A stretch of 64,000 nucleotides of DNA from a phage, in the sequence record OZ346205.1. One strand, 5' to 3'. This document shows positions 1 through 64,000 of the stretch, one piece after another. Positions within the stretch are counted from its first letter, which is position 1. Each line of letters starts with the position of its first letter. The notes under the pieces are model-generated. The model was not told the origin of the DNA. It was given only the letters and a program-made list of their open reading frames with translations, and did no database searches. The translations under genes were made by a program, and so were the position numbers.

Positions 1-45
1 CGAAAGTAATATAACTTTCCAACAAACTATTTAAGGCGGCGAGAT

Positions 46-732
46 ATGGCAGAGATTAAGTCGGATGTTAACCACATCCACACTCTGCCAGATTTTGTTC
101 AGGGAGGTCTTGACTACCTACCTGGAGATTTTCTGGCTGAGAAGGTTAATTTAGTCACATTCTTAACCGTATACCTTAAAAGGTTGGAGGATGTTGATAA
201 GATGCTGGTAGGTTTGGCTGAAGGAAGATTGCTTAACAATGCCAGCGGAAGATACCTTGACGAAGTTGGTAATCAACTTGGTATTCTTAGGAATGGACTT
301 TCAGATGCTGATTTTCGTGCCACACTAATTATTCAGCAGGCCGCAGCATCAAGGGGCGGGACTCGCGAAGATGTCATCTCCACCTTGCGACAATTGTTCG
401 GAAGAGACAATTTCGATACGTGGAAAGGAGACAACTTCAGGTTTGACATAAATATTAGAAAAACTTGCTTTGACATATTGCAGTCTATCGATCAGATCTT
501 AGATATGCTACCATTGCCTTGTCATTTGCGTCTTACAGAATCGCAAGGGCAAGCTTTTGGTTTTGAAGGGGACTCTACAGCTCTGGGCTTCGGATCAGTG
601 TGGGAAGAAAACCAATTCGGAGTTGGTGGGCTGGCTACTTTGCTATATGTTCCTGACGTAAGACCTGATTGGGACACCACAACCATTTATTGTGAAAGTA
701 TTACAGTAAACGCAACTAGACAGGAGGGTTAA
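46..732 (+). CDS. hypothetical virion-module protein (228 aa)
   Basis: Track ORF; first gene of a co-directional structural block; no motif recognised. Confidence 0.5.
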   Translation: MAEIKSDVNHIHTLPDFVQGGLDYLPGDFLAEKVNLVTFLTVYLKRLEDVDKMLVGLAEGRLLNNASGRYLDEVGNQLGILRNGLSDADFRATLIIQQAAASRGGTREDVISTLRQLFGRDNFDTWKGDNFRFDINIRKTCFDILQSIDQILDMLPLPCHLRLTESQGQAFGFEGDSTALGFGSVWEENQFGVGGLATLLYVPDVRPDWDTTTIYCESITVNATRQEG

Positions 733-2804
733 TGGCAACAGCTGTTTTTAAACCTTACCGTGATTACTCTACAATGGCTGCACAGTTTCATTACCGCACA
801 GTTCAGGATACTGCCGTTCCTGGTAGAGATTATGATCATGTTGAGGGCGATGTAACTATCCCAGTTGGGGCAACCAGTATTGAGATCCCAGTGGAAATTG
901 TTGACAAATTACCCAACAGGTTGCCAAGAAGCTTCTTTATGGAGTTTTCATCAAAATCTCAAGGAGTGATGATTGGAACACAAAGGGCGAAATGTACAAT
1001 AGTTTCAGATGAGAATCTTGACAGGATATCTTGGGATACTGTTGAGGAGAGAATGTTTCACCCAAGATATTGGGTTACAACCACTCAGCAGACTGAAAGT
1101 ACCTGTATTGTTGCAGATAACAACTGTTGTATTAACCGTTTAGTGTCAAGAACATATGGAGGTATGGCTGGGTGCATTTGGGAAACAGTTGACAAGTATG
1201 ACCATTTCGGTATTGGGTTTGATGATCACTATGAGATGAGAAACACCAAGCTTTGGTTCAGAATGTCAATAACCAACGCCAGCAACTTCTCCACTCCTGA
1301 AAAGATGATTATGACTGTAGACCTTGTTGATGGCACAATCATCTATGTTCCTTTAGCTCAATATGCTGTCAGCATCTCAGAGGATAAAAATGTTGCAGAA
1401 ATTCATATTGATTTTGAGGACTGCGTCGGGATGGACCAGAACAACAACATGATGGGTGTTGATCCTCGGCAGGTGAGAAGGATTTTAATACCACTTATGC
1501 CTAAAGACTGGGTAAGTAATAGCACAGATCCAAGAACGGAAAATGTAGAGTGTGAGTTGCGCCTAGATCTGCTTCAGCCAGACACAGGCTGGAAAATGAT
1601 GCAACTTAATAATATCCAGGTGAGAGAGCACGACGTTGGGATCTGCACCGCATATGACGATATGTGGAACGTGTCCCCTTTAAGGGTGTTGAACAATATC
1701 AAGCGTCTGGGCTATACCGGAACCATAAACCATTATGTTGGTATGAGTCATTATTATGACTACACATGGTCAGGAACCCAATGGTCTATAAACAGAACAG
1801 GAGCGCTAAACGCTGCAGCTTATAAATGGCATGATGATTTTATGTACAATGCCAAACGACATAACTTCGACGTTATGCAATCTGTAAGTTTTGAGCTTTT
1901 CAGCGATGCCTGCCCGTTGGAATGGACCCAAAGAGACTGGAACGATAACTACGCTAAAACAGGGTATACACCTTGTAGCTACCTCCTGTCTCCAACCATT
2001 GAAGAGGGTATGAATTTCCTTACTGCAGTATTTAAGAATTTTGCATCAGCCGCTATGAGAAACAACCTGCCAGTGATTATGCAGGTTGGTGAACCGTGGT
2101 GGTGGTACAATACCGATACTCGTAGACCTTGTATTTATGATTACCCTACAAAACAGGCGTTTTATGATGAGACAGGCGAGTATGCATTAGATATTGGGAC
2201 TATTGACGATCCTAAAACTGGCGGTGTTTACGATAAGTATGTAGCATTTTGTCGTGGTAAGCTTGGCGCTCGTATTGCGGCTATTTCAAAGGCAATAAAG
2301 GCACACGCTGCATCAGCTCAGATGACAGCTCTGCTGTTTTTCCCAACCATTATGGAAACCGAGCTTACGCAAAAGCTTAACCTTGCTGACCAATATAAAA
2401 AGGAAGCAGGTGCTCTTGATTTCTTCTGCACCGAGTGCTACGATTGGGTGATGCAGGGAGGTATTGAAAAGGCAAAAGAGTCTGTAAACATACCTATCGT
2501 TAAGTTAGGTTGGCAACCGTCTGAAATACAATACCTTGCAGGGTTCGTTCCTAGTAAAGAGCTTGCTCCGGTATATGGTTACGACCCAACCAGGAATTAC
2601 CAAGAATTTTTATGGAGATGTATTTGCGGAAACATGGCAACTATAGAGTATAGATATCCTGAGGTAAAACAGTATGTGTGGGCATACCCGCAAGTAATGT
2701 CTGACAGCATCACTGTTACCGCTAGAGATTCTACCGTGCTTCATATGGGGCAGGTTGCTCTGAAAGGGTATGTAGAAGATGTTGTCCCGCCAGACTTCTC
2801 ATAA
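732..2804 (+). CDS. hypothetical structural protein (690 aa)
   Basis: Track ORF; start overlaps upstream stop (ATGA-type coupling); no motif recognised. Confidence 0.55.
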   Translation: MATAVFKPYRDYSTMAAQFHYRTVQDTAVPGRDYDHVEGDVTIPVGATSIEIPVEIVDKLPNRLPRSFFMEFSSKSQGVMIGTQRAKCTIVSDENLDRISWDTVEERMFHPRYWVTTTQQTESTCIVADNNCCINRLVSRTYGGMAGCIWETVDKYDHFGIGFDDHYEMRNTKLWFRMSITNASNFSTPEKMIMTVDLVDGTIIYVPLAQYAVSISEDKNVAEIHIDFEDCVGMDQNNNMMGVDPRQVRRILIPLMPKDWVSNSTDPRTENVECELRLDLLQPDTGWKMMQLNNIQVREHDVGICTAYDDMWNVSPLRVLNNIKRLGYTGTINHYVGMSHYYDYTWSGTQWSINRTGALNAAAYKWHDDFMYNAKRHNFDVMQSVSFELFSDACPLEWTQRDWNDNYAKTGYTPCSYLLSPTIEEGMNFLTAVFKNFASAAMRNNLPVIMQVGEPWWWYNTDTRRPCIYDYPTKQAFYDETGEYALDIGTIDDPKTGGVYDKYVAFCRGKLGARIAAISKAIKAHAASAQMTALLFFPTIMETELTQKLNLADQYKKEAGALDFFCTECYDWVMQGGIEKAKESVNIPIVKLGWQPSEIQYLAGFVPSKELAPVYGYDPTRNYQEFLWRCICGNMATIEYRYPEVKQYVWAYPQVMSDSITVTARDSTVLHMGQVALKGYVEDVVPPDFS

Positions 2805-2816
2805 TCAGGAGATAAA

Positions 2817-3857
2817 ATGTCAAAACCTAGTTTTCCATTAGAGATTTGGGCAGAGGAGGATCAGGTTCTGCCTAACACCCACAGACAGAACAGGCTACGC
2901 CCGATTGATGATTTGTGGAGAAAAGGTTGGGATCTTGGTCAAAAGCCCTCATGTGAAGAACTTAACTATATTTTCAATATGCTCGGGACTTGGGCAAAAT
3001 ACATCGCTGACGAGCAGATCCCCGCTCAAGAAGGCCGTTATCTGGTACGTGATAATAACTTGAGTGATCTTTTGAACATTCCTGTTGCCCGTAGAAACCT
3101 TGGGATTATTACTAAGGAAGAGGCAGACGCCAGGTATGTAAAAGTTACAGGTGATACAATGACAGGCCCATTGGGTTTGCAACGTATCAACTTTAAAGCT
3201 GCCGAGTCAGATAAGGCTTGGATAGAGACAACTATTGGCCCAGATAAGACAACTCTCGACTTTGGGTTAAGTGATAATACCGGGTCGTTTGATGATGGTG
3301 GTACATCTACAGTGGATGCGTTCCGTTGGAGATTCCAGCCAACTCAGCCGGATATTAATCCAGAGTTCACTTTGATGTACCTTAACGCGATCACGGCTAA
3401 CCGTGCGCTGTTGAAAGTGGTAGGCAATGTTGAAGTTGTCGATAACATGAGGTGCAATAACCTTACTATCAGCAATACAGCGACATTCACCAACTGTAAT
3501 GTGGCTAGTCAGTTGACGGCTGGGTCAGTGTATGTTAATGGTGGTGCAAGTTGTGACAGTATGGTTGTAAGAAGCCAGCACTGTGTTGTCGGTAACAGAA
3601 ATGTGGTTCGCTCTGTGAACGGAGTGACGGCTAACGGTAACGGTGATGTAACGATCACTATCCCGCAGACAGGTGTGCAAGACATCAGAATCGGTGCAAG
3701 ACTTGTGGACGGAGTTTCTGAATCTCCAATCCGCAACGGCTACGTTGTCACAGGCTGGCATTTCGGTGACAAAAAAGAGATGCGTGGTTCAACCTACTGG
3801 GCAGGACCTTTACAAAAACTTGTAAATGGTCAATGGATCACTGTTAATTATGCATAG
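2817..3857 (+). CDS. tail fibre / receptor-binding protein, paralogue 1 (346 aa)
   Basis: Shares N-terminus (P..IWA..D.VL.NT...GW) and C-terminus (KLVNGQWIT.NYA) with the ORF at 4872-5915; divergent middle; RBS GGAGA upstream. Confidence 0.6.
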   Translation: MSKPSFPLEIWAEEDQVLPNTHRQNRLRPIDDLWRKGWDLGQKPSCEELNYIFNMLGTWAKYIADEQIPAQEGRYLVRDNNLSDLLNIPVARRNLGIITKEEADARYVKVTGDTMTGPLGLQRINFKAAESDKAWIETTIGPDKTTLDFGLSDNTGSFDDGGTSTVDAFRWRFQPTQPDINPEFTLMYLNAITANRALLKVVGNVEVVDNMRCNNLTISNTATFTNCNVASQLTAGSVYVNGGASCDSMVVRSQHCVVGNRNVVRSVNGVTANGNGDVTITIPQTGVQDIRIGARLVDGVSESPIRNGYVVTGWHFGDKKEMRGSTYWAGPLQKLVNGQWITVNYA

Positions 3858-3871
3858 ATCGGAGGACTAGC

Positions 3872-4456
3872 ATGAAAATACTTCAAGAGTTTAAACTTTA
3901 CCAACCGGGATCTGGCGAATACCGCACCAACAAGGAAACCAAGGAGCTGACCCCTCAAGAGGTTGAGGATTACACAGCATACACTGGGTATTTTTTACGT
4001 AATGATGATGGCGATTGGTATGTGCAGTCACGAACATTACGACAAGAAAATCCGGGGTGTATCTTCCTACTTGTTGACGAGAAGGGAATTCTTAAGACAT
4101 CTACAGAAGAACCTGATGCCTTATGGCCTGCTCCAGGTCTTCGTGTGGTTATCGCCAAAAAAGAAGAGGTACCAGAAAACATTATGCTTCACCACGACGC
4201 TTTGCGTTTAGTTGGTGATGAATTTGTCACAGACAATGAATTCTTTGTTCAACAGGCAGAGGGTGTCATAGAGACAGAACTTGCTTGGGCTACTGCTAGA
4301 ATTGGTGCCTATCAAGACATGATTGACCTTGAATATGATCTTACTGATGACCAGAAACGTAACATCAGAGATTTGAAAATGTACAGGGTAAAACTTCTTG
4401 AAATAGATACATCTAAAGCCCCTGACATTTTCTTCCCGGAGCGACCTACCCTCTAA
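3872..4456 (+). CDS. hypothetical protein (194 aa), possibly fibre-associated
   Basis: Track ORF between the two fibre paralogues; function inferred from position only. Confidence 0.45.
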   Translation: MKILQEFKLYQPGSGEYRTNKETKELTPQEVEDYTAYTGYFLRNDDGDWYVQSRTLRQENPGCIFLLVDEKGILKTSTEEPDALWPAPGLRVVIAKKEEVPENIMLHHDALRLVGDEFVTDNEFFVQQAEGVIETELAWATARIGAYQDMIDLEYDLTDDQKRNIRDLKMYRVKLLEIDTSKAPDIFFPERPTL

Positions 4457-4467
4457 GAGGAGGTGTT

Positions 4468-4782
4468 GTGGAGTTGGATTTGGCGGCATTGTACGGTATC
4501 TGCATGGGTACCGTTGTCCCGATCTGTGTATGGGCTTTCAACCAGTGGCACACCAAATGGAAAGGCATTTCCAAGAGGTTGGATGAACTGGAGAAAGACC
4601 TCATCTTAGTGAAAAACAGTATGGTTACAAAAGATAAACTTGATTCCGTTATCGAGACCCGGTTAAGTAAGCTAGAGGCCGATATTAACGACCTTAAGCA
4701 GGATGTCAGGACAGATGTCTCCGGTATCCGAGCTGATGTACAAAAGATTTTGCACATGCTCGTAGAGCATAGTAAAAGGTAA
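4468..4782 (+). CDS. hypothetical membrane/coiled-coil protein (104 aa)
   Basis: GTG start after RBS AAGAGGAGG; hydrophobic N-terminus then a charged heptad-like segment. Confidence 0.45.
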   Translation: MELDLAALYGICMGTVVPICVWAFNQWHTKWKGISKRLDELEKDLILVKNSMVTKDKLDSVIETRLSKLEADINDLKQDVRTDVSGIRADVQKILHMLVEHSKR

Positions 4783-4871
4783 ACAAAGGTCAGAACGGAA
4801 AGGACTCTGTTCTTGCATTTTGTTCCCTAAAGTGTTAAAATAGTCCTAAGGAATTTTCTCAGGAGAACGTG

Positions 4872-5915
4872 ATGACTAAACCAGTTATCCCTCTTGATAT
4901 TTGGGCCAATCAGGATGTTGTGCTTGAAAATACGGGAGAGTTGAATAAGTCTCAACCAAAAAAAGAAGAGAGATTGAAAGGTTGGGATATGACACAAAGA
5001 GTGGCATGTGAAGTTGTTAACTTTGAACTTCACATGCTTTCTGCGTGGTTGAAGCATTTAACAGAAGATGTTGTCCCAGGATGGGATAATAGATTCTTAA
5101 GGGTCACTAATAATCTAGCAGACGTTCCAGACAAAGCTGCTGCACGTCAAGTTCTCAATGTATACTCACCTGAAGAAATGGACGATCTATATGTTGACAA
5201 GTCTGGAGACATAATGACTCAGACTCAAACTTTAGGTCTTCAAAGAATCGAGTTTGCATCTGCGTCAACAGACAGTGCGGCAATATATACCACCATAACT
5301 CCAGACAAGACGACGATGGATTTCTGGATTATGGACAACATCGGTGGTGCTGACGGCACAGACCTTGATGATCCTTCTCACCAAATAGATGGGTTCCGTT
5401 GGAGATTTCAACCTTCTGGTGGGCAGCCTGTGTTTTCAGCTATGAAGCTCAATGCTATAACTGCCAACCGTGCAAGACTGGCTATCCAAGGAAATCTTGA
5501 ATGCAACGATGCAAAAAGTTCCTCTGCAAATGCCAATGCGGTCACGATACCAAGAGCCACTGTTAATGGACAACAATCCTGCGGAAGCGCTCAAATAGGT
5601 GGAAGAGTTGATTGTAACGATGAAACCGTCAGGGGCCAATATGCAACAGTTGGTGGAAGAAACGTGGTCCGCAGGGTAAATGGTAACGGCGCAGACAGTA
5701 GTGGTAACCTTACTATTCCTATGCCTAGCAGAGGGGTTGATGATGTAAGGATAGCAAACCGTTTCAAAACCACCTACAGAGAGTCAAGAGTCTACCCTGG
5801 ACATGTGATGTGCTCTGGTAACTACGCTTATAAACACCCTTATCAAGGTGATTACTGGACAGGTGCTATCCAAAAACTTGTAAATGGTCAATGGATCACT
5901 ATATCTTATGCTTAA
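4872..5915 (+). CDS. tail fibre / receptor-binding protein, paralogue 2 (347 aa)
   Basis: ATG at 4872 after AGGAGA; conserved termini shared with 2817-3857. Confidence 0.6.
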   Translation: MTKPVIPLDIWANQDVVLENTGELNKSQPKKEERLKGWDMTQRVACEVVNFELHMLSAWLKHLTEDVVPGWDNRFLRVTNNLADVPDKAAARQVLNVYSPEEMDDLYVDKSGDIMTQTQTLGLQRIEFASASTDSAAIYTTITPDKTTMDFWIMDNIGGADGTDLDDPSHQIDGFRWRFQPSGGQPVFSAMKLNAITANRARLAIQGNLECNDAKSSSANANAVTIPRATVNGQQSCGSAQIGGRVDCNDETVRGQYATVGGRNVVRRVNGNGADSSGNLTIPMPSRGVDDVRIANRFKTTYRESRVYPGHVMCSGNYAYKHPYQGDYWTGAIQKLVNGQWITISYA

Positions 5916-5926
5916 AAAGAGGGTAA

Positions 5927-6193
5927 ATGAAACTAACTCAGTTTTTATGGGGACTGGTTGCGGCATCTGATGACCCTACGAAAGTATCCCAAACTAAGCT
6001 ATGGTCGAACATAGGCATGGCGGTGATGACTGGGGTGTTTATTCATATGGGGTATAATGATACGCTTCCTGAATGGTATGCGTGGATATACGCGCCTTCA
6101 GTAGCTTGCCCCCAGCTTATTAGCAAATTCATCTCGCTCCGGTGGGGTTGCCAGCACCCTGACCACGTTAAAAACGAAGAGCAAAAAGCTTAA
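5927..6193 (+). CDS. hypothetical protein (88 aa)
   Basis: Track ORF with RBS GAGGG upstream; no motif. Confidence 0.4.
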   Translation: MKLTQFLWGLVAASDDPTKVSQTKLWSNIGMAVMTGVFIHMGYNDTLPEWYAWIYAPSVACPQLISKFISLRWGCQHPDHVKNEEQKA

Positions 6194-6202
6194 GGAGAAA
6201 TC

Positions 6203-7948
6203 ATGGCGCAAGACATGACAAGCTTTGAGCAGGCGGTAGATCAAGTAATTGTTGATTCTGAACGTTTGCACCTGATTGTCAACGGTAACGCTGTGGATGA
6301 AGTTGTCGTAGAGGATGGGACCACCATCCCTACGGTACGAAAAGCCATGCTTGACACCCTTTATTTTAAAACGCCACCGATCCCTTGGGCGTATGGTGCA
6401 TCCACAACAGTTTTTAACCAGCTGTACGAGTTTAAAGGGGACACAGGCCCTCAGTGGTGGTACGCTCCCGCAGCATCAAAATCTAACCCGGTTAGAATGC
6501 CAGCAGATCCTTCACAATCTCCAAACTGGAGATTATATACCGATTCTGCAGTAATGGCAAAATACTACGCAAAACTTAACAGTCCGAGGTTCGAAGGTGA
6601 CCCGCGAGTACCTACGCCTCCAATGGACGACAAATCCGAGTCTATAGCAAACACAGAGTTTGTTGTTGACTATGTGGATAGCATATTTGAAGCCATGGAG
6701 GGAATGAAAGTTACTGTAGGGTCTTTGGTGGTAAAAGGTCTTACAGAACTTGCTAACACTATAGTTGGTGGCACACTCACCTTACATGGGCCTGTTAATG
6801 GAGCAGATTCTACTGCACGCTTCAGGAACCTAATCCTCACGGCAAATACTTCTACACTTACTTTTGCGTGGAGTGATCCTAAGCATGCAGACTGGAGAAG
6901 CACAGAGCTGCAACCTCATGAAGTGTCCACCCACAGGGTTATAGCTGACACTATAACTTCTGGGAAACCAGTGGCTAATAATAACGATGTGCATTTTGAT
7001 GGTCTAGGTAATAACTTTTTTGACTACGTGTACATTCGTGGTAATGCCATGAAGGCAGCAACCGAACCGACATTGCAGGTAGATGGAACCACCAGGGTTA
7101 AGAACCTTGAGGTGACAGGCACTGTTACAGGGATAACATACTCTGTCGATGGCACCATGATCTACCCTAGCTATATTGAAAGCACGGGTGATGCATTGAT
7201 AAATGGCGATTTGGAGGTTGGCGGGTCTGTAGTTATTCGAGGTACAGCCTCTATCCAAAATATAGCTCTGAATACTCTAAGAGTCAATGAGCGTGCAACT
7301 TTTGAAGGAGAAGGGCTTACAGCCAATAAAGGTACAATTACCGAGCTGACCACCACCACTTTAACTGCAACAACTGCAAACTCTGAAAACTGCAACATTA
7401 CCAGAAACTTGCAGGTAAATGGAGATGTTAGTTTAAACGCCGCAGGGACTGGCACCACCTACCTTCACAATCTTGAAATATCCGGCACAGTGACCGGATG
7501 GCTGCCAGACTTCTCTAATGTCAACTTTGTCTGTAATGGCATTAACTCCAGTGGTAAGATAACCACCTCTCAAGAAATTGAGGCTGGTAAAACCATCACT
7601 GCCCCTACTTTCCACGCAGGAAAGGTAGATTTTGACTTAGAGGAGGTTGACGCGTCCAGTGGGACATGGACACCTAACGGGCAGGCCAGTATGTATGTTG
7701 TCCACGCTAAAGGGGATTTTACAATAGGTCAGTGGCCTGGGACATCAGCGGAAGATAAACCTTATCCATTCACTGCAGTTATCTATGTCATTCAGGATGC
7801 TGTAGGTCACAACGTGACTTTGCACGATAAGTATGCTATCCTGTCGGCAACACCTGTTATTAACAACAGGGCTAACAGTGTTACCTTGCTGCAATTAACG
7901 TATTGTGGTGTTGGTGATATTGTAGACGTAGTAATTGCACAACGTTAA
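6203..7948 (+). CDS. tail fibre / spike-like structural protein (581 aa)
   Basis: Long Thr/Gly/Asn-rich repetitive beta-type sequence typical of fibre shafts; position in the fibre module. Confidence 0.55.
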   Translation: MAQDMTSFEQAVDQVIVDSERLHLIVNGNAVDEVVVEDGTTIPTVRKAMLDTLYFKTPPIPWAYGASTTVFNQLYEFKGDTGPQWWYAPAASKSNPVRMPADPSQSPNWRLYTDSAVMAKYYAKLNSPRFEGDPRVPTPPMDDKSESIANTEFVVDYVDSIFEAMEGMKVTVGSLVVKGLTELANTIVGGTLTLHGPVNGADSTARFRNLILTANTSTLTFAWSDPKHADWRSTELQPHEVSTHRVIADTITSGKPVANNNDVHFDGLGNNFFDYVYIRGNAMKAATEPTLQVDGTTRVKNLEVTGTVTGITYSVDGTMIYPSYIESTGDALINGDLEVGGSVVIRGTASIQNIALNTLRVNERATFEGEGLTANKGTITELTTTTLTATTANSENCNITRNLQVNGDVSLNAAGTGTTYLHNLEISGTVTGWLPDFSNVNFVCNGINSSGKITTSQEIEAGKTITAPTFHAGKVDFDLEEVDASSGTWTPNGQASMYVVHAKGDFTIGQWPGTSAEDKPYPFTAVIYVIQDAVGHNVTLHDKYAILSATPVINNRANSVTLLQLTYCGVGDIVDVVIAQR

Positions 7949-7996
7949 TATATCTAACCGCTCCTGACGGGGCGGTTTTCTTATCTGGAGAACACA

Positions 7997-10900
7997 ATGC
8001 TTCCAATCCCTTTGCTAAAACTTGGTCGTCATTTCCTCGATAAGAGGGGTGGAATTAAGGAACTTGCTGTTCTGTCATACCCAATAGACAACAGTGATGG
8101 TACAAGCAACACAGTATCCTATGTAAATAGCTTGGCTATACTTTTTGATGATGGTCAGCTTAATATTACGGGCTATAACAAGTTCGGGGAGTGTCGCACT
8201 GGGGATCGTAACCCTATAAACTACCCAAGCGAAACAGCCTGGAATGTTGATCATGTGTGGAGAGCAGACCGTGCGTTTGTGATCCGGACTTTTGATAACC
8301 AGTTTTTCTACATCGGCTGCACTGCAGGTCTTATCGGATCCACTGCGGCAGGCGGTAATGATGTTTGCGTAAACGAGTGGACACCTCTTCCGGAACAGAT
8401 TGTTAAAGGGTTGCACCTTGACACCCACCCAGAGCGCCTTATTGAGGTGATGGGTGGTATTAACAACACTGTCTGGGTTATTGCAGAGGCAGAAGGCACT
8501 GGCATACTTAAACTATATGGATCTGGTAACAACACCTACGGATCTTTGCATGTAGATAAAAATCAGCATGCAACCCCTGTAAAGATTGGTGAGACATCGG
8601 AAAATCCGGAAACAGGTCCTTGGAAAAACCCAAGCATCAACTGCGAGGTGCATGACAACTCTGTTATTTTCGGTGGTCCTAGAGGCTTCTGGATTGCTGG
8701 ATACGACTTTCTAAGAAATAACAGTAGAAACGACCTTGTTTGGCCTCCTGTGCAGATTACTCGTAACGATTTGAGGGGCATTCCTGCAGATGAAGAGTGG
8801 AAAGGGTTTATGTGCGGTCCTAACGGGGCAATAATTGCCACACAGAGGATGCACAAACCAAATGACCAGCAGCTTGTTAACGTATTCTACGGGCAAGACG
8901 TTTGGGGAGATGACACGTGGCGTTCCTTAAATATCACCTACACCCATGAGGTGATAATGGCTCGTGGATACGGCACAAGTGGCATTTTCTTCAATAATGG
9001 CACTAAACAGTATCGTGGATTCTCTCGCAACTTGTGTAATGATATTGGTGCACAATCTGCAAACAATAGCCCTAGGGCTAATTTTATCCACTATCAGGCT
9101 CTTGCTACAGCTAAATATGTTGAGCAACGCCTGCCAGTTAGCTGGACAGAGAGTGTTTATTTCCAAGGCATCCACAGGGAAGGTTTCTTAGGAACCTTTA
9201 CTGTTGTTAATGGCAAACTTTGGTGGTCAGGCATCCCAAGGGGGAGTTTTGCAGGATCTAACAACCTCTTTGGCGGCAGACTTAACAGCCAAGGGTTCAC
9301 AGAGATTCCGGAGAATTGGTATAAAAATGTCCCGGTAGATAGCTGGGGTATCGAAGACATCTTTGATGTCAATGGTGTGAGCAATGTTAGCAACATTTAC
9401 ATCGGAGATACTGTCAAGATGAAATTGAAACCTCAGCCGGAGGGTGCTACGTTCATTATTGACAAGATTGAGTTGGTAAATGCTGCAGGCACTGTTGTTA
9501 CAGATGCAAACTATCAGTTCTCCACTAACTGGAACCATGGTGGTGCTAACGAAGTTGTGGTCACCCAGTATAACCGTAACATCAACAGACGTGGTTTGTA
9601 TTCTATCAAGATCACCTACCATGACAAGCATGGCACTGGAAGAACCTATACGACAAGAACTTTGAACTGGAACACTATAGTTCCTGCGTATCCGTCCAAC
9701 GGCAAGTGGCATACCGTTGGTAGAAACAAGCAGTTCCATGTTAACGATACTGTATACTTTGGGCTGAATGGGACCCAGCCTGCAGTAGAAGGGGATACAT
9801 CGTATATGGTCAGACTCCACAGAATGGATGCTGGATCAGTCACTTATGATGTGACCCAAGAGATCTACGATCAAAGACGTGCCACGTATGACAATATTGT
9901 AAAAACACAAGCCTTGTGGGAGTTCAATCCTAATGGCAAGGGTGGTAAAATGTTGCAGGTTAATGAGCAGAACGGAACGTCGTTGACTGTTCACGAACAC
10001 CCAGACCCTTGGCCTGATCCTGGAAAACCTCGCCCGGGAGCTCGTACACTGAAAATTGTCAGCCATGATGCAGGATATTTCGGAATACGCTGGGAAGCTA
10101 CAGTAAGATATGTCGACGGGACAACAAACAACATAGGGATTACACTTGGCGGCACTAGTGAAGATAACTCGCTGAAAATTGCCTACACGCCCAGAGGTAT
10201 CTCTATTGATAGTATGGATGTTGTTCGCAATGGCTACGGCGATGTGAATGTCAAAGTTACTCTTGGCGAACATCTTGGTGGGGAAAGGATCATCATGTAT
10301 ACCTTTGATCATGATCCACGCACCAATGGAACTTATGCAAATCAGGCATGGAGTTACCTGATAAATGCACCTGAGCCGAATACTAAAGAGTTCTACTATG
10401 GTATGAAGCGAGATGTGTGCAAGAAAACAGGAACACATGACTGGATTGCTATCTGCGTTAAAGATGAGCGCACAGCTTGGGATGAGCCTGTTAACAGATG
10501 GTTCATAGGTATTCCTACCAGAAGTGATAAGTATGTCGCAGAATATATTGTATGCATGGGCGGTACCAACCTAAACATGTGTTGGAACGAAGATGTAAAC
10601 AAATACTCTGATTATGACTATATGAGGGATTACTCTTGTAATTTGTGGTTTAACCAAACTACAGGTTACCCTCCAAGACAGGCGAGAGTAAACCCTGCAA
10701 TCTTCACAGACACGCAGGTTTTCTTGACAAAACAGGCCAACGAGGTTCAGACCTTCAAGAATAAATACGCTCCTAACAAGTGGTTCTACAACTGTTACGG
10801 CGCATTTTTCTGGGGACCTGGTGAGTTACCTGGTGGGGGATCTTGCTTGAATGAGGCAACTTACGCAAGTGACTACATCATGGGGCAGGTCAAGAAGTAT

Positions 10901-13633
10901 AAGATAATCCCCGGTCCTGAGACTTTGGGCAATGCCGTTGACCCTTATATCATCATGACTGCACTGAGATCAAACATGGATGGGACATCCATGTCCATGC
11001 AAATTCCGGTAACAAACGGATACAAACGTGTTGTGATGATCATTAAGTGCGACCTGATAGGTAAACAAGTTCTTGCAGAAAACGGGACATCCACACATCC
11101 TTTTGAGATCGCTCTGCACTATCAGTTTGCTGACTCACCTTTTGCAGGGGATAAGAGAATATCTGATACAGACGCACAGCGTTGTAAGAAAGTATTGTTG
11201 GGTGCAGGTTGGTGGTGGTATGAGTTTGATTTAACAGACAAATTCACCGACACGTCTAAAGTTGTAACAGGACTTCGTCTAGACCTTGGCGAGAACATGC
11301 ACAAAGCTGTTTGTGATGGCACCTATGGTGACCCTACAATATACCTAAAATATGTTTCTTTTGAGCATCCGGAAGATGTTGTCTACGGTCCAAAACTGAG
11401 ATTGTTTGGCAGCTGGATTGCAAAAGATAGGGTAGGCATGGGTAAGAAGGTAAGAGGGCTCTTGGTTGATGCAGGAACAGAAGACATGCTGGTTAATGCA
11501 GTGTGGCCTGAATTACCTGGGACTCAGTGGGACAACTCAGCCAAATCTATAAACTGGTTTAACATTCATAGGGCCATGTGGACCACTAACTGCTACTTGT
11601 GGAGAGAGCTTAACGATCAGGCCTTTGGATTCAGCGATGGTAGAAGGATGGCGATCATTTGCTGGACAACACTGCAAAGATGTTATGACCATGACTATGA
11701 GATTGGGGGCAGGGCATGGAAAAATATCAGGGATAGAATCATAACCAATTTTGCAGACGACAACGGTGGTGGAGCACATAACTTTGGCACAAGCCGACTC
11801 ATCCATTTGAACGGATCCTCAGCCTACAAGAAAGAAGGTTACTCTGGGTCTATGATCGAGTGGGGTCTGGTGAAAGATGCTCGCGTATTGATGGGCCAGC
11901 AACTTGCTGCCGCAATAGGTCCCAGCGCAGTGCAGTCGGTTAAACCAGCGTGGTTCGATATTCCATTGTGGTCACCCGGAACACCGGGAACTGCTGCAAT
12001 CAACCCTACCACTGGGGATCTAGAAATCTCCTGGGAGGACTTGAAGCAGGTCGGTGGTTGGGACAAAACAGGGTACCAGGTTCAGTGGTGGAGAGCTGAT
12101 GGATCTTTAGCTGCTGATGAGTTTGTTAAGGACAATTTCTACACTATGTCCTCTGCAAAAGCACAGCAATTATTTGGTCAGGCAACTCCGTCAACGATCA
12201 CCATGTCTATGTGCTGTAAAGACAACAGGACTGGAGCTTTGGGGCCAAGGGTTGCTAAAGTTTTCTCAGGTATTAAATGGAATCTACCTGTCCAAAGTAT
12301 TTCATGGAAGCAAATAGGTGATAACAAGCTGCTGGTTACCCCTGCCTGTCAGTTCAACGCAACTCTTAACGTTGATCCTGCTGTTGCGGCAAACTCAGCT
12401 AAAGCTTCTGACTTCTCTGTGTCTAACACTGCTATGGCAGATGTGAGGAAGATTGACACGCTGAACGCCAGAATTACCTGTAAAAACACTTATGGCACAT
12501 TCCAGATCATCAACAACTTCACAGATGCTGATTCTAAGGTAGTGAGGACAGCAAGCCAGACTTTGAGTTTAGGAACTCTGGCCTATGCGGCCCTAATCAC
12601 TGAACAGTCGGCAACACTCCAAGGAGGTGGTGTAGGCAAGTCCATTACAACACCTGTGTGGAAGCCAAATGAGTGGGTTGTGTTTGATTTGACTGTGGAC
12701 TTCTCCAGCGATAATAACTGGACATGGGTAAGGAATTGTTTGTCACAGTTGATGGGCGGTCCAAGCTCCGTTAGTGATAGTCACGACTCTACTGACCCGA
12801 GTGTGTTCCAGGTAGGTAAAACTCACCCAGAGACTGGAGAAACGTTGCCTGACAGGAAGTATGCTTTGGTTTGCATCTCTTACGGGAAGGCAGATGTCAC
12901 CTTCTCAGGGACACACACTTATAACGGAACCTACAACTTCTCAAGGAAGTATAGTCTCAAAGCAGGGAACATTATAGACGAGGTTGGTGTGCTGTATAAT
13001 CCGGGCAACGGCATAGGGATTGTTGGTGGTAAACTGCAGATGCAGGAACCTTCTATTACCCCTTCCAACGTATCCGGGATTAGAAAGACTTGGGAAAGTA
13101 GTAATACCAACATTGCAACAGTGGATGCCACCACAGGACTGGTAACATTTAAAGCTACTGGGAATGTCACCATAAAGTTTGTAGTTACAGATGATGCAGG
13201 GCGCAAAACGTCTTCAACATCTTTTACTGTCAAACAGATGGCACCACAGTGGAGAATGTGGATAGGTACAGCAACAAACGGGGCATACCCTAATCCGGCA
13301 GGTACTTCTGGTATGAAGACTTTCTCTACAAGCAAACCGATGGAGTACGGCAGCGGTCCTAAGGTAGGGCAGATGGTGTACTTTGGTGCGTATATTCCTG
13401 AAATTATAGGGCTTCCGAGAAGTCAGCTTCAGTTGCTGTTTGGGGCTGGTGTTGACGATCTTGCCACTTTCGGGTATAGCGACAACATCGAGGCTGCAAG
13501 GAGTTCAGGATGGGTAGGGTTCAGAATGGAGTCTGGAAAGGAAGGCAGGATTCTAGGGACAGCCTCTATAGGTGTTATGTTCCCTGGTGACCAGCAGTAT
13601 CGTCTAGAAGCCTACGCAACCTTTTCTCGTTAA
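7997..13633 (+). CDS. giant virion protein with Ig-like (Big_2) domain (1878 aa)
   Basis: Uninterrupted 5.6 kb ORF; C-terminal segment ...NIATVDATTGLVTFKATGNVTIKFVVTDDAGRK... matches the Big_2 pattern. Confidence 0.65.
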   Translation: MLPIPLLKLGRHFLDKRGGIKELAVLSYPIDNSDGTSNTVSYVNSLAILFDDGQLNITGYNKFGECRTGDRNPINYPSETAWNVDHVWRADRAFVIRTFDNQFFYIGCTAGLIGSTAAGGNDVCVNEWTPLPEQIVKGLHLDTHPERLIEVMGGINNTVWVIAEAEGTGILKLYGSGNNTYGSLHVDKNQHATPVKIGETSENPETGPWKNPSINCEVHDNSVIFGGPRGFWIAGYDFLRNNSRNDLVWPPVQITRNDLRGIPADEEWKGFMCGPNGAIIATQRMHKPNDQQLVNVFYGQDVWGDDTWRSLNITYTHEVIMARGYGTSGIFFNNGTKQYRGFSRNLCNDIGAQSANNSPRANFIHYQALATAKYVEQRLPVSWTESVYFQGIHREGFLGTFTVVNGKLWWSGIPRGSFAGSNNLFGGRLNSQGFTEIPENWYKNVPVDSWGIEDIFDVNGVSNVSNIYIGDTVKMKLKPQPEGATFIIDKIELVNAAGTVVTDANYQFSTNWNHGGANEVVVTQYNRNINRRGLYSIKITYHDKHGTGRTYTTRTLNWNTIVPAYPSNGKWHTVGRNKQFHVNDTVYFGLNGTQPAVEGDTSYMVRLHRMDAGSVTYDVTQEIYDQRRATYDNIVKTQALWEFNPNGKGGKMLQVNEQNGTSLTVHEHPDPWPDPGKPRPGARTLKIVSHDAGYFGIRWEATVRYVDGTTNNIGITLGGTSEDNSLKIAYTPRGISIDSMDVVRNGYGDVNVKVTLGEHLGGERIIMYTFDHDPRTNGTYANQAWSYLINAPEPNTKEFYYGMKRDVCKKTGTHDWIAICVKDERTAWDEPVNRWFIGIPTRSDKYVAEYIVCMGGTNLNMCWNEDVNKYSDYDYMRDYSCNLWFNQTTGYPPRQARVNPAIFTDTQVFLTKQANEVQTFKNKYAPNKWFYNCYGAFFWGPGELPGGGSCLNEATYASDYIMGQVKKYKIIPGPETLGNAVDPYIIMTALRSNMDGTSMSMQIPVTNGYKRVVMIIKCDLIGKQVLAENGTSTHPFEIALHYQFADSPFAGDKRISDTDAQRCKKVLLGAGWWWYEFDLTDKFTDTSKVVTGLRLDLGENMHKAVCDGTYGDPTIYLKYVSFEHPEDVVYGPKLRLFGSWIAKDRVGMGKKVRGLLVDAGTEDMLVNAVWPELPGTQWDNSAKSINWFNIHRAMWTTNCYLWRELNDQAFGFSDGRRMAIICWTTLQRCYDHDYEIGGRAWKNIRDRIITNFADDNGGGAHNFGTSRLIHLNGSSAYKKEGYSGSMIEWGLVKDARVLMGQQLAAAIGPSAVQSVKPAWFDIPLWSPGTPGTAAINPTTGDLEISWEDLKQVGGWDKTGYQVQWWRADGSLAADEFVKDNFYTMSSAKAQQLFGQATPSTITMSMCCKDNRTGALGPRVAKVFSGIKWNLPVQSISWKQIGDNKLLVTPACQFNATLNVDPAVAANSAKASDFSVSNTAMADVRKIDTLNARITCKNTYGTFQIINNFTDADSKVVRTASQTLSLGTLAYAALITEQSATLQGGGVGKSITTPVWKPNEWVVFDLTVDFSSDNNWTWVRNCLSQLMGGPSSVSDSHDSTDPSVFQVGKTHPETGETLPDRKYALVCISYGKADVTFSGTHTYNGTYNFSRKYSLKAGNIIDEVGVLYNPGNGIGIVGGKLQMQEPSITPSNVSGIRKTWESSNTNIATVDATTGLVTFKATGNVTIKFVVTDDAGRKTSSTSFTVKQMAPQWRMWIGTATNGAYPNPAGTSGMKTFSTSKPMEYGSGPKVGQMVYFGAYIPEIIGLPRSQLQLLFGAGVDDLATFGYSDNIEAARSSGWVGFRMESGKEGRILGTASIGVMFPGDQQYRLEAYATFSR

Positions 13634-13646
13634 CAAGGGGGTAAAT

Positions 13647-13678
13647 AAAAAGGGGCCAAACGGCCCCTTTCTTTTTAT
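13647..13678. terminator. bidirectional intrinsic terminator between convergent genes
   Basis: AAAAGGGGCC-aaac-GGCCCCTTT hairpin flanked by A-tract and T-tract. Confidence 0.6.
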
Positions 13679-13680
13679 AG

Positions 13681-13881
13681 TTAGTAATACTCCCAACATG
13701 CCCCATCTTCAGACGGCTTGACGCGCTTACCTTTATGGTCAACATAGGTATAGCCACAACCTTCACAAATAACAGGTGCTGCATAGCCTTCCTTCCACTG
13801 ATCCTCAGTGATCAATCCTTTCAGATCTCCGCAGTCACGACCAAACAACTCTTCAGAACAGTCTTTACAAAAATCAGCCAT
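13681..13881 (-). CDS. small Cys-rich (zinc-ribbon-like) protein (66 aa)
   Basis: Track ORF; CxxC...CxxC spacing. Confidence 0.45.
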   Translation of the reverse strand: MADFCKDCSEELFGRDCGDLKGLITEDQWKEGYAAPVICEGCGYTYVDHKGKRVKPSEDGACWEYY

Positions 13882-13950
13882 CTCTATCAGTCTCCATATT
13901 TAACCAATCTATATTACATATTGCCGAAGAAACAGTATTTCATTTCATCA

Positions 13951-14169
13951 TCACAGATCTCCAACAACTTCCCAAATACCCCAGTGAGCATCTATATCCT
14001 TGATAAAGTATCTTTCTCCACGGTTTGTCCACACACCTATCCCAACTTTACCATCTATCCCATTGTATACATCTGCCTCATACTCTTTGCCCGGTGTAAA
14101 GTGTACACCCATCATAAGGGCTGTTATTCCATTAGGATTTTTAAATTTAACAAATTTTACTTTGCTCAT
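13951..14169 (-). CDS. hypothetical protein (72 aa)
   Basis: Track ORF in co-directional minus block. Confidence 0.4.
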   Translation of the reverse strand: MSKVKFVKFKNPNGITALMMGVHFTPGKEYEADVYNGIDGKVGIGVWTNRGERYFIKDIDAHWGIWEVVGDL

Positions 14170-14170
14170 A

Positions 14171-14500
14171 TTACTTAATCCTTGCAGTTACAGTAGCGCT
14201 ATACCCCATGTAGTTATGAGACATAAAGAATGTAAGCCCTTTAAGTTCAGGATTCTTTCTAAGAAATCGTTTCAATTTTCGAATGCAATTAACACCATGA
14301 TCATAGTTTGAGAAATTAAATTTAATACCCTGCTCCATCATAGTGCACACTTCTCCATGGGTATGCCATTGTCTATCGTGGTCACAAAACCAGTAACCAA
14401 TACCTTCTTTTTCTTGGATATGCAATCCCCAAAATACTTTATGCATTGGATATTTTGGTTTTCTACCATGATAATGTAGTTTAATATTCACATGTGCCAT
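14171..14500 (-). CDS. hypothetical protein (109 aa)
   Basis: Track ORF, tightly packed with neighbours. Confidence 0.45.
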   Translation of the reverse strand: MAHVNIKLHYHGRKPKYPMHKVFWGLHIQEKEGIGYWFCDHDRQWHTHGEVCTMMEQGIKFNFSNYDHGVNCIRKLKRFLRKNPELKGLTFFMSHNYMGYSATVTARIK

Positions 14501-14669
14501 TTTTTTGTTACTCCGTTCTGTATCTGTGATAATGAGAATAGCAAACTGGGGTGTGTGCTGTCAACAACATTTTTAAGCGTTTTGGGGAAGTTTTTTGAAA
14601 GGTGGGTGTAATCACAAGAGAGGGTGGAGTTATTGAAGGCACAGGCCTCTTTTGAGGCCTTAAAATCGA

Positions 14670-15050
14670 TTATGACACTTTGACGTAGCGCTCTGACAGA
14701 GCTGGAAAGCCAAAAGCAGTACCTATACTACCGTATGCTACCCACCATTGAAGTTCATCGTGACACCATTTTCCGATCAGGAAGGTGCTGGAGTAGCGGG
14801 TCAGTATTTTGGCATAAGCTTTAGGGTCTGCATCTTCTGGGATAATGATACTTGGAACATCTTTGTTATGGCCACAGCAGCAGTTTAGAGTTTTCAATCC
14901 TGCCGCCCATAGACTCATGATAGGCTTAGCCATGCACTTATCAAGGCACACACGTTTTTTGCCGTCACGGAGCTTTTTAGGCACATCAACGATAACATTT
15001 TGATGCTTGGCACCTTTCACTTTCCAATTATAGGATTTACACTTGCACAT
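14670..15050 (-). CDS. hypothetical Cys-rich protein (126 aa)
   Basis: Track ORF; no confident family. Confidence 0.45.
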   Translation of the reverse strand: MCKCKSYNWKVKGAKHQNVIVDVPKKLRDGKKRVCLDKCMAKPIMSLWAAGLKTLNCCCGHNKDVPSIIIPEDADPKAYAKILTRYSSTFLIGKWCHDELQWWVAYGSIGTAFGFPALSERYVKVS

Positions 15051-15247
15051 TTAATCAGTCTCCATCTAGAAAGCAATACTTTACTTAAAATCTTTGTCAC
15101 CTATTACGATTGCACGAATCCACTCATTGTGATGTTCAATGGCGGTAAGGTGTAACATAATGCAGTGATTGTCATTACCAAACACGGTGCGGTAAGCTTT
15201 AGCAGCACCATGATATAACTTCCACATCAGGTAATGATATCTTCGCC

Positions 15248-15727
15248 TCATGGCTCTTTCTCCGGTTCAGGATCTGGGTAATCTTCAATAATAAAGGGCC
15301 ATCCGTTCCGCTTAGCCTCAGACTTGTACTCAATCTCCTTCATTGCAAACTCTAACTGATTTTTAGCCGGAATACATGCCGGAGAATCATCAACCCAGAT
15401 ATCTGGGTAGATATCAAACTGCGCCAGGTAGGATGCCTTCTGAACACCGCCAGTATAAAACACACCAACATCGAGCTCCTTGCGCCAATACTCAATGTCC
15501 ACATTGTCTTGAGTAATGAATCGGAAAGTCACAAGGTATACTGTCCACCCCTCCTTCTTCAGGTCCCTGATCAGGCGGGAGAAGATGAACGGACTCGCAT
15601 TGAACGTTCCATCAAAGTCAATGGCAATGATGTGTGTGCCGTGGCGAGTCTCATATGGATTGCTTGTGGTAAGATTGCTGTAGTTAAAAGGAACTTCTTC
15701 CCCGCAGTAGCTGTAGTCCATATTCAC
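15248..15727 (-). CDS. HAD-superfamily phosphatase / nucleotidase-like protein (159 aa)
   Basis: HAD motif I DFDGT (DxDxT) and motif IV WVDD present. Confidence 0.55.
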   Translation of the reverse strand: MNMDYSYCGEEVPFNYSNLTTSNPYETRHGTHIIAIDFDGTFNASPFIFSRLIRDLKKEGWTVYLVTFRFITQDNVDIEYWRKELDVGVFYTGGVQKASYLAQFDIYPDIWVDDSPACIPAKNQLEFAMKEIEYKSEAKRNGWPFIIEDYPDPEPEKEP

Positions 15728-15999
15728 ACCTTCTCGTTGATAAATTTACGGGCGGTTTGGTGAGTTGTTTCTGCTGTCTTCAGAATGATATTAATTTTAT
15801 TGTCAAGATCATTCATCTCTGCAGTTAATTCAGGAATCTCTCCGGCATGCATAGTGAAATCATACATAGACATGCCCAGAATCTCATTGATGCGGCGGTT
15901 GCATTCTGCAGCACGCTGGTTCATTTTCCAAGCTAACACCAAAGCCTCCTGCGTAGCCTCTAGTGCAAAATCTAATACATCGGCCTCTTCTTTCGTCAT
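15724..15999 (-). CDS. hypothetical protein (91 aa)
   Basis: Track ORF with overlapping stop/start to neighbour. Confidence 0.45.
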   Translation of the reverse strand: MTKEEADVLDFALEATQEALVLAWKMNQRAAECNRRINEILGMSMYDFTMHAGEIPELTAEMNDLDNKINIILKTAETTHQTARKFINEKV

Positions 16000-16054
16000 C
16001 TCAGTCTCTCCTGTTGTATTGTTGGTAGGTGCATGAACACCTTATATCTCACTT

Positions 16055-16621
16055 TTATTCAAACTGCAATAGTAAGTCCACCACCGCGCTAGGTCTGTCA
16101 ACAAATTCCCCAGGTCCACATGCCCACAGAGGGTATCCGTCTACATACCGCCAAATCCAACCTGCAGTGTGGAGTTCGAGCAGGGCAGTACCGTCCTTAC
16201 TGTCAACCACTCTTTCCCACAGTGTTGGGCAGCGAAGCTTGAGAATCGGATCACCTCCCTTATACCCGTCCATGTAGATACCCATTGCAAAGTTCAGCAT
16301 CATCTTTTTGTGCACTGATCTCTTACTGAGGGTGCTCATCACTTCCTCTTTGTGAATGTTTGTAAGCTTCTCTTTGGCTACCCGCAGATCGTTGCAACCA
16401 TTGTTCAGCAGATCTTCCAGACACTTGATCCGGAGGTCGTGAATGTCTTTGTCGTGTACCGTTGGCACAGGGTCGTAGCGGTATAGCACTGTTGATACAA
16501 GGTTGCTCGGGTGTGGGTCTGACAGCAACCCATAACCCCAATACTCTTCTGTATCTGAAAGGACAAGACACCCAATGTCTCTGTCAAGCTTTCCTGTGTT
16601 GTAAGCCACATTGACCGCCAT
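16055..16621 (-). CDS. hypothetical protein (188 aa)
   Basis: Track ORF. Confidence 0.5.
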   Translation of the reverse strand: MAVNVAYNTGKLDRDIGCLVLSDTEEYWGYGLLSDPHPSNLVSTVLYRYDPVPTVHDKDIHDLRIKCLEDLLNNGCNDLRVAKEKLTNIHKEEVMSTLSKRSVHKKMMLNFAMGIYMDGYKGGDPILKLRCPTLWERVVDSKDGTALLELHTAGWIWRYVDGYPLWACGPGEFVDRPSAVVDLLLQFE

Positions 16622-16623
16622 GA

Positions 16624-16869
16624 CTATAGCTCCACTAGCAAAGTGCTTTCAAAGTGCCGTTCATGCAGACCGTTGTAAGGGACCACTTCCACAACACCAT
16701 CACGGACATACGGGGCCATCATAGTGGTATAATCTCCAAACGGGTTGGTATTGTCACTAACCACAACCACCTTCTGCCCTTCCTTGGCAGAGTGCCAAAT
16801 AGATCTACACTTCATCAGGTGTTCGAGAGCTCCAGGTAAAATTTTGTTACGTTCTTTACGGGTCTTCAT
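16624..16869 (-). CDS. hypothetical protein (81 aa)
   Basis: Track ORF. Confidence 0.45.
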   Translation of the reverse strand: MKTRKERNKILPGALEHLMKCRSIWHSAKEGQKVVVVSDNTNPFGDYTTMMAPYVRDGVVEVVPYNGLHERHFESTLLVEL

Positions 16870-17315
16870 AACAGATATAGCTCCTTATGAAAGTGGTCTT
16901 TTAATTTCTCACTGAGAAACTTCTTGATACCTTCCTCTAAAGTGTTTTCGATGTAGTCCAGCTTAACTGCTTCGATGGACATATCATAGATTGCCAGCTC
17001 TAAGCTGTCAAGTCCCATCATAGCATGAACCATAAGATTTTCATCTTCAGATACATTCAGGGGACTTCCTATAACATCTGGAGGCAGAATAGTTTCCCAA
17101 TTATTCTGGGTGGTAGTTCTCCCGCCATCTACTTTACGGCGCAGTTCGAATGTGTTCTTAGTGTAGAACACTTCATAAGAAACGATACGACTGTCACTCT
17201 CATAATAAACGAAGTTCAGGTAGGAGCCTAGCCGCAGTCGGCAAACTTCCACCCCAAACCATTGTTTCTTATAAGAATTCAGGCTAATGCTGTCGCATTC
17301 ACGTTTGCTCAACAC
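16866..17315 (-). CDS. hypothetical protein (149 aa)
   Basis: GTG start after RBS AAAAGGAGA. Confidence 0.45.
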   Translation of the reverse strand: MLSKRECDSISLNSYKKQWFGVEVCRLRLGSYLNFVYYESDSRIVSYEVFYTKNTFELRRKVDGGRTTTQNNWETILPPDVIGSPLNVSEDENLMVHAMMGLDSLELAIYDMSIEAVKLDYIENTLEEGIKKFLSEKLKDHFHKELYLL

Positions 17316-17567
17316 GGCTATCTCCTTTTTGTTAATCTTCGTAAATCAGGATTTCTGCTTTAGGTTTTCGTGCTTTCAGGTCCAGCTCTATCCAGTGCAC
17401 CATAGCTGTTTCAAGAAAAACAGCTTGGATGCATCCGTCCTCAGCGTGCCCCCACCAACATAACGAGATCTTCACCTTCGTCATCTGCATCACGAACATA
17501 AAGAATCTCTCCAGATTCGAAGTCTTTCACAACCTGATTGCTAGATAATTTTCGAATTTTTGCCATA

Positions 17568-17831
17568 TCAGAAACCCTCTAAAAAGCTCTTGTAGAAAAC
17601 AATCTCAGTATCCACACCAGTCACAATCTTGTCGTTCCTGATTTCATCGGTAAGATAGGTGTCAAAACGCAGAACCTGTGTGGTGTTGTCACACATCCAC
17701 TCAGCTGTGACCATTGCGAAAATCTTAGCATCTTCATTATCTGGTGTGAATGTTACCACCTCACCGCACTTAAACTTTTCGATAGGCTGAGTGTTAGCTT
17801 TCGGTTCTGCGATAGTGATTTTTGTGGTCAT
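17568..17831 (-). CDS. 87-aa protein, tandem paralogue family A, copy 3
   Basis: One of three abutting 87-aa ORFs of equal length with shared N-terminal pattern. Confidence 0.5.
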   Translation of the reverse strand: MTTKITIAEPKANTQPIEKFKCGEVVTFTPDNEDAKIFAMVTAEWMCDNTTQVLRFDTYLTDEIRNDKIVTGVDTEIVFYKSFLEGF

Positions 17832-18094
17832 TATTCTCCTCCTTCTTTTGAATAGCTTGTCTCTCCAAGGATGGTAATTTTGGTGTCAAGCTCTGTAACT
17901 TTCATGTTTGGCGGCAGATCGTACAACTCATTATTTTCTAAATCGAACCCCCACACACAATGTTCTCCTGTTTTGACAATCATAACTATGTTTTGAATGC
18001 CGTCTCCGTCGCAACTTACCACGGTCCCACACGGAAAACTGTCTGCACGCTTTTTGTTCTTCACCTTAGAATTGAATACAATGCTGGTAGCCAT
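17831..18094 (-). CDS. 87-aa protein, tandem paralogue family A, copy 2
   Basis: As above; MAT...K.KK....GTVV pattern. Confidence 0.5.
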   Translation of the reverse strand: MATSIVFNSKVKNKKRADSFPCGTVVSCDGDGIQNIVMIVKTGEHCVWGFDLENNELYDLPPNMKVTELDTKITILGETSYSKEGGE

Positions 18095-18357
18095 TATTGT
18101 TCCTCCACCATAACTTCGCCAAGAATTTCTATGCAGGCATCCATTTCTGTAACAACCAAACTGTGAGGTAGTTCTACAAACACCTTTCTGAACAGGTCAA
18201 ATACCCCAACATATATGTTTGCAGGATGTGATTTTACAACAAGTGCTGTATTCACATCCCCAAGTTCATCAACAAACATCACCACAGTGCCCGGAGCTAC
18301 TGAGGACAGATACTTCTTAGTTTTACGGTTTGATGCAAATTTTAACTCTGTTGCCAT
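18094..18357 (-). CDS. 87-aa protein, tandem paralogue family A, copy 1
   Basis: As above. Confidence 0.5.
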   Translation of the reverse strand: MATELKFASNRKTKKYLSSVAPGTVVMFVDELGDVNTALVVKSHPANIYVGVFDLFRKVFVELPHSLVVTEMDACIEILGEVMVEEQ

Positions 18358-18372
18358 AAATAACCTCCTCTC

Positions 18373-19854
18373 TTACTTAGCGTACTCGATTAATTCCACA
18401 GTTTTCCCAAAGCTCGGGATATAATTTTTATTATACCCCTCAGTGAGGACCCATAGAGTATCGTACTTTTTCCACTTGTTGTCAACAACCTTTTGTTCAA
18501 AGTTATGCTCAAAGTATAGGTCGGTCAGGACGATGACATCTTTTGCATTAGGTATGTTGGCATCCAGATACTCGAACACGCAAGCAGCTGTTGTGCCCCA
18601 TGTTGAGTGGACCTCATAGTTGATCATCTCGTCTATGTTGCCGCGAGTGTATACTTTAACCTCTCCAACCTCAGTTGACCAACAGAACATTGTAACCTTA
18701 AACTCTTTATACAGATTGCACAATCCGGTGATTTCATTGAACATTTTCTTTAAAGTTCTTTGAGAGATCGAGCCAGAAACGTCTAAAGCCACCACAATAT
18801 CTATAGTGTTTTCCGGATTACGACCAGGAACAATAACGTGCTGGTTCTTGTTTATAGCCCCAACTTTTCGCATTGTGCTGGTCAAAGACCCAGATCGGCG
18901 ACCAGGTTTTCTGTAGGTCAGTTCGGCCTTTCTTTTAGACAACATACGTTGCTTAATGATGTCTATATAGTTGATTACAGGCTTACCTCTGTTCTTGACA
19001 AACTCACGCACCGCCTCAGGGCAACGGCCTCCGGACGCTTGCATTGCTGCCTCCAGCATATCACCAGAGTCCTGCATGGCCTGATCTTTATCAGATTGGC
19101 TGATTACAGGTTGTGGCTGATCATACCCCATAGCCTTTCCAAGATTATCACTGGTGCCACCGTTCCCACTCATGTGATCATCGGTTTGTCGCTTATCACT
19201 TTGAGAGTTCTCACCTTTACCGTTCTTACTTTTACCGTTATTCTGATCTCTTTGCTTATCAAGAACTGCATAAACGTTCTCAGCAATCCATCCATGAAAC
19301 TTCATGTCGCAGTAGCAGCTGGCTAAGAAGCCAAAAGGCTTACCTTTCATGAACGTAGTGCTTTTCCCCTTCGGGAAGAAAACACAAGGAGGTTTGCTAA
19401 AGTCAACCACAAGGCCTGTGTTGATAACGTGATCACAAGCAATATTGAACAGTTCCGGCTCAAAGCTTTTACCACGGACTAGGTGATCACAGATAATATG
19501 CCCCACCTCATGTGACAGAAGGAAGGCCACCTCTTTCACAGATTTTGGGGAATAGAAAACTTCAGCCATCTCAAACTGCTCGTCAGTTAGAGAAGCCTTA
19601 AGAATAGCCTTGCGTTCATCAGCCAATCCCATAATGAACTCAGGACTGTAATAGATGCGTTTATGGTCGGTTGCCATGGTGGAGCACCATGTGTGGTTTT
19701 CTACGAACTGCAACCCTGACAGTAGTGTGCCATAAAACGGCAGCTTTTCAAGGAGATACATACGTGCAGCCTGCAACATTCTCAGGGCATCATCTTTCTG
19801 CGAGGCAATGATTTCTGAACTTCTGCTATCCATTAAAACTCCAGAAGGGGCCAT
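18373..19854 (-). CDS. vWA-domain protein with zincin-like HExxH motif (493 aa)
   Basis: MIDAS motif in VVALDVSGSIS (DxSxS); HEVGH metallopeptidase-type motif; likely partner of the MoxR-like ATPase at 23485. Confidence 0.65.
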   Translation of the reverse strand: MAPSGVLMDSRSSEIIASQKDDALRMLQAARMYLLEKLPFYGTLLSGLQFVENHTWCSTMATDHKRIYYSPEFIMGLADERKAILKASLTDEQFEMAEVFYSPKSVKEVAFLLSHEVGHIICDHLVRGKSFEPELFNIACDHVINTGLVVDFSKPPCVFFPKGKSTTFMKGKPFGFLASCYCDMKFHGWIAENVYAVLDKQRDQNNGKSKNGKGENSQSDKRQTDDHMSGNGGTSDNLGKAMGYDQPQPVISQSDKDQAMQDSGDMLEAAMQASGGRCPEAVREFVKNRGKPVINYIDIIKQRMLSKRKAELTYRKPGRRSGSLTSTMRKVGAINKNQHVIVPGRNPENTIDIVVALDVSGSISQRTLKKMFNEITGLCNLYKEFKVTMFCWSTEVGEVKVYTRGNIDEMINYEVHSTWGTTAACVFEYLDANIPNAKDVIVLTDLYFEHNFEQKVVDNKWKKYDTLWVLTEGYNKNYIPSFGKTVELIEYAK

Positions 19855-19866
19855 TGGCCCCTGTCA

Positions 19867-20907
19867 TTATTTAACGTGTTTGAAAATACCTGCCAACTCG
19901 GTCATTGTCATGCGGGTGGTCTTCATAAGATCTGTCATAGCTTTCTCCATAATTGGAGATACTACCATAAAGTTTCCTTTAGTGAAACCTTTATTCCAGT
20001 CGGTCACCAACAGGGGTTTAAGTCCAGCTCCAAGACGTTCACCAGTTAAAGCACAGCATTTGCGAATATACGAACTCTTAAATTGGCTGAACGACAGATC
20101 AACTTTCATACCTACATCGTAGAACGTTTGACAATAGAAAGTGTAAGCTTTGGCAATCTCAACATCATCAGGTAGTGCAGGAACCTCTTCTGTAAGCTCC
20201 TCTTCGACCTCCTGAGTCTCTTTTTCCTCTTCATGCACCTGTTGCGTCATTTCTTCAATCTCTTCTGTGATAGGCTCGTTTACAATGTCGGAAATGTGCT
20301 TCTTGGGTGCACGATAAGTAACTTTAGACATCGGTAGCATATCTTCCTCCTCTTCTTCGTCAAAGAGTGCTAGTTTATCCTCTTCCGTTCCATATTGCAA
20401 GATGAAATCTTCAAAAGTATAATCACCTTTCAATTTCTCCATACGCTCTTCGCTCAGGTGGAGCATCATCTGCTGGACAATTTTTCGATCAGTTTCGTCT
20501 TTAATCAAGACTGCAGTCTTTTTATCTACCAGACAGTCCTTTAGAGAGTTGCATCTCAATCCCACCACACAACAGTTATCAACCGCATAAGGACCTTCAT
20601 CATCTATCCGCTCCAGAGATGGGTAGAAAGGATTCCCCAGCCCGTTTTCATCTGTGTGCATGTCAAAAGGTATAAGGGTATAGTCGCATACTCCATCTCC
20701 TAAAAGTTTTTTACCAAATAGGAGATATTCTTCCCATGACAGGTCGAACTCTATATCTCGTTTCCGTGCGTTATTCTGTTTGCGTCTATATTTTTTGAGC
20801 AAGCGCTCTAACTCTTCTGGTGTATAATATTTTTCAAGATTCATGAGTCGTCTCTCGTGCTCTGTAAGTGAAGAAATCGTATCAATTGTCTCAACAGATG
20901 TCAACAT
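19867..20907 (-). CDS. acidic hypothetical protein (about 346 aa)
   Basis: Track ORF; Glu-rich tracts; contains the MSKVTYRA segment also encoded at 22175. Confidence 0.5.
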   Translation of the reverse strand: MLTSVETIDTISSLTEHERRLMNLEKYYTPEELERLLKKYRRKQNNARKRDIEFDLSWEEYLLFGKKLLGDGVCDYTLIPFDMHTDENGLGNPFYPSLERIDDEGPYAVDNCCVVGLRCNSLKDCLVDKKTAVLIKDETDRKIVQQMMLHLSEERMEKLKGDYTFEDFILQYGTEEDKLALFDEEEEEDMLPMSKVTYRAPKKHISDIVNEPITEEIEEMTQQVHEEEKETQEVEEELTEEVPALPDDVEIAKAYTFYCQTFYDVGMKVDLSFSQFKSSYIRKCCALTGERLGAGLKPLLVTDWNKGFTKGNFMVVSPIMEKAMTDLMKTTRMTMTELAGIFKHVK

Positions 20908-20917
20908 CAAAAACGTG

Positions 20918-20946
20918 TTGACTTTACTCTAACTCCACAATATAGT
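20918..20946 (+). promoter_or_regulatory. sigma70-like promoter
   Basis: TTGACT, 17-nt spacer, TATAGT upstream of the plus-strand block. Confidence 0.5.
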
Positions 20947-20986
20947 GCACCCATTCGAAAGAAAACTAACATAGGAGCACTTACTT

Positions 20987-21886
20987 ATGGCAAATCTTAA
21001 CAGTTTTAGTACGCGGTGGAAACAGGACATAACAACCAATCTTTCAGCTGGGGACATCCTTTCTGCAATTTACGAGGCTTTAGATGATAAAGCTACTTCA
21101 AAAGCGGTTTGTACCAACCCATTAATTCCTATAGTGATGAAGGTTATTGAGCGTAGATTGGTATCTGGGTCTGATAAGTGGACATATTTAGATAATGAAG
21201 GACACACCTATTCCAATGGGTATGTCGATATAAAAGTAGAATACGCGGTATCATACCGCCGGAGCGGTTCTGTAACTTTCAACTTCTCTGGAGGTTTTCG
21301 ATCTCTGGCTACCTCACCTTTTGTTTCCTCAGAGGAGAAGTATGAGCTGCCATTTCTTTGGATGATGGCTAACGCGACAGGAAAAACCCCCGTTAGCATC
21401 CGAGTAAAATACAACTACAACGGATCTAGTAAGATCTATGCCGAAAGTGTCTCAGCAAGTTTTTATTTTGTGATGGGGGATGGAATCCTCAAACATATAA
21501 AGATGTGCGATATGCATGATGTTATAAATGAAGTGACTGATAAGAATGTTCTAGTGAAAGACCTCAACAATTTTTATACACCCGGAGACTATTACGTCAG
21601 CCGTCCACTGTGCATCTTTAATGCCGCACACCCTCTAGGTGAGTATTTGATCGCCAATAGCGATATTGCCAATAACCGCTTCGAGGTAGCAAGAGTTCAG
21701 AATGAGGTATTGACATCTTGCAAGAGCGGTGATAAGTTTACCGAAGAAGAGATGGGTGTTTTAGAAATGATGGGATATAAGTGTAGCCTTTGGGTAGATG
21801 AGGTGTTCAATGATTGCATCTATGGACAGGATATTTACCCATTAAAGAAGTATACTGATTCCAGTTTAATTTACGCGGAGATTTGA
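20987..21886 (+). CDS. hypothetical protein (299 aa)
   Basis: Track ORF with RBS AGGAG upstream. Confidence 0.5.
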   Translation: MANLNSFSTRWKQDITTNLSAGDILSAIYEALDDKATSKAVCTNPLIPIVMKVIERRLVSGSDKWTYLDNEGHTYSNGYVDIKVEYAVSYRRSGSVTFNFSGGFRSLATSPFVSSEEKYELPFLWMMANATGKTPVSIRVKYNYNGSSKIYAESVSASFYFVMGDGILKHIKMCDMHDVINEVTDKNVLVKDLNNFYTPGDYYVSRPLCIFNAAHPLGEYLIANSDIANNRFEVARVQNEVLTSCKSGDKFTEEEMGVLEMMGYKCSLWVDEVFNDCIYGQDIYPLKKYTDSSLIYAEI

Positions 21887-22161
21887 CTATGATGAAGTCA
21901 TGTGGTAGTGTATATTATGTTGGTGAGAATGTTCAGGCAGATAGTGTGTGGAAATCCATTAAGTCCACCACCGATGATGCCTTTCTGAGCGGGTTATGTT
22001 TTCCCAGCCCAGGGGACACTCTCCCTTACCCTGGAGATTTTGTTGTCAACAAGATGGACGGTTATACCGTGTGCCTGATGGTTGAAAAAATCTTTTTAGA
22101 CACTAGACACAATCACCGTCTTGTGTTAAAATTTCAAGAATGTAAAATGACAATTGCCTAA
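21883..22161 (+). CDS. hypothetical protein (92 aa)
   Basis: Track ORF; start overlaps upstream stop. Confidence 0.45.
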   Translation: MTMMKSCGSVYYVGENVQADSVWKSIKSTTDDAFLSGLCFPSPGDTLPYPGDFVVNKMDGYTVCLMVEKIFLDTRHNHRLVLKFQECKMTIA

Positions 22162-22174
22162 GGAGACCTTGCCG

Positions 22175-22531
22175 ATGTCTAAAGTTACTTATCGTGCAGC
22201 TATTTACTGCAATGAACACCCAATCAATAATGATGGTCACTGCCTTTTTAAAGAAAATCAATTGGGCTGTATTGTCCTCCCTGATGAAGGGGAAGGTTAT
22301 CTGATTGCGTTGACAGGGTTTGAACCTGAAGCTCTGGAAGCCAATCTTGACTACCTGGTAGAGGAGGGTGCTGCAGACCTGGTTGCCAATGGCCTCTCCA
22401 TAAGCCTTGACGAAGTGGAGCGCTTCATGGGCAATTACCGTGTAGTGCGTGAGTTTACTATCGAGGTGGAAACTCCCGAGTGGGGTAGCCATGAAACTAA
22501 TGCCGAAGAAAAAGAAGAGGAGGTAGAATAA
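22175..22531 (+). CDS. acidic hypothetical protein (118 aa)
   Basis: ATG after RBS AAGGAGA; N-terminus MSKVTYRA lies in the 27-bp inverted repeat. Confidence 0.5.
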   Translation: MSKVTYRAAIYCNEHPINNDGHCLFKENQLGCIVLPDEGEGYLIALTGFEPEALEANLDYLVEEGAADLVANGLSISLDEVERFMGNYRVVREFTIEVETPEWGSHETNAEEKEEEVE

Positions 22532-22788
22532 TGAAAGTGCAGATCTTGACTAATGCCGAGAAGATGTTTATTGAAGATACACCTTTTGAAGCTGGTGAGC
22601 TACAGTTCGTTTATTTTGTTGACTTAGATAAGGTGTTTCCTGCACTGAATCTAGGTTTGGATGAAGTTCCTCATAAGGTTTTGTGCCAAGTTGTTCGTGC
22701 CTTAGCGGCAGAGGGGGAGTTCCACACCCTTCAAGATATCCAGACCTACGGGTATCTTGAACTACAACGAGAAGAAGAGGTGGACTGA
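22531..22788 (+). CDS. hypothetical protein (85 aa)
   Basis: Track ORF; stop/start overlap. Confidence 0.45.
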   Translation: MKVQILTNAEKMFIEDTPFEAGELQFVYFVDLDKVFPALNLGLDEVPHKVLCQVVRALAAEGEFHTLQDIQTYGYLELQREEEVD

Positions 22789-22790
22789 TA

Positions 22791-23171
22791 ATGGCTCAGT
22801 GGAAGACAACAGTTGACCTTCATGATCAGTGGTTAGGACGCATCACTGAAGACGGGAAGCTAGTGGAGTGGGACAATAAGCATGTTAGCGAGTTGGCAAG
22901 TATTGTGGCTGGCAAGTTACGCTCCAAGTTCCCTGAACAACTGGATCCTGATAGTTCAAAGTTCGATCCTGAGTTAGAGGATGTTGTATACTACTTCGAC
23001 ACCGTTGATGACTACGACGCGTGGTTTGCAGCACGGGAGCTTTACCCACAAGGCTCTGCTATGCGCCAGATGGAAGAAGATTATCCTCCGTGTGAGCAAT
23101 TCAATAGTGCAATGACTTGCCTCTATGATTGGGCAGATAAGAACCTTGTCTGGATTCGGACTGCATTTTAG
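22791..23171 (+). CDS. hypothetical protein (126 aa)
   Basis: Track ORF. Confidence 0.5.
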   Translation: MAQWKTTVDLHDQWLGRITEDGKLVEWDNKHVSELASIVAGKLRSKFPEQLDPDSSKFDPELEDVVYYFDTVDDYDAWFAARELYPQGSAMRQMEEDYPPCEQFNSAMTCLYDWADKNLVWIRTAF

Positions 23172-23215
23172 TGGGCAGGAATGGCGGCAAGGATGCTGCT
23201 TAAGGAGTAGTAGAG

Positions 23216-23485
23216 ATGTTATACCAGCAATATGAACTTCGTGCAGAAAAAGAGTTAAATTTTGACAAAGATATTCACAGATATTATTATGGGAAAGTTA
23301 GAGGGCAAGCAAGAAAGTGTACTCCAACACTCTTTTATGCCAGCAGACGACTAGCGCCAGAAGAGGCAACAGCAGAAAGGGTTGCGTACAACTGGAGAGT
23401 CACGTATGATATTGACAGATTCGATGTGATATCTGTTTTGGAAAACTTTGAAAACACTTACACACAAGTAGAGGACTTTTACTAA
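23216..23485 (+). CDS. hypothetical protein (89 aa)
   Basis: Track ORF with RBS AGGAG. Confidence 0.45.
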   Translation: MLYQQYELRAEKELNFDKDIHRYYYGKVRGQARKCTPTLFYASRRLAPEEATAERVAYNWRVTYDIDRFDVISVLENFENTYTQVEDFY

Positions 23486-24669
23486 TGTCAAGAAACGTAT
23501 TCGAAAGTGGTCAAATCACTGTCCGTGAGTTGCCAGCTATTATTCAGTTTGCCCAACGTCATAGCCGATCTGTCCTAATTTTGGGACCAATGGGTGTGGG
23601 TAAAAGCCAGGTGATGAAGCAGATCGCTGATAATATGTTCGGTGAGCGAGATGACAACCTTGTTGACGTGCGACTGTCAGATAAAGATCCTGCCGACTTA
23701 TCTGGGCTACCTATCCCTGTAGAAGCGGATGGAACTACACGTACAGTGTTTGCAATTCCAGAATTTTGGCCTGCGGATCCTGACTGGAGCGGAATTATCT
23801 TTCTGGATGAGCTCACTCATGCAGATAACTACCTGCAAAAGGTTGCAATGCAAATTATGCTTGACCACAAGTGCGGCACCTATGCATTCCCTAAGGGTTC
23901 TGTTTTTGTGGCTGCGGGTAACCGTTCTACAGATGGTGCGGTTCTTTCGGCGCTCGAAGCCCCTCTGGCTAACCGTTTTATCATTGTAGAGGTTACAAGC
24001 AATGCAGAGGTGTTTATTGAGGACTACGCATTCCTCAACGGGGTTCACTCCTCTGTAATTGGGTATCTGAAAAGAGTTCCATCAGCTATTGATAATTATG
24101 AGGCTATGGCTGAGATTAATTGTCCATCTTTTGCCACACCACGATCTTGGGTTGCTGCATCTGACATCTTGCACGATTTTGACAGCGGTATTATTTCTGA
24201 CGCTATGGCCCGTGTTCTTCTACAAGGTGCTATTGGTCACACTGCAGCGGTAGAGATCTGGACTTACCACACCAAGAAACGTAATTTACCGGAAATCGGT
24301 CGGATTATGGCAGGTGGCTGCAAAGAATACGTAGGTCCTAAGCAGCCAGACATTTTGTGGATTCTTGGATCTGAAGGTTGTATCGCTATTCGCAATATGA
24401 TGGAAAATGCAAGTATCTCCGACGAAGATCTTGTTAGCTGTGTGGCAAACTTCCTCGATTTCCTTTGGGAAAATTTCAAGGACGAGAACCGAGATTTTGT
24501 ATTCTCAGTCTTTATGGCGATGATGAAACCTAACGCCTTAGGAAATGCCTTGCTTATCGGTAAAGGGCGTGACAAGATTGTTGCTCAGTTGATCAAAGCA
24601 TATCCAAACCTGATGAAGATTGTAAAAGAGTTTGGTGAAGAGTTTAGCGCCATTTTGGCTAAAGCTTAA
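23485..24669 (+). CDS. MoxR-like AAA+ ATPase (394 aa)
   Basis: Walker A GPMGVGKS; Walker B IIFLDELTHA; AAA_5-like layout. Confidence 0.75.
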   Translation: MSRNVFESGQITVRELPAIIQFAQRHSRSVLILGPMGVGKSQVMKQIADNMFGERDDNLVDVRLSDKDPADLSGLPIPVEADGTTRTVFAIPEFWPADPDWSGIIFLDELTHADNYLQKVAMQIMLDHKCGTYAFPKGSVFVAAGNRSTDGAVLSALEAPLANRFIIVEVTSNAEVFIEDYAFLNGVHSSVIGYLKRVPSAIDNYEAMAEINCPSFATPRSWVAASDILHDFDSGIISDAMARVLLQGAIGHTAAVEIWTYHTKKRNLPEIGRIMAGGCKEYVGPKQPDILWILGSEGCIAIRNMMENASISDEDLVSCVANFLDFLWENFKDENRDFVFSVFMAMMKPNALGNALLIGKGRDKIVAQLIKAYPNLMKIVKEFGEEFSAILAKA

Positions 24670-24678
24670 GGGGGTTGT

Positions 24679-25059
24679 ATGGCTAAAGTAGGTAAGCGGG
24701 GAAACTACCTGGTGGTATTGACCGAGGAGCCGGAGAAGGAGTACGAGTGCAGCTCCACTTGCGTGATCGATATCCGAGAAAAGGATGTGGATGAAATCTG
24801 GTTTGAAATATTAGACGCTTGCGACAGCAGTGATTATTTCTTCATCTATGTCAACGATAAGGCTGGATTCTTCCATGACGACGGAGAGTTGCCGTATGAA
24901 ATCTATGAACTTGTAGAGGCTTGCCATCGTGGAGATGCGGAGTTGTTTGGCCTACGGCTGAAAAGCGGTAAATTCTTCTATCAAGATGAGTGCATGAATC
25001 TTCATAACTTTGTAGAGGGAACTTGCAACGATGGAGAGATTTTGGCACACTACGATTAA
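24679..25059 (+). CDS. hypothetical protein (126 aa)
   Basis: Track ORF with RBS GGGGG upstream. Confidence 0.5.
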   Translation: MAKVGKRGNYLVVLTEEPEKEYECSSTCVIDIREKDVDEIWFEILDACDSSDYFFIYVNDKAGFFHDDGELPYEIYELVEACHRGDAELFGLRLKSGKFFYQDECMNLHNFVEGTCNDGEILAHYD

Positions 25060-25071
25060 TTTCTAAGACCT

Positions 25072-25098
25072 CCCCCGCTTCGGCGGGGATTTTCTATT
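25072..25098 (+). terminator. intrinsic terminator
   Basis: CCCCCGC-ttcg-GCGGGG hairpin followed by a T-tract. Confidence 0.55.
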
Positions 25099-25108
25099 TG
25101 GAGTCATT

Positions 25109-25609
25109 GTGAAAATTAAGATCTTTGCTATTATTTTGAGCGCACTTTTATCGCTGCCTGTTGTTGCAGCACCAAAACAAAAAGTATATCATACTTGCAA
25201 GCCATCAGATACTAAGGAAAACATTCTGGCATGCAATATCTACAGGGAAGCTAGAGGAGATGGCACGATGGGTATGCTGGCATCTGGGTTTGCCACACTA
25301 AACAGGAAATCCCACCCTAAATACCCAGACACTATAAGAAAGATTGTCTACCAACCTAACCAGTTTTCGTGGACAAACCACGGCAAAACTTTTAAGGTGA
25401 CAGAAAAAGATTCATGGGATCACGCTAAAAGTCTTGCAAAGATGCTTCTAAAGGTCTATAATAACAACCATGTTGCATACATGGCTATGGACATAACAGG
25501 TGGAGCAACACACTACCATACAACCAAAGTACGACCGAAATGGGCAAAAAAGATGCAGAGGACAGCTCAATTCGGGAGCCATATCTACTACAAGGAGCGC
25601 AATAAATGA
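25109..25609 (+). CDS. SleB/CwlJ-family cell-wall hydrolase with signal peptide (166 aa)
   Basis: GTG start; hydrophobic signal-like N-terminus; NIYREARGDG ... VYQPNQFSW matches Hydrolase_2 motifs. Confidence 0.65.
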   Translation: MKIKIFAIILSALLSLPVVAAPKQKVYHTCKPSDTKENILACNIYREARGDGTMGMLASGFATLNRKSHPKYPDTIRKIVYQPNQFSWTNHGKTFKVTEKDSWDHAKSLAKMLLKVYNNNHVAYMAMDITGGATHYHTTKVRPKWAKKMQRTAQFGSHIYYKERNK

Positions 25610-27588
25610 TCGTAAACAGTAATGAAACTAAAGCGGTACTAACCGGGAATATGGAGGTCACCAGGGGCTCAATTTCTCTGAACAAAGAGACTTTTGGGCT
25701 AATCATTAAAGGGATTTACGAAGATAAGGTGCTGGCAAGCTGCCGTGAACCAATCTTCAATGCCGTGGACTCCCATGTTGAGTCTGGACGGGGTGATGTA
25801 CCGATCATTATTCACTCTCCTACAGACCTTGAACCATACTTCTTTGTGCAGGACGTTGGATTGGGCATGTCAGAAGAGATGGTCCGCAACACTTTCATGA
25901 ACCTCGGGGAGTCAACCAAGCGCAACAGCAACGCTCTGGTAGGTAATAAAGGTGTTGGTTCAAAGGCTCCGTTCAGCATGGTGGACACTTTCGATGTTAT
26001 CAGTGTGCACAATGGTGTTGAAAGCACATATCTATTGTTCTTGGATCAGGGTATCCCAAACGTTACCAAGATCCGTGAGCGGAAGACTGAAGAGCACAAC
26101 GGGGTAAAAGTTCAGTTCCATGTTAAGAAAGAGCATGTCCTGAAATATCGCACTGCTATTGCATCGTGCTTACGCTATGCGAAGTTTCCGTTCATCGTCA
26201 CCGATCCTATGACCAGTAAGATGTTAGAAGGTGACAAGGTTGAGGCACAGTATCATTACGAGAAGGATGGCTGGAAAATGACCATCCTGAAAGGTTATAC
26301 CAGTTCTGATGAGAGCCGTGTTGTGATGGGTCACCAACCTTACCGCTCCAAGTTCCTGGAGACATTGACCGATTACCCTGCAATCTGCGTGGAAATTCCT
26401 ATTGGGGATTGCAATATTAACCCTGGGCGTGAATGGACCATAGAGGGCCATGACGACGGTGGATTCCAGGATCGCCTGGAGGCCTTTGTCAAAGAAGGTA
26501 TACGTCTTCGCGGGGCAGAAGTTGTTGCAGAACTGGAGACGGCAAAAACCTCCGCAGAAGCACGTGAAATGATGAAGAATAGTGGAGTGTTCGGACACAT
26601 CTTCGGCAAAAACTTTATGTGGAACCGTTGGGAAGAAACAGGGCTTGGCGACTTAGGCGATTGTGAAATTTTCGCTGGCGGCTTAAATAAAGGCCGCATA
26701 GGCTATGCTCGTTACGGAAAGTCGGAGTTCTTACGAGGTGTATACCTTGTATTTAACGACGGAGACGGCAAATATAACCGGAATAAGTGTAACTACTTAA
26801 GCGAGATCACCGGACGCAACGTTTTCTATTGCCGGAACACGGATCTGGTGAAAGAGTTTAAAGAGGCGGCACACCATCCGTTCTTTGCAGATACGGTCAA
26901 ATTGTTATCGGAGCTTCCACGCCGACCTGCGAAGAAAGGTGAAACCAAAACTCGTTACGAGCCAGGCTACTGGGTTAAGAAGCTTAGAGAGGATGGCTAC
27001 TTCCATCGTGAGCGCCTCACGAAGGCAGAGTTCAAGAAGATTAAGCATTGCATCCCTTATGAGGGGGATATCCAACGGGGAAGCTGCTGGCTGGGCCAGA
27101 TGAGTAACATCTACCAGCAAAATTATGACCGTGTGCGTGCGGCACTCCAGATTCCTGAAGGGGAAGACCTGTACCTGGTATCAGAATCCCGTCTGCTTTG
27201 GACTGATCCTGATTGCCAGTATGTTACAGAGAAAAATGTGGAACATTTGTTGAAAGAGGACGCCTGGAAATTCTTACTGACTCGCGCAGCAAATGAAACT
27301 TCATATGACAACCTGTATAGACAATTAGGGAAAATTATCCCCATGCAGGATTTTGGAAATTATCGGCCACATTTCCACAAGTGGGAAGGTAACACCGCGT
27401 GGAAGCACAGTGAGCTAAATCATCGTGCCAAAATCTTAATCGCCAACCGGGTTAAGTGCGGGAAGGCCTATATTGCAAGATTGGAAAAGAAATATCCACT
27501 TTTGAAGCATGTGGGCTTGAAATATTGGGACACTTCTGCTATGATTGAATACCGTGAACTGATCGATACAAAGAATAACATCAAATAA
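25606..27588 (+). CDS. rIIA: rIIA-like GHKL (HATPase_c) ATPase (660 aa)
   Basis: Bergerat-fold boxes: EPIFNAVDSH (N), VQDVGLGMS (G1), GNKGVGSKAPF (G2); followed by an rIIB-like gene. Confidence 0.7.
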   Translation: MIVNSNETKAVLTGNMEVTRGSISLNKETFGLIIKGIYEDKVLASCREPIFNAVDSHVESGRGDVPIIIHSPTDLEPYFFVQDVGLGMSEEMVRNTFMNLGESTKRNSNALVGNKGVGSKAPFSMVDTFDVISVHNGVESTYLLFLDQGIPNVTKIRERKTEEHNGVKVQFHVKKEHVLKYRTAIASCLRYAKFPFIVTDPMTSKMLEGDKVEAQYHYEKDGWKMTILKGYTSSDESRVVMGHQPYRSKFLETLTDYPAICVEIPIGDCNINPGREWTIEGHDDGGFQDRLEAFVKEGIRLRGAEVVAELETAKTSAEAREMMKNSGVFGHIFGKNFMWNRWEETGLGDLGDCEIFAGGLNKGRIGYARYGKSEFLRGVYLVFNDGDGKYNRNKCNYLSEITGRNVFYCRNTDLVKEFKEAAHHPFFADTVKLLSELPRRPAKKGETKTRYEPGYWVKKLREDGYFHRERLTKAEFKKIKHCIPYEGDIQRGSCWLGQMSNIYQQNYDRVRAALQIPEGEDLYLVSESRLLWTDPDCQYVTEKNVEHLLKEDAWKFLLTRAANETSYDNLYRQLGKIIPMQDFGNYRPHFHKWEGNTAWKHSELNHRAKILIANRVKCGKAYIARLEKKYPLLKHVGLKYWDTSAMIEYRELIDTKNNIK

Positions 27589-27598
27589 GGAGACCAAG

Positions 27599-28804
27599 AT
27601 GATTTTCATCTACGAACATTTCAAAACCCGTAAAGAAGCACGAGACCGCCGTGCAGAACTTGAGAAGAAGGGTTTCACATGTGCCATTGAGAAAGGCGAC
27701 ACAACCTGGACACTGGCAGTGGGTGCCCCAGAGTTGTTCGATCCTGACCGTGACAGCGTCTGCTACACCCGTGAGGATTTTGAAACCCGCGAAGAGGCCC
27801 GTTTATCCCGCTATGGATTGGAAGATAATGGTAAGTACGCCATGATCTTAGACTTAGGCGAAGGTTCCGTTAAACGTTGGGGCGTGGTATACCCACTGTG
27901 TGTTGTTCACGGTGTGGGGTTCACTGGGGTGGCAATCAAGTCAGAAGAACCTTTAGTAGAAGTTAAAGATCCGGTGCTGGAGGTGGTGAGCAGTGTGTCT
28001 CAGCAACAAACTCGAAGCATCGAGCCTTTGGTAGTTATTTGTGGGGAACTCCTCCAGATCACCTGCAACGAAGGCATTTTTGAAATTCGCCGCAGCGAAA
28101 GTGAGGAAGTTTACCAGAAAGTCTTCGACCATATCTCTGTTCAGGAATATGACGAGGCAATTGGTGAAATCCTTGTCTGGCTGGAACGCAAGAATGAGTT
28201 CACCACACTTGCAGACAACCTGATCATGAAAGATGGTAAGCTCTACTACTACGGTGTAGAGATGCGATCCACCATTGCAAAGAAAATTGAGAAAGATTAT
28301 GCAGACGGAACGCTGGATGACCGCTATGTGAAATTCCTCGTTCGCCTGCTACGCAATCCTTCTGCAAAATCTGTAAACATGCTCTACGATTTTATGCAGG
28401 CCAATGATATTCAGATTGCAGAAGATGGTCGAATCATTTGCTACAAAGGGGTTCAGTTTAACGGTAGCAAGTGGGTGGATTGGCACAGTGGTAAAGTCCC
28501 ACAATACCAAGGTGCTTTTGTATCCATGCCTCGTAACTTTGTAGAGGATGATCCTGAAGCTGCGTGCTCCTATGGCTTACACTGCGCCAGCAAAGAGTAT
28601 GCGAAGAGCTACGGCACTGTAATGCCTGTCATGGTTGACCCTGCAGATGTGGTTAGTGTGCCATACCAACACAATAGCGCTAAGTGCCGTGCATGCCGCT
28701 ATGAGATTGTGGTAGCTCCGGAAGCACGCAAGGACGGAGACCCGATTGAATACGTGGTTGACCGAGACGGTAACACTATCGACATTCTTTACGAGGAGGC
28801 GTAA
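27599..28804 (+). CDS. rIIB: rIIB-like protein (401 aa)
   Basis: C-terminal region (NDIQIAEDG..., MPRNFVEDD...GLHCASKEY, VDPADVVSVPY...CRYEIV) resembles T4 rIIB as recalled; synteny with rIIA-like gene. Confidence 0.6.
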   Translation: MIFIYEHFKTRKEARDRRAELEKKGFTCAIEKGDTTWTLAVGAPELFDPDRDSVCYTREDFETREEARLSRYGLEDNGKYAMILDLGEGSVKRWGVVYPLCVVHGVGFTGVAIKSEEPLVEVKDPVLEVVSSVSQQQTRSIEPLVVICGELLQITCNEGIFEIRRSESEEVYQKVFDHISVQEYDEAIGEILVWLERKNEFTTLADNLIMKDGKLYYYGVEMRSTIAKKIEKDYADGTLDDRYVKFLVRLLRNPSAKSVNMLYDFMQANDIQIAEDGRIICYKGVQFNGSKWVDWHSGKVPQYQGAFVSMPRNFVEDDPEAACSYGLHCASKEYAKSYGTVMPVMVDPADVVSVPYQHNSAKCRACRYEIVVAPEARKDGDPIEYVVDRDGNTIDILYEEA

Positions 28805-30174
28805 TGGAAAAAGGGCAGTATGATGTAGGCACAGATGCTGCCCTCGTTGCAATCATGAGCGGTGAGAATGTCTTCGTTTCAGGACCAGCAGGTTGTGGGA
28901 AGACGTACCTCATCAACATGATCCAGTCAATGTATGGAGACTCTTGCATAACGGTTGCCCCGACAGGGGTAGCCGCTTTAAACGTTAATGGAGCAACAGC
29001 ACACCGAACCTTCGATCTTGCAGCAGGTGTGAGCATGGAGTCAGACTGGACCGCAATAAGGGCAAAAACAGCAAAGCCTTTGAAAAGCAAGGCATTTACC
29101 ATCCTGATTATCGATGAAATCTCTATGATCCGTGCTGATAAGTTTATAGAGATGGATAGGAAACTTCGCTTCCTTCGAAAAAATGACAAACCTTTCGGAG
29201 GCATACAGGTCATATTGTTTGGCGATTTTTACCAGGCACCTCCTGTTGTCTCTTCTATGGAGAAGGAAGCCTACTTCAACTTCTACCATACAGACCTGTG
29301 TTGCTATACCGAATCTTGGAAAGAGCTTGACCTCCACAACATAGCCCTAATAGATCAGTTCCGACAGGAGTCTATTCGATTTGCCACAATGCTCAACTGT
29401 GTTCGTGAGGGTCGTCGCATAAAAGAGGTTGTAGCAGAACTTAATGCTCGCTGTTACAAAGGCGGTGTACCAACAGACGCTCTCACAATTTGCGCCACCA
29501 ACAAACAAGCAGAGGAAGTGAACAGAAGGTTCTATGATGCCATCAACGCCCCGGAGAAGGTATACACTGGGGAAATGAAGGGTAAGTTTCCCTCCACCCT
29601 GCCAGTTGAGCAGGAGATGAAGTTGAAAATTGGCATGAAAGTTATGATAACCGCCAACGATGTTGACCCGACGCACAAAGTACCTTATTATGTTAACGGA
29701 ACACGTGCCACAATTGTTAAATTTAAGAACAAGGCGGTGGTGGTAGAGCTTGAAGATGGAACACAGGTTGACATAGAGCAGAGGTTGTGGGAGAATAACG
29801 AGTATAAGCCATCTCAGAGATACAACATTGCAGAAAGGAAGATGGAGAAGTTTATAGAGAGGGTAGTGATTGGGTCATACAAGCAACTTCCTCTGAAATC
29901 TGGGTACGCCGTAACATCTCATAAAAGTCAAGGACTTACGCTAGATTGTTACAACCTAGACCTTGGAAAGAACGGAGCTTTCTCTCCTGGGATGACGTAT
30001 GTCGCTTTGAGCAGAGTTAAGACAATACAAGGAATAAACTTGTTGCGTCCACTAAGAGAAGTTGACATTATTGTTGACCCGCGAGTCGTAGAGTTTTACA
30101 ATACAACATTCCCTGACTTAGACAAAATTGTCAGGAAAGATTTTGAAACCAGAGCCGAAGAGGGGGGCGTATGA
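28804..30174 (+). CDS. SF1B helicase, Pif1/RecD/Dda-like (456 aa)
   Basis: Walker A GPAGCGKTY; Walker B IIDEISMI; late motif TSHKSQGLT. Confidence 0.75.
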   Translation: MEKGQYDVGTDAALVAIMSGENVFVSGPAGCGKTYLINMIQSMYGDSCITVAPTGVAALNVNGATAHRTFDLAAGVSMESDWTAIRAKTAKPLKSKAFTILIIDEISMIRADKFIEMDRKLRFLRKNDKPFGGIQVILFGDFYQAPPVVSSMEKEAYFNFYHTDLCCYTESWKELDLHNIALIDQFRQESIRFATMLNCVREGRRIKEVVAELNARCYKGGVPTDALTICATNKQAEEVNRRFYDAINAPEKVYTGEMKGKFPSTLPVEQEMKLKIGMKVMITANDVDPTHKVPYYVNGTRATIVKFKNKAVVVELEDGTQVDIEQRLWENNEYKPSQRYNIAERKMEKFIERVVIGSYKQLPLKSGYAVTSHKSQGLTLDCYNLDLGKNGAFSPGMTYVALSRVKTIQGINLLRPLREVDIIVDPRVVEFYNTTFPDLDKIVRKDFETRAEEGGV

Positions 30175-30512
30175 GTTTGTGGAGAAATATCGTTAACTAC
30201 GTGTGTGGCAATCCAACTCCTGAAGAGAAGGATGTTGTGATTCACGATTTTACTAAAAGATCTCGTGAAAAAGATCTACTGCTAACAAAGGTGACTGATA
30301 AAGATCCTGCAGTAGGGGACTGGGCAGGTTTTGCATTCACATCGGACAAATACACCTTTAACAAAGGTGACTACCTTGTTGTGGATTTTAACGAAGACAT
30401 CGAGGGTGCTGAACCTTACTATCAGACCCTTATTGTTGCAGGGTGTGTTGATCTCTCTGCAGGCATGCACAGTTTGATTCTTTTTGAGCTTGACTCTGAA
30501 GACCTTGAGTAG
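30171..30512 (+). CDS. hypothetical protein (113 aa)
   Basis: Track ORF; start overlaps helicase stop. Confidence 0.45.
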   Translation: MSLWRNIVNYVCGNPTPEEKDVVIHDFTKRSREKDLLLTKVTDKDPAVGDWAGFAFTSDKYTFNKGDYLVVDFNEDIEGAEPYYQTLIVAGCVDLSAGMHSLILFELDSEDLE

Positions 30513-30573
30513 TAAGATGTGAGTATAAAGGGGAGGCCTCCTCCCCACAAAAAACTAAGGAGAGCACCAAACG

Positions 30574-31902
30574 ATGAGCAAAACCAAATTAGAACTTACC
30601 TGGATAGGTAAAAACGAGCGCAAAAAATTAGAGCCACACATTTTGTTAGAAGACCCGAGCAAGTCTTATCACGCCAGCCAAAAAGTGACCGAAAACGATA
30701 TTTTTGATAATAAACTGATTTTTGGCGATAACTTATTAGCATTGAAGGCGCTAGAGCAAGAATATGCAGGCAAAGTGAAGTGTGTTTACATAGACCCACC
30801 ATTCAACACCGGGAGGGCTTTTGAGCACTACGATGATAGTCTGGAGCATTCCATTTGGCTGGGCTTAATGAGGGATAGGTTAGAAATAATTCGTAATCTT
30901 CTAAGTGATGACGGGGTAATATTCGTTCACTTAGATGATTGCGAAATGGCGTATTTAAAAGTTTTGATGGACGAGATTTTTGGTCGTGCAAATCAGTTAA
31001 ATACCATATCGATGACCACAAATTCCCCTTCGGGATTTAAGGCAACAGGAGCCACAGTTTTCTCCACAGCAAACTTTTTGCTTGTATATGCAAAAGATCG
31101 CACCCAGAAACCGCTTAACAAAATCTATATACCTAAAGGGTATGATACCGGATATAACAAATACCTATTAAACCCGGATGATCATTATAAAAATTGGACG
31201 TGGTGCGGTATTGCCGATGCGTTTGCAAAGGCCAATGGCTATAAAGATGCAAAAGAAGCCAAGAAAAAACTGCCTGACACATTCGATGATGAATTAGCAC
31301 AATTTGCAATTGATAATGCAGAACGTGTATTTCAATCTGTTGCAATTGGTGGTGGTGCTAAAATAAAGAGAAAAGAAACTATAGAGAAGTCAAAGAAAGA
31401 TAGGGATAAGGTTTATGTACATCCAAATGAGGATGTTGAAGGATTTTATATCGCAAATGGTAGGCAAATGGTCTTTTACTCCAACAGGCTTTTGGAAATT
31501 GACGGTGATATGCAACCTGCGGAACTAATAACTGATGTTTGGACAGACATTAGTTGGAATGGAATAGCAAATGAAGGCGGCGTTAGTTTCAAAAATGGGA
31601 AAAAACCAGAAGCGCTTTTGAAGCGGATTTTCGAAATGTGTACGCGAGAAGGTGATTTGGTATTGGATTCATTCGGTGGTTCGGGAACTACTGCCGCTGT
31701 AGCTCACAAGATGAAAAGACGTTGGATCTCCATCGAGATTGGTGATCATTGCCATACCCATATTATTCCGCGCTTGGAAAAAGTGATCGATGGGGAAGAT
31801 CAAGGTGGTATTTCTAAGTCTGTAAACTGGCAAGGTGGTGGTGGCTTCCGTTATTACAAACTTGCCCCGACCTTAATTGCGAAAGATAAGTCTGATCAAT
31901 AA
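30574..31902 (+). CDS. DNA N6-adenine/N4-cytosine methyltransferase, beta-class (442 aa)
   Basis: Motif IV VYIDPPF precedes motif I DSFGGSGTT (beta permutation). Confidence 0.75.
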   Translation: MSKTKLELTWIGKNERKKLEPHILLEDPSKSYHASQKVTENDIFDNKLIFGDNLLALKALEQEYAGKVKCVYIDPPFNTGRAFEHYDDSLEHSIWLGLMRDRLEIIRNLLSDDGVIFVHLDDCEMAYLKVLMDEIFGRANQLNTISMTTNSPSGFKATGATVFSTANFLLVYAKDRTQKPLNKIYIPKGYDTGYNKYLLNPDDHYKNWTWCGIADAFAKANGYKDAKEAKKKLPDTFDDELAQFAIDNAERVFQSVAIGGGAKIKRKETIEKSKKDRDKVYVHPNEDVEGFYIANGRQMVFYSNRLLEIDGDMQPAELITDVWTDISWNGIANEGGVSFKNGKKPEALLKRIFEMCTREGDLVLDSFGGSGTTAAVAHKMKRRWISIEIGDHCHTHIIPRLEKVIDGEDQGGISKSVNWQGGGGFRYYKLAPTLIAKDKSDQ

Positions 31903-31915
31903 AGAGTACAATCAA

Positions 31916-32221
31916 ATGATGAAACGTTATAAACCATACACTTTTGAAATCGATTTCGAACTTGACGATATGTTCACTGTAGAAGCTCAGGCAGTTGTCC
32001 AGTTGCCAGACCCGGAGTGCCGTGATTCTGATGTTGACTATTACGGATTTAGACAGATCACTGATGTGCATGTTTACCACAACGGTGAAGAGGTGGACTT
32101 CCACCAACTGCCAAACGATATTCGCCACTCAATTTACAAACGTGCAGCCCGTGAACTAGAGTCCTATCTGGATGCAGCGACGACAGCAGCTGCATTTGCC
32201 GAAGAAGTGGGAGGTTTCTGA
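31916..32221 (+). CDS. hypothetical protein (101 aa)
   Basis: In-frame ATG downstream of the methyltransferase stop; track ORF start trimmed. Confidence 0.45.
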   Translation: MMKRYKPYTFEIDFELDDMFTVEAQAVVQLPDPECRDSDVDYYGFRQITDVHVYHNGEEVDFHQLPNDIRHSIYKRAARELESYLDAATTAAAFAEEVGGF

Positions 32222-32619
32222 TGATTACAGGTGTGAAGATTCTCCAATACCACTTAACCAAATTGGAAGATGCTGAAAAAGAGCTTGCAGAAGTTCTGAA
32301 TAGTGGATATACTTTGCTATCATGCGCCTGCTCAGACACCTACGTTGTGTGGACACTTATCCGGAAGGAAGAGCCTGCAGGGATCTTGGTGCCAAACCCT
32401 AAGATTATTAGTGAGGTGGATGACTATTCCCAGGACGGCCTGCCAGAAGGCTGGGAAGTATGGGAAGGTGGTGAAAACCCTGCACCAGGTAAGTGGGTAA
32501 AATATAAACTACGTAGTGGTGCACAGTACGCTGACTACTCTGATGACCTAGACTGGAGTCATTCTTCACCAGGATCGTCTGCAAGTTCATATGATATCGT
32601 TGCTTTTCAGGAAGAATAA
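32221..32619 (+). CDS. hypothetical protein (132 aa)
   Basis: Track ORF; ATGA overlap. Confidence 0.45.
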   Translation: MITGVKILQYHLTKLEDAEKELAEVLNSGYTLLSCACSDTYVVWTLIRKEEPAGILVPNPKIISEVDDYSQDGLPEGWEVWEGGENPAPGKWVKYKLRSGAQYADYSDDLDWSHSSPGSSASSYDIVAFQEE

Positions 32620-32631
32620 GGAGATAGTGTT

Positions 32632-33114
32632 ATGTCAGCTTTTATGTGGAAAGTAGGTTACGCAGCTCCTGAAATGTGTGAGGCTTGCTTTGTGAAAATA
32701 GGCCGCGAGGATATCGACAAAGTGATCCTTAAGTTTCGTGATGTGGCTGTGATCGGCAACCGAGTGCTTAAGCACTTAAAGAATTTGAAGCTCACCAAAA
32801 AGAAATTCTTCGGGCTTTTCGAAGAGAAAGTTGATGCTTGGACCCATTGCATTCAGGAAGCTAAATCTCACTACAGCGCTATCGTTACCCCAGAACGGGT
32901 AGCCAAGATGGAAGGATTCATCAACAGCACAGAGTTTGAGTGCCTGAAAGCTGCACTTGATAGTTATCCGAAATGCCTCAAGCACTTGGACAAGTATGTA
33001 GAAAAGGATGGGGAAATGTACCTAACCCTGGACGCATATTATGAGATGCAAGAAATTTTAAATTTAGATTTGACATTGGTATCCACCGAGTATACAATAG
33101 GTATCCGGGTTTAA
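32632..33114 (+). CDS. hypothetical protein (160 aa)
   Basis: Track ORF with RBS AGGAGA. Confidence 0.5.
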   Translation: MSAFMWKVGYAAPEMCEACFVKIGREDIDKVILKFRDVAVIGNRVLKHLKNLKLTKKKFFGLFEEKVDAWTHCIQEAKSHYSAIVTPERVAKMEGFINSTEFECLKAALDSYPKCLKHLDKYVEKDGEMYLTLDAYYEMQEILNLDLTLVSTEYTIGIRV

Positions 33115-33120
33115 CACTAG

Positions 33121-33147
33121 GCCCTGCCCGAAAGGGTGGGGCTTTTT
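33121..33147 (+). terminator. intrinsic terminator (repeated module, copy 1)
   Basis: CCCTGCCC-gaaa-GGGTGGGG stem with GNRA loop then CTTTTT; same core at 43520. Confidence 0.55.
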
Positions 33148-33165
33148 GCATTAGGAGACAGCAAA

Positions 33166-33930
33166 TTGAAATTTATCTACAAAGAACACTACCACAAAGG
33201 TGTTGTGTGGAGCCTGTTTGACGGATCTGGTGGTGCAGTCATTGACTGGGCAAAAGCTGGGTATCTGTGCCTGTGCTTTAATGCAGAAGGTGCTGATCAC
33301 GGCAGTTATGCAGAGGTGATAACCGATCATCCCAACATTCACTATGTGGATTATTGGATTGACCCATGGTTCCCTCAGGAAACTTTTTGCATGTACCCAG
33401 CTCCAGACTTTATTCTTGCATTTCCTCCGTGCACGCATTTAGCGGTATCAGGTGCTGCACATTTTAAGAAAAAGCTGGCTAAGGATCCTTTGATCCAAAT
33501 TAATGCTGTAAAGGATGCTCGGGTTGCGGAAGAGTTGGGAGAGATTTACGATTGCCCGTGGCATGTAGAGAATCCTGTAGGGGTTATGTCCACACTGTGG
33601 CGAAAACCTGATTACCGTTTTCATCCTTCGGATTATGGTGGGTATTTACCGGAGGATGATGTAAACCCCTGGTTTCCTGAATTTATAGCTCCACGTGATG
33701 CCTATCCAAAAATAACTTGCGGCTGGATAGGCAATGGATTTATAATCCCGGCCACAAAACCTGTCCCGCAAATAGTTGACGCGGTTAGCGGGTATTCCAT
33801 GCAACACGCCAAGCTGGGTGGAAAGAGTGCAAGAACGAAGATGATCCGAAGCCTCACGCCACGTGGCTGGGCAAAAGCCGTATTCTTAGCAAACGAGCCT
33901 GTAGTAAGGAGCAGAATTAATGGGAAGTAA
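33166..33930 (+). CDS. cytosine-5 DNA methyltransferase-like protein (about 254 aa)
   Basis: TTG start after AGGAGA (track start lies inside the terminator); motif I FDGSGG, motif IV FPPC, motif VI ENPVG; short for a Dcm-type enzyme. Confidence 0.5.
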   Translation: MKFIYKEHYHKGVVWSLFDGSGGAVIDWAKAGYLCLCFNAEGADHGSYAEVITDHPNIHYVDYWIDPWFPQETFCMYPAPDFILAFPPCTHLAVSGAAHFKKKLAKDPLIQINAVKDARVAEELGEIYDCPWHVENPVGVMSTLWRKPDYRFHPSDYGGYLPEDDVNPWFPEFIAPRDAYPKITCGWIGNGFIIPATKPVPQIVDAVSGYSMQHAKLGGKSARTKMIRSLTPRGWAKAVFLANEPVVRSRINGK

Positions 33931-35998
33931 ATTTATGGCATCTGCATACAACCGTTTCGGTGAGCCAAACCCGAAAGCAACTAAGTATAAAAGTGGGGGA
34001 AGTGTGAAACGAGACTATCGTGATGAAAAAGAGGTTGAAACTGTAGAGACTGTTTTAGAAAATACTAAAATCGTCCCTGTCCCACAACAAAATATCGGTC
34101 TGATGGCTGCACAATATTTTGGTGTGCGATCAGCATTATCCCAAGAAGATGGTGTGACAGTCACTGCAACATATTTCCCATATTACGACCGCTACGGAAA
34201 TCTGTCCGGTTTCAAAAAGCGTGACTGGACGATTCCTAAAGAGCAAAGAGGCCATTTCTCCGTTGTTGGCATAGTAAAGGCTAACTCTCAGATGTTTGGT
34301 CAAAAGCTGTGTGCATCTTCCAACAACCGTAAGCAGATTAACGTTTGTGAGGGAGAAGGTGATGTTATTGCAGCATGGCAGGCTGCATATCAGATACAAG
34401 TAAAAGGGATTCTCACCAACGCTAAAGCCCCGGCAAAGGTGAAACAGTGGGCTAAAGAGGTCCAGGACGGGATCGATGCAGTTATCAACGGTGGCGATCT
34501 GGCAGGAAAACCATGCCTGCCTTTTGTTGGAATTAACTGTGGATGTGCAAACGCAGTAGATACTTTTGCAAACAATGAGAAGTTTATCCGTAGCTATGGA
34601 ACAGTTGTGCTGGCAATGGATAACGATGCAGCTAACGAGGTAGAGAAGCAAAAACACGTCATTAAAGGTGTTGAGGCCACGCACAATATCGCAGCATTTT
34701 TGATGGCTGATAACGTTTACCACGTAGAATACCCTGGTGAAGTAAATGACCCTGACGGGGTAAAAGATATCCGTGACATGCTGAAGGCTAAAAAGCTGGA
34801 AGATATTGTCAACATGTTCCGGCACCCTGTTAAATATGTGCCTGATGCTGTGTCGGATTTAGAAGACTTCTCTATCGAGTCTTTGCGGAAAAAGACTTCC
34901 AACGGGGTAGATATCAGCGCAGAGTTCCCAAAACTGCAAAAAATGCTAAAAGGCTTGCACAAAGGGACACTCGTAATGCTTACAGGGCCATCAGGGGGCG
35001 GTAAAACAACTGTAGCTAAAAAACTGGAACATTGTATTGCAAGATACCTAATGGACCCGACATGCCCGAAGGCTGATGACTATGAAGAGGATGATCGTCT
35101 ATGTATGATCCATCTTGAGGAGGACCCGGAGGAAGCAATTAACTCCTTGTATGCAAACCAGTTAGGGTTTGATGTTAAAGAGTTTGTTGAAGATCCTAGC
35201 CAGTTTTTAACTGATCAAGAACACGCAGAGATTCACCAATCATGGGCAAAAGCTGGAAAAATCAAAGTGTTCAAACATTTCGGATCTATTCCGGTGGACG
35301 AGTTGATTACCAAGCTTAAGCAAATGGTTTGCCTGTACCATTGCCGTTATATTGTGCTGGATCACCTGTCCATGGTAATTTCAGGGCTTAATGTTAAGGA
35401 TGAGCGAAAAGAACTGGACATGGCTATGACTCAGCTGGCTGCGTTTTGTAAGCAGTTTAACGTGTTTATCTTAGTGATCGCTCACCTCAAACGTACAGAG
35501 ATTGTGCCTCCTAAGGACAAGGATGGTAACCCGTTACCTTTCTGGTATCCTGTGCGAAAAGAGAATTTGCGAGGATCGGCGGGGCTTGAACAGTTGAGTT
35601 GGGTAGTCATAGGTGTCGAGGCCGAAGAAATGGTGGATCGTTCTCGTGGACGTGTCCGTCTGGTAGGTCTTAAAAACCGTCCAGCAAAAACTTTAGGTAT
35701 TGCTGACACTTTGGTTATGGACCCGCACACAGGTAAGTTCCATGATGCCAGTAATTGGTACTGGGACAAAGAAATGCAAATGTTTACAGACGGAGAAGGT
35801 GGGGAGGTTGTTTGGAGACCTCAGGCTATGTTTGAGGATCAGGAGCATGCAGTTGTAGAAACACCTATGGGCAAGGTTGTGGCTGATAAGGTTGTAACTC
35901 CTACTGTTAAGCCTGTTGACACGCAGGAAGACCTCCAGTACGATGATCCATCCTCTGACCCGGTCCCTGGTTTTGAGGATGATGAAACGCCTTTTTAA
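33920..35998 (+). CDS. bifunctional primase-helicase (toprim + SF4/DnaB-like), 692 aa
   Basis: Toprim acidic motifs CEGEGD and LAMDNDAANE; Walker A GPSGGGKTT; Walker B YIVLDH. Confidence 0.7.
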   Translation: MGSKFMASAYNRFGEPNPKATKYKSGGSVKRDYRDEKEVETVETVLENTKIVPVPQQNIGLMAAQYFGVRSALSQEDGVTVTATYFPYYDRYGNLSGFKKRDWTIPKEQRGHFSVVGIVKANSQMFGQKLCASSNNRKQINVCEGEGDVIAAWQAAYQIQVKGILTNAKAPAKVKQWAKEVQDGIDAVINGGDLAGKPCLPFVGINCGCANAVDTFANNEKFIRSYGTVVLAMDNDAANEVEKQKHVIKGVEATHNIAAFLMADNVYHVEYPGEVNDPDGVKDIRDMLKAKKLEDIVNMFRHPVKYVPDAVSDLEDFSIESLRKKTSNGVDISAEFPKLQKMLKGLHKGTLVMLTGPSGGGKTTVAKKLEHCIARYLMDPTCPKADDYEEDDRLCMIHLEEDPEEAINSLYANQLGFDVKEFVEDPSQFLTDQEHAEIHQSWAKAGKIKVFKHFGSIPVDELITKLKQMVCLYHCRYIVLDHLSMVISGLNVKDERKELDMAMTQLAAFCKQFNVFILVIAHLKRTEIVPPKDKDGNPLPFWYPVRKENLRGSAGLEQLSWVVIGVEAEEMVDRSRGRVRLVGLKNRPAKTLGIADTLVMDPHTGKFHDASNWYWDKEMQMFTDGEGGEVVWRPQAMFEDQEHAVVETPMGKVVADKVVTPTVKPVDTQEDLQYDDPSSDPVPGFEDDETPF

Positions 35999-36056
35999 TG
36001 TTTAACAAAGAGTGGGAGGGGTAGTACAACCGCCTCCCCTTTAAGGAGAACTGTAT

Positions 36057-38480
36057 ATGAGTATGTGGTCTTTCGATTTTGAGTCATCCGGTTTGCTGGA
36101 AGACCCAGATCTTTATTATCACTGCGGTCTGTTTAAAGAGCTGAATAAGAACCGTTTTATGCTGTTCCTTCCTCTAAATGACCGCACACACTACTCCGAG
36201 GAGGATATAGAAAAGGCTAAGAACTTCATTCTGTCAAAGAAAACTCTTTATAAAGATTTTGAAGTTCGCATAGCAGATTTTTCGGAGTTGGAAGGTTGGC
36301 TTACAGGCAATTCTGACTGGTCACCAACAGCTTTGAACTGCCATAACTGCTACAGTTATGACTTTATGCTAATGGAAAGATTATCCGGTATTCATTTTGA
36401 TATGTTCCGTGATCCTAAATGCATGGGGACTATCAACGACCACCAGGTTAACCTGTTTGATACGTTGGCTATGAGCCGAATCTTGTGGCCTGATCGCCCT
36501 TTACCAAAAGGTTGTCCGGACGCTGTATTCAACCCGGTTACTAAGAAAATGCAACCTGTTGGTCCTCACGGCCTTATGGCATGGGGCTACGCCCTTGGTA
36601 ACCAGAAAGTTCAAATTGATGACTGGCGCGATCTTCCGTTGTGGAAGTATGTGGATCGTGTATTCGAGGACGTTATCATCCAGGAGCTGCTCTGGAAAGA
36701 GCTGGTAGCGGAATCAAAAGGTGTATTCTACGGCAAATCTGACATGCAGAACTTTATGTACGATCCAGCCAAAGAGAAGCCGAAAGGGTTCAAGAAGATC
36801 ACCTGGAAGAACGCATTACGTCGAGGCATGCTGCAGCACTTCCTGATGGAGCTGCAGGCCCGTCAGGGTGTATACTTCGACATAGATGGAGCTATTGCTT
36901 TACGTGACCGTTGCGATGCGTGGATGAAAGAAATCGCTGATCGTGTTGAACCACAACTACCTTTAAAAGAGCTGTCAATGTCTCAGCGGCCCAAGTTCCC
37001 TGAAAAGCCGTTTAACCAAGACGGGACAATCTCTAATAATGGTTGGAAATGGTTAAAAGATAAGCTTGGCTATCCTGTAGACATGAGTGCTTTAGAGTTC
37101 AAAGCCCCGCCTAAGCGAGCATTTACCTCTACAGGAGATGTCAGCAAGATGGGGATAAAATGGTGTGAAGAGATGGGCTGCAAAGACCCCGATAAGATGG
37201 CTGATTTCTTGAGAGGCTATATTAAGGGCACCTCCACACCACAACCCTTACCTAAAGAGCTGATGGATCAGGCAATAAGTGATCTGCAGCAGAAGCGAAT
37301 GCCTGACTGCAAGATACCTATGAAAATCAGCAATCAGGACGACATCAAGCGATACCTAATCAGTGCTGGTTGGCTCCCAACAATGTGGAGAACTAAAGAT
37401 GTAACTAAAGACAGCAAGAAGAAAGCTTTACCTGATGCAGATGTTGATGCACGAGTATATGCATATATGGACGAGCTTTTGGAGTCAGAGTATTGTGACC
37501 TAATTATCAACTTCTGGAACAAAACTGATGCTAAGTTCCAGACAACCGTGCACAAGTTCCGAAGCTTTCCTAACTCCGAAAGGATTAAAAAGGAAGTATT
37601 CGGGAAAATACGTAGAAAAGCCAGGGCACTTATTACTTCTCCGCAACTGAAAGATACGTTTGGACACCTATGCCCAAATCTTGAAAAATTGAACGGAGAG
37701 ATGGCTAAAGATATCGTCTTGTGGTTATCATTGCGAAACCGCAGATCGGTCCTTGATCCAATCAAGGAGGATAAGGTTGATACTGGTCTTCTTAATCACC
37801 CACGTTTGAAGATTGACCATAAGCTTCCTGCTAAAAGCTCTGGATTAACAAACACTTCCAGACAGAAACACAGTATTTGTGCAAACATGCCTAAACCATC
37901 TCCTAAAGTGGTTATGGGTAAAGAGATGCGTAGTCTGTGGGGTGTTCCTCCGGGATACTTTGAGATCGGTATTGACGGGTCCAACTTAGAGCAGCTTATC
38001 GGGGCTTGGGGTGCCTTTGAGTTCGACAACGGCCTGTATTATGATGTTGTAAGTAACGGAGACGCACACCAAAACAATGCTGAGGCATATACAAAAGTGG
38101 CAGGCAGAGAGGTGTCCCGTAACGACGGTAAACCTATCACGTATGGGGTTATGTACGGGGCACAAAAAGATAAAGTTGCAGATATGTTGGACATCTCCCC
38201 AGAGTTGGGACAAAGGGTAATCGATGCACTCTGGGATGCCAACCCAGGTCTTAAGGGGCGCAAAGAGGATCTGGAGAAATTCTGGGAAGCAACAGGTAAG
38301 AAGTTTATCTACTCTTTTGATGGTCATGCTATCTGGACCCGATCTAAACACTCTTTACTTAATGCATACCAACAAAATGGCGGTGCATCGTTGTGTGACT
38401 TAGTTGGAATACTCATGCACCACCAGATGGTGAAGCGTGGGTGGTACGATGAAGGTGTTCGTCGTATTATTTATTACCAT
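36057..38480 (+). CDS. family A DNA polymerase, exon 1 (ends inside motif C at ...YYH)
   Basis: Exo motif FDFESSG; motif A IDGSNLEQL; motif B KPITYGVMYGAQ; frame terminates 2 codons after the His of the expected HDE motif. Confidence 0.8.
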
Positions 38481-38756
38481 AAATAACATTGTGGCTTCAT
38501 AGAGTAATCTATGTCGAATAACCTCTTTAACTGCGGGAAGCCTAAACCTTATGGCAAGGTAATCCGCAACGAAGCGCTCAAAAGAGCGAACGCTCAGAGG
38601 CCATTCCGAAAGGAAGTAGACCAGCAAGTGCGGTCGAAATGGGAGGATTCCTGTGGTTGCTTATCATAGGAATATGAGATGGTCCGATCCTACGTGAAAA
38701 CGTATGGCTATGCACGTAATGGTGCGGGGTAGCTTAACGACCTACCTGAACTATTG
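38481..38756 (+). ncRNA. putative group I-like self-splicing intron (no endonuclease ORF)
   Basis: 276-nt ORF-free insert between ...YYH and DEYQ...; exon ends in U with GUGG 11 nt downstream able to pair CCAU (P1-like); insert ends in G. Confidence 0.55.
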
Positions 38757-39110
38757 GATGAGTACCAACTTCAAGTGCCTGACACACCGAAGTATAAGAC
38801 TGTGTACACCTTCGACACAATTGAAGAACTGGAAGCATTTAAGGCAGAGCAGGAAGCCAAACTTCATGTGTTCGACGGTCATAAGTACAAAAAGGCACGC
38901 AAGGATGAGGACGGAAACGAAGTGGTTGACAGAGACGGAAACACGGTGTACGATCCTATCCTGAACGATGACGGAAAGCTTGAACTTATCTGGAGCCCTG
39001 TGGGTGAAATGGTGGTACATTGCTTCTGGCAAGCTTCTAAAATGATGGGAGTCCCGTTCCAGATCACAGGTGAATACTTGTGTGGTCGTAATTGGGGTGA
39101 TTGTCACTAA
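38757..39110 (+). CDS. family A DNA polymerase, exon 2 (motif C remainder to C-terminus)
   Basis: Begins DEYQ completing YHDEYQ; ends ...GRNWGDCH, matching the Pol I / T7 C-terminal G.NW..H pattern. Confidence 0.75.
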   Translation, partial: DEYQLQVPDTPKYKTVYTFDTIEELEAFKAEQEAKLHVFDGHKYKKARKDEDGNEVVDRDGNTVYDPILNDDGKLELIWSPVGEMVVHCFWQASKMMGVPFQITGEYLCGRNWGDCH

Positions 39111-39159
39111 TGTAAACTATCAACACATGGAAGTGTTGTTGAGCAAAGAGGAGACTTTT

Positions 39160-39444
39160 ATGGTAGTAGAACCAACAAAAACATTTACATCCATGACTAT
39201 CCCTGTTATTATGCAGGTGGAGTGTGTTCAGGTATCTCAAGTGTGGCCTGGCACCAAAATCCCAACAGGGCCTGATTTCTTTCAGGTTGGGAAAGTGTAC
39301 AATGTCTGGAAGGCACCAGATTGTTACCCTTTCATTAAAGATGACCGTGGGATGCTGTGGTATCTTGGAAATGACTTGACACTGCACCTTGGGAATGCTA
39401 TTATTGCAGTATTCAGACTTAACAAGAAGGAGACCGATCAATGA
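39160..39444 (+). CDS. hypothetical protein (94 aa)
   Basis: ATG after RBS AAGAGGAG; track ORF start trimmed. Confidence 0.4.
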   Translation: MVVEPTKTFTSMTIPVIMQVECVQVSQVWPGTKIPTGPDFFQVGKVYNVWKAPDCYPFIKDDRGMLWYLGNDLTLHLGNAIIAVFRLNKKETDQ

Positions 39445-39668
39445 CGACTTTGGTTAAAGCCACCTTTGTAGAAGAAAAGATGACAGACATGTCATTCTTT
39501 AAAGAAGGAAAGACCTACGAGGTTTATTACGATAAAGCTCGTGCAAACAAAATGATTAAAGACGAGGAAGGGGTTGACTGGTATATCTCTCACCTGGCAA
39601 ACGGTGAGTATCATATCTACGGAACCACTTTGCTTGCCAAGTTTGTAGTTGTTGAAGAGGACCTATGA
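39441..39668 (+). CDS. hypothetical protein (75 aa)
   Basis: Track ORF; ATGA overlap. Confidence 0.45.
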   Translation: MTTLVKATFVEEKMTDMSFFKEGKTYEVYYDKARANKMIKDEEGVDWYISHLANGEYHIYGTTLLAKFVVVEEDL

Positions 39669-39859
39669 AAGTAAAGTATCTTGCTGAAGGTATGAATAGG
39701 TATTTTACCCTTGGTGAAGAATATTGGCCCTTTACAAACAACGGCGATGTCTACGTGAAAGATAATTTCGGCACGCCGTGGTTTCTGCACTCTAATGGGC
39801 TGGGATACTCCATTTACTGCGGTGCAGTGAACAACACAACTCTTGCAGAGTTCGTTTAG
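39665..39859 (+). CDS. hypothetical protein (64 aa)
   Basis: Track ORF; ATGA overlap. Confidence 0.45.
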   Translation: MKVKYLAEGMNRYFTLGEEYWPFTNNGDVYVKDNFGTPWFLHSNGLGYSIYCGAVNNTTLAEFV

Positions 39860-39869
39860 AGGAGGTAGG

Positions 39870-40241
39870 ATGTTAGTAAAAGGTACCCACACAGTCAAAC
39901 AACGTATTGAAGTTGAGATTGATGATTGTGAGCTGAAGCATATTTTACGGTCATGCTCCAACGTTTTGCTCCTTAGTATTCTTCAGGAGCGAGCGGAGAA
40001 CGAGTTCTTAAATGCATTGGCAGGCCGTCCCGGTGACTTCTGTGTGCGTAAGCGTGGTGACAACAAGTCGTGGTTGTGGGAGATCGATGCCGACTGGGAT
40101 TACCACAAAAATGAGGGTATAGATGAGCCTATTCGTGAACTGACGGACAAAGAGATTCAGATGTACAATGAAGTTTGTCATTGGGCAACACGCCAACAAA
40201 TTTACCTAGACCCTGTGTGGCTGATTGAAAATAGTCGTTGA
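39870..40241 (+). CDS. hypothetical protein (123 aa)
   Basis: ATG after RBS GAGGAGG. Confidence 0.5.
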   Translation: MLVKGTHTVKQRIEVEIDDCELKHILRSCSNVLLLSILQERAENEFLNALAGRPGDFCVRKRGDNKSWLWEIDADWDYHKNEGIDEPIRELTDKEIQMYNEVCHWATRQQIYLDPVWLIENSR

Positions 40242-40266
40242 CAAGAAGTAAGGTTAGATGTAAGAT
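40238..40266 (+). promoter_or_regulatory. sigma70-like promoter
   Basis: TTGACA, 17-nt spacer, TAAGAT. Confidence 0.45.
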
Positions 40267-40317
40267 ACTCCTCACAAACAGAGTATTGATTGTTAAATAA
40301 TTAAGGAGACCTCTAAG

Positions 40318-40572
40318 ATGAAAATCATGTTGAAACCAGAATGCGTTGCAAACGACCGAGCTTTTAAAGATTGCACACTTGGCGCTACTTATGAAGCAGA
40401 GTTTTGTGAGAACCCTTTGGTAAAAGCCCTTTTGGAAGAAGGGGCCCCTCTATCACAAGAAGAGCTTGATGAGCTGGAAAACTCAGCACAGTGCCTTACC
40501 TTTAAAGATGATGAAGGAGACTCTGTCTGGTGCACTGTTAACGAAGTAGTTTTTGTAAAAACTGAACATTAA
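40318..40572 (+). CDS. small protein, paralogue family C (84 aa)
   Basis: RBS AAGGAGA; shares KP...D.AF.DCT...Y motif with 40636-40896. Confidence 0.5.
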   Translation: MKIMLKPECVANDRAFKDCTLGATYEAEFCENPLVKALLEEGAPLSQEELDELENSAQCLTFKDDEGDSVWCTVNEVVFVKTEH

Positions 40573-40575
40573 TAC

Positions 40576-40604
40576 TTGACAACAGCGATAGGACCTAATA
40601 CAAT
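40576..40604 (+). promoter_or_regulatory. sigma70-like promoter overlapping a palindrome
   Basis: TTGACA, 17-nt spacer, TACAAT; inverted repeat ATAGGACC...GGTCCTAT at 40588-40612. Confidence 0.45.
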
Positions 40605-40635
40605 GGTCCTATCAAAACGAAAGGGGACCACAGCA

Positions 40636-40896
40636 ATGACCAAACAATATCAACGAATTAAAGCCAAGGTTAAGCCAGACTATCTAGAGAAGGACTCTGC
40701 TTTTCGGGACTGCACAGCTGACAAAGTTTACACAGGGGCCGTCCTGTTGAACGATAAACTTGAAGTAGATGTGCTGGGTAAAGAGGCCGTTATCGAGGAT
40801 GACAACGGTGACTGTGTTTTCTGCACCACACGAGAGCTAGAAGTCTTAGAATATTTCGGTGAAATCTTCAACTCCTTAGACGACGAGGAAGCGTGA
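40636..40896 (+). CDS. small protein, paralogue family C (86 aa)
   Basis: ATG after AAAGGGGA; paralogue of 40318-40572. Confidence 0.5.
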   Translation: MTKQYQRIKAKVKPDYLEKDSAFRDCTADKVYTGAVLLNDKLEVDVLGKEAVIEDDNGDCVFCTTRELEVLEYFGEIFNSLDDEEA

Positions 40897-41285
40897 TGAA
40901 AAATATTTGGGATATCGATATCTTTGAAGCCTCTAAGCTTGACGGTGCTGATGGAGTGATTATGGTGTCTGATGGCAAGGCAACACTAACTTCCGGAGAT
41001 ATCATCTATGCCTTGGACGAGCTGGCGCTTCTGAAATCTACCGGTAACACTTTGGAGGAGCGTCTTCAAGGATTCGCTTTCAAAGAAGGTACAAATACAG
41101 CCATGATGTGCACCACACGGACAGTCCAGGTTGGTAACGGTGTCTATATGATTATTGCTGTGTGTCCTAAATTCAGCAACGTCAACAAAGATGATGCTGA
41201 CGCGGTCAACGATGTGGTTGTTCTCTTCGTGGGTGACGCTATGGCAGATCTGATGAATGCAGGAGAAGCAGCAAATGAAGACTGA
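40893..41285 (+). CDS. hypothetical protein (130 aa)
   Basis: Track ORF; stop/start overlap. Confidence 0.5.
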   Translation: MMKNIWDIDIFEASKLDGADGVIMVSDGKATLTSGDIIYALDELALLKSTGNTLEERLQGFAFKEGTNTAMMCTTRTVQVGNGVYMIIAVCPKFSNVNKDDADAVNDVVVLFVGDAMADLMNAGEAANED

Positions 41286-41577
41286 AAACATCACCCCAGC
41301 AGGGTTCTTAAAAGTATACCGTGAACTGCTATATACTACAGAGGACAGTGTTCTAGAGTATCCAGAATATCTTTTGCTGTATAAGTATCTGCAGGAGGCT
41401 GGTGAAAATCTGCCAGTTAGTGCAGAAGGTGGTCCAAACTGGATATACAGCGCATGGAGAAAGGTTGACATTCTCCCAAACCCAGGTAAAGATATGGTAG
41501 TTTGGCAGCTTATCAACAACATCGGGATTCCAATCTTTGATGAAGCTGTTAAAATCTATTTTGAACTTGACGATTAA
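41275..41577 (+). CDS. hypothetical protein (100 aa)
   Basis: ATG after AGGAGAA; track ORF start trimmed. Confidence 0.45.
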   Translation: MKTENITPAGFLKVYRELLYTTEDSVLEYPEYLLLYKYLQEAGENLPVSAEGGPNWIYSAWRKVDILPNPGKDMVVWQLINNIGIPIFDEAVKIYFELDD

Positions 41578-41594
41578 TATCAGGAGACCTTAAG

Positions 41595-41840
41595 ATGACT
41601 GAAGCAGTTGCTCGCGCAGGACAGAAAGTACGTTGTGTTGAAGTAGGTTTTGGTGGCAAAGGGTGTCAAAACTTGACTCAAGGCAAGGAATATGCTGTTA
41701 TCTCTGGTGGTGGCGACGAAAGTATTGTGTTCGAGGGTCACATCCTGGATGCTGAAAACTTTGAAATCTTTGACGACGATGGGGATCCGATCACCTGCCT
41801 GCTGGACGGGAATTGGGGAACTTTCGAAGTGATTGGCTAA
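41595..41840 (+). CDS. hypothetical protein (81 aa)
   Basis: RBS AGGAGA then ATG. Confidence 0.5.
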   Translation: MTEAVARAGQKVRCVEVGFGGKGCQNLTQGKEYAVISGGGDESIVFEGHILDAENFEIFDDDGDPITCLLDGNWGTFEVIG

Positions 41841-41923
41841 CAAATACCTATTGTAATTTACAGAAGGGGATGCTAAAATAGTGTCTCCTTCTATGTTGTT
41901 CAAATAAAATCGGAGATTCCATA

Positions 41924-42292
41924 ATGGAACAAATGAACGATCAAGAGTCGGTTGCGATGAACGAGCAAGAACAACCTCAAGAATTTTTCTTAGGGTTAAG
42001 TAAAGATCAAGTGTCTCTTTTGCTAGTGCTTTCTTCTTTCATGGGAAGACTTCAGGAGCTCACACAACAACCGGAGGCTGAACAATTATTTCAGGCTCTG
42101 CGTGAAGAAGAAAAATATCGTCGTTTGGACTATGCCTTAGGTTGGGTAGCTCAACAACGAGATATGCTGATGGCCCTCTCTGGGACCACAAGTTTTGCAA
42201 TGGGCCTGTTGGCTCAAGTTCAGGACAAATTAATTCAAGCAGGGTTTGCACACACGGCAAACACTAACGAAGAACAAGGAGACAAAGAATGA
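41924..42292 (+). CDS. hypothetical protein (122 aa)
   Basis: Track ORF. Confidence 0.5.
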   Translation: MEQMNDQESVAMNEQEQPQEFFLGLSKDQVSLLLVLSSFMGRLQELTQQPEAEQLFQALREEEKYRRLDYALGWVAQQRDMLMALSGTTSFAMGLLAQVQDKLIQAGFAHTANTNEEQGDKE

Positions 42293-43503
42293 GCGTTATT
42301 CAACAATTCGCTAACCCGATGAATCCGCGTGAAACTGTTTTACTGGCTCACGGCATGATTAAACGCGTCAGCATCAAGCCTATCAAAGGTGCTGATCCTA
42401 CAACAGGTATTAAAACCACTGTGTGGCAAGGTAAGAAAATTGAATCCAGCCACACCATCTCTTTACTGATTTCTGAACTGGATTCCTCTGATAACCTACT
42501 TCAAGGTGGTGAAGAAGTTTGGATCAGTATGGGCGATAAGCTGCTTAAACCGGGTCATCAAGACTCTGTCTCTGTTAAAATTGATGACAAGTGGGAAACC
42601 GTAACGCCAGGATGGATCGTAAATATTCCTTTGAAGGCAAACGAGCATAACGGTAAGACCTATTACAAAGGCTCACTGGCTAAGATGGTTAAGCTGGGTG
42701 TAGGAGAGGCTCCAGCAGCGACTCAGCAGCAAAAACAGCAACAAGGTGTACAATCACAAGGCCAGAAGCAGAATGCCAATCAGGACGTTTTACGCATCTA
42801 TGGCGATGTGACTCAGATTGTTGGCAACGTGGTTACTGTCAATGACCACAAGATTGGCGAAGGTGCTATGGTTGTCACCGATGAGCAGCTTAAAGATCTG
42901 GTGGTAGGTGGTCGTGTTGCAGCCATTGTTGACAAAGACACCGGAAACATTATCAGTGGTTTCAAAGCCTACCCCCCTAAGGCAGAGAACGGCACTCAAG
43001 GCTCCGGTGGCAAGCGTAAATCCTCTTACGACCCTATCGGTGTGGAAACGGGGCATAGCATCAATGCGTTGCAGATCATCCTGGATCGCGGGTTTAAGGT
43101 AGACGACCCACTGGGCGTGGCTAAAACACTGCACGTAGTCACCATTGAGCTTAAGAAAGAGTATGCTCAGGCCACCAACCGAACTGAAGATGAAGTAGGT
43201 GCCAGTGTCGGTAATGCGGTGTTGAACGCTTGTCGCCGTATTGACAAGAAAACGAAAGTTGATGATTTTGCAGCGGCAATTACTGCAGAAGCAAAAGATG
43301 TCTTGACTAATCTGGCTGAGCCGTTGTACGATTGGATCAAGAACGGTGCTGGGTCAACTGACCATCAAGAACCTCAGGCTACCAAACAGGAAGCAGCTCC
43401 ACAGCAAAACACTGTAGACGCTCCTCCTGTAAATGATGAGGAAGATGACCCAATGGATCAGAATCCAGCACAGTACTCCTTTGATGATGACATCCCTTTT
43501 TAA
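42289..43503 (+). CDS. ssb: single-stranded DNA-binding protein-like (404 aa)
   Basis: Q-rich flexible linker and canonical SSB C-terminal tip ...FDDDIPF; placed in the replication module. Confidence 0.6.
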   Translation: MSVIQQFANPMNPRETVLLAHGMIKRVSIKPIKGADPTTGIKTTVWQGKKIESSHTISLLISELDSSDNLLQGGEEVWISMGDKLLKPGHQDSVSVKIDDKWETVTPGWIVNIPLKANEHNGKTYYKGSLAKMVKLGVGEAPAATQQQKQQQGVQSQGQKQNANQDVLRIYGDVTQIVGNVVTVNDHKIGEGAMVVTDEQLKDLVVGGRVAAIVDKDTGNIISGFKAYPPKAENGTQGSGGKRKSSYDPIGVETGHSINALQIILDRGFKVDDPLGVAKTLHVVTIELKKEYAQATNRTEDEVGASVGNAVLNACRRIDKKTKVDDFAAAITAEAKDVLTNLAEPLYDWIKNGAGSTDHQEPQATKQEAAPQQNTVDAPPVNDEEDDPMDQNPAQYSFDDDIPF

Positions 43504-43518
43504 CAATTAGTTAACATA

Positions 43519-43548
43519 GCCCTGCCCGAAAGGGTGGGGCATTTTTAT
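43519..43548 (+). terminator. intrinsic terminator (repeated module, copy 2)
   Basis: Same CCCTGCCCGAAAGGGTGGGG hairpin as at 33121, followed by a T-tract. Confidence 0.55.
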
Positions 43549-43565
43549 ATAAGGAGATCTGAAAA

Positions 43566-43982
43566 ATGACATTAGAAGATATCATTGTTAAACCTGAGAA
43601 CTATGACCAATACAACCTGTCAACTCAATCTGTAGACCTTGGATGCGCCACGGTCAGTGCGTGGCCGGTTAACGGAAAAGAGCTAGATAAATGCTTAGAA
43701 GCTCACATGTCTATTAACAAGTTTCTGGATGAAAATACTCACTGGCTTGAGGGTGCAGGAGTATATGCTTCATGGTTGGAGAGTATGGGATTCGACTACC
43801 AATCTGAAGAAGGGTGGTGGAGCTATTTAGCTATCTGTCCAGAGACGCTACAATGCTTCATGAAATACTCTGAAGATTTAGAGTACCGGGCGGTGGTTGA
43901 TAGTGCTATTGCCCGTTATAGCCGTAAACCTTTTTCCCACGACATTAAAACTGTGGAAGAGTTTGTTGAAGTTTTCTGTTGA
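43566..43982 (+). CDS. hypothetical protein (138 aa)
   Basis: RBS AAGGAGA then ATG. Confidence 0.5.
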   Translation: MTLEDIIVKPENYDQYNLSTQSVDLGCATVSAWPVNGKELDKCLEAHMSINKFLDENTHWLEGAGVYASWLESMGFDYQSEEGWWSYLAICPETLQCFMKYSEDLEYRAVVDSAIARYSRKPFSHDIKTVEEFVEVFC

Positions 43983-44078
43983 CACAGGTTGAAAGGTGTG
44001 CAATTATAACTTCATATGACTGGAGGACGTGATGAACGAAGAAAACTGGGATGTATAACTAACAGGAGGCCACTGCCC

Positions 44079-44276
44079 ATGATTTATCGAATCCGTGTAA
44101 GAGAAGATGCACCAGGCTGTTACTTTGACTGGCGTGGGTGGTGGTTTCTCCACCCAATGGATGGACTCACAGATAGAATGCTGGATGCTGCCCTTTATAC
44201 AGATACCGACATAGAGTATAATCTCTATCTGAAGGACGGTATAGATAACGGCCTGTTTGAAGCAATTCCTGTGTAA
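44079..44276 (+). CDS. hypothetical protein (65 aa)
   Basis: ATG after AGGAGG; track ORF start trimmed. Confidence 0.45.
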   Translation: MIYRIRVREDAPGCYFDWRGWWFLHPMDGLTDRMLDAALYTDTDIEYNLYLKDGIDNGLFEAIPV

Positions 44277-44344
44277 GAGACTGTGATAGCTATGTTTTAT
44301 GATCTTCCTGTAGCGCCACCACCTGTTGAACCCGGAGAACTAAG

Positions 44345-44770
44345 ATGATCTATGAAATGCCAAAACTGATTCGTGACGATGCCCAAAACGCTCACACCAT
44401 TATTATGGGCAAACGCATGGATATTATTTGTCATAAAGATTTCTGGGAAGGAAGTTACTTCACAGAGTATTTTGGTAAACTGGATAATGGTCTGCTGATC
44501 CAGTTCTACACCGATGCGGAAAACAACATTCCCTGGGAGTTCGAAACTGAAGATATTCATAAACTTTTCACCTTCCTCGATATTAAGGTTAAGGCCAAGT
44601 TTGAAGAGGGTGAGTGCGACGATTGTGGATTTTATGAGGTAACAGATTTCTATCTTCCAAGTGGTAAGAACCTTTACTATGAAAGCCACTTCGGTAACTC
44701 AAATATGCCACAGTGCTGGACTGAGTTTTTTGAAATTGTGGAAGAGGAGCTGGCATATCGTGATTATTGA
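44345..44770 (+). CDS. hypothetical protein (141 aa)
   Basis: Track ORF. Confidence 0.5.
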   Translation: MIYEMPKLIRDDAQNAHTIIMGKRMDIICHKDFWEGSYFTEYFGKLDNGLLIQFYTDAENNIPWEFETEDIHKLFTFLDIKVKAKFEEGECDDCGFYEVTDFYLPSGKNLYYESHFGNSNMPQCWTEFFEIVEEELAYRDY

Positions 44771-45218
44771 TACTGTAGAGGGAGATTTAATCTCCCTTTT
44801 TAAGAGCGGTGCTGGTCACCTGATCCACGGTTGTAACTGCTTCCACACAATGGGTAAGGGTGTAGCAAAACAGATTGCCCGTGAGTTCCCTCAAGCATTG
44901 GAAGCTGATAAAATGACTATGCACGGTTGCCTAAGTAAACTGGGCGCGTTCTCCCGCTGGGAGCACTTATCTCCGAGAGGTATTGTCTACGGAATAAATC
45001 TGTATACTCAGTTCTACCCAGGGCCTAATGCTGAATATTTCTCAATACTGAAAGGCTTTGAGCGAGTCAATGAAGTATTTGAGGGGTCGATTTTACCATT
45101 CTACATCCCTAAGATCGGGTGCGGCATAGGTGGTTTGAAGTGGGAACATGTAGAGGACATTATTAACCTTGCCACTTTTGATATAGATATTATCGTGGTG
45201 GAGTACAAAGAGTGTTGA
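44760..45218 (+). CDS. macro-domain (ADP-ribose binding/processing) protein
   Basis: GDLISLFKSGAGHLIHGCNCFHTMGKGVAKQI and PKIGCGIGG resemble macro-domain glycine-rich motifs; GTG start inferred, uncertain. Confidence 0.5.
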   Translation: MIIDTVEGDLISLFKSGAGHLIHGCNCFHTMGKGVAKQIAREFPQALEADKMTMHGCLSKLGAFSRWEHLSPRGIVYGINLYTQFYPGPNAEYFSILKGFERVNEVFEGSILPFYIPKIGCGIGGLKWEHVEDIINLATFDIDIIVVEYKEC

Positions 45219-45243
45219 CAGCTATATTTTAAGATGGTATAGT
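45215..45243 (+). promoter_or_regulatory. sigma70-like promoter
   Basis: TTGACA, 17-nt spacer, TATAGT. Confidence 0.5.
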
Positions 45244-45272
45244 CGCCACAACGATTAAGACAGAGGAGCACT

Positions 45273-45467
45273 ATGGAGACTAAAATCTTAATTCTAGCTG
45301 TGATAGATACAACAGAAGGAGCCATGTTTGAATCTGCAGGAGGGTATTTCTACCTGCCCTATGGAAAAAGAACTTCCGAGCCGAGTAAAGATTCAATCCT
45401 TAAAGTGTTCCCGTGTGCTTTCTGGCTGGAGATCTTGGTAGAAGATTGCAGAGGACTAGGGAGATAA
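45273..45467 (+). CDS. hypothetical protein (64 aa)
   Basis: Track ORF with RBS GAGGAG. Confidence 0.4.
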   Translation: METKILILAVIDTTEGAMFESAGGYFYLPYGKRTSEPSKDSILKVFPCAFWLEILVEDCRGLGR

Positions 45468-45469
45468 TT

Positions 45470-45664
45470 ATGAGAAACAAGAAAGAGCTTTACTCTGGTG
45501 AGTGGATAAACGATCAACAGGTAGGAGAGGTAACCTGCTTCCGGTGCTTTACTAGGTACAATCTTAAAACTGCACCAAAAAGTGTTCCAAAGACTGACGG
45601 TTATTACATAAAAGAACCTCATTGCCCAAAATGCAAATGCCGATTATACTGGAGTAACCTGTAA
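45470..45664 (+). CDS. small zinc-ribbon-like protein (64 aa)
   Basis: ATG after GGGAGA; CFRC...CPKCKC pattern. Confidence 0.45.
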   Translation: MRNKKELYSGEWINDQQVGEVTCFRCFTRYNLKTAPKSVPKTDGYYIKEPHCPKCKCRLYWSNL

Positions 45665-45668
45665 AAGA

Positions 45669-45696
45669 TTGACATCTGAAAACTGCGGTGTATAAT
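45669..45696 (+). promoter_or_regulatory. sigma70 consensus promoter
   Basis: TTGACA, 16-nt spacer, TATAAT. Confidence 0.55.
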
Positions 45697-45727
45697 ATAA
45701 ACATAAACTAGCAGAGAGTGATATATT

Positions 45728-45919
45728 ATGGTAATTTTTAATCGAGACGGTATCATAGTTAGACAGCACCCATTCCTTGAATACTATCAAATTGAGCAAT
45801 GGTGCTACGGGGATTGCAGTCACTCCTATGGGCAAAGTTGGGGATATCGCACAGTTTTTGAATCAACAGATCTTGATAAGGTAAGACAGAAAGTTTTAGA
45901 ACTTATTAACAACAAGTGA
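45728..45919 (+). CDS. hypothetical protein (63 aa)
   Basis: Track ORF downstream of the consensus promoter. Confidence 0.45.
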   Translation: MVIFNRDGIIVRQHPFLEYYQIEQWCYGDCSHSYGQSWGYRTVFESTDLDKVRQKVLELINNK

Positions 45920-45926
45920 GTATGAT

Positions 45927-46262
45927 ATGGTAACATTAGAAAGACGTAAAGCTATCGCCGCCACACTGGCAGACATCTTTTGGGAGTGCAATTTAAAAGA
46001 TACCCGATATTGTGGCGCATCTGTAGATGCATTATTCCCACGGCCCACTATTGTTGCAATGGGAAACCTGTCAAACGTGGTGTATGGAGCATGGGACAAA
46101 GAAGGTGGATTTTATATCTGGCAACCTGACTACGGGACCTGGAAAGAGGTAAGGGGTGCGGATGACTTTGGGCCTGCAGTTGCCAAAACGATGGATGGCT
46201 GGAAAATCTATGTCGGTAACGACATGAAGCTGAAAGGCGAGATTGTTTACTGGTTACCTTAA
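45927..46262 (+). CDS. hypothetical protein (111 aa)
   Basis: Track ORF. Confidence 0.5.
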   Translation: MVTLERRKAIAATLADIFWECNLKDTRYCGASVDALFPRPTIVAMGNLSNVVYGAWDKEGGFYIWQPDYGTWKEVRGADDFGPAVAKTMDGWKIYVGNDMKLKGEIVYWLP

Positions 46263-46283
46263 TAAAACGCAGGAGATAAAGTT

Positions 46284-46529
46284 ATGAACAAAGGGTGGAC
46301 ATTTGTAGACGGCGTTAAAAACATGCCTCTAGGAAAGTATATTGTAGCCATGGCAGATGAGAATGGCAAGGTGGATTTCGGAGTTTGCGAGGTTGTTCTT
46401 GCAGGATCTGGTGACTATGCTCACAAAACTGGGATAATTAACGGTCATTTCTACTTTGATTACAACCCTGTTGTGGCGTATATGGCTATGCCAGAGTTCG
46501 AGCTCCCAAAGGAGGGTGCGGATGTTTAA
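46284..46529 (+). CDS. hypothetical protein (81 aa)
   Basis: RBS AGGAGA then ATG. Confidence 0.5.
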   Translation: MNKGWTFVDGVKNMPLGKYIVAMADENGKVDFGVCEVVLAGSGDYAHKTGIINGHFYFDYNPVVAYMAMPEFELPKEGADV

Positions 46530-46719
46530 GCTTAAATCTGCATGGAACATCGCTGTGGGGGACGAGATCCGCATCCCAGGTGGAAAGACCATTATGAAGA
46601 TATCTCGTATCGAGTACGAAGGTGATCGTGTATTTCATATCTTTGCAGAAGATGGTCGAGAAATTTATATACAGGCAGGCTCTCACATCTATATTCGTAA
46701 GAAAGGGGACGACAAATGA
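46522..46719 (+). CDS. hypothetical protein (65 aa)
   Basis: ATG after AAGGAGG; overlaps upstream stop. Confidence 0.45.
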   Translation: MFKLKSAWNIAVGDEIRIPGGKTIMKISRIEYEGDRVFHIFAEDGREIYIQAGSHIYIRKKGDDK

Positions 46720-47045
46720 CAGAGATCATCATTTCAACTGCAGGGTATGTGTTCCTGACAATCATTGCACTGACCATTCTGGTGGTGGTATATGGAATTG
46801 TTATTCTCCCTATTCTTGAGACAATTAGTTTGTGTCGGTGTTGGAGAAAGGCTTACGGTCCACAGCCGTGGAAGGACTGGCCCCACCTGGTGCACATAGC
46901 GTTCTCTTATGCTTATGATCACGCCAGCAGTGCATGCATAACCGGGTATCACGCCCACAACTGGAGCTGGGAAGGGTTGAGGAAATGGAATGTTACAAAG
47001 ACCATACCTCTGCGCATGTACAAACCTAAAAACAAAGACAGCTGA
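46716..47045 (+). CDS. hypothetical membrane protein (109 aa)
   Basis: Track ORF; hydrophobic N-terminal helix. Confidence 0.5.
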   Translation: MTEIIISTAGYVFLTIIALTILVVVYGIVILPILETISLCRCWRKAYGPQPWKDWPHLVHIAFSYAYDHASSACITGYHAHNWSWEGLRKWNVTKTIPLRMYKPKNKDS

Positions 47046-47359
47046 TACTTGAAAATCCCTGGCATATCAAGTGTAAGGAGGATTTCTAAAATGGATTTCC
47101 TCCTTTTGATATTTCACCGGGCCAGATATTTTAAAATTCTTAGAAAATCAGAAAATGGATCGAAAACTAAAATGGATTTTTCAAGACAGGCACGATAAGA
47201 TGTGCTGCTCATTCTATCGTTCGCACCGTACTTTAAGTCACTATTCCAGATTTTTCCGCACATACTCTCACCCTTCTACCAGAACTTTCCCAGCTTACCT
47301 CTGACCTTTTATAACAATAAGTCCATTATTATCAGAAAGTTTCGGCACATCTCTTTCGG

Positions 47360-47506
47360 TACTCGATCTGTTTTTCATTTCAAAGACCTGATTTTCTGAA
47401 AATTTTTCTCGATAAATTTCTTAGTACTCGATCTGTTTTTCATTTCAAAGACCTGATTTTCTGAAAATTTTTCTCGATAAATTTCTTAGTACTCGATCTG
47501 TTTTTC
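47360..47506. repeat. 65-bp tandem direct repeat, two exact copies plus a degenerate third
   Basis: Unit TACTCGATCTGTTTTTCATTTCAAAGACCTGATTTTCTGAAAATTTTTCTCGATAAATTTCTTAG at 47360-47424 and 47425-47489; third copy diverges after 17 nt. Confidence 0.85.
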
Positions 47507-47660
47507 GTTTTCTGAATCGGATTTTCTGGAAATCGTTCCAGCTCTCGACCTGAAATTTTTGGGGACGAAATCGATTTTTCGTTTTCAGAAATGGATTTTT
47601 AAAATTTCTATATGGGAATATTTTATGGGATACTGTTTTATAGGAAATTGTTACGGAGGG

Positions 47661-47678
47661 TAATTAGCATGCTAATTA
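47661..47678. repeat. perfect 18-bp palindrome (operator-like)
   Basis: TAATTAGCATGCTAATTA is its own reverse complement. Confidence 0.8.
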
Positions 47679-48127
47679 AATTTATTAAATGCGAGGAGTT
47701 CTCATTTAGAATTTTGAATGATAATCATTCTCGTTTGCAGAATAACGGGCAGGCCCGGTGATTGTCTCCCGGCCCCTACTGCCCCGGCTTGTTATTATAG
47801 TATCACACAGGACAAAGAAAGCAAGGATTTTTTGCATAAATTTTTAAATGATAATGATAACCGTTCTCATTTTATGCAGCGCCCATCCCCGGTGGTTGTC
47901 TCCCCCGTCACCGGTGCCTGCCGTCCTTTCGATAGGTATATCGTGCCACCTGGCGGGGCCGCTGTCAACACTTTTCAAAAAATTTTTCTAACCTGATGCG
48001 CTAACCGCTGCAACCTGGCGGGGTCAGCCTGGCAGGACCTAACTGACCGGGTAGGAGAGAATGAAGGCTTGTAAACCTGGTGGGCCTATGCTACAGGATA
48101 GGTAACAATTGAAGAGGAGGTACAAAA

Positions 48128-48295
48128 ATGAAAGGTAATATGATCCCCCTAGAAAATGTAGCTATTAATGACGCTGAGGCTATCGCCCTGGTTGAAAAGG
48201 CTATGGCGGGAGCGTTGGAACATAAAGAAGAGTACGAAAAATGGTGGTTAACCTGGCGGGGGCGGCAGGTGGATTCTATCATAAAAATAATTTAA
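48128..48295 (+). CDS. small hypothetical protein (55 aa)
   Basis: ORF below the track size cut-off; strong RBS GAAGAGGAGG 7 nt upstream. Confidence 0.35.
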   Translation: MKGNMIPLENVAINDAEAIALVEKAMAGALEHKEEYEKWWLTWRGRQVDSIIKII

Positions 48296-48303
48296 AATAG
48301 TCG

Positions 48304-48331
48304 TTGACAACAAGGTTAATCATGGTATTAT
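48304..48331 (+). promoter_or_regulatory. sigma70-like promoter (cassette)
   Basis: TTGACA, 16-nt spacer, TATTAT. Confidence 0.45.
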
Positions 48332-48381
48332 TACCCTACAAGGTGAACAACACCGCACTAACCAGTAAAGAGGATAAATTT

Positions 48382-48579
48382 ATGAACGCATACGGGATCA
48401 AAGTACGTCGCAACACTCGCCAGGTGGTCACCAATCAAGTGATTTGCCGGGTGGATGTAACCATCAACAACGGGCAAGGCCTTTATAAATTTCGTCGCGG
48501 TCATAGCTATACCCTGCAACAGCTTAATCGTTGCGCCCTGACAAAAGGTCAGATCAACCATTGGTTTAATAAAAAATAA
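48382..48579 (+). CDS. small hypothetical protein (65 aa)
   Basis: ATG after AAAGAGGA; track ORF start trimmed (upstream part overlaps the promoter). Confidence 0.5.
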   Translation: MNAYGIKVRRNTRQVVTNQVICRVDVTINNGQGLYKFRRGHSYTLQQLNRCALTKGQINHWFNKK

Positions 48580-48582
48580 GTA

Positions 48583-48611
48583 TTGACATACAGTCCGACA
48601 CCAAATACACT
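48583..48611 (+). promoter_or_regulatory. sigma70-like promoter (cassette)
   Basis: TTGACA, 17-nt spacer, TACACT. Confidence 0.45.
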
Positions 48612-48643
48612 AAAAGCACAAAAGACACTAAGAGGATAAAATC

Positions 48644-49042
48644 ATGAAAACCACTACCTTTAATTTTGATAATGCAGACTTTTCTTTTTCTGATGTCAAG
48701 AACTGCCGCCGTGATCGTGGATTTTACAAGGCTTATAATCTGGTGGGCCTGGACGATGACAATAATTTGCACGAAGTAGCTGAGATCCGGTATTATGCCG
48801 CCGCCAGCGGTAACACTAACTACTGCGTTTTTTGGATACACGACAACAAGAACAATAAGTACGGTTATACTGGTGGCAAGGCGAGCGGTCACGGTTACGA
48901 TAAAGCTAATGCAGCACTTGAGAGCGCATTAAATGCTATGGGGATCACTGCCAACGGCTGGATCTATGAAGAAGAGTTTTTGTCGGCACTTGCTGACCAC
49001 CTGGGCTATAAAAAGCACATTGTAACATGCGCCCACGAATAA
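48644..49042 (+). CDS. hypothetical protein (132 aa)
   Basis: RBS AAGAGGA then ATG. Confidence 0.55.
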   Translation: MKTTTFNFDNADFSFSDVKNCRRDRGFYKAYNLVGLDDDNNLHEVAEIRYYAAASGNTNYCVFWIHDNKNNKYGYTGGKASGHGYDKANAALESALNAMGITANGWIYEEEFLSALADHLGYKKHIVTCAHE

Positions 49043-49048
49043 AAATTG

Positions 49049-49105
49049 TTGACACGCTGCAAAATTCAAGTAAACTAGTCACAAAAGGCGGGAATGTTTC
49101 CCGCC
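49049..49105 (+). promoter_or_regulatory. sigma70-like promoter plus 5' leader hairpin (cassette)
   Basis: TTGACA, spacer, weak -10 (TAAACT); hairpin GGCGGGAA-tgt-TTCCCGCC then CAACACAAAGGAAAAAGATC ATG. Confidence 0.4.
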
Positions 49106-49124
49106 AACACAAAGGAAAAAGATC

Positions 49125-49529
49125 ATGAATAAGAACGTACGCCGCATCATGAACGAACTGGCAAACGATGAAAAAATTATTGACATGCATTTGATCAACA
49201 TTTGCCGCCGTTGTGTAACATACAACAACCGCGCCGCAAAAGCGCGTGAGATGAACGCAAAAGGCACCTTAAAGCCATTCCAGGTGGTGGTAAAGGCCAT
49301 TAAAGATGTAACTAATACGGCAAACCAGGTACAGGGGAACACCAACGAGAGTACCAATATTGATCCGGCTTACATCATGAAACGGATCCGGACCTGCAAG
49401 AACAAAGAGCAAGTGTATAATGTCATAGACTGGTTGGATTCTATGGGCGATGTGGTGTACAATAGATTCTCGGCAGCTATTGAGATCCAGCTTGACAGGT
49501 TAGACGGTAAAGTACTTAAAACTTACTAA
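49125..49529 (+). CDS. hypothetical protein (134 aa)
   Basis: Track ORF behind cassette leader. Confidence 0.55.
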   Translation: MNKNVRRIMNELANDEKIIDMHLINICRRCVTYNNRAAKAREMNAKGTLKPFQVVVKAIKDVTNTANQVQGNTNESTNIDPAYIMKRIRTCKNKEQVYNVIDWLDSMGDVVYNRFSAAIEIQLDRLDGKVLKTY

Positions 49530-49530
49530 A

Positions 49531-49576
49531 TTTATTTTTAGATGGCCTTGACTCCAGGGCCATCAATAAAGTAAAT
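49531..49576 (+). repeat. conserved about 45-bp palindromic element, copy 1
   Basis: TTTATTTTTA-GATGGCC-ttgactccag-GGCCATC-AATAAAGTAAA, immediately after a stop codon. Confidence 0.6.
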
Positions 49577-49609
49577 TAATCTCAGCTAAGCGAAAAAGGG
49601 GGCTTTAAG

Positions 49610-49729
49610 ATGAGCACTACACGCCAATACACAAAGGTAACTATTATCGCCTGCGTTGTCGGTTACATCCTGGCGCAAATGTTAATGAGTAGCGCTAACA
49701 GTTTTGCAAAATTTTTCTTAAATTTTTAA
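49610..49729 (+). CDS. small hydrophobic peptide (39 aa)
   Basis: ORF below the track cut-off; RBS AAAGGGGG; one predicted TM segment. Confidence 0.35.
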   Translation: MSTTRQYTKVTIIACVVGYILAQMLMSSANSFAKFFLNF

Positions 49730-49783
49730 TTGACAAGCTAACTTAGATTGATATACTTAAACACGTAAACGGGAAAACTTCCC
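49730..49783 (+). promoter_or_regulatory. sigma70-like promoter plus 5' leader hairpin (cassette)
   Basis: TTGACA, 16-17-nt spacer, TATACT; hairpin GGGAAAACTTCCC then ACACAAAAGGAGAAAACACC ATG. Confidence 0.5.
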
Positions 49784-49808
49784 AGAACACACAAAAGGAG
49801 AAAACACC

Positions 49809-50150
49809 ATGACTACTATGGCCGCCGCAGAAAAAGCTATTCAGATCGCCGCACTGAAAAAACAGATCGCAGACCTTGAGAACAAGATCGATAACTTTGA
49901 AATCGACGAGGACAAGTACGACGAAAACTATGATGAATGGTTAGACGAGATCTACGGCGAAATTATGATCGGAAACATTTCTTTTCTTCCGTCGCGTATC
50001 CTCAAGGAGCTAGATCCTATCGCTTACCGCTGCGGATTTAGCGACTACATCGACAGCCTGGATATTGAGGACGATGAAGAATACCAGGAATTACAGACAG
50101 AGTTAGAAGAAGCAAAAGAAGAGCTTGCAGAACTGGAAGAAAACGAGTAA
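49809..50150 (+). CDS. acidic coiled-coil-like protein (113 aa)
   Basis: Track ORF; Glu/Asp-rich with heptad-like pattern. Confidence 0.55.
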   Translation: MTTMAAAEKAIQIAALKKQIADLENKIDNFEIDEDKYDENYDEWLDEIYGEIMIGNISFLPSRILKELDPIAYRCGFSDYIDSLDIEDDEEYQELQTELEEAKEELAELEENE

Positions 50151-50163
50151 GATTATTTTTAGA

Positions 50164-50207
50164 TGGCCTTGACTCCAGGGCCATCAATAAAGTAAACTTT
50201 ATACTGT
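50164..50207 (+). repeat. conserved about 45-bp palindromic element, copy 2
   Basis: Near-identical to 49531-49576. Confidence 0.6.
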
Positions 50208-50239
50208 TAACACTGAACTAATGCATAGGAGTTAAAACC

Positions 50240-50485
50240 ATGGCAGCACTAATCACCAAATATTATGCCCCTACCAACACCAAAAGCGCCCGTATCATGG
50301 TAAAAGGCTTCGGACGTAAAAAGGTGTACACCTGGGATTATGCCTTAGACACGGAAGACAACTACACCAACGCGATGACCGATTTTATTAATGATCTGAA
50401 CACGCGGATCTTGACAAATTATAAAATTACCGATATTGCCTATATAGGGGAAGGCGGGATCTGTTTTGTCGGTATCGTCAAATAA
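50240..50485 (+). CDS. hypothetical protein (81 aa)
   Basis: RBS AGGAG then ATG. Confidence 0.5.
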   Translation: MAALITKYYAPTNTKSARIMVKGFGRKKVYTWDYALDTEDNYTNAMTDFINDLNTRILTNYKITDIAYIGEGGICFVGIVK

Positions 50486-50487
50486 GC

Positions 50488-50530
50488 TGTTTTTTCGGTG
50501 GTCCTGGTAGCAGGGCCATCTATAAAGATA
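50488..50530 (+). repeat. degenerate copy of the about 45-bp element
   Basis: TTTTTCGGTGGTCCTGGTAGCAGGGCCATCTATAAAGATAG; retains GGGCCATC.ATAAAG core. Confidence 0.4.
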
Positions 50531-50560
50531 GTTTATCAATACAATGAAAGGAGAAAGTAC

Positions 50561-50914
50561 ATGATCAGCGGGGCAAGTTTTATTATTGGCGCTATTGCTA
50601 CGGCTTTAATTGTAAACAAGATCCAATCTAAAAACGAAAAAGATAGCAACGCCCTTACAGAATACCCGTTTTGGGTATTCAACGACAATGAAGACTATAT
50701 TATCAAGTACAAGAATGAGAAGGGCGACCAGGTAACACCGCGACCGATCCCGGCTTACAAGATGCAAGAAACACTATACCGCCTAAAGGCTGGAGGCGCA
50801 AAAATCGTAGACTTTTGGGGATACGATCACACAGATCAGGAAGTTATAAAGCGCCGTATCCGGGCTATTCAGGCCAATATTGAAGTTAGCAAGGGGGGAA
50901 TATATGAAGATTAA
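50561..50914 (+). CDS. membrane-anchored hypothetical protein (117 aa)
   Basis: ATG after AAAGGAGAAAG; N-terminal TM helix. Confidence 0.5.
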   Translation: MISGASFIIGAIATALIVNKIQSKNEKDSNALTEYPFWVFNDNEDYIIKYKNEKGDQVTPRPIPAYKMQETLYRLKAGGAKIVDFWGYDHTDQEVIKRRIRAIQANIEVSKGGIYED

Positions 50915-51101
50915 TTTTGAGAAGATTGTAAAGCGATCTCATGCTTCCGAAGAGCTGCCGGAACGCCGCCAGCGCAACAATAAACTGAATAAGCCAAAAA
51001 GATTTGGGAAGATCTGGCGGAATCATTATGATCGCAAATTACCGGGCCTGCTTTTGGAACGTGAACGACAGGCGGAACGATACCGCCACAAAGGCAAATA
51101 A
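50904..51101 (+). CDS. small basic protein (65 aa)
   Basis: ATG after AAGGGGGG; Arg/Lys-rich. Confidence 0.45.
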   Translation: MKINFEKIVKRSHASEELPERRQRNNKLNKPKRFGKIWRNHYDRKLPGLLLERERQAERYRHKGK

Positions 51102-51109
51102 CAACCAAC

Positions 51110-51136
51110 GCCCCGCCATTGTGCGGGGCTTTTTAT
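51110..51136 (+). terminator. intrinsic terminator
   Basis: GCCCCGC-cattgt-GCGGGGC followed by TTTTTATTT. Confidence 0.6.
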
Positions 51137-51282
51137 TTCTATCCTACGAATAGCGCCCCTGGTTGGCCCTGTAAGCGCCAAAAAGGCCCCACCTATGCAA
51201 TCGCCCACCTTTAACCTGAAAACATCGCTTAGGGCCGTTTTATGGCGTTAAAAATATCATTGACAGTGATTTTATTTAAAGC

Positions 51283-51311
51283 TTGACATCTTAAACAGGT
51301 TAGCTATACTA
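51283..51311 (+). promoter_or_regulatory. sigma70-like promoter (cassette)
   Basis: TTGACA, 16-17-nt spacer, TATACT. Confidence 0.45.
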
Positions 51312-51344
51312 ACCACATCAAAGAGAGAGAAAGGAGTAAACGCC

Positions 51345-51605
51345 ATGCGTAAATTAAAAAATTTTGATAAAGTTGATGTTGTCCTGAATAATTTTTACTA
51401 CTGCAACAACAAGGCCATTTGGTGGCGTGATAGTTCCACCGATAAAGTCAAGGCGCGCTTTCTCCAGGGGCACTGGCAAGGCCGCCCAGTGATTAAAATC
51501 ATGGGGCAATTGGTAGCGTTTAAAAATTGCCGCCGTGTTGATGACGTTGAAGAGATCTTGAATATTTTACGCCACAATAATTTAAAAAATAGTGTTGACA
51601 AGTAA
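51345..51605 (+). CDS. hypothetical protein (86 aa)
   Basis: RBS AAAGGAG then ATG. Confidence 0.5.
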   Translation: MRKLKNFDKVDVVLNNFYYCNNKAIWWRDSSTDKVKARFLQGHWQGRPVIKIMGQLVAFKNCRRVDDVEEILNILRHNNLKNSVDK

Positions 51606-51652
51606 ATCTCAATAAGTATACTTAAGCACACAGGCGGGAAGTTTTCCCGCCA
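51595..51652 (+). promoter_or_regulatory. sigma70-like promoter plus 5' leader hairpin (cassette)
   Basis: TTGACA, 16-17-nt spacer, TATACT; hairpin GGCGGGAA-gtt-TTCCCGCC then leader. Confidence 0.5.
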
Positions 51653-51679
51653 CTAACAAAGAAAATAGGAGAAAATATC

Positions 51680-52303
51680 ATGACCACCGTTAACATTACC
51701 ACAGGTTGCAATTTATCTTTCGACGTGCTGACCGACGAACAAAAAGAAAAAGCTGTTGAAATGGTCCGCGAAAGAGAAGAACACAGCGGGGATAACTTTT
51801 TTGCAGAAAGTGTAATTGAATACTATAAAGAATATGTTTTTCCAGAGTACGGGCTTGAAGATACCAAGGTACAGTGGTCCGGCTTTTGGTGTCAAGGCGA
51901 CGGCGCATCAATTAGCGCTGAAAATGTAAACTTAGAAAAATTCTTGCGTAAGGTTAAAGCGCTTACAAAATTTCGCTCAATTAGACACTTGTTCGGCACA
52001 ATGCACGATGGCGAACTATCAGCCAGCGTTGAACGTATCCCGTTTAGCCATTATCATCACGAAAACACAATAGGCGGGTGCATCGATACCAACTGGCTAG
52101 ACCTGACCACCAAGCAAGAGGATAAAATTGAAGAGCTGGAAGAGCTGATCACCGAGACGGTACGGGAGCTATCCCGCAAGGTTTACGTAGACCTGGAGCA
52201 GGCCTATCTTGAACAATTCACTACCGAAAACCTGATCGGCCTTATCGAGGCCAATGATTGGCGGTTTGATGTGGATGAGTATGGCGAGATGACTTTTTCA
52301 TAA
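51680..52303 (+). CDS. hypothetical protein (207 aa)
   Basis: Track ORF behind cassette leader; no motif recognised. Confidence 0.55.
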   Translation: MTTVNITTGCNLSFDVLTDEQKEKAVEMVREREEHSGDNFFAESVIEYYKEYVFPEYGLEDTKVQWSGFWCQGDGASISAENVNLEKFLRKVKALTKFRSIRHLFGTMHDGELSASVERIPFSHYHHENTIGGCIDTNWLDLTTKQEDKIEELEELITETVRELSRKVYVDLEQAYLEQFTTENLIGLIEANDWRFDVDEYGEMTFS

Positions 52304-52311
52304 ATAAAGTG

Positions 52312-52367
52312 TTGCAATAACCTAAAAACCTGCTATATTAAAACTCAAGGGGCAAGACGTTTGCCCC
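52312..52367 (+). promoter_or_regulatory. sigma70-like promoter plus 5' leader hairpin (cassette)
   Basis: TTGCAA, spacer, TATATT; hairpin GGGGCAAGACGTTTGCCCC then CACACAAAACAAAGAGGAAAACATC ATG. Confidence 0.45.
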
Positions 52368-52392
52368 CACACAAAACAAAGAGGAAAACATC

Positions 52393-52773
52393 ATGAAAAA
52401 CACTACTAAAGCTATTGACACCGTTATGTTTAACCTGGTTACCTTTCGCGAGGATATGAAAGATCTTCCACGTGAAACAGTGTGCGATCACATTGAAAAC
52501 TATCGCAAACTAATCAAAGAGTTGCCTTTAAAACGTGACCAGTATGCGGCTAACGCCATGCTTAATGCCATGATCAAAAAGATGATTCAGTGTGATTTAA
52601 CTCTGGCCTATGACTATGCGGGTGGTCGTTTTGCAGTATACAATCAGCCCGTGCCCGGTATGGGCACCACCGAAGAATTGCACGCGCTCAATCTAAAACA
52701 AGACGTATGGGATAACATGCCCCGCGTGGTGGTGTGGGCAGAAAGCGGAAAGATTTACGGCGATAATTTTTAA
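52393..52773 (+). CDS. hypothetical protein (126 aa)
   Basis: Track ORF behind cassette leader. Confidence 0.55.
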   Translation: MKNTTKAIDTVMFNLVTFREDMKDLPRETVCDHIENYRKLIKELPLKRDQYAANAMLNAMIKKMIQCDLTLAYDYAGGRFAVYNQPVPGMGTTEELHALNLKQDVWDNMPRVVVWAESGKIYGDNF

Positions 52774-52783
52774 TCAGGTAACA

Positions 52784-52809
52784 GGCGGCATATTTGCCGC
52801 CTTATTGTT
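52784..52809 (+). terminator. intrinsic terminator
   Basis: GGCGGCA-tatt-TGCCGCC followed by TTATTGTT. Confidence 0.5.
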
Positions 52810-52837
52810 AAACAGAGTTGCAAAAGAGGTACATAGA

Positions 52838-53209
52838 ATGGAATTTATTATTTTGGCTGTAGTAGTTGCCTTGTTCAACGCCTGGATCGCTGGCAAGATG
52901 GGTAGATCCGCCTTTTTATGGTTTATTATATCTATTTTCCTGGGGGTGGTTGCAACTATTGTACTTGTTATCCTTGCAATTGTTGACAAGGGGAATAATA
53001 GAAAGGGTAAAGTATTTTCAGACCTGTACGACGCTCAAACGTTTGTCAACGCCTATTATAGTGATCTTCCAGTCTCCCTACGCTGCAGCCTGGCACAACA
53101 AGTTTTCGATGAGGCTAAAACCAGAGATCAAGCCCATGAGATATGTTTAACTGAGGCGGATCGCCTATTTGAGAGGAATAGAAAATATGTGGGCCAACCG
53201 TTTAAATAA
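52838..53209 (+). CDS. two-TM membrane protein (123 aa)
   Basis: ATG after AAAGAGG; two hydrophobic helices. Confidence 0.5.
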   Translation: MEFIILAVVVALFNAWIAGKMGRSAFLWFIISIFLGVVATIVLVILAIVDKGNNRKGKVFSDLYDAQTFVNAYYSDLPVSLRCSLAQQVFDEAKTRDQAHEICLTEADRLFERNRKYVGQPFK

Positions 53210-53432
53210 TGCCACGTTAATTAATCCCTTTAGTGAAGATTTGAAGCCAGCCGCCTGGCGTGATGGATTCAATAACGAACGCTTTATTTTCAAGCCTGAT
53301 CTTGAGGAATTTTATAACAATGGATCGAACAACAGCGGAGATAATTTTTCTTGGGATGTGCGTGGTGATGGTACTCCTGGGGGCCATTGTAAACCACGTC
53401 ACTACTACCAGGAGGAAAGAGGGAGACGATGA
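53187..53432 (+). CDS. hypothetical protein (81 aa)
   Basis: ATG after GAGAGGAA; overlaps upstream gene end in another frame. Confidence 0.4.
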   Translation: MWANRLNNATLINPFSEDLKPAAWRDGFNNERFIFKPDLEEFYNNGSNNSGDNFSWDVRGDGTPGGHCKPRHYYQEERGRR

Positions 53433-53548
53433 CAACCAAGGATAAGCCCCGTACCGATAAGGCGCGCCGGGTTATGGTATGGCTTGAGATCATCGCCCTT
53501 GAAATATTGCTAGGCGTAGGGATGTACTTTATCGCTGTAAGTAACTAA
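53429..53548 (+). CDS. small membrane peptide (39 aa)
   Basis: ORF below the track cut-off; RBS AGGAGGAAAGAGGGAG; hydrophobic C-terminal half. Confidence 0.3.
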   Translation: MTTKDKPRTDKARRVMVWLEIIALEILLGVGMYFIAVSN

Positions 53549-53551
53549 GAG

Positions 53552-53582
53552 CGGCCCCCGATCATGGGGGCCTATCTTTTAA
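53552..53582 (+). terminator. intrinsic terminator
   Basis: GGCCCCCGATCATGGGGGCC hairpin followed by TATCTTTT. Confidence 0.55.
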
Positions 53583-53602
53583 AAAATTTTTCTTCCGGGG
53601 TG

Positions 53603-53655
53603 TTGCAATCCGGTCCGGAATGTGGATAATAACAATCAACGGGGAGCTAATCCCC
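53603..53655 (+). promoter_or_regulatory. sigma70-like promoter plus 5' leader hairpin (cassette)
   Basis: TTGCAA, spacer, TAATAA; hairpin GGGGAGCTAATCCCC then leader. Confidence 0.45.
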
Positions 53656-53686
53656 ACCACCACAAAAACCAGAAAGGAGAAACAAA

Positions 53687-53887
53687 ATGAGCAACAATAT
53701 CCGCGTTATTAACTTCAAAAAAGAAGAAAAAATTGCCGTGCTGATTGACGGTCAAGAAATCTTCAAGGGCGACTATGAAGATCATCAAACGGCGATTAGT
53801 ATCACTCGCGTGATTGGTTATCATAATTTCTACCCCCAAGGCGCTGAGGCAGCAGTTAAACGAATCAAAGAGATTGTAGGCCTGTAA
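53687..53887 (+). CDS. hypothetical protein (66 aa)
   Basis: Track ORF behind cassette leader. Confidence 0.5.
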   Translation: MSNNIRVINFKKEEKIAVLIDGQEIFKGDYEDHQTAISITRVIGYHNFYPQGAEAAVKRIKEIVGL

Positions 53888-53888
53888 A

Positions 53889-53935
53889 ATTTATTTTTAG
53901 ATGGCCTTGACTTCAGGGCCATCGATAAAGTAAAT
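53889..53935 (+). repeat. conserved about 45-bp palindromic element, copy 3
   Basis: TTATTTTTAGATGGCCTTGACTTCAGGGCCATCGATAAAGTAAA. Confidence 0.6.
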
Positions 53936-53980
53936 TTAAACCCTGTTAAAATACCACGCAGTTAACAAGGAGTGATAGAC

Positions 53981-54280
53981 ATGTTTATCCAGGCTAATAA
54001 TCTTTATTTCTTTGATGGTCAGATCGTAGATGGTGTGGAAGTGGAGATCACCGGGTGCCCTGGCGGTCAGGCTATGACTTTTCGGAATAATGCCTTTGAT
54101 GATTCTCATATCGTTATGAGAATGGAAGTTACGAAGCTGGACGACAAGAAAACACTTATTGACTATTCTGTGAAAGATCATCCAGACTACCGCATGATCC
54201 ATGGTGATTTGTGCATTGTTGACCGTGACAAGGTGGGCGGCATTGTGATCGCTATTGTGAACGATGTTTTCTCAAACTAA
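53981..54280 (+). CDS. hypothetical protein (99 aa)
   Basis: ATG after AAGGAG. Confidence 0.5.
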   Translation: MFIQANNLYFFDGQIVDGVEVEITGCPGGQAMTFRNNAFDDSHIVMRMEVTKLDDKKTLIDYSVKDHPDYRMIHGDLCIVDRDKVGGIVIAIVNDVFSN

Positions 54281-54297
54281 TTTCAGCAGGCGATTTT

Positions 54298-54648
54298 ATG
54301 AAAGTCAAACTATATTACCTTAATGAGCTTAACCCCCTTGCCCAGGTCCGCGCCCTAGCTAATACCTTGATTTGTGAGAAATCTGTATATTGTGTTGAGC
54401 TTAACGCCATGCGTGAACGTCTCAAAGGTGGTTACTTTGACATCCATGCTGCAATCAACGGCCTGAATATGGAATTTATACGCTTACGTAACAGCCGCCG
54501 GAATCTGGCAAGAATGGAACAAGATCCGGCCCACCTTCGTAAGCTGGTTATTGAAAATCATCTGATGTTTAATGCCGAGGGTGATTATTACCATTTTCAC
54601 CGCAAACGCTGGTACCGTGGCGGCAATACAGGCAAGAATGCAAAATAA
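54298..54648 (+). CDS. hypothetical protein (116 aa)
   Basis: Track ORF. Confidence 0.5.
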   Translation: MKVKLYYLNELNPLAQVRALANTLICEKSVYCVELNAMRERLKGGYFDIHAAINGLNMEFIRLRNSRRNLARMEQDPAHLRKLVIENHLMFNAEGDYYHFHRKRWYRGGNTGKNAK

Positions 54649-54683
54649 GGCCCCTAGCAGGGCCTGCAGCAATATAATCACAT

Positions 54684-54717
54684 AAAGGCCATGCGGTTGC
54701 ATGGCCTTTATTATTTT
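54684..54717 (+). terminator. intrinsic terminator
   Basis: AAAGGCCATGC-ggt-TGCATGGCCTTT hairpin followed by ATTATTTT. Confidence 0.55.
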
Positions 54718-54765
54718 GGCGTTACAACGGCATACGGGGCGCTTAAAAAATTTTTAAAGAAGTAC

Positions 54766-54818
54766 TTGCATCATTCCCGACAATATGGATAATAAGAGTT
54801 GTCGAGGGGGAGGCCCCC
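54766..54818 (+). promoter_or_regulatory. sigma70-like promoter plus 5' leader hairpin (cassette)
   Basis: TTGCAT, 17-nt spacer, ATAATA; hairpin GGGGGAGGCCCCC. Confidence 0.45.
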
Positions 54819-54850
54819 AATCGTTGACCAGATAGATAGGAGTTAAAATC

Positions 54851-55135
54851 ATGGCTATTGTTACCGCTGGCGATGTAGTAGAAATGGAAGCAAAATACTT
54901 AAAAGCGGGTATGCACATCCTACGGAATGATCAAGAGCTATTATTAACGATGGTTGACTATAATCACGGCCAGGATTATCCAAGCATCGACTACTTTTTT
55001 GAGTATGTTGATGAAGAGTTGAAAGAGGATGAGGCCTATTGCGGTGAGTTCTGCAACTTCTTTTGTCCTGATGAGGTTGTAAAGGTTATTTATCAACCTG
55101 GCGTAGCTTTCCCGCTGCACGCTATCAATAAATAA
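54851..55135 (+). CDS. hypothetical protein (94 aa)
   Basis: RBS AGGAG then ATG. Confidence 0.5.
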   Translation: MAIVTAGDVVEMEAKYLKAGMHILRNDQELLLTMVDYNHGQDYPSIDYFFEYVDEELKEDEAYCGEFCNFFCPDEVVKVIYQPGVAFPLHAINK

Positions 55136-55190
55136 ACCTGGCGGGGCCGAAAAGGCCCCCAATTATGAAAATAAAGAGAGGCAAATCATC

Positions 55191-55424
55191 ATGATGGAAC
55201 AAATTAAACGCGCCGAGGCTATTAATGGCAACGTGATCTATTTTGTCAGCAAAAACGAAAAAGGCGTACCATATGCGGCAGTAATAGTACAACCTGACGG
55301 CGATTATTGGTTTACTGTGTACGGCGCTTATTCTTTTGGGCGTCCAGTGCATGATAAAATTTTGAAAGTAGCGAACCCTACCGGGAAGAATATCACAGCA
55401 GAAAAATTTTTTGAAAATAGTTGA
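55191..55424 (+). CDS. hypothetical protein (77 aa)
   Basis: Preceded by hairpin GGGGCCGAAAAGGCCCC and RBS AGAGAGG. Confidence 0.5.
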   Translation: MMEQIKRAEAINGNVIYFVSKNEKGVPYAAVIVQPDGDYWFTVYGAYSFGRPVHDKILKVANPTGKNITAEKFFENS

Positions 55425-55474
55425 CATGACCATATAAGACTGTAATATATAAATCAAAGGGGGCAACGAACCCC
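55421..55474 (+). promoter_or_regulatory. sigma70-like promoter plus leader hairpin (cassette)
   Basis: TTGACA, spacer, TAATAT; short GGGG-caacgaa-CCCC stem. Confidence 0.45.
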
Positions 55475-55499
55475 ACCAACTACAAAGAGGATAAAAATC

Positions 55500-55679
55500 A
55501 TGGCTATTATTGCAAAGACTGAGATCATAGGCTTAGATTCTATTCTCCTCGCATATGAGGAAGCTATAGAAATGTATGTGGTTTCCTATGGTGAGTATAT
55601 CCGTGAATATAAATCTATTGATCTGGCTTTTGAATGTTATATCCGCCAGGTTAATAAAGCGTACGATGATTATCGTTAA
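55500..55679 (+). CDS. small hypothetical protein (59 aa)
   Basis: ORF just below the track cut-off; cassette leader CAAAGAGGATAAAAATC ATG. Confidence 0.4.
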   Translation: MAIIAKTEIIGLDSILLAYEEAIEMYVVSYGEYIREYKSIDLAFECYIRQVNKAYDDYR

Positions 55680-55685
55680 AATAGT

Positions 55686-55739
55686 TTGACAACAGCCATC
55701 TTACAAAGCATAATACATAAGGCGGTGGAATGGTCCGCC
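55686..55739 (+). promoter_or_regulatory. sigma70-like promoter plus 5' leader hairpin (cassette)
   Basis: TTGACA, spacer, CATAAT; hairpin GGCGGTGGAATGGTCCGCC. Confidence 0.45.
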
Positions 55740-55766
55740 ACCTGGAACAAAGAAGAGGTAAACACC

Positions 55767-56012
55767 ATGAAAAGCAATAAAGGTTATAACGGTTACAAAA
55801 ACAAAACTCATTGGAATGTAAGCCTTTGGATTAATAACGATGAGTCATTGTACCGGTTGGCCCAAGGCTTTATTAACGCCAATGCTAATCGTAATGATGC
55901 GGCGCGGGATATGATGCTTTTTCTGGAGCTAACCGGACAAGATAAGACCCTGGACGGCTTCAAGTACAGCACTACGGCGATCCGTGCCGCGATGGTTGGA
56001 ATGAAACACTAA
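55767..56012 (+). CDS. hypothetical protein (81 aa)
   Basis: ATG after AAGAAGAGG; last clear plus-strand gene before the strand switch. Confidence 0.5.
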   Translation: MKSNKGYNGYKNKTHWNVSLWINNDESLYRLAQGFINANANRNDAARDMMLFLELTGQDKTLDGFKYSTTAIRAAMVGMKH

Positions 56013-56067
56013 AAGCACATAGCTGCCTTACCCTGGGGCTGTGGTAGCGGCCCCATGAATAAGGTTA

Positions 56068-56550
56068 CTAACAGAAGAGAATAAACACCATGAAACAGAA
56101 ATTAATCGATGCAGTGATCTTGGTTATTGCCCTGGGTATTGGCCTGATTGCAACCATGTCTAATATGATCTTGTCTTCCAACGGTATCGGGTGAGGTTGG
56201 CAAATGATCACTAACAAAACAGGCAAAACGGAATTTTTACGCAACTTACAGATCGGCAAGCCTGAGATCTGGTACTGCACTAAAACACCGCGTGACGAAA
56301 TGGCTTCAAAAGGGGTCATGAACGAATAAACGGCATCATCATCTGCTTCAGGGAATGCTCCCAAAGACTTCATGTCTGAGCCCTTGACAAATACAAGGTT
56401 TTGATCAAAAGCTTCTTGGGGATCAATCCGATACATATTTCGTAGAATATCGCTTACCTCCTCATCAAGAGGTGAGTATGCTGTGCACGTTTTTCCGATC
56501 AAGCTTTGAGAATCAGGGTATCCACCTGAAGTTTTAAAATAAACAATCAT
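56068..56550 (-). CDS. hypothetical protein; 3' extent uncertain
   Basis: RBS GAGGTGA before the ATG at 56550; N-terminal about 75 residues look protein-like, the remainder is Cys/Pro-rich and overlaps plus-strand small ORFs. Confidence 0.35.
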   Translation of the reverse strand: MIVYFKTSGGYPDSQSLIGKTCTAYSPLDEEVSDILRNMYRIDPQEAFDQNLVFVKGSDMKSLGAFPEADDDAVYSFMTPFEAISSRGVLVQYQISGLPICKLRKNSVLPVLLVIICQPHPIPLEDKIILDMVAIRPIPRAITKITASINFCFMVFILFC

Positions 56551-56640
56551 ATAGTATCACCTCTGGTAAGAGATGGGATTCCTTTCCCACAAATAATTAC
56601 AAACCTTCCTTATCGAGGAAGTATGCTAATCCAAGCAGGA

Positions 56641-56910
56641 TTATTCCTCTACAATCTCATACACATCAGGAGTTACAATCAACTCTTCTCCGTTACCCGG
56701 TGCAATAAACACCACCAAACCTTCAGGTGTGTGCTTTTTAGCCATCTCGATAACATCTTCCCGCAGGGCTGGCTCCATCAGATCAAAACCTTCACCCAGG
56801 GCATCACGAACCACCTTCATATAGTCCACTGGTTGTGCTTCAACAATCATGCCTTCAACCAGACCACAATTTTTGTCTGCCAGCTCAGTTTTGAATAATT
56901 TAATTTTCAT
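56641..56910 (-). CDS. hypothetical acidic protein (89 aa)
   Basis: RBS GAGGAGACC before the start. Confidence 0.5.
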   Translation of the reverse strand: MKIKLFKTELADKNCGLVEGMIVEAQPVDYMKVVRDALGEGFDLMEPALREDVIEMAKKHTPEGLVVFIAPGNGEELIVTPDVYEIVEE

Positions 56911-57047
56911 TTAGAGGTCTCCTCAATTATTTGATATTAATAGCCGTAACCTAACACATTAACTACAACTGCGATTGCAAACATAATTTCAAAGCATGCA
57001 ATCTCTACATTTGGGACTAATTTCTTGATCACACCCATTGTAGCACC

Positions 57048-57365
57048 TCATTCTCTAAAGTCAATCTTTACTTTGCCTTTCCCCTTACCTTTCTTTCCAC
57101 CGCATTTAGCCAGTTGACGTGCTGCAACATCTACCATACGGTCAGTTGCCTCGTAAGCATCACTGCCTTTAGCTTTGGCAATAACTTCTTTTCCAGAATT
57201 GTCAAAAATGAACGCCATAACTTCCTGGTGATCATTTTCAACTTTTACACTCACACGTGCATAGTTGGCAGAGGGATGCAAACGCTCCAGCTTAGACATT
57301 TTGTGGGAAATGAAAGACACCATACCTTCAGGGATTTCTACGTTGCCAGTGATTTCAATTTGCAT
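57048..57365 (-). CDS. hpf: ribosome hibernation promoting factor / RaiA (YfiA)-like protein (105 aa)
   Basis: MQIEITGN.VEI...KLE...V.VKVE...G.EVIAKAKG.D.Y.A.D...ARQL.K aligns along its length with the bacterial HPF/YfiA pattern as recalled. Confidence 0.7.
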   Translation of the reverse strand: MQIEITGNVEIPEGMVSFISHKMSKLERLHPSANYARVSVKVENDHQEVMAFIFDNSGKEVIAKAKGSDAYEATDRMVDVAARQLAKCGGKKGKGKGKVKIDFRE

Positions 57366-57447
57366 AACGTGTTCCTTTTAAAGAAGAGGGAACCAAACCC
57401 TCTTTGAAAACAATGATACTAAATCTGAAGCGTTGTGTCAACAGTTT

Positions 57448-57738
57448 TTACAGATTGTTGTCGATAGTTTTTAAAATATCCACAGCAAGATCTGCCATTT
57501 TTCGAACATACTCTGCAAACTCAACAGGATCCTTGATCAAAGAATTCACAGGGTCGTACCCTAGAGCGTTCAAAATGGCTGCAGCATCTACAACCTTCTC
57601 ATCATTTGCGAAGATCTCTCCATCAAACTTGTAGGTCCATTTTGAGTCAATCTTGGCAGGGAATGATTGGTCAACGCTTGTTACACCATCCTTTTTAAAC
57701 GCTCCGGTGTTATCAGTGTCTAGAACTAAATCCATCAT
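57448..57738 (-). CDS. hypothetical protein (96 aa)
   Basis: Track ORF. Confidence 0.45.
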   Translation of the reverse strand: MMDLVLDTDNTGAFKKDGVTSVDQSFPAKIDSKWTYKFDGEIFANDEKVVDAAAILNALGYDPVNSLIKDPVEFAEYVRKMADLAVDILKTIDNNL

Positions 57739-57755
57739 GTTAGTACCTCACCGTT

Positions 57756-58154
57756 TCAGTTTAGCTTTTCTTCAACAACCCCATAGCTCGGGACAGAGTC
57801 AAGAGCTTTCTGGTTTAAAAGTGGTGTAGCAGAATCTGCAAACGGTGTCCAAGTTTTTGTTCTGGCGTTCCAGTAATGCTTCACTCTGGAATCTGGATGC
57901 ACTATAACAAAAACTTTTTCACTTGTCAACACATTAATTTCTTCCACACCCCTGCTGATAATTTCTCCGTCATATCCCCCGGTCTGGTATCCTTCGTACC
58001 AGGTTCTTGCATAGGCATAGCCAGCCTGCCAGCATGCAGCCTCCTCCGAGGTGGAGACTACGTAGAAGTCTTTCTCAAATTCTGGGATACGCCCTTGCTT
58101 TACGCTCCAAGCTCCGCGAATTTTCATTGTAACTTTGAATAGTTTATTTTTCAC
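57756..58154 (-). CDS. hypothetical protein (132 aa)
   Basis: Track ORF. Confidence 0.5.
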   Translation of the reverse strand: MKNKLFKVTMKIRGAWSVKQGRIPEFEKDFYVVSTSEEAACWQAGYAYARTWYEGYQTGGYDGEIISRGVEEINVLTSEKVFVIVHPDSRVKHYWNARTKTWTPFADSATPLLNQKALDSVPSYGVVEEKLN

Positions 58155-58166
58155 AACGGTTACCCA

Positions 58167-58421
58167 TCACAGTTCTACAATATCTGCATCTGACCCTGCC
58201 CCAAAGGCATAATAGGACTCTTCCCCGAAATAATATTCCGGTGCACCAGCAGCGATCAGGTCTGATCCCAAAATGAATACCACGTTGTGGCCTACATAGC
58301 TGTGATTTTGCCGCACAGGATCATCCCACGGCAACCCTTCGAAGTATACCGCAGGGACGACCTTTCCTTTCAGGAAGGATTGCCCCAAGTAGACGTTAGA
58401 ATCAAGAATTTTAACCTTCAT
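58167..58421 (-). CDS. small protein, paralogue family B (84 aa)
   Basis: MKVK.L...G...GKV...DLIAAGA... acidic C-terminus; paralogue of 58411-58638 and 62068-62301. Confidence 0.5.
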   Translation of the reverse strand: MKVKILDSNVYLGQSFLKGKVVPAVYFEGLPWDDPVRQNHSYVGHNVVFILGSDLIAAGAPEYYFGEESYYAFGAGSDADIVEL

Positions 58422-58638
58422 GATCGTCCTCCACTATCTCTACATCCTCACCTAGGGCAAAGTTGTAGGTCCACTGACTGTCAAAGCATTCCTGAGATGC
58501 ACCAGCGGCAATAAGATCTGCCCCTTTTATTTTTAAAAGGTCAGGGTAATCTTCGTTAGGGACAGCAGTAAACACTTTCCCTACTAAAGGCTCCTGACCA
58601 ATATAGAAGCTTGAATCTAAAACTTTAACTTTCATCAA
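58411..58638 (-). CDS. small protein, paralogue family B (75 aa)
   Basis: Shares MKVKVL and DLIAAGA motifs. Confidence 0.5.
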   Translation of the reverse strand: MMKVKVLDSSFYIGQEPLVGKVFTAVPNEDYPDLLKIKGADLIAAGASQECFDSQWTYNFALGEDVEIVEDDHEG

Positions 58639-58922
58639 CGGTCTCCATCAGGTGGTTGTGGGACGTAAACACTGTTACGAATATCGTCCGCAGTATAGTA
58701 ATAAGTGTCTCCAACCCTATCTCTGGCTGCAATGTACTCTGCTATACCAATAAGTGCCATTGATTTGGTGGCGTATCTTCCCCACTCGTTAGCTCCCCAG
58801 TAGAATTTAGACCAGTAGGGAATAATACCGAACAAATATACCTTTTGACGAACTTCCCAGTAAGTGCCTTTTCCGACAAGTTTAAACTCTACTTCACTAC
58901 TGTTAATCTTTTTCATTATCAA
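58635..58922 (-). CDS. hypothetical protein (95 aa)
   Basis: Track ORF; ATGA overlap. Confidence 0.45.
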   Translation of the reverse strand: MIMKKINSSEVEFKLVGKGTYWEVRQKVYLFGIIPYWSKFYWGANEWGRYATKSMALIGIAEYIAARDRVGDTYYYTADDIRNSVYVPQPPDGDR

Positions 58923-59215
58923 TCTCCCTCTACCGTGGTCGGATTGTCAGTAAGAAATTGAGCATTGGCTGGAGGCACGCCTGACATTTTCCACACAACC
59001 ATAAGTTTGTAACCAGGAACTCTATTAAGTGCAGATCGAGTAGAGTTTGTGCACGTATACTTTCGCTTTCCAAACCCGTTCTCCATCATAATCCAGTACC
59101 CAGTATCTTTGTCACCAGGTATCGGTAGACCACCTTCATCAACCCACTGAATGGACCACGGCACGATGGCTACAGCTTTATATTTAAACTTTTTAAACCA
59201 CTCAAAAAGTTTCAT
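58919..59215 (-). CDS. hypothetical protein (98 aa)
   Basis: Track ORF. Confidence 0.45.
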   Translation of the reverse strand: MKLFEWFKKFKYKAVAIVPWSIQWVDEGGLPIPGDKDTGYWIMMENGFGKRKYTCTNSTRSALNRVPGYKLMVVWKMSGVPPANAQFLTDNPTTVEGD

Positions 59216-59310
59216 AATTCAGCCTCGCATAGACATAATCACTATAAACAGGCAAACAATGAATCCGAATGCCACGCCACCCATAAACGTTAATATTGAT
59301 GCAATCATAG

Positions 59311-59508
59311 TCAATCAGCCTCGCTTGGCAACTCTTCTACCTTAACATGCCGAAAAGTGTTACCGTAATGGTTGATCCATGACATCAGCTCGCTTTCTTG
59401 CTCTTCCTCTGGGATGAACTCTCGAATGCTGACAAGTTTTAAGAAAACCCAATCACAATCTGCACCCATTCTACCAGACAGGCAATAGTGCTTCATAAAA
59501 CCCCCCAC
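59311..59508 (-). CDS. hypothetical protein (65 aa)
   Basis: Track ORF. Confidence 0.4.
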   Translation of the reverse strand: MGGFMKHYCLSGRMGADCDWVFLKLVSIREFIPEEEQESELMSWINHYGNTFRHVKVEELPSEAD

Positions 59509-59513
59509 CTGGT

Positions 59514-59708
59514 TTAGAATATTGCTTCTTCCATTGCACCTGAGAGCAACAAAGAGGTGATCTGGCTAACATTCATCTCAGACTCTACTTCCTCCCCTTT
59601 GAAAGGTTCGCGGCAGAATAGGACTGTTTCAGGACTTTTACTTCGAACAATATAATACAAATCATTCAATGTGTTGTAGTAATAAGTGTTAAAACGTAAG
59701 TTTTTCAT
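59514..59708 (-). CDS. hypothetical protein (64 aa)
   Basis: Track ORF. Confidence 0.4.
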   Translation of the reverse strand: MKNLRFNTYYYNTLNDLYYIVRSKSPETVLFCREPFKGEEVESEMNVSQITSLLLSGAMEEAIF

Positions 59709-59992
59709 TTTCTAGTCCCCTTCTTAGATTTTTGTGTAGAAACGCTTTCTGCAATACGAGACAAACGTTCTTCTGAAGCCTTGCCTATTCCAGGTTTTTT
59801 GAGTGGGTTATCTTTATGACCACAATCCAATTGGATATTGGATACCTCTCCAACCTTGTAAGTCAATTCTAGCAAAAGGTTGTCGTCCTTGTCAAATGTT
59901 CTTACGATAAATTTTTTATCGTTCTCCTGAACTTCGTATCGGGTACCCGCAGTATACAGCATGGTGCCATCCGCATAGGATATCCAGATCAT
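59705..59992 (-). CDS. hypothetical protein (95 aa)
   Basis: Track ORF; overlapping stop/start. Confidence 0.45.
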   Translation of the reverse strand: MIWISYADGTMLYTAGTRYEVQENDKKFIVRTFDKDDNLLLELTYKVGEVSNIQLDCGHKDNPLKKPGIGKASEERLSRIAESVSTQKSKKGTRK

Positions 59993-60336
59993 TGAACCTC
60001 CTTCTGCTGCAACAGCATTAACTCTTTGTTGGAGATTTTTACTGCTGTTTTTATTGTTCCATCTTCACGAAACCACGACCAGAACTCTACAGTGTCACCA
60101 CTATCAAGTAAAGCATGCCCATGGTAAAAATCTTTGTCCTTAGACAGTTTCTCATCTATATCTGCATCAACACATTCGTGATCCATAGCATTTTGCCTGA
60201 ACGCATCGGTTATGCCAATGCACGCCTTGCTCTCAAGACTGGTATATCCGATATCTTTTAATTCAGTTTCCCAAGTCCAGTACCCTATAAAAGCTAAAAC
60301 AGCTACCCACAGTAATAACGTTTTAATCTTTGGCAT
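59989..60336 (-). CDS. secreted or membrane-anchored hypothetical protein (115 aa)
   Basis: N-terminal hydrophobic signal/anchor KTLLLWVAVLAFIGYWTW. Confidence 0.5.
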   Translation of the reverse strand: MPKIKTLLLWVAVLAFIGYWTWETELKDIGYTSLESKACIGITDAFRQNAMDHECVDADIDEKLSKDKDFYHGHALLDSGDTVEFWSWFREDGTIKTAVKISNKELMLLQQKEVQ

Positions 60337-60398
60337 TCTCTCTACCTCTTTCTTAGTTTATTTCACTATGGCACATCCTTTGTGCCATATCTCAACTA

Positions 60399-60869
60399 CT
60401 ACTTAAATAGTAGTTCAAAATAGTGCAAAATTAACAGAAGTTGAACTACACCTAGTGCAACGGCGAGTATGTTAATCTTAGAATCGAAAAACTTCTTAAC
60501 TTTTACTCTAAAAGGTTCCTTAATGTCCTTTACGATCCTATCTATAGATGACCTCATATCTCTGATTACCATCCTGAACATTAAAGACGGATGCTCCCCC
60601 ATCTCTGTAACGGAATCAAAAACATACTCTCTTCGGTCATAAGGGCCGCCAGCTCTGCGTATTAACCTCTCCACAGAGACTTCGAACGTCACACCTGTAA
60701 CGTAATCATCTATAACAAGTCGTGACGGGTCTTTACCTTTACTATCAAGAGGTATCAAAGTTATCTTTCCAGATTTTGTTAAAATTTCCCCTTTTTCAAG
60801 CAAGGTGTACCAATGCTCTCTGCCAAGACTGTTGAGGCACGTTTTTACATATTTAACAAACATCGTCAC
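60399..60869 (-). CDS. hypothetical protein (156 aa)
   Basis: Track ORF. Confidence 0.5.
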   Translation of the reverse strand: MTMFVKYVKTCLNSLGREHWYTLLEKGEILTKSGKITLIPLDSKGKDPSRLVIDDYVTGVTFEVSVERLIRRAGGPYDRREYVFDSVTEMGEHPSLMFRMVIRDMRSSIDRIVKDIKEPFRVKVKKFFDSKINILAVALGVVQLLLILHYFELLFK

Positions 60870-61069
60870 CCCTCATCGCACGTCTGATATAACCACTCTA
60901 TAAAATCTTGATACCATTCGCCCTCTGAGCGCTCCGTAGGCCAATAATCTTCACCCTCTCGTGCATTAAAATCTGAGTATTCAACTTTCCACTCCTTTAC
61001 CAGCTCGTGGAGAAGGTTTTCAGCCTGCTCTAAAGATTTATTTTTTACCATTGCTGTCTCCTTTTTCAA
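60866..61069 (-). CDS. hypothetical protein (67 aa)
   Basis: RBS AAGGAGA before start. Confidence 0.45.
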   Translation of the reverse strand: MKKETAMVKNKSLEQAENLLHELVKEWKVEYSDFNAREGEDYWPTERSEGEWYQDFIEWLYQTCDEG

Positions 61070-61134
61070 GATAGTTATACATCAGAACTGCACCACCTAA
61101 GATGGCTACCAGTAACAATACCCCAGATAGCATC

Positions 61135-61287
61135 TCAATAAACATGGCTTGAAACACTGGAAGGCCTCCCTAAATTAACGCACCATTTTAAATACATGCT
61201 CTTTTCCCATAAAGGTGCCTGGCTAAGATCTGCGTAGAACGCAATCTCTTTAAGAACAGTATAAACAGTTTTAGGTGCGGTCTCCAT
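61135..61287 (-). CDS. small hypothetical protein (50 aa)
   Basis: Internal ATG of a track ORF preceded by strong RBS AAGGAGG. Confidence 0.4.
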   Translation of the reverse strand: METAPKTVYTVLKEIAFYADLSQAPLWEKSMYLKWCVNLGRPSSVSSHVY

Positions 61288-61507
61288 CCCTACCCTCCTT
61301 TTTCTCCTTCCTGATATTCTTGTAGTAATCAACTAGGCACATTATTACGATGAAGATAACAACAGGCCAAAAAGGTGCAGCAGTGATGATGGTGATAAAA
61401 TCATCAAACTTCACCCTTCGTCTGGACACGATGCATACACCTGTCAAGAATACCGCTGTTATAACGGACATTACCAGGTAACCTATTAGCACAACATTTA
61501 TACTCAT
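61271..61507 (-). CDS. small membrane protein (78 aa)
   Basis: RBS GGGAGG; two hydrophobic helices. Confidence 0.45.
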   Translation of the reverse strand: MSINVVLIGYLVMSVITAVFLTGVCIVSRRRVKFDDFITIITAAPFWPVVIFIVIMCLVDYYKNIRKEKKEGRDGDRT

Positions 61508-61537
61508 TGGTCCTCCCTTTGTAGGTTAAATTGTATA

Positions 61538-62071
61538 CTACAAATGGTCGCTGAGGGTGTCAAGAAAATTATCCCGTTCTTTCTCAGAGTTTTCATGTGT
61601 GTAGCTGAAAAACATATCGAGAATAACCTTATTGATATATTCCAGCTCCTCTGTGTTCAGATGCTTAGCAGGATCTACAATGACATCCCAAATATCATAC
61701 AGACCACACTCATGATACCCATAACGCCACTCAATTGTCAAGCTGAGCGGCAAATCTTTACCTTCACAAACAACCTTCCATCTACATATGTTGGTATCTG
61801 GTCGTACCTGTGCACGGTACACCTGCACAAAATCCAATTTGAATTTGAGGTACTCGTCATACAATTTAAGCACAAAGCTCTCGATTTGTGGAGACACTTT
61901 TGCAGCAAACTGTGCGTATTTGTACTTGCACTGGATGATCTTTCTGCGTTTTGCAGTTAAATTTTTTGCCGCCAGTTGTTCTTCAGTGTATCTCCACCTA
62001 CGATCAACAAACGCAACAGGGTCTTTGTCCCCATAGAGGTCTTCCCAGTTAATCAGAAGCATACCTGTCAC
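61538..62071 (-). CDS. hypothetical protein (177 aa)
   Basis: Track ORF. Confidence 0.5.
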   Translation of the reverse strand: MTGMLLINWEDLYGDKDPVAFVDRRWRYTEEQLAAKNLTAKRRKIIQCKYKYAQFAAKVSPQIESFVLKLYDEYLKFKLDFVQVYRAQVRPDTNICRWKVVCEGKDLPLSLTIEWRYGYHECGLYDIWDVIVDPAKHLNTEELEYINKVILDMFFSYTHENSEKERDNFLDTLSDHL

Positions 62072-62301
62072 TCCTCCACAACTTCAAGGCCTTTACCGCC
62101 TCGCTCTGGCAGATTACTTAAAGATAGGTAATACATATAATCAGGAGAGATCCTGCCAGACTCTGCACCTGCAGCTAGTAAATCCTTCCCTTTAACCAGG
62201 ACAACATTCTCGTTTGCAGATAGCCGTTTTGCTTCCACAATTTTACCAACACAGTCAACCAAGGAAGGGTACCCTAAATCTGTAAGAAATTTAACTTTCA
62301 T
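62068..62301 (-). CDS. small protein, paralogue family B (77 aa)
   Basis: MKVKFL...GK...KGKDLLAAGA...EVVEE. Confidence 0.5.
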   Translation of the reverse strand: MKVKFLTDLGYPSLVDCVGKIVEAKRLSANENVVLVKGKDLLAAGAESGRISPDYMYYLSLSNLPERGGKGLEVVEE

Positions 62302-62338
62302 GCTACCTCCTACCTACCGTCCCTGGTAAGATAAATTA

Positions 62339-62737
62339 TTACTGAACAGAGCGCGGTGCTGGGAAGGATAACTCTTCTAAAGAGAAGATTTCATTTCCTA
62401 CCACCCAAGTTGCTGGGTCATCTGGATCAACAGGTTGGATAATCATTACCTCATCCGCCTCGCACACACGTTTCCCACCCATAGTAGCGTCAGCCACTAA
62501 CATACGCGGCTCTTCAGAAATGCACAGGTAGCCACCTCGGCCCACTGTTCCTTCCACGGGATCCTGCCCTTTGACCACAATGAATACCTTCTCTCCTGTG
62601 GAGATATTACTTTTCACACTAACAGTTTGACCAACTTTAGATGTACCGATCTTGGTGGCTTCAAACATTAAATCCCGAATTACTGTTGCATAGTTGCCGG
62701 ACACTTTCTTACCTTCTTTAGTAATCTCAATCTTCAT
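62339..62737 (-). CDS. hypothetical protein (132 aa)
   Basis: Track ORF. Confidence 0.5.
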   Translation of the reverse strand: MKIEITKEGKKVSGNYATVIRDLMFEATKIGTSKVGQTVSVKSNISTGEKVFIVVKGQDPVEGTVGRGGYLCISEEPRMLVADATMGGKRVCEADEVMIIQPVDPDDPATWVVGNEIFSLEELSFPAPRSVQ

Positions 62738-63009
62738 AATCTAGGCTCCTTAAATGAATCTATGTAATCAATTAAATCCCAAGCATCGCGATGGGCTGTC
62801 AGAGGGTATACTTCTCCGAGAGGGATCATAGCAATAAGTCTATCAAAAACCCAGTCTGGACGCAACATTTTATGGTGATATTCCCACTCACCTTCCACAG
62901 ATTTTTTCTGAGTGATCAGGATCTCTGTGTAGTGTTTCGCCTGTCTTGAGTAGATTGAAAATGACTTGTACATAAATGACCCCCTCTTGTTGAAAACAAC
63001 AATACACAA
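62734..63009 (-). CDS. hypothetical protein (91 aa)
   Basis: Track ORF. Confidence 0.45.
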   Translation of the reverse strand: MCIVVFNKRGSFMYKSFSIYSRQAKHYTEILITQKKSVEGEWEYHHKMLRPDWVFDRLIAMIPLGEVYPLTAHRDAWDLIDYIDSFKEPRL

Positions 63010-63324
63010 CTACCAGGTTACTGTCAAGTAGGCAACCGTATTATTTTTCTCTGGGGAGATGCCAACAACATCTACCTGCAGACCTCCTGCCCTTAAATCT
63101 CCAACAATGTGCGGGAAGTAATCTGAGAGATGCGAGGGTAGATTTATCGAAAATCCGCACCCCAGAAAGCCTGCTAACGCTTTATTTTGTATCTCCCCTA
63201 CAATCGCATCATAAATGGAGTTAAGCTCGTCAGGGAGTGTTACAGGGCGTTTTAGCGCTAGCTGGTGTAATTTGTCCTTAGCACTCATTTTCATTTCAGG
63301 TCTACCTCTGGGGGTGCCAACCAC
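63010..63324 (-). CDS. hypothetical protein (104 aa)
   Basis: Track ORF. Confidence 0.45.
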   Translation of the reverse strand: MVGTPRGRPEMKMSAKDKLHQLALKRPVTLPDELNSIYDAIVGEIQNKALAGFLGCGFSINLPSHLSDYFPHIVGDLRAGGLQVDVVGISPEKNNTVAYLTVTW

Positions 63325-63824
63325 ATAAACGGCGGCAAGTCTAAACGGTTTTTCTTATCCCACACAAAATATGCATATGCTTGCCCGTCAGTTCTGCCGT
63401 TTGATTGAAATGATGGACGCTTAGATATTGTGATCACAGTAGTAGGTGCATTATCAAGCCACCATTCAAATCTGGCTTTGCTTTCCAGAAAATTAAGACG
63501 CAAAAGCATAATAACTACGTCAGCATCTTTCAACGCCTTGTCTACAAACTCACGAGCCAGGCTGTATGGTGGGTTGGTGATAATACAGTCAACATGGTTG
63601 TATTCTGTATTCAGATAGTCAACACCTTCTTGTATTTCTCCCCATGCAGATCCTAACGGCATACGGGAGTAGAACACACCTGAGGCACTATTCCTGCAAG
63701 GCTCTAAGTAGGTCCAGTCTTCTGGGAACGGAATAAGGTCATACAGCCCTTCTGCACACCACTCCGGTGTCACATACTCATCGTAGGCGTTACGTTGTTC
63801 ATCAGGTTTTCTAGCACAAGTCAT
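63291..63824 (-). CDS. small N6-adenine DNA methyltransferase-like protein (177 aa)
   Basis: DCIITNPPYS (NPPY catalytic motif) and N-terminal YVTPEW. Confidence 0.55.
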   Translation of the reverse strand: MTCARKPDEQRNAYDEYVTPEWCAEGLYDLIPFPEDWTYLEPCRNSASGVFYSRMPLGSAWGEIQEGVDYLNTEYNHVDCIITNPPYSLAREFVDKALKDADVVIMLLRLNFLESKARFEWWLDNAPTTVITISKRPSFQSNGRTDGQAYAYFVWDKKNRLDLPPFMWLAPPEVDLK

Positions 63825-63842
63825 GCAAATCTCCAGATCATA

Positions 63843-63864
63843 AAAGCCCTCCGAAGAGGGCTTT
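63843..63864 (-). terminator. hairpin terminator between consecutive minus-strand genes
   Basis: AAAGCCCTC-cgaa-GAGGGCTTT. Confidence 0.5.
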
Positions 63865-63875
63865 AGAATTAATGT

Positions 63876-64000
63876 TTAAGCTTCTTCGACAATTCCTGCA
63901 CCCAGGATTTTTTCATTGAGCTCTTTTGCTGTTTTAATAATATTGTCCACCAGACGCTTGCGAGTCTTATCTTTCACCTTAACCTCTTCACCGCCGTTCA
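63876..64000 (-). CDS. partial CDS (C-terminal part only; gene continues beyond the window)
   Basis: Open minus-strand frame from the window edge to a stop at 63876-63878. Confidence 0.4.
   Translation of the reverse strand, partial: NGGEEVKVKDKTRKRLVDNIIKTAKELNEKILGAGIVEEA

Follow-up and report, generated by a model that had tools for sequence, protein, structure and literature searches.

The window, by which we mean the whole stretch of DNA analysed here (64,000 nt of sequence record OZ346205.1), comes from a Vequintavirus, an rV5-like E. coli phage with 99.6% identity to phage AlexBoehm/Bas56. The locus under study holds two short tail fibre genes with two small genes between them, in the following arrangement.

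2817..3857, + strand: short tail fibre paralogue 1 (STF1; rV5 gp33), 346 aa; phrog_4465, E 2e-171.
3813..3842, + strand: 30-nt run encoding QKLVNGQWIT at the 3' end of paralogue 1, identical to 5871-5900.
3872..4456, + strand: tail fibre assembly chaperone Tfa (rV5 gp32), 194 aa; PF02413 Caudo_TAP, phrog_136.
4468..4782, + strand: 104-aa protein (rV5 gp31) that combines a membrane helix at the N-terminus with a coiled coil; phrog_5345, a family of unknown function, E 1e-48.
4792..4813, + strand: weak terminator-like hairpin, purely a pattern match from a consensus scan; 8-bp stem including 3 G-C pairs, T-rich tail.
4872..5915, + strand: short tail fibre paralogue 2 (STF2; rV5 gp30), 347 aa; phrog_4465, E 4.8e-166.
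5871..5900, + strand: 30-nt counterpart of 3813-3842, identical to it, at the 3' end of paralogue 2.
5927..6193, + strand: 88-aa membrane protein (rV5 gp29), conserved beside the fibre genes and given as context; phrog_1322, E 1e-32.

At this locus, two Bas56 genes are annotated as 'short tail fiber protein' and one as 'tail fiber chaperone'. Paralogue 1 corresponds to rV5 gp33 (Bas56_0034) and paralogue 2 to gp30 (Bas56_0037), with 344 of 346 and 344 of 347 residues identical to the rV5 proteins, respectively, and the same gene order and sizes. The fibre pair is thus real but not new: both short tail fibres, which are of the Mu type, and the assembly chaperone encoded between them had been described before. 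Kropinski 2013 reported 42.3% identity between rV5 gp30 and gp33 and speculated that two LPS chemotypes might be recognised (PMC3606486). According to Maffei 2021, the short tail fibres are a pair of paralogues accompanied by a chaperone, with homology to Mu GpS/GpU (PMC8594841). The paralogy, the chaperone, the Mu homology and the two-chemotype idea are therefore already in print. Absent from the published accounts are the asymmetry of the N-terminal joints, the concerted evolution of the 3' ends and an L012-type lineage in which the two tips are similar. The details added here are the strong purifying selection on both copies, the restricted distribution of the two-copy layout and the 3' ends evolving in concert.

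Both proteins match phrog_4465 along their whole length (residues 1-346 and 1-347, profile positions 1-342 of 342 in each case). Paralogue 2 starts with an ATG at 4872, preceded 6 nt upstream by AGGAG. Aligned by BLASTP over their full length, the two proteins are identical at 152 of 356 positions (43%, E 7e-94), far beyond chance, which bears out the preliminary description of two paralogous tail-fibre genes. Its account of the two small intervening genes was likewise accurate, including the layout of the second, whose product has a hydrophobic helix at approximately residues 5-24 (Kyte-Doolittle 19-residue maximum of 1.91 at 5-23) followed by heptad-rich sequence. The C-terminal tails KLVNGQWITVNYA and KLVNGQWITISYA are nearly identical, as stated there. 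Peptides specific to each paralogue are AWIETTIGPDK (paralogue 1) and VNGNGADSSGNLTIPMPSR (paralogue 2).

The similarity along the two fibres, however, does not follow the proposed pattern of conserved termini and a divergent middle. Identity is 60% over residues 1-20, 40% over residues 1-70 as a whole and 25-30% over residues 51-100. It reaches 52-53% in the middle (residues 116-205, with windows up to 65%), is 25-29% over residues 206-260 and 54% over residues 261-295, and then stands at 20% over residues 296-325 and 71% over residues 326-346. The beta-helical shafts are 25-32% identical. Divergence therefore occupies three separate stretches, and the centre is among the best-conserved blocks.

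Structural homologues were found for both ends of paralogue 1. Residues 1-108 match the short tail fibre of phage phiTE (9cuy_c, E 1.4e-19), and residues 286-343 match residues 440-501 of Mu S (5yvq_A) at E 2e-6, or 2.6e-4 for the tip alone. For paralogue 2, residues 1-83 match 9cuy_c clearly more weakly (E 1.2e-9), and its tip gave no match to Mu S in the PDB sequence search, so that the link runs only through the alignment with paralogue 1 and through the family. Monomer AlphaFold2 models of both paralogues were of low confidence (pLDDT 62 and 60); they were used for one Foldseek search and support just an overall Mu-like domain order. The sole significant Foldseek match of paralogue 1 was 5yvq_A, the Mu fibre-chaperone complex (E 2e-6). 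By homology to Mu S and phi92 gp147, the receptor-facing part would be the C-terminal tip (approximately residues 296-346), of which only the last strand is common to both paralogues. The idea of a receptor-facing middle thus lacks support, given the conservation of that region and the homology of the tip.

We built trees for three domains separately. In the N-terminal tree, paralogue 2 forms a clade outside all single-copy fibres with 98% bootstrap support. The paralogue-2 clade departs from the family at 10 near-invariant positions within residues 1-62, whereas the paralogue-1 clade departs at none, and the two paralogues are 37-40% identical over residues 1-70 in all three lineages compared. 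These results speak against a shared attachment interface, which had been suggested from the N-terminal similarity. Paralogue 1 lies after the baseplate wedge genes and directly 5' of the Tfa gene. Paralogue 2 is located two genes further along, without a Tfa gene of its own and with the 88-aa membrane protein gene next downstream. In rV5-type lineages, its tip is 41% identical to that of paralogue 1. Taken together, trees and alignments indicate that paralogue 1 retains the ancestral N-terminal joint and the ancestral tip of the Mu S and phi92 gp147 type, and that paralogue 2 is the derived, faster-evolving copy, in which joint and tip have both diverged. An extra docking domain was sought in the wedge protein of two-copy phages, and none was seen. 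In Bas56, the wedge proteins are Bas56_0031/0032. The wedge protein of phage Av-05 is short, which looks like the result of a mis-called start codon.

The Tfa gene starts 15 nt after the end of paralogue 1 and is the only chaperone gene in the locus. Its product matches Pfam PF02413 (Caudo_TAP) with 45.8 bits (cut-off 22.1; E 8.5e-12) and phrog_136 at E 2.4e-36. A sequence search of the PDB returned only noise and no match to Mu GpU, so family membership rests on Pfam. Synteny between the gene for the 104-aa protein and the Tfa gene also holds in Av-05 and in phi92 (gp149), and the predicted hairpin sits in the 89-nt gap 5' of paralogue 2. The 88-aa protein and phi92 gp144, compared without formal alignment, are similar in size and membrane annotation and have a central motif in common.

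The 3' ends of the two fibre genes are more alike than their proteins require. The 30-nt perfect run lies inside a 62-nt repeat that is 84% identical between the genes, and a run of this length has a probability of ~5e-4 given the amino-acid sequences and codon usage of the genes. In the lineage L009, the two copies agree with each other at 29 of the 30 nt, and the run differs between L009 and the window lineage at three synonymous sites. These patterns indicate that the last ~30 nt of both genes evolve in concert. The final strand takes the forms NYA/SYA and QTL. Together with what is known of the chaperone family, the concerted evolution of the final strand suggests that Tfa would bind the tip and that fibre folding would depend on it. 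The earlier suggestion of a shared assembly interface is very probably correct, given the single Caudo_TAP chaperone gene and a C-terminal strand held alike by concerted evolution.

Both fibre genes are full-length and free of gaps in the five most diverged records, with dN/dS of 0.03-0.07 at dS up to 0.56. Separate values were 0.03 for paralogue 1, 0.05-0.07 for paralogue 2, 0.03-0.05 for Tfa, 0-0.04 for the 104-aa protein and 0.02-0.04 for the 88-aa protein. Decay of one copy was considered and rejected, because neither gene is truncated and dN/dS does not exceed 0.07 in either; at the sequence level, the preliminary description is therefore not refuted by the degeneration of one paralogue in relatives, which it had named as counting against it. 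Close copies of paralogue 2 (at least 90% identity) occur only in 117 Vequintavirus-like phage records, and two metagenomic relatives were the only carriers of the two-copy layout outside Vequintavirus. The gene order of STF1, Tfa, 104-aa protein, STF2 and small membrane protein is also present in diverged metagenomic lineages.

An exchangeable or switchable cassette, comparable to the Mu G segment or the P1 C segment, or a hotspot of horizontal swapping, would imply that one fibre is used at a time. This idea draws on Mu S/U and S'/U', the nearest relatives known, which alternate by DNA inversion, and on the mosaic tip module of paralogue 1, whose residues 287-345 share 57-61% identity with fibres found in phAPEC8-like phages and in ~52 kb myoviruses. 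However, the + strand carries both genes, no inverted repeat within 2700-6300 is longer than one of 18 nt with 83% identity, and no invertase is annotated within 27 kb around the Bas56 locus. Moreover, the entire 3.1-kb locus is present at 92% identity or more in 114 of the 117 records, in line with the lack of allelic variation in short fibres between Vequintavirus genomes (Maffei 2021, PMC8594841). Because the locus is nearly invariant, carries its genes on one strand and has no flanking inverted repeats, we rejected the switch or cassette as highly improbable, and inversion is effectively refuted.

All tested Vequintavirus phages require the same LPS-core sugar (glucose-I dependence), which on K-12 gives no hint that a second specificity exists, and a literature search for host-range mutants mapping to the fibre genes found none. 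Dual LPS specificity has been published as speculation for rV5 gp30/gp33 (PMC3606486). The two tips of the L012 lineage share 88% identity, and therefore two copies can persist without different tips; the reason for keeping two may thus not be receptor breadth. Both fibres might instead bind one receptor and be kept for structural reasons, with each at its own position on the baseplate or in the fibre network (6 + 6 fibres, for instance), or with paralogue 2 mounted on another fibre, so that the key difference would lie in the joint rather than in the tip. The equal divergence of the joint in three lineages, the changes of paralogue 2 at family-invariant sites, its well-supported N-terminal clade, the L012 tips and the common glucose-I dependence all agree with this, as does an unassigned density attached to the head of the Vequintavirus fibre class TC8 in RBPseg cryo-EM. 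On the other hand, the rV5-type paralogue 2 tip has diverged beyond a Mu S match yet is 94% identical between the window and L009, and this conservation between lineages suggests a distinct selected function. A single short-fibre density has been described so far, and the wedge protein of two-copy phages lacks an extra domain. We consider this purely structural explanation rather unlikely.

Evidence from virions is less strong than the wording of the rV5 paper implies. The text of the rV5 paper states that gp30, gp32 and gp33 were detected by virion mass spectrometry (PMC3606486). Among the 19 loci of the deposited rV5 mass spectrometry table, none of 12 peptide fragments of the two fibres was present. 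In cryo-EM of the Bas54 and Bas49 baseplates at 7-9.5 Å, there is one Mu-like short-fibre density per asymmetric unit, in which the paralogues are indistinguishable; this density fits a single common socket, or a second fibre that is disordered, as well as it fits two sites.

One shared set of six sockets could also carry heterotrimers of both proteins, for example in a 2:1 ratio. The near-equal lengths (346 vs 347 aa), the blocks conserved between the paralogues (116-205, 261-295 and the final strand), the one chaperone gene and the one observed fibre density would suit such an assembly. Known Mu/P2-type and T4-type fibres, however, are homotrimers, and the single-copy relatives function as homotrimers. 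In L012, paralogue 2 has 354 aa against 346 aa in paralogue 1, owing to an insertion of ~8 residues in the mid domain, and the shaft, which needs threefold register, is poorly conserved between the paralogues. Heterotrimers are thus improbable.

The explanation that we favour, and regard as probable, is that the two genes encode co-expressed Vequintavirus short tail fibres of the Mu GpS / phi92 gp147 ('fibre III') class, with a single Tfa folding both. Homology, domain order, the single chaperone gene, purifying selection on both copies, the concerted evolution of the 3' ends and the asymmetry between the copies are its established parts. Each fibre would comprise four parts, namely an N-terminal baseplate joint, a mid domain that is conserved, a beta-helical shaft of variable length in the family and a tip of ~50 residues directed at the LPS core. 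Both genes are transcribed in one direction from the late structural operon, with neither switch nor cassette. The single Tfa would act on both fibres via the common tip scaffold and the final strand, and the final strand may be held alike because one Tfa serves both fibres through it. We infer that paralogue 1 plays the role of phi92 fibre III, docking on the wedge, triggering contraction and binding the LPS outer core at its conserved glucose-I region. Paralogue 2 would form a second set of fibres displayed simultaneously, whose altered tip may broaden or back up LPS-core recognition. The changes in its joint suggest that the docking site is modified or is another one.

A more specific proposal, possible but tentative, is that paralogue 2 does not compete for the baseplate socket of paralogue 1 but is a structurally distinct second fibre with its own docking site, that one chaperone serves both fibres, and that the duplication was fixed for architecture, with tip divergence coming later and in a lineage-specific manner. 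The wedge may provide this site, or else the head of a different fibre, for example of the class with the unassigned attached density. Short-tract gene conversion may keep the last ~10 codons identical, thereby enforcing common chaperone dependence, and receptor divergence of the tip may be present in rV5-type phages and absent in L012.

Phages of the rV5 type are common and infect a broad range of hosts, cocktails for therapy and food safety make use of them, and their short fibres set the last, irreversible step of adsorption. The assignment of the tip, rather than the middle, as the receptor module, together with one chaperone that probably serves both fibres via a strand kept alike by gene conversion, indicates where engineering should cut. 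The location and ligand of paralogue 2 are a modest, testable gap in an otherwise described system.

Compared with rV5 gp33/gp32/gp31/gp30 and the pair in the BASEL Vequintavirus phages, the genes are the same, with no difference in the genes themselves. T4 gp12 is alike in the proposed role, in which fibres on the baseplate attach irreversibly to the LPS core and change orientation when the tail contracts. It relies on a different chaperone, gp57A. The folds also differ, and no gp12 chain appeared in the PDB sequence search (E <= 1) of either paralogue or among the Foldseek matches, making T4 gp12 an analogue rather than a family member; HHpred similarity to it had been reported (Kropinski 2013, PMC3606486). 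The short tail fibre of phiTE (Certrevirus) is homologous in the N-terminal joint, more closely to paralogue 1 than to paralogue 2, and its residues 3-92 have been modelled on wedge protein 1 by cryo-EM (PDB 9CUY chain c; PMC11972413). That fibre differs in being a 554-aa, single-copy gene product of a flagellotropic phage, and in having a long coiled coil as well as distal domains that are Ig-like.

Mu GpS/GpU (PDB 5YVQ, 8JU3) share with the locus a homologous tip (in paralogue 1), the order of folds and a Caudo_TAP chaperone directly downstream. Mu, with S/U and S'/U', and the window phage each have two related fibres directed at the LPS core. Mu, however, expresses one pair at a time by inversion of the G segment and has a chaperone for each fibre, whereas the window phage has co-directional fibres, no inversion apparatus and one chaperone for two fibres. 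In phi92, a single homologue, gp147, forms fibre III, six trimers of which lie under the wedge, point downward and reorient on contraction; they are the proposed irreversible binder and contraction trigger (PMC13450770). Its gene is present in one copy, and its shaft is unrelated (6-23% identity). Nevertheless, gp147 and its Tfa (gp148) follow the wedge genes in the same manner, with Tfa and then a small membrane-anchor/coiled-coil protein after the fibre, and the gp147 tip is 57% identical to that of paralogue 1.

The two fibre ORFs of the preliminary description were both present, and ATG 4872, 6 nt downstream of an AGGAG, is the most likely start of the second (paralogue 2).

Genes and elements discussed (coordinates in the window unless stated; Av-05 is L002 and phi92 is L003)
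732–2804: 690-aa protein with Calx-beta, NCTSP_N and NCTSP TIM-barrel domains (PF23845, E 4e-80), homologous to phi92 gp142
2817–3857, + strand: paralogue 1, 346 aa
3872–4456: Tfa, assembly chaperone, 194 aa
4468–4782: 104-aa protein, directly after the Tfa gene; 7638–7952 in Av-05, 11522–11863 in phi92
4792–4813: weak terminator-like hairpin preceding paralogue 2, by pattern match only
4872–5915, + strand: paralogue 2, 347 aa
5927–6193: 88-aa membrane protein (phrog_1322) following paralogue 2; 7569–7835 in phi92
6203–7948: 581-aa fibre, whose relatives carry Pfam Phage_phiTE_241_N and Phage_phiTE_241_C
Av-05, 7949–8422: 157-aa polytopic membrane protein in the position of paralogue 2, between the 104-aa coiled-coil and 87-aa membrane genes
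Metagenome contig ERZ15185469 NODE_327, 116–3254: two-fibre locus of lineage L012

The two proteins are certain to be paralogues, because they share 43% identity over their full length (BLASTP, E 7e-94). Identity was 60% at residues 1–20 but only 40% over 1–70, with 25–30% in 51–100; it was 52–53% in the block 116–205, 25–29% in 206–260, 54% in 261–295, 20% in 296–325, and 71% in the last 21 residues. The layout originally proposed, conserved termini around a divergent middle, thus holds at the two extremities but not over the N-terminal 70 residues, and given the central block at 116–205, the middle is not the divergent part. The C-terminal likeness reaches the DNA level as a perfect 30-nt run (3813–3842 = 5871–5900) inside a 62-nt repeat, for which P was about 5e-4 given the protein sequences and codon usage.

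The 3.1-kb region was 99.6% identical to Escherichia phage AlexBoehm (Bas56) and matched 117 phage records, nearly all Vequintavirus (rV5-like coliphages), at 92–99% identity. An inversion switch, like the exchangeable cassette suggested earlier, is excluded: the locus is conserved, both fibre genes lie on the + strand, the longest inverted repeat in 2700–6300 is 18 nt at 83% identity, and the Bas56 annotation shows no invertase in 27 kb around the locus. Using tblastn, two places per genome were found only in the 117 Vequintavirus-like records, and every other genus listed had one copy (Av-05, PVP-SE1-like, Klebsiella, Cronobacter and Pectobacterium relatives, and phi92). Both fibre genes were complete and without gaps in the five most divergent Vequintavirus records, with dN/dS of 0.03 for paralogue 1 and 0.05–0.07 for paralogue 2 (dS up to 0.56), and Tfa and both small membrane proteins were under constraint equal to that of the fibres. 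The same five-gene order was kept in two diverged metagenomic lineages, L009 (87% identity to the window for paralogue 1 and 78% for paralogue 2) and L012 (73% and 46%, respectively).

Sixteen records named 'Campylobacter phage', with Campylobacter jejuni as host, were 98–99% identical to the locus and had Vequintavirus-sized genomes (for example MG065635, MG065647, MG065654, MG065655, MG065661, MG065662, MG065666, MG065672, and MG065674). Probably these host labels are in error, or contaminating E. coli supported the growth of the phages.

The tail-fibre family phrog_4465 matched both paralogues end to end. Their N-terminal ~100 residues matched the short tail fibre of Pectobacterium phage phiTE (PDB 9CUY; E 1.4e-19 for paralogue 1 and 1.2e-9 for paralogue 2), in which residues 3–92 form the joint attaching to wedge protein 1, as seen by cryo-EM (PMC11972413). 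Residues 286–343 of paralogue 1 matched the very end of Mu tail fibre protein S (residues 440–501 of 504), and the sole significant Foldseek match of the fibre model, a low-confidence monomer like all our fibre models, was the Mu fibre–chaperone complex 5YVQ. The 194-aa gene between the paralogues encodes a Caudo_TAP assembly protein, scoring above the Pfam cut-off.

In an alignment of 32 family members, the N-terminal ~125 residues, the neck motif VGGRNVVRSVNG..AD..GN and the last strand QKLVNGxW were near-invariant, shaft length varied, and residues about 292–330, within the tip, were hypervariable. Residues 287–345 of paralogue 1 alone showed 57–61% identity to fibres of phAPEC8-like phages and ~52 kb myoviruses, and its tip is a mobile module. 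In Mu, host specificity resides in the alternated fibre–chaperone pairs S/U and S'/U'. Taken together, these observations place the receptor-facing part in the tip rather than in the middle, and the functions first assigned to the regions need correcting.

We then compared the copies at columns whose conservation was 90% or higher across 26 further family members. The clade of paralogue 2 deviated at 15 such columns, 10 of them within residues 1–62 (including P19E, I30K, W34R, Y51F, and Y62H), and the paralogue-1 clade at seven, none in that segment, so the attachment interface is not shared as had been supposed. In a neighbour-joining tree of residues 1–115, the three paralogue-2 sequences formed a clade (98% bootstrap) outside all single-copy fibres, with which paralogue 1 clustered. 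Every outgroup was more distant from paralogue 2 than from paralogue 1, and paralogue 2 had about double the rate of protein evolution. Judged by these deviations, tree, distances and rates, paralogue 1 is the conserved orthologue of phi92 fibre III and paralogue 2 the derived copy, whose attachment domain in particular is unshared.

The main rival explanation holds that the duplication persists for architectural reasons, with a separate docking site, and treats receptor divergence as secondary. The constant N-terminal difference between the paralogues favours it, as does L012 with its two like tips, but only a single cryo-EM density has been described (one Mu-like short-fibre density at 7–9.5 Å in Bas54 and Bas49 baseplates; RBPseg, 2025) and the wedge protein is unchanged. 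The annotated Av-05 wedge protein (2031–3221, 396 aa) lacks the first ~100 residues of its Bas56, L009 and phi92 homologues, an absence that probably reflects a wrongly called start codon, not a genuine truncation.

At the 3′ end, the QKLVNGQWIT-encoding run was identical between the window paralogues at 30/30 nt and common to both L009 copies at 29/30 nt, whereas window and L009 differed at three synonymous positions (CTT/CTG, GTA/GTC, and CAA/CAG). Because the runs are alike within lineages and differ synonymously between them, and because an AAT/AAC polymorphism partly co-varies between copies among Vequintavirus genomes, the likeness is better explained by short-tract gene conversion than by conservation at the nucleotide level. 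The L012 tips were 88% identical to each other and only 63% to the paralogue 1 tip of the window; both copies end in QTL (...ITVQTL) instead of NYA/SYA, and paralogue 2 was nested in the paralogue-1 clade of the tip tree (99% bootstrap). Synonymous sites in these tips were saturated (identical codons, 17/44). Elsewhere, the L012 paralogues shared 37% identity in the N-terminal joint and 39% in the mid domain, where paralogue 2 has an insertion of ~8 residues. The L012 Tfa was only 45% identical to that of the window. The simplest reading is that one Tfa must recognise both fibres, so that in each fibre the tip scaffold and the final strand would co-evolve with this chaperone. In Mu Tfa, a variable N-terminal domain binds the fibre and a conserved C-terminal domain drives trimerisation (summarised in PMC9608196).

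The protein encoded after Tfa (104–113 aa) is common to rV5-like phages, Av-05 and phi92 (gp149, annotated lipoprotein) and begins with a short acidic stretch, followed by a single membrane helix, basic residues and, last, a coiled coil. As the basic residues follow the helix, its sequence suggests a cytoplasmic coiled coil. Purifying selection on it is strong (dN/dS ≤ 0.04), and it fell into no known family, with hits to phrog_5345 (unknown function) and sub-threshold Pfam matches such as XhlA; possible roles are those of an assembly factor tethered to the membrane or of an exclusion protein. The 88-aa protein is also conserved (dN/dS 0.02–0.04) and is resembled by phi92 gp144, whose gene precedes the wedge genes, in size, membrane annotation and a common central motif, as judged without formal alignment. 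The 690-aa protein, whose gene adjoins the short fibres, is likely the primary receptor-binding protein, since a 2026 preprint reports that a tail-fibre protein of this kind binds the N4 glycan receptor in Vequintavirus, based on a short N4 Gp65-like stretch. RBPseg describes TC8, a class of Vequintavirus fibres with a C-terminal head that touches unassigned density.

For rV5, the main text names gp30, gp32 and gp33 among the proteins found by proteomics, the deposited MS table (19 loci; Additional file 5) contained 0 of 12 searched fibre peptide fragments, and Table S3 puts no MS-evidence mark on these genes (PMC3606486). Most likely, late-operon expression yields both fibres, and the single Tfa folds them; heterotrimers of the two paralogues are possible but unlikely. 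Paralogue 1 would most likely act as the fibre-III equivalent on the conserved LPS-core sugar. Paralogue 2 would most likely supply a further set of fibres; in rV5-type phages, its diverged tip would extend or back up recognition of the core.

In Bas56 the four genes carry the annotations short tail fiber protein, tail fiber chaperone, hypothetical protein and short tail fiber protein, corresponding to rV5 gp33, gp32, gp31 (a membrane protein with one transmembrane domain) and gp30. Kropinski et al. (2013, PMC3606486) reported 42.3% identity between gp30 and gp33 and suggested two LPS chemotypes as targets. Maffei et al. (2021, PMC8594841) described a pair of paralogous short tail fibres with a chaperone in Vequintavirinae sensu stricto, related to the single phi92-like locus and Mu GpS/GpU, with no allelic variation of the short tail fibres between genomes. 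Given these reports and RBPseg (2025), the two-fibre feature is real and was correctly spotted, but it is a rediscovery. The added value is modest: the asymmetric N-terminal joint, gene conversion at the chaperone-facing strand, and a lineage with two like tips.

Recent work places gp147 of phi92 in fibre III, a proposed irreversible binder with six trimers below the wedge that point down and reorient on contraction (PMC13450770). This homologue is single-copy, whereas the window has two copies; its tip is 57% identical to that of paralogue 1, but the shafts are unrelated.

Follow-up and report, generated by a model that had tools for sequence, protein, structure and literature searches.

MoxR-vWA pairs have been characterized as chaperone and co-chaperone with peptide binding mediated by the MIDAS (Kaur et al., 2020, PMC7159879). 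In a stretch of 64,000 nucleotides of sequence record OZ346205.1 (hereafter the window), which belongs to an rV5-like coliphage of the Vequintavirus with 99% identity to GenBank phages, a MoxR-like ATPase and a protein carrying both a MIDAS and an HExxH motif are encoded on opposite strands. This raises the questions whether the two proteins are partners in spite of their arrangement, whether the combination of vWA and metalloprotease is exceptional and what such a pair may do during infection. As set out below, the gene pair is an ordinary and already annotated feature, namely the rV5-phage copy of the very common N4 gp24/gp25-type pair. Near-identical phages in GenBank have the genes labelled as 'MoxR ATPase' and 'putative metallopeptidase / VWA-like domain protein', and the pair of MoxR and metallopeptidase-vWA protein was already described in phages for the group 2.2 jumbo phages (Iyer et al., 2021, PMC7824862). 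The atypical feature here is the split, divergent gene order, the normal state being an adjacent operon with the ATPase gene followed by the vWA gene.

Domains of the two proteins

Domain identities, gene linkage, residue conservation and the homology of the pair to N4 gp24/gp25 were computed directly. According to the ORF listing, the vWA/HExxH gene extends over 18373-19854 (minus strand, 493 aa) and the ATPase gene over 23485-24669 (plus strand, 394 aa), the two flanking the place, at about 20.85-20.99 kb, where the coding strand changes. The original prediction of two opposite-strand ORFs across a strand switch was correct, coordinates included, and the spacing given there as about 4 kb amounts to 3.6 kb. 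The true start of the vWA gene is probably the second ATG at 19833, which is the annotated start in GenBank relatives and has GGAG 7 nt upstream, while the first ATG is overlapped by a GGGGCC/GGCCCC hairpin. Hence, the ORF and the motifs HEVGH and DVSGS of the predicted 493-aa protein were recovered in the translation, but its length is probably 486 aa.

The N-terminal putative metallopeptidase domain (residues 1-205; 19240..19854, minus strand) comprises HEVGH (residues 115-119; 19498-19512), H124 (19483-19485) and D141 (19432-19434), whereas the C-terminal vWA domain (residues about 350-493; 18373..18807, minus strand) displays a complete MIDAS with DVSGS (residues 358-362; 18769-18783), T421 (18592-18594) and D445 (18520-18522). 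Both DUF2201-family domains of Pfam (PF13203 + PF09967) were found above their gathering scores and in N-to-C order: DUF2201_N with E 4.4e-28 and 99.1 bits (cut-off 23.2), and the VWA-like DUF2201 with E 6.1e-11 and 43 bits (cut-off 26.4). Because the protein matches both, HEVGH and DVSGS are not chance motifs. H115, E116, H119, H124, D141, D358, S360, S362, T421 and D445 did not vary among 44 homologues, the most distant of which share about 20% identity.

The fusion of vWA and metalloprotease had been regarded as unusual, which was refuted by the size of the family: it is a curated two-domain architecture of Pfam that comprises 33,791 clusters when grouped at 50% identity, and in all of the best 150 of these 33,791 representatives the best-scoring match spans most of the two-domain profile. 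The architecture occurs in 664 phage records and at least 573 bacterial genome matches, and family members are present in RaK2- and GAP32-like jumbo phages. Experimental work on any member of the module was not found in the literature.

The AF2 model of the vWA protein (pLDDT 84) shows strands at residues 49-69 followed by a helix at 106-121 in the N-domain, and its vWA domain resembled the MIDAS domains of integrin I, NorD and Rea1 in fold searches, in which vWA matches filled both result lists and none was listed for the N-domain. When the N-domain profile was compared with the PDB, the ten best matches were all zincins of M48-type or minigluzincin kind, headed by the minigluzincin MJ1213 with a borderline E of 0.005 and followed by HtpX, BepA and an M48 peptidase (E 0.1-0.65); the zincin alignments span the strand and the HExxH helix. 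Sub-threshold matches to Pfam M48, SprT, M78 and DUF5700 appeared in 7-17 of the 44 family members. The zincin-like context proposed for HEVGH is supported by the Pfam 'putative metallopeptidase' domain together with the borderline PDB profile matches, and the N-domain may be considered a putative small M48-like zincin peptidase.

In the ATPase, the start codon of which overlaps the stop of an upstream 89-aa ORF (TAATG), Walker A is represented by GPMGVGKS (G34xxGxGKS41; 23584-23607, plus strand) and Walker B by D108 and E109 (23806-23811). These motifs as well as N146/R147 (23920-23925), R164 (23974-23976) and R220 (24142-24144) were invariant in 40 homologues, and from their positions N146, R164 and R220 would be the sensor-1 asparagine, the arginine finger and the sensor-2 arginine. 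The structure model (pLDDT 86) resembled CbbQ, NorQ, the MoxR protein CHU_0153, midasin and dynein AAA modules in the fold search, and has both a helix-2 beta-hairpin insert and a pre-sensor-1 hairpin as in the helix-2-insert clade. Neither Pfam AAA_5 nor AAA_3 exceeded the gathering score for the window ATPase (AAA_5 16.7 bits, cut-off 22), and no MoxR structure was matched when its sequence was used alone. Homologues at E about 1e-44 carry precomputed Pfam matches to PF07726, PF07728 and PF20030, some of them weak or faint, and the bacterial partner ATPase carries AAA_5.

Gene order and partnership

The viral survey comprised 112 loci, seven of which were cut off upstream, leaving 105 informative ones. 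In 85 of these the vWA gene is immediately preceded by the ATPase gene, both being on one strand (median gap 151 nt), and this order was shared by 72/72 bacterial loci for which sufficient flanking sequence was present. Sulfurivermis, other phage-like contigs, N4, RaK2 and phiTE likewise have the two genes side by side, and in one MAG a single 767-aa frame holds all three domains. The window departs from this usual order, its partner gene being present at 3.6 kb on the other strand, and shares the divergent split with the rV5-like relatives, which account for all 19 viral loci of this kind (ATPase gene at 3.4-5.1 kb). Since Certrevirus, a member of the same subfamily, retains the co-directional order, the split is derived.

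The split might reflect a lost coupling, by which the two genes of rV5-like phages would have become functionally independent and one or both proteins would act alone or with other partners, for example an Srd-like protein. The respective Srd-like gene (19867..20844, minus strand; annotated as 'anti-sigma factor', matching PHROG 3118 and more weakly Srd and endonuclease VII-like profiles) immediately precedes the vWA gene within its leftward unit; it is present there in all split-arrangement loci, absent from Certrevirus loci, and taken here as context only. Independence could be argued from the fact that a divergent arrangement is confined to the rV5-like lineage, and that in one relative (L014) the vWA and Srd-like genes occur with no ATPase gene within 10 kb, the single viral locus of this kind. 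However, both genes were kept within 3.4-5.1 kb of each other in 19/19 split loci, all catalytic, MIDAS and ATPase residues were retained, and the proteins diverge in parallel: bit scores of both to the window copies co-vary over 95 loci (Pearson 0.98, Spearman 0.59). Functional independence is hence very improbable. The proposal that the HExxH/MIDAS protein is the partner of the MoxR-like ATPase gained support from more than 170 other loci in which the two are linked, from this parallel divergence and from homology to N4 gp24/gp25, so that a partnership is strongly supported and the two proteins would presumably interact physically. The rV5-type split can then be viewed as a natural experiment, indicating that co-translation of the two genes is dispensable.

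Expression and possible function

At the strand switch, back-to-back sigma70-like TGTTGAC promoters were predicted by consensus only (20876..20946, both strands), with a vWA-side candidate at 20906->20876 (minus strand) and an ATPase-side candidate at 20916->20946 (plus strand). The pattern was counted 12 times in the window, 0.6 being expected, and resembles the early-promoter consensus of Certrevirus (PMC7344957). Matches to the ATPase-side promoter were present in the relatives L006 and L008-L011; for the vWA-side promoter no match was obtained in relatives under the strict pattern. It is likely that these promoters start a leftward unit with the vWA gene and a rightward unit with the ATPase gene, the former lying in a cluster of small leftward genes and the latter heading a block of rIIA/rIIB, helicase, primase and DNA polymerase genes. 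Because they diverge from a shared early-type promoter region, both genes are probably made pre-late. Elsewhere, the pair neighbours genes for RNAPII, dCTP deaminase, thymidylate synthase and 5'-3' exonuclease.

The pair represents the rV5-lineage form of the N4 gp24/gp25 module and, with a probability of roughly one half, constitutes a conserved ATP-driven, MIDAS-directed remodelling protease, which would act pre-late and in the cytoplasm on a non-virion target. For physical interaction, proteolysis, timing and target class we infer the following course. The 394-aa MoxR-class AAA+ ATPase presumably assembles as a hexameric ring, and the 486/493-aa protein would serve as its vWA co-factor, equipped with an N-terminal M48-like zincin peptidase. 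The MIDAS site of the vWA domain may take hold of a target protein or complex by an acidic residue or peptide, the ring would use ATP hydrolysis to remodel target or co-factor, and the target might then be cleaved by the HExxH domain. In the window phage the ancestral ATPase-then-vWA operon has been split, with both genes probably expressed before the late genes, and the machine would most likely work in the infected cytoplasm during the replication phase on a non-virion target of host or phage. The chaperone-protease originally suggested agrees with the earlier proposal for phages (PMC7824862).

A role in virion assembly, in which MoxR and vWA protein would aid head or tail formation while the fused peptidase trims structural proteins, is the only published proposal for the function and was put forward for the group 2.2 jumbo phages on the model of the MoxR-vWA proteins of Acidianus two-tailed virus, which are needed for tail development (PMC7824862). 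RaK2- and GAP32-like jumbo phages carry the same family, and the leftward cluster of the window abuts a tail-fibre block at 1-13.8 kb. Nevertheless, the pair resides in early/middle, nucleotide-metabolism or replication neighbourhoods and outside structural modules in the window as well as in RaK2, N4-like and unrelated metagenomic phages, N4 gp24/25 are core and middle genes of N4-like phages (Schitoviridae) (PMC4193335), and bacterial chromosomes commonly carry the same two-gene operon with no phage genes nearby. Virion assembly is therefore considered unlikely.

Alternatively, the pair could be a cofactor-insertion or enzyme-maturation factor modelled on NorQ/NorD, CbbQ/CbbO and CoxD/CoxE, remodelling a metalloenzyme such as a phage enzyme of nucleotide metabolism, with HExxH holding or delivering the metal. 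Characterized MoxR-vWA pairs do serve maturation or activation, the closest structures include those of NorQ, CbbQ and NorD, sub-threshold VWA_CoxE matches occur in 23/44 family members, and genes for dCTP deaminase, thymidylate synthase or ThyX recur beside the pair. On the other hand, the HExxH glutamate, which zincin peptidases use as general base, is as invariant as the histidines, the N-domain is closest in sequence to true peptidase families, and no chelatase or maturation factor of NCBIfam was matched, which makes this function quite unlikely.

It is also doubtful that the remodelling protease is more narrowly a pre-late, ATP-dependent 'guided' protease directed at a single host protein or complex which it cuts, for instance a defence or housekeeping factor. 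If so, the module would be a widespread host-takeover or counter-defence device and not an assembly chaperone. Such a protease would be used by many unrelated virulent phages (N4-like, rV5-like, RaK2-like, marine), and the rV5-like ones would have moved its peptidase half into an early operon, where it follows an Srd-like gene for host takeover. For target finding, tractable E. coli phages with the pair are available in N4, the rV5-like EdH4, BASEL Bas48 (CarlMeissner) and relatives.

Comparison with known systems

The MoxR-vWA ternary conflict systems (Kaur et al., 2020, PMC7159879) share the core couple of MoxR and vWA with the window pair, which differs in being phage-encoded instead of serving host defence and in having no linked third component (VMAP, inactive STAND, FtsH, beta-propeller). 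Assignment to such a conflict or defence system was rejected, as no PADLOC match rose above noise and the neighbours are phage early and replication genes. Chelatase-type pairs (CobS/CobT, BchI/BchD) were likewise discarded, neither the window proteins nor their N4 and bacterial homologues yielding an NCBIfam match. In CbbQ/CbbO, NorQ/NorD, RavA/ViaA and Rea1/midasin the vWA protein is without a fused zincin domain, unlike that of the window, and sequence similarity to the window pair is remote.

Bacterial operons of AAA_5 and DUF2201 ('predicted metal-dependent peptidase') belong to the same families and always show the ATPase gene followed by DUF2201; they are, however, cellular, chromosomal and adjacent, with about 22% identity to the window protein. 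The group 2.2 jumbo phages (PMC7824862) possess the same architecture, with the same interpretation as chaperone, co-chaperone and peptidase, but a virion-assembly role was proposed for them, whereas the window phage has a genome of 137 kb and carries its split genes in a pre-late region.

Closest is the pair gp24/gp25 of N4, which is counted among only 14 core genes of N4-like phages. In hhalign the ATPase matched gp24 with a probability of 99.9% (E 4e-35) and the vWA protein gp25 with one of 100% (E 4e-56); homology extends over nearly the full length, domain content and conserved residues are the same, and in both phages rIIA/rIIB follow a few genes downstream of the ATPase gene. The N4 genes are neighbours and run in one direction, those of the window are divergent and separated, and the rV5-type proteins, with 394 and 486 aa compared to 352 and 380 aa in N4, differ by lineage-specific insertions in the peptidase domain and in the C-terminal region of the ATPase.

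The putative vWA-peptidase and its family

Both open reading frames of the original prediction, that of a vWA-peptidase of 493 aa (18373-19854, minus strand) and that of a MoxR-like ATPase of 394 aa (23485-24669, plus strand), were present as described. Translation of the vWA gene confirmed HEVGH at residues 115-119 and DVSGS at residues 358-362, motifs which fall inside significant Pfam matches to DUF2201_N ('putative metallopeptidase', E 4.4e-28) and DUF2201 ('VWA-like', E 6.1e-11). Across 44 aligned homologues, with identities down to ~20%, the metal-site and catalytic positions H115, E116, H119, H124 and D141 as well as the full MIDAS set (D358, S360, S362, T421, D445) were invariant. The true start of the gene is probably the second ATG (19833; 486 aa), since annotators have chosen it, GGAG lies upstream of it and a GC hairpin overlaps the first ATG. 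This hairpin (19846-19862), situated between the vWA gene and the Srd-like gene, reads GGGGCC-AATG-GCCCC on the minus strand and AGGGGCCATTGGCCCCT on the plus strand, where it was scored terminator-like. Directly 3' of the vWA gene lie three paralogous ORFs in tandem (17568-18357, minus strand), every one exactly 264 nt long (87 aa); they recur in one to three copies in close relatives only.

Fold search with the full-length model of the vWA protein (pLDDT 84) yielded vWA-domain neighbours only, namely integrin I domains, BatB, the NorD VWA and the Rea1/MDN1 MIDAS. As these matches filled the output, the N-domain was compared by a profile of residues 1-205 with PDB sequences, and the ten best matches were all zincins, among them the minigluzincin MJ1213 (E 0.005), HtpX, BepA and an M48 peptidase, with alignments spanning the edge strand and the HExxH helix. 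A phmmer search of the single protein against PDB returned noise. Sub-threshold Pfam matches to M48, SprT-like, M78 or DUF5700 were found in 7-17 of the 44 family members; these matches, the invariant glutamate and the zincin profile hits favour a real, if putative, peptidase.

The fusion of vWA domain and putative metalloprotease, at first regarded as unusual, turned out to be a curated two-domain Pfam architecture that is abundant in public data. Among 1.84 billion representatives searched, the family profile retrieved 33,791 clusters at 50% identity (14,664 of them with E <= 1e-30), the best of which span most of the profile. By tblastn the vWA-peptidase was detected in 664 of 50,697 phage records, comprising Vequintavirinae and relatives, jumbo phages of the RaK2, GAP32 and G17 types, N4-like phages of many hosts, Atu_ph07 and a cyanophage, and a bacterial genome scan gave at least 573 confirmed matches. 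Locus searches were run with sub-alignments; the full 44-sequence alignment had no stretch conserved enough. The gene pair is an ordinary feature, and its module is very widespread. The designation 'HNH endonuclease', carried by this family in PHROG (phrog_1314) and RefSeq (NC_008720 gp25, NC_022323, NC_041871), looks like a propagated mislabel of PHROG 1314 and N4 gp25, because no HNH domain was detected by Pfam.

The ATPase and the order of the gene pair

Taken alone, the ATPase produced only sub-threshold Pfam AAA matches, but homologues at E ~1e-44 carry AAA_3 (MoxR), AAA_5 and sometimes bpMoxR domains, and Walker A, Walker B, N146/R147, R164 and R220 are invariant. Midasin was the best PDB match of the family profile (8e-11); phmmer of the single protein gave Clp/p97 matches covering the P-loop only. 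The AF2 model (pLDDT 86) displays a beta-hairpin between beta2 and beta3, and its DSSP line a further short strand pair before beta4. Membership of the MoxR class is well supported, but the protein is a divergent branch, and the margin over Hsp100 matches is small. An 89-aa ORF (23216-23485, plus strand) ends in a stop codon overlapping the ATPase start (TAATG), which suggests translational coupling of the two; a strong sigma70-like match (23262-23290, 11/12) lies inside the ORF, which is confined to close relatives.

When all fetched loci were searched with HMMs of both families, the ATPase gene immediately preceded the vWA gene on the same strand in 85 of 112 viral loci (median gap 151 nt) and was divergent from it at 3.4-5.1 kb in 19; seven further loci were truncated upstream. 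The remaining one (L014, IMGVR_UViG_3300045988_163358), encoding a vWA-peptidase of 45% identity, lacks an ATPase homologue in the 10 kb to either side, alone among the 105 viral loci that have enough flank. The bacterial set comprised 80 loci, and all 72 with enough flank, for example on the Sulfurivermis fontis chromosome, have the adjacent order. Moreover, the similarity of each protein to its copy in the window co-varies across 95 loci. On this comparative evidence of gene linkage and co-varying similarity, the ATPase is the partner of the vWA protein as had been proposed, and functional uncoupling of the two genes appears very improbable. In a Nitrosomonadales MAG (JAHFQY010000030.1; 4948-7248 of locus L178) AAA_5, DUF2201_N and DUF2201 occupy one 767-aa frame; this single case may be a natural fusion of both partners or else an artefact of assembly.

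All 19 divergent loci belong to rV5-like phages and their relatives. Since Certrevirus, a member of the same subfamily, keeps the co-directional order, with only a homing-endonuclease-like ORF between the MoxR and vWA protein genes in phiTE, the split order is, judged by this comparison, derived. The Srd-like gene (19867-20844, minus strand; PHROG 3118), which is annotated 'anti-sigma factor' and has weaker matches of the Srd and endonuclease VII types, immediately precedes the vWA gene in every split-arrangement locus, L014 included, and is absent from the Certrevirus loci with their co-directional pair. As extra components of the system, the three 87-aa paralogues, the 89-aa ORF and a 126-aa ORF after the ATPase were considered and rejected, because all are present in close relatives only.

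Transcription, neighbourhood and possible role

At the strand switch two sigma70-like promoters of the TGTTGAC type are predicted from consensus back to back (20906 to 20876, minus strand; 20916 to 20946, plus strand), with -35 elements arranged as an inverted repeat, GTCAACA-N9-TGTTGAC. Against an expectation of 0.6, the window has 12 occurrences of the pattern TGTTGAC-N17-19-TANNNT, which is similar to a consensus published for early promoters of Certrevirus (PMC7344957). This back-to-back arrangement suggests that the leftward (vWA) and rightward (ATPase) transcription units start together. Under the strict pattern no conservation was found in distant relatives, and of the two sites the one on the ATPase side alone was recovered in relatives.

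The gene map agrees nearly coordinate for coordinate with phage CarlMeissner (Bas48): tail-fibre genes up to ~13.8 kb (plus strand) are followed by a cluster of small leftward genes including the vWA gene (13.9-20.8 kb, minus strand) and, from 20,987, by a rightward block that encodes the ATPase, a cell-wall hydrolase, rIIA and rIIB as well as a helicase, methyltransferases, a primase/helicase and the DNA polymerase. The first protein of this block (20987-21886, 299 aa, phrog_12338), to which several records assign the name 'putative alpha 1-3 fucosyltransferase', is without Pfam match and confined to close relatives. The hydrolase, of SleB type with a signal-peptide-like N-terminus, lies between the ATPase and rIIA/rIIB (25109-28804, plus strand), which are located a few genes 3' of the ATPase here as in the otherwise unrelated phage N4. 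In other phages the pair occurs among genes for RNAPII, dCTP deaminase, ThyX or thymidylate synthase and 5'-3' exonuclease, and in bacteria among ordinary chromosomal genes.

By analogy with characterized MoxR-vWA systems (PMC7159879), a client would be bound by the MIDAS of the vWA domain and remodelled by the AAA+ ring, and the fused zincin would add cleavage. We favour, at a probability of about 0.5, a pre-late, cytoplasmic, non-virion target. A role in virion assembly and processing has been published as an alternative (PMC7824862), but the gene context of the pair argues against it, and we consider it unlikely. Cofactor insertion seems more doubtful still; NCBIfam gave no family match, chelatase included. 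Defence-system models (PADLOC) did not match the pair either. Literature on DUF2201, COG3864, rV5 MoxR and Schitoviridae metallopeptidase yielded no functional data, the CRISPRi-ART paper using N4 and the rV5-like EdH4 reports nothing on the two genes, and they are unmentioned in Vequintavirinae genome papers and a proteomics paper.

Existing records and the N4 counterpart

More than 100 Vequintavirus (rV5-like) coliphages in GenBank are 97-99.5% identical to the window over the 7-kb region around the pair, and in these records the ATPase is already labelled 'MoxR ATPase' or 'ATPase' and the vWA gene 'putative metallopeptidase' or 'VWA-like domain containing protein'. The genes and their annotation, like the pairing and the idea of a chaperone-peptidase, are on record already. 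The derived split gene order is the only addition of the window; the present analysis contributes the linkage numbers and an explicit connection of the rV5 pair with gp24 and gp25 of N4. In profile-profile comparison the ATPase matched gp24 with E 4e-35 and the vWA protein matched gp25 with E 4e-56. Both N4 genes, the latter as 'vWFA domain', are middle genes and belong to the core set of 14 genes in N4-like phages (PMC4193335), and the RaK2 copies are annotated 'gp24-like' and 'gp25-like'. In N4 the ATPase gene gp24 lies beside gp25, with rIIA/rIIB a few genes on, whereas the homologous pair of the window phage is split.

Follow-up and report, generated by a model that had tools for sequence, protein, structure and literature searches.

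A switch-like inverted repeat in an rV5-like phage genome as the probable footprint of one short templated mutation

The window analysed here, a stretch of 64,000 nucleotides (sequence record OZ346205.1), comes from a Vequintavirus, an rV5-like E. coli phage. At the locus of interest, a minus-strand gene (19867..20844) encodes a 325-aa Srd-like protein of family phrog_3118, the homolog of rV5 gp11. It is followed by three plus-strand genes: a 299-aa gene (20987..21886; rV5 gene 10 homolog, phrog_12338), a 90-92-aa gene (21883..22161; rV5 gene 9 homolog, phrog_12847) and a 118-aa gene (22175..22531; rV5 gene 8 homolog, phrog_12908). The 325-aa numbering follows the annotation in Murica, FFH2 and MaxBurger, where the CDS is 978 bp long; the predicted promoter of this gene lies downstream of an alternative TTG start at 20910, which would give 347 aa. 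That promoter, a sigma70-like TTGACA-17-TACGAT (20904-20876, minus strand), stands back to back with a second predicted sigma70-like promoter, TTGACT-17-TATAGT (20918-20946, plus strand), and a palindrome at 20900-20922 holds the -35 boxes of both. Scans of the four genes with Pfam and NCBIfam gave no matches, and an old label of the gene 10 homolog, 'alpha 1-3 fucosyltransferase', has no Pfam support.

In the gp11 homolog, an acidic linker joins an N-terminal Srd/endonuclease-VII-like domain to a C-terminal domain, and the full length of the protein matches the PHROG profile phrog_3118 at 8e-113. The N-terminal domain matches phrog_4592, 'decoy of host sigma70' (3e-15), and phrog_1400, 'Srd anti-sigma factor' (3e-10), as well as endonuclease-VII-like PHROGs. 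On the strength of these significant profile matches, the gene is assigned to the Srd-like family (T4 Srd, 'decoy of sigma70'); the rV5 genome paper describes gp11 as 'probably a Srd homolog'. The linker is 35% D+E and occurs in several length variants in relatives. We also considered whether gp11 had arisen by tandem duplication and comprises two degenerate HNH-like domains, but found no support for the idea: BLASTP between its N and C halves gave E = 1.9.

The 27-mer CCGATGTCTAAAGTTACTTATCGTGCA is present in exactly two copies, one per strand, at 20308..20334 (minus) and 22172..22198 (plus), with 0 mismatches, and the perfect inverted repeat of the original prediction is real. It is the longest 100% complementary inverted repeat in the 64-kb window and the sole perfect long one, and no third copy was found there even with 3 mismatches allowed. 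As had been described, the plus copy supplies the ATG and first eight codons (MSKVTYRA) of the gene 8 homolog at 22175, together with the 3 nt before the ATG, and the minus copy lies inside the minus-strand ORF 19867-20910. There it encodes PMSKVTYRA in the acidic stretch that links the two domains of the Srd-like protein, at residues 171-179 of the 325-aa gene or 193-201 of the 347-aa reading. The spacer between the arms is 1837 nt long. It contains the divergent promoters and the two plus-strand genes (the gene 10 and gene 9 homologs) that had been placed there, and also the 5' half of the minus-strand gene (~170 codons), which had gone unmentioned. The flanks, said to be unrelated, are so in the window; in Murica, Gotham, FFH2 and C2, identity runs 2 bp further, giving a repeat of 29 bp.

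There is next to no probability that the repeat reflects chance similarity or a convergent peptide motif. The chance expectation of matches to the 27-mer is 0, and 0/100 shuffles yielded two matches. The two copies share a reading frame and the 27/27 identity includes all synonymous positions, so that nine of nine codons agree at their synonymous sites (by our own arithmetic, about 1 in 37,000 with uniform codon choice). This agreement indicates a copy made at the DNA level rather than convergence of peptides. Some of the matching bases, ACCGATG and ATCGTGCA(GC), were apparently shared by chance beforehand, but a 13-bp core and a 12-bp deletion, described below, appear in one step on the tree.

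We compared the locus across 117 Vequintavirus phage records. The gene 8 arm is matched in 117/117, and exactly 28 records match in two places; the derived gp11 linker is found in 28/117 and the ancestral linker in 89/117, rV5 included. In every individually examined Vequintavirus, gene 8 begins MSKVTYRA, with or without an internal copy. The long ancestral linker, SPMQDFKNFMADRAAN, is present in rV5, FV3, MaxBurger and APECc02. A long linker (MSPMQDFKNFMA.. / MTPAQELREFMEKRAEKHI..) also occurs in two IMG/VR relatives (L003 and L004), where it stands together with the gene 8 copy, and in 65%-identical outgroups (L005-L008). Since the gene 8 copy is present in all records and the internal copy in only 28, this distribution identifies the gene 8 start as the donor and the gp11 linker as the recipient. 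The reverse polarity, gene 8 copied from gp11, was rejected because every relative has the gene 8 copy and the internal copy is confined to one gp11 allele lineage.

Outside the patch, gp11 of the carriers is a single allele with an identity of 98.6% or more, and on this evidence the patch arose once. For 27 records, identity over the 106 bp around it is 99% or higher, and it is 100% among the matches listed. Overall, the carrier allele is ~9% diverged, which we take as background. The repeat measures 29 bp in Murica, Gotham, FFH2, C2 and a gut metagenome contig, 27 bp in the window and A51.2, and 24 bp in ECP32, lengths that indicate independent drift of the two arms at present. The donor-side genes of the window cluster with the non-carrier MaxBurger, and gene 10 is 100% identical between them. 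Scans of IMG/VR and metagenomes for the repeat core found one contig with both arms and two with the donor only; with so few contigs, the gain in power over the phage records alone is small.

The state before the event can be read in rV5 (L015), whose linker and donor both carry ACCGATG (7 bp) and ATCGTGCAGC (10 bp), in register and in frame; the left identity is 8 of 9 when taken as T-N-ACCGATG. The ancestral gp11 linker reads ...TC-ACCGATG-CAGGATTTTAAAAATTTCATGGCTG-ATCGTGCAGC-CAAC..., and the gene 8 start of the same ancestral genome, 1.8 kb away on the opposite strand, reads ...TT-ACCGATG-TCTAAAGTTACTT-ATCGTGCAGC-TATT.... Between the microhomologies, 25 bp have gone out and 13 bp of donor sequence have come in, a net change of -12 bp, in frame (-4 codons), which turns SPMQDFKNFMADRAAN into LPMSKVTYRAPK. 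The resulting 29-bp tract of the Murica-type gp11 linker, TACCGATGTCTAAAGTTACTTATCGTGCA, is the reverse complement of the gene 8 start region. In the window, the core TCTAAAGTTACTT occupies 20316-20328 (minus strand) in place of the 25 bp of ancestral linker, and is bordered by CCGATG (sense strand; 20329-20334) and ATCGTGCA (20308-20315), both matching microhomologies of the ancestral allele. These allele comparisons delimit the patch and its microhomologies.

Relative to the ancestor, the patch is a cluster of ~7 substitutions and a 12-bp deletion within 25 bp, against a background divergence of ~9%, and a reverse-complement copy of gene 8 accounts for the whole cluster with 0 mismatches. 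Three bases adjacent to the junctions match neither ancestor nor donor (TC to CT on the left; G to C and AAC to AAG on the right). They fit the ~9% background divergence of the carrier allele, yet they blur the exact switch points. Error-prone synthesis was set aside as an explanation for them, being superfluous in an allele that is diverged to this extent overall. Bounded by microhomology, the replacement of 25 bp by 13 bp bears the signature of a template switch or of short ectopic conversion. Ancestral gp11 homology returns at once on either side of a tract no longer than 29 bp, which led us to reject a domain or module swap. The suggestion that the repeat is a relic of module exchange therefore survives in part: it is a relic, but what was transferred is a stretch of up to 29 bp, duplicated from elsewhere in the genome, and not a protein domain.

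The original prediction further proposed that recombination across the repeat would invert the intervening segment and swap the coding bodies. Its geometry is sound. In a simulated inversion of 20335-22171 both junctions are in frame, the gp11 C-terminal domain comes to lie behind the gene 8 ribosome-binding site, and the gp11 N-domain and linker are joined to the gene 8 body. Such in-frame chimeras, the shared reading frame of the arms and the divergent promoters inside the segment are what one would look for in a programmed invertible segment, shufflon-like or Gin/Hin-like, whose flip swaps both the promoter and the coding body after MSKVTYRA. We consider such a programme extremely improbable, and the shufflon-like reading did not hold up. 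One arm is derived, missing in 76% of relatives (89/117) and in all outgroups, and stems from a visible copying accident rather than a conserved site; the two arms, moreover, decay separately (29, 27 and 24 bp).

None of the 117 phage records, all consensus assemblies, has a recombinant junction (0/117 with at least 80% of a junction query covered). The 26 best-matching records, which include every individually examined carrier, are collinear over the whole 2.8 kb (100% coverage, one piece), and the gut metagenome contig (L021, 137 kb) is collinear as well, with parental flanks at both arms. As far as these assemblies represent the phages, no inversion is seen among sequenced genomes; consensus sequences may hide rare inversion within a population. 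No integrase, invertase, resolvase or recombinase appears among the 219 annotated features of A51.2 (99.9% identical to the window), many of which are labelled 'hypothetical', and neither its 96-aa 'transposase-like' protein nor the adjoining HNH protein has a Pfam match. The rV5 genome paper makes no mention of an integrase or recombinase. In line with the remark that no recombinase gene is evident nearby, the six genes closest to the repeat are without a recombinase domain.

Inversion could also come about with no programmed role, through homologous, non-site-specific recombination across the 24-29-bp arms at very low frequency. A perfect inverted repeat of 27-29 bp is available for it, a length close to the minimal efficient processing segment that Shen and Huang (1986) reportedly found for RecBCD-dependent recombination in E. 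coli. Phage genomes recombine heavily, and mosaicism is visible at this locus. We still judge this process unlikely: no inverted genome appears among the 28 carriers and the metagenome contig, and an inverted phage would have its Srd-like protein broken in two and the wiring of two early transcription units changed, probably to its detriment. That the repeat now serves in carriers as a substrate for rare inversion, as a newborn phase-variable arrangement independent of a recombinase, is highly improbable; were it so, minority genomes would have the Srd-like N-domain fused to the gene 8 protein, and the C-domain expressed alone from the gene 8 ribosome-binding site.

We conclude that the inverted repeat is very probably a passive trace, left by a single templated short-patch mutation that struck an ancestor of one gp11 allele lineage. 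In the mechanism that we propose, a 3' end copying the gp11 linker would leave its template at the first microhomology, pair with the complementary strand at gene 8, copy ~13-21 nt there and return at the second microhomology. Two settings are conceivable: a replication fork, where the 3' end would switch templates between strands in the quasi-palindrome or 'four-point' manner, and the repair of a break by synthesis-dependent strand annealing (SDSA). We infer the enzymology only at this level. The exchange of 25 bp for 13 bp, in frame, would have given birth to the 29-bp perfect inverted repeat. In an acidic, length-variable linker the patch was presumably tolerated as neutral. The carrier allele would later have spread among Vequintaviruses through ordinary homologous recombination, with the arms evolving separately.

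The distance between donor and recipient, 1837 bp, is longer than in typical short-range template switches. This weighs against a switch within one fork, as classical quasi-palindrome switches span tens to a few hundred bp; over 1.8 kb, such a switch would need a long single-stranded stretch or looping. The distance is comparable to the length of a bacterial Okazaki fragment. Template switching does not strictly depend on linear proximity (PMC7954356), and there are documented cases, prokaryotic and eukaryotic, in which it has made an imperfect inverted repeat perfect (PMC7202029, PMC7954356). The locus does not fit classical homology-dependent ectopic gene conversion, the ancestral identity being only 7-10 bp per side with otherwise unrelated flanks.

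Judged from the alleles compared, the patch has the marks of a 'four-point' template switch: a mismatch-free copy, an ancestor set by outgroups, a pre-existing donor and short identities at the switch points. Quasi-palindrome template-switch mutations are said to have been described in phage T4 rII and in E. coli, by Ripley and by the Lovett lab. As in the published 'four-point' events (PMC7202029, PMC7954356), the locus combines a mutation cluster with a length change, explained by one reverse-complement copy from the same molecule; the switch points fall in short pre-existing identities, an imperfect repeat becomes perfect and the ancestor is recoverable. It differs in its span (1.8 kb rather than tens to hundreds of bp) and in its very weak prior quasi-palindrome, in which 7 + 10 bp of identity enclosed cores of different length (13 and 25 bp). 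In yeast, template switching between the arms of inverted repeats (PMC8604942) likewise produces a templated, in-frame multinucleotide coding change of several consecutive residues; that case involves short local inverted repeats and spacer inversions, whereas here a start-codon region was copied into the linker of a divergent gene.

Similarities extend to SDSA with an ectopic template and to MMBIR/FoSTeS, in that microhomologies of 7-10 bp bound a short ectopic tract and the transfer is non-reciprocal, leaving the donor unchanged. Those processes usually yield larger rearrangements, whereas this tract is ~13-29 bp with a clean return to the original template. With shufflons (R64 Rci/sfx), Mu G/Gin and P1 C/Cin, the locus has in common inverted repeats within coding sequence and the geometry of C-terminal exchange. 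It departs from them in that no recombinase gene or orientation polymorphism was found, the sites are not conserved and one arm is a recent copy confined to one allele lineage. In contrast to tail fibre and pilin switches, the genes concerned are early ones, of unknown or host-takeover function.

The mutation might have been kept for its usefulness, as a translational operator that both mRNAs have around an AUG, an internal initiation site for the C-terminal domain or a peptide tag common to the two proteins. The repeat is sense-oriented in both mRNAs, in-frame AUG included, GGAGG lies upstream of the internal AUGs and the allele is frequent (24% of records). We hold such a role to be very unlikely. 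An internal Met codon and an upstream GGAGG-like run are already present in the ancestral allele, and the patch therefore created no new start; for the copied AUG, moreover, the spacing from GGAGG is 14 nt. Most relatives are without the patch, identity of the arms is not maintained, and hitch-hiking with the gp11 allele, together with the sampling of closely related isolates, can account for how frequent the patch is.

The patch has no evident consequence for the biology of these phages or for their use against E. coli O157. The locus offers a caution and a teaching example: a repeat that spans a start codon and brackets promoters resembles a genetic switch, and some 117 relatives, with rV5 retaining the pre-event substrate, reduce it to a single microhomology-bounded templated mutation. 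On our reading of a passive footprint, template switching or short ectopic copying can reach over ~2 kb in the genome of a lytic phage. A single such step would rewrite several codons of a protein linker and at the same time create inverted repeats that could later be used as recombination substrates.

The window has exactly two copies of the 27-mer CCGATGTCTAAAGTTACTTATCGTGCA, one per strand (plus, 22172-22198; minus, 20308-20334), with no further copy at up to 3 mismatches and no match in any of 100 dinucleotide-preserving shuffles. When the full window was scanned for repeats, it was the sole long inverted repeat at 100% complementarity, with 1837 nt between its arms. The plus-strand arm supplies 3 nt 5' of the ATG and codons 1-8 (MSKVTYRA) of a 118-aa ORF (22175-22531), while the minus-strand arm encodes PMSKVTYRA, in the identical reading frame, within an ORF at 19867-20910. 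Window search and ORF reading therefore bear out the original observation of a perfect repeat with this coding content, and the repeat is real and non-random.

For the surrounding segment, 19800-22600, 119 phage records match with identities of 90-99.9%, and in 116 of them at least 80% of the segment is covered in one place. These are Vequintavirus, rV5-like lytic E. coli myoviruses, the closest being A51.2, nomine and PMBT16 (99.8-99.9%). Sixteen 'UNVERIFIED: Campylobacter phage' records (MG0656xx), with C. jejuni given as host, share 90-98% identity with E. coli Vequintaviruses over this region and are probably mislabelled as to host or contaminants. On the minus strand lies the rV5 gp11 homolog, termed 'Srd-like' in the rV5 record and genome paper and variously named anti-sigma factor, HNH endonuclease, anti-termination protein or hypothetical in other records. 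The protein is a member of phrog_3118 (8e-113). PHROG entries of the Srd, 'sigma70 decoy' and endonuclease-VII-like kinds also match its N-terminal domain, and it has no Pfam or NCBIfam match. Its start codon is annotated three ways (936, 978 and 1041 bp); the 978-bp form (325 aa, ATG at 20844), used in several records, agrees better with the minus-strand promoter predicted at 20904-20876 than TTG at 20910 does. Back-to-back sigma70-like promoters are predicted on the two strands at 20876-20946, as likewise described for rV5 in its genome paper. A palindrome, GTCAACATCAAAAACGTGTTGAC, at 20900-20922 has the two -35 hexamers of the divergent promoters of genes 10 and 11 in its arms, and is a possible candidate site for binding of a dimeric regulator. 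On the plus strand lie homologs of rV5 genes 10 (20987-21886), 9 (21883-22161) and 8 (22175-22531), all three of unknown function. On the other side, the DUF2201 metallopeptidase/VWA protein neighbouring gp11 (18373-19854) is called an HNH endonuclease in RefSeq records and an anti-sigma factor in phage ECP32.

It had been proposed that recombination across the repeat would invert 20335-22171 in a shufflon-like manner. Simulation agrees with the geometry supposed: both junctions stay in frame, one product being the gp11 C-domain alone, expressed from the ribosome-binding site of gene 8, and the other the gp11 N-domain and linker fused to the gene-8 body. However, all other tests were negative. 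In none of 117 matching records was at least 80% coverage reached with a 102-bp query for the recombinant junction, which joined gp11 upstream sequence, the repeat and gene-8 downstream sequence; the 145 matching places in these 117 records reflect the 28 carriers (phages with the internal gp11 copy), each of which matches at two separate sites. The 26 best of the 119 records matching the region, including every individually examined carrier, each align collinearly to the window as a single piece. Exact-pattern scans of metagenomes and IMG/VR returned one contig with both arms, each with parental flanks, and two contigs with the gene-8 arm only. No recombinase gene is evident in the annotation: an integrase, invertase, resolvase or recombinase is absent from the 219 annotated features of A51.2, no Pfam domain matches the 96-aa 'transposase-like' protein of that phage, and the rV5 genome paper mentions none of these enzymes. 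On the junction, collinearity and annotation results, the shufflon was rejected. Rare homology-driven inversion in carrier populations is unlikely, and one with any biological role is barely credible.

The repeat is instead the relic of one microhomology-bounded templated patch. The alternative offered originally, a relic of module exchange, was right as to the relic but not as to exchange of domains. MSKVTYRA opens gene 8 in all E. coli Vequintavirus examined, among them rV5, FV3, JEP1, MaxBurger and APECc02. The IMG/VR relatives L003 and L004 (88-89% protein identity) have the gene-8 copy and lack the internal gp11 copy. The gp11 linker reads ...EEEEEDMLPMSKVTYRAPKKHISD... in the window, ...EEDMSPMQDFKNFMA(N/D)R(G/A)ANKHISD... 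in L003 and L004, and ...EEEYMTPAQELREFMEKRAEKHIKD... in the IMG/VR relatives L005-L008 (~65% identity); because L003-L008 all have the long linker, the long form is ancestral and the window form derived. On this comparison, gene 8 is the donor and the gp11 linker the recipient.

Since rV5 retains the ancestral allele, the pre-event substrate is visible. From left flank through left identity, core and right identity to right flank, the rV5 recipient reads GATATGTC, ACCGATG, CAGGATTTTAAAAATTTCATGGCTG, ATCGTGCAGC and CAAC; the rV5 donor CCTT, ACCGATG, TCTAAAGTTACTT, ATCGTGCAGC and TATT; and the derived allele GATATGCT, ACCGATG, TCTAAAGTTACTT, ATCGTGCA and CCCAAG. The rV5 donor and recipient were already identical over 7 and 10 bp, in register and in frame, and the 25-bp recipient core became the 13-bp donor core, a net change of -12 bp or -4 codons. 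The match to the donor extends to the T directly left of ACCGATG, giving a maximal tract of 29 bp, and the repeat is 29 bp in Murica, Gotham, FFH2, C2 and one gut metagenome contig. Three bases adjoining the patch match neither parent, owing to ordinary divergence of the carrier gp11 allele, which differs by ~9% overall from ancestral-type alleles.

The derived pattern combines a mutation cluster and length change, a zero-mismatch reverse-complement copy from the same molecule, and short bounding identities; as read from the alleles, it corresponds to the definition of template-switch mutation (the 'four-point' model) and quasi-palindrome-associated mutagenesis. Template switching converts imperfect into perfect inverted repeats in prokaryotes and eukaryotes (PMC7954356, PMC7202029). 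Donor and recipient lie in opposite orientations, so a nascent strand must have paired with the opposite template strand at gene 8 and copied the patch there. The donor-recipient distance of 1.8 kb exceeds that of typical short-range events and is comparable to the length of a bacterial Okazaki fragment. For template switching, spatial rather than linear proximity matters (PMC7954356). An identical scar would come from repair synthesis at a break, in which microhomology primes copying from the ectopic site and the strand then returns, and sequence is unable to tell the two routes apart. Classical homology-dependent gene conversion is unlikely because the pre-existing identity was only 7-10 bp. 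The templated patch is a fresh instance of a known mutational footprint, notable only for the clarity of the surviving rV5 substrate and its 1.8-kb span.

A 106-bp patch query matched 28 records at at least 95% identity, 27 at at least 99% (100% among the matches listed), and 89 records at 60-80%, the ancestral form with a gap; an ancestral-linker query over the same records gave the mirror-image distribution. One gp11 allele, at least 98.6% identical outside the patch, is common to the carriers, which supports origin in a single event. In the window and A51.2, genes 10 to 8 cluster with those of MaxBurger, a non-carrier (gene 10 is 100% identical). These donor-side genes group differently from the gp11 allele, and recombination therefore occurred between the arms; accordingly, the window donor arm has the MaxBurger-type TTGCCG and the repeat there is 27 bp. 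ECP32 is a mosaic, with an FV3/NHEP1-like donor arm and a repeat of only 24 bp. The arms are drifting apart, with no homogenisation or preservation at work. The ECP32 (L020, MK883718.1) recipient arm has CCTATG in place of CCGATG, a variant also present in the donor arms of APECc02 and metagenome contig L022 and absent from ECP32's own; chance could account for this, as could a further small conversion event in an earlier genomic background.

The patch sits between two conserved gp11 parts, in a linker stretch that is 35% Asp+Glu and has several independent length variants among relatives, and it appears to be tolerated in this acidic, length-variable setting. A selected function of the shared element is highly improbable: the ancestor already had a Met codon and an upstream purine-rich run, so no new start signal was created.

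Other repeats were seen in the window. Three consecutive minus-strand 264-bp genes (17568-17831, 17831-18094 and 18094-18357; 87 aa each), with similar N-terminal halves (e.g. ..CG.VV..), resemble a tandem array of paralogs, placed downstream of the VWA-metallopeptidase gene; the equivalent arrays in rV5 and Murica are annotated as hypothetical proteins. A 65-bp AT-rich tandem repeat at 47349-47599, with two perfect copies (47359-47488), a degenerate third and a related unit up to 47599, might be an origin, iteron or promoter array. An intergenic element of ~50 nt occurs four times (49528-49577, 50149-50198, 50484-50533 and 53887-53936), with a hairpin, GATGGCC-TTGACTCCAG-GGCCATC, followed by ATAAAGT, and resembles a promoter/terminator or regulatory cassette present in several copies. 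Direct-repeat pairs in the tail-fibre gene region (3315-3340/5388-5413 and 3795-3856/5853-5914; ~2.06 kb apart, 84-88% identity) point to either internal duplication or a pair of paralogous fibre segments. Near-identical GC-rich hairpins with a T-run, GCCCTGCCCGAAAGGGTGGGGC(T/A)TTTT, lie 10.4 kb apart at 33121-33147 and 43519-43545 and are probably reused intrinsic terminators.

Follow-up and report, generated by a model that had tools for sequence, protein, structure and literature searches.

The stretch of DNA analysed here (the window, 64,000 nt of sequence record OZ346205.1) comes from an rV5-like Escherichia myovirus (Vequintavirus), its segment 36000-39200 showing 98.8% identity to phage rV5/V5 and O157 typing phage 5. 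Next to a T7 gp4-like primase/helicase gene (33920-35998), on its 3' side, lies an ORF for a family A DNA polymerase that breaks off inside catalytic motif C, which raises the question of how this phage makes its polymerase: as one protein after removal of an intron, as two polypeptides, or not at all from this gene.

A polymerase gene interrupted in motif C

The polymerase ORF (36057..38486) encodes 809 aa with the C-terminal end ...RRIIYYHK; the His codon occupies 38478-38480, so placing the last base of exon 1 at T38480, and is followed by AAA and by TAA at 38484-38486. From 38757 the polymerase continues in frame as GAT GAG TAC CAA (DEYQ) and runs to ...GRNWGDCH and a stop at 39110, whereas the ORF finder reports a downstream ORF from a TTG at 38754 to 39110, in a frame other than that of exon 1. 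Motif A (GIDGSNLE), motif B (KPITYGVMYG) and the terminal His of motif C are contained in exon 1, and exon 2 starts with the catalytic Asp-Glu of the same motif. When aligned with T7 gp5, the junction reads yyHDEyQl against wvHDEiQv in T7, the T7 residues D654 and E655 corresponding to the first two residues of exon 2; motif A aligns as GIDGSNLE against GIDASGLE (T7, D475), and motif B aligns too. The catalytic aspartates, which serve as metal ligands in the T7 and Pol I polymerases, are therefore divided, one lying in exon 1 and the other in exon 2. The score of the Pfam model DNA_pol_A rose from 27.9 to 31.8 bits after conceptual splicing, both values being below the curated cut-off of 34.3; this gain lends weak support to splicing, for which the real evidence comes from the alignment with T7 gp5 and from the intron-less alleles.

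The insert (38481-38756, 276 nt) ends in G38756 and contains stop codons in all three frames. No endonuclease ORF was found in it, the longest ATG ORF being one of 52 aa without a Pfam match or a Shine-Dalgarno sequence. A conceptual splice probe of 400 nt (200 nt per exon) matched many close relatives without interruption at 95-98% identity, including JeffSchatz, EdH4, A51.2, V18, JES2013, and slur16. In JeffSchatz and V18, used here as the intron-less alleles, the polymerase is a single 925-codon CDS in which the two exons are contiguous, and the DNA at the site reads ...TATTACCAT directly followed by GATGAGTACC..., with no insert and collinear with the conceptual splice. Because the bases flanking the boundaries differ (exon 1 has T as its last base and the insert G, giving T/A at the 5' boundary and G/G at the 3' boundary), the insert can only be 38481-38756. 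Its excision restores the polymerase reading frame as found in these alleles, and the conceptual product is a single polymerase of 925 aa in which motif C is whole (YYHDEYQ). The expected spliced junction is ...UAUUACCAU joined to GAUGAGUACC..., with IIYYHDEYQLQVPDTPK as the junction-spanning tryptic peptide. A preliminary description, made from the sequence without database searches, had reported the frame break within motif C, the resumption at DEYQ after 276 nt, the GRNWGDCH terminus, and an insert ending in G with no endonuclease ORF. All of these are correct, the T7 gp5 alignment spans the junction as that reading of motif C implies, and the boundaries it gave (38480/38757) are exactly those fixed by the intron-less alleles.

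As to translation signals, AGGAG lies 8 nt 5' of the ATG of the polymerase (36057), of the primase/helicase and of a downstream gene. No Shine-Dalgarno-like sequence was found upstream of TTG 38754 or of GTG 38775, the latter being the start of exon 2 used in RefSeq, and exon 2 offers no in-frame ATG before position 39009. Given the UAA at 38484-38486, translation of unspliced RNA would end there; AA(A/G)UAA opens 11 of 12 homologous introns.

Group I fold and covariation of the insert

The Rfam group I model RF00028 matched the + strand at 38471-38706 over its full length (1-253) with 64.7 bits, where the gathering score is 50, and with an E-value of 4e-14 for the whole window; a second intron or another RNA family was not found in the 64-kb window by a permissive Rfam scan (E<=1). 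A secondary structure from P1 to P10, including P7.1/P7.2 and P9.1/P9.2, was derived by hand (Table 1). At the 5' splice site, U38480 forms a wobble pair with G38491 of the internal guide sequence (38487-38494), GUGG at 38491-38494 (bases 11-14 of the insert) pairing with CCAU at 38477-38480. P7 includes the invariant pair G38599-C38684 and forms a pseudoknot with P3. The minimum free energy fold has a modest z-score of -2.83 and recovers the local hairpins, the P3/P7 pseudoknot being impossible in such a fold by construction. Subgroup IA2 is recognised by two additional helices, P7.1 and P7.2, that lie between P7 and P3' with G-U-A joining them (PMC3428280); the insert is assigned to this subgroup because it possesses P7.1-GUA-P7.2, with GUA invariant in 11/11 sequences.

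Table 1. Features of the interrupted polymerase gene and of its insert (positions in the window)
Feature	Position	Strand	Evidence and remarks
DNA polymerase exon 1	36057..38480	+	808 codons; ORF list, T7 gp5 alignment, Pfam DNA_pol_A match
Group I intron, IA2-like, no endonuclease ORF	38481..38756	+	RF00028, intron-less alleles, covariation
P1	38477-38482 / 38489-38494	+	exon CCAU and intron AA paired with UUGUGG; 6/6 pairs invariant in 11/11
In-frame UAA stop in P1 loop	38484..38486	+	one codon past the 5' splice site
P2 hairpin, 5 bp	38498-502 / 38509-13	+	double changes in 5/5 pairs, 100% paired
P3	38522-38527 / 38641-38646	+	double changes in 3/6 pairs, 100% paired
P4-P5-P6 domain	38532..38592	+	P4 38532-37/38563-68, P5 38541-43/38557-59
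P6, P6a	P6 38570-71/38591-92, P6a 38575-79/38584-88	+	P6 100% paired; P6a loop is the HNH gene site in relatives
P7	38599-38603 / 38680-38684	+	100% paired; one double change (U-A to C-G)
P7.1, GUA linker, P7.2	38604-07/38612-15, 38616-18, 38619-22/38632-35	+	compensatory changes; GUA invariant 11/11
P8 hairpin	38647-38652 / 38668-38673	+	double changes in 5/6 pairs, 100% paired
P9 hairpin, GAAA loop	38689-95 / 38700-07	+	double changes in 5/7 pairs, 98.7% paired
P9.1	38712-15 / 38722-25	+	double changes in 2/4 pairs, 100% paired
P9.2	38728-32 / 38742-46	+	double changes in 3/5 pairs, 100% paired
Terminal G and candidate P10	38756..38760	+	GAUG 38757-60 can pair with CAUU 38487-90; read from the sequence
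DNA polymerase exon 2	38757..39110	+	117 codons and stop; T7 gp5 alignment, intron-less alleles

Homologous introns for comparison were the inserts at the same polymerase His/Asp-Glu position in 11 other phages, namely APECc02, JLBYU08, HMD-6, Avunavirus 18-1-2, Vibrio K470, Vibrio 10AMN, Cronobacter CR9, Salmonella SSE121, Escherichia A5-4, Pectobacterium CB7, and Pseudomonas SPA01. These inserts start with AA(A/G/C)..., carry the UUGUGGC guide sequence and end in ...UG, and all of them either match RF00028 or have the conserved 5' and 3' ends. For the covariation analysis, 11 sequences were aligned with MAFFT, CB7 being left out, and ORF loops were cut from five of them with 6 nt of each P6a strand kept. 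The structure pairs in 93.9% of cells, as compared with 36-41% when the 3' partners were slid by 1-3 columns, and double-sided changes were seen in 35/68 pairs as against 4-12 in the slid controls; none of 500 column shuffles matched the observed pairing, double-change or covariation values. Every helix except P1 has at least one compensatory pair, P9.1 and P9.2 included, and P1 offers no covariation because all its pairs are invariant across the homologues. Pairing in the automatic alignment was lower for P4 (81.8%) and P5 (42.4%), since six relatives have a bulged base for which MAFFT opened no gap, and since P5 varies in length; once the strands are put in register, P4 forms in every sequence, as in UG[A]CGGG/UCCGCA and UG[U]CUGG/UCAGCA (bulged A or U).

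The preliminary description had proposed P1 from CCAU, GUGG and the U at the exon end; this helix is present, with U.G at the splice site, and is invariant in the 11 homologues. The covariance-model search it suggested yields the above-threshold RF00028 match, and the P3-P7 core, on whose recovery it had made the group I assignment depend, is recovered and covaries. Its account can be refined at the 3' end: the Rfam match ends at 38706, as it likewise stops short in the inserts of relatives, 50 nt before the 3' splice site, and the final 50 nt (38707-38756) hold a further pair of hairpins, P9.1 and P9.2, and then a 10-nt tail. Both hairpins are supported by covariation, and this extension past the Rfam match points to a lineage-specific addition. 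The terminal G is kept in 12/12 homologues, and the candidate P10 consists of 4 bp including one G.U, being weaker in the Vibrio and Pseudomonas members.

Judged from its sequence, the insert is almost certainly a functional self-splicing group I intron, the catalysis of this particular copy being deduced. In the proposed mechanism, the polymerase gene would be transcribed into a single pre-mRNA in which the 276-nt insert folds as an IA2-type group I ribozyme. The first step would be the attack of an external guanosine after U38480, held in P1 by the guide sequence, and the freed 3'-OH of exon 1 would then attack after the terminal G38756, joining CAU to GAU. Translation of the spliced mRNA would give the full-length enzyme with YYHDEYQ restored, and on unspliced RNA it would stop at the UAA at 38484, yielding a protein that lacks the catalytic Asp-Glu. 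That this copy would undergo such guanosine-dependent self-splicing is argued by analogy with the homologous intron of Pectobacterium phage CB7, which splices in vivo (PMC7344957).

Related introns, distribution and mobility

As a phage mobile element the intron is of an ordinary type known before, and it has already been annotated in sister genomes, neither of which figured in the preliminary description. LL12 (MH491969) and the BASEL collection phages RudolfGeigy (MZ501102) and MaxTheCat (MZ501094) carry the same 276-nt intron, 100% identical, at the same position. The LL12 record bears the note 'intron-interrupted gene; intron splice site predicted based on homology', and that of RudolfGeigy gives a two-piece joined CDS of 3054 nt (2424+276+354). 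The annotations of these three phages rest on homology, and their exons differ by 2-3%.

An experimentally supported comparison is the CB7_50 intron of CB7 (Certrevirus, Vequintavirinae), lying between CB7_51 and CB7_49, whose splicing was demonstrated by RT-PCR and sequencing (PMC7344957). It occupies the same His/Asp-Glu site (exon 1 ends in IIYYH and exon 2 starts with DEYQ), has the same 5' end and guide sequence, shares about 75% identity over the common parts and matches RF00028 with 46.6 bits; it differs in being 687 nt long with a 127-aa HNH ORF, whereas the present insert has 276 nt and no ORF. According to PMC3428280, which cites Bonocora and Shub 2004, PhiI and W31, both T7-like phages, have in the polymerase gene IA2 introns whose P6a holds an HNH gene; the insertion point is site 881 (E. 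coli Pol I numbering), the His residue of HDE in motif C. By their published descriptions, these introns resemble the present one in polymerase site and subgroup, and its ORF-bearing relatives in having the HNH gene in P6a, but they reside in podoviruses with a T7-type gp5 and possess an endonuclease (I-TslI in W31). The introns in td, nrdB and nrdD of T4 and those in the polymerase genes of SPO1, Bastille and Pf-WMP3 (IA2) share with it the ribozyme class and P7.1/P7.2, as well as insertion into highly conserved codons of DNA-metabolism genes, an ORF in a peripheral loop being a trait of the family (PMC3428280, and in part generally known). They differ from it in the gene or in the site, the polymerase sites being 674 in SPO1, Bastille and Pf-WMP3 and 676 in phiL7 (PMC3428280).

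A census with short junction probes against phage records found the contiguous, intron-less junction in 141 records (59 coliphage-like ones labelled Escherichia, 'Campylobacter' or Salmonella, and 82 ICP1-like Vibrio phages) and the exon-1/intron junction in 80. With regard to the features looked for in a mobile intron, close relatives are polymorphic for its presence or absence at this one site, and the 276-nt insert has no ORF for an intron-encoded homing endonuclease. The exact 276-nt form occurs in at least 24 records at >=95% identity, and 23 public phage records have it at 99.6-100%. It is identical (0/276 differences) in RudolfGeigy, LL12, and navn, in which the exons differ by 2-3%, a pattern that would fit recent lateral spread. 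Intron-bearing and intron-less alleles do not differ in the last 53 nt of exon 1, and any signal of co-conversion is weak because this stretch is conserved in the intron-less ones too.

Among the homologues, APECc02, CR9, SSE121, A5-4, and SPA01 have an HNH-type ORF (Pfam HNH_3) in an extended P6a stem loop, and the ORF of the CB7 intron starts in P5'/P4' and extends into P6. As compared with these relatives, the 276-nt intron is compact and ORF-less, with shorter P5, P6a and P7.1. In the preferred reading it is a compact, ORF-less derivative of a mobile intron family that targets the His/Asp-Glu codons of family A polymerase genes, and whose other members have, in the loop of P6a, a gene for an HNH homing endonuclease. 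It is conceivable, albeit unlikely, that the ORF-less form, rather than being a dead-end relic, still spreads among co-infecting rV5-like phages by being mobilised in trans by HNH endonucleases, which may come from the larger sister introns sharing this site or from free-standing HNH genes. Such mobilisation, if true, would explain the identity over 276 nt across lineages whose exons are 2-3% apart.

Alternative readings and consequences for annotation

Two separate 'DNA polymerase' CDSs appear in the RefSeq records of rV5 and of many relatives, and split genes that do not splice have precedents in Aeh1 NrdA and the CB7_245 insert (both cited in PMC7344957). The polymerase could accordingly be imagined as two separate polypeptides of 809 aa and about 111-117 aa, assembling after translation with the insert left unspliced. 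This is very improbable: the insert has the complete fold of a group I ribozyme, supported by covariation, splicing has been shown for the homologous intron at the identical site in CB7 (PMC7344957), and the break would leave the His of motif C on one polypeptide and the catalytic Asp-Glu on the other. Exon 2, moreover, opens without an ATG and without a Shine-Dalgarno sequence before either TTG 38754 or GTG 38775; the preliminary description, too, had objected that the downstream frame lacks an ATG and begins with TTG.

The insert might instead be a decayed remnant that has lost catalysis, so that the polymerase gene would be broken or would need a helper, a reading to which the loss of the endonuclease ORF, the shortening of P5, P6a and P7.1 and the bulged U38705 in P9, paired with A in relatives, would all be congenial. 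Yet every core helix is intact and the deviations in P7 are compensated (U-A to C-G, A-U to G.U). The same sequence also recurs at 99.6-100% identity in the 23 public phage records, with the polymerase split in all of them, and these include isolates grown on E. coli K-12 (RudolfGeigy, MaxTheCat, navn), so that decay is to be considered extremely improbable.

Three further candidates were rejected. An intein is contradicted by the stops in all three frames, the host frame stopping 4 nt into the insert; an assembly artefact, by the same insert in at least 24 independent records; and a chance match, by the E-value of RF00028 and by intron-less alleles that equal the conceptual splice base for base.

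With the self-splicing intron as the preferred reading, its consequences concern the records of this phage group. The genome paper of rV5 describes the polymerase as a 775-aa protein and mentions introns only for the terminase gene (PMC3606486). RefSeq rV5 (NC_011041) lists, besides the two 'DNA polymerase' CDSs, two small hypothetical CDSs, one within the intron and the other beginning in the intron and overlapping exon 2; both of these 'hypothetical proteins' are to be regarded as spurious, and many relatives also list the polymerase as two CDSs with no link between them. No new biological question is opened by the intron. Its family clearly exemplifies how a single pair of active-site codons in the polymerase gene, His/Asp-Glu, has been colonised in very different phages, those of Escherichia, Salmonella, Cronobacter, Pectobacterium, Vibrio, and Pseudomonas, and the main value of the finding lies in correcting the annotation of rV5-type genomes, in which the polymerase is to be recorded as a 925-aa enzyme with an intact motif C.

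Intron identity among relatives and a neighbouring HNH gene

When the intron was compared with those of RudolfGeigy, LL12, and navn, it was found to be 100% identical (0 mismatches over 276 nt); the flanking exons were 2-3% divergent, with 23-33 mismatches per 1081 nt in exon 1. In navn, a 735-nt free-standing HNH endonuclease gene was observed between the primase/helicase and polymerase genes, whereas the corresponding gap in the window holds a 58-nt spacer alone. Sixteen records labelled “Campylobacter phage” (MG0656xx, host C. jejuni) showed 96-98% identity to the coliphage polymerase region and many contain the identical intron; these records look like rV5-like coliphages that were either mislabelled or co-isolated.

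Coordinates of the features discussed
Feature	Sequence	Position
Motif C intron	Window	38481-38756
Reading frame (52 aa) corresponding to rV5 RefSeq “hypothetical protein” gp222	Window	38511-38669
Reading frame (86 aa) corresponding to rV5 RefSeq “hypothetical protein” gp221	Window	38704-38964
Uninterrupted motif B site	Window	about 38148-38153
Primase/helicase-polymerase spacer	Window	35999-36056
HNH endonuclease gene	navn locus (L018)	358-1092
Motif B intron	Avunavirus 18-1-2 locus (L008)	14-217
Motif B intron	CB7 locus (L010)	113-316
Motif B intron	SSE121 locus (L012)	51-199
Intron-like segment	Av-05, KM190144	120740-120872

Small reading frames in and across the intron

The 52-aa reading frame lies wholly within the intron, and the 86-aa one begins inside it and crosses exon 2 out of frame. 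Both are almost certainly spurious gene calls, given that neither has a Shine-Dalgarno sequence or a Pfam match. The “MSNN...” start is kept in Vibrio relatives, solely because the P2 RNA is conserved.

Introns at other sites

A second group I intron was noted within polymerase motif B (...TYG|VMYGAQ...) of Avunavirus 18-1-2, CB7, and SSE121, approximately 110 codons upstream of the motif C intron site. This position is uninterrupted in the window and is not among the sites already published for polymerase introns (674, 676, and 881). Furthermore, a segment of Escherichia phage Av-05, annotated as terminase large subunit, was 73% identical to intron positions 8-148, a match which suggests that its TerL gene holds a related group I intron; no such intron was detectable anywhere in the window by an Rfam scan of the whole 64 kb (E<=1).

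Conservation and variation of the insertion site

Around the insertion site (38462-38480 joined to 38757-38779), the coliphage sequence shares 90.5% DNA identity over 42 nt with Vibrio cholerae phage ICP1, and nucleotide conservation of the motif C homing target between the two is unusually deep. Compared with window positions 38757-38770, the intron-less V18 allele differs synonymously at four positions relative to the insertion site (+2, +5, +8, and +11), such that exon 2 starts with GAC GAA TAT CAG in V18 as opposed to GAT GAG TAC CAA in the window. Three of the four changes are also found in JLBYU08, in which a 329-nt intron is present. These synonymous changes may be the mark of variation in an endonuclease target, or of co-conversion.
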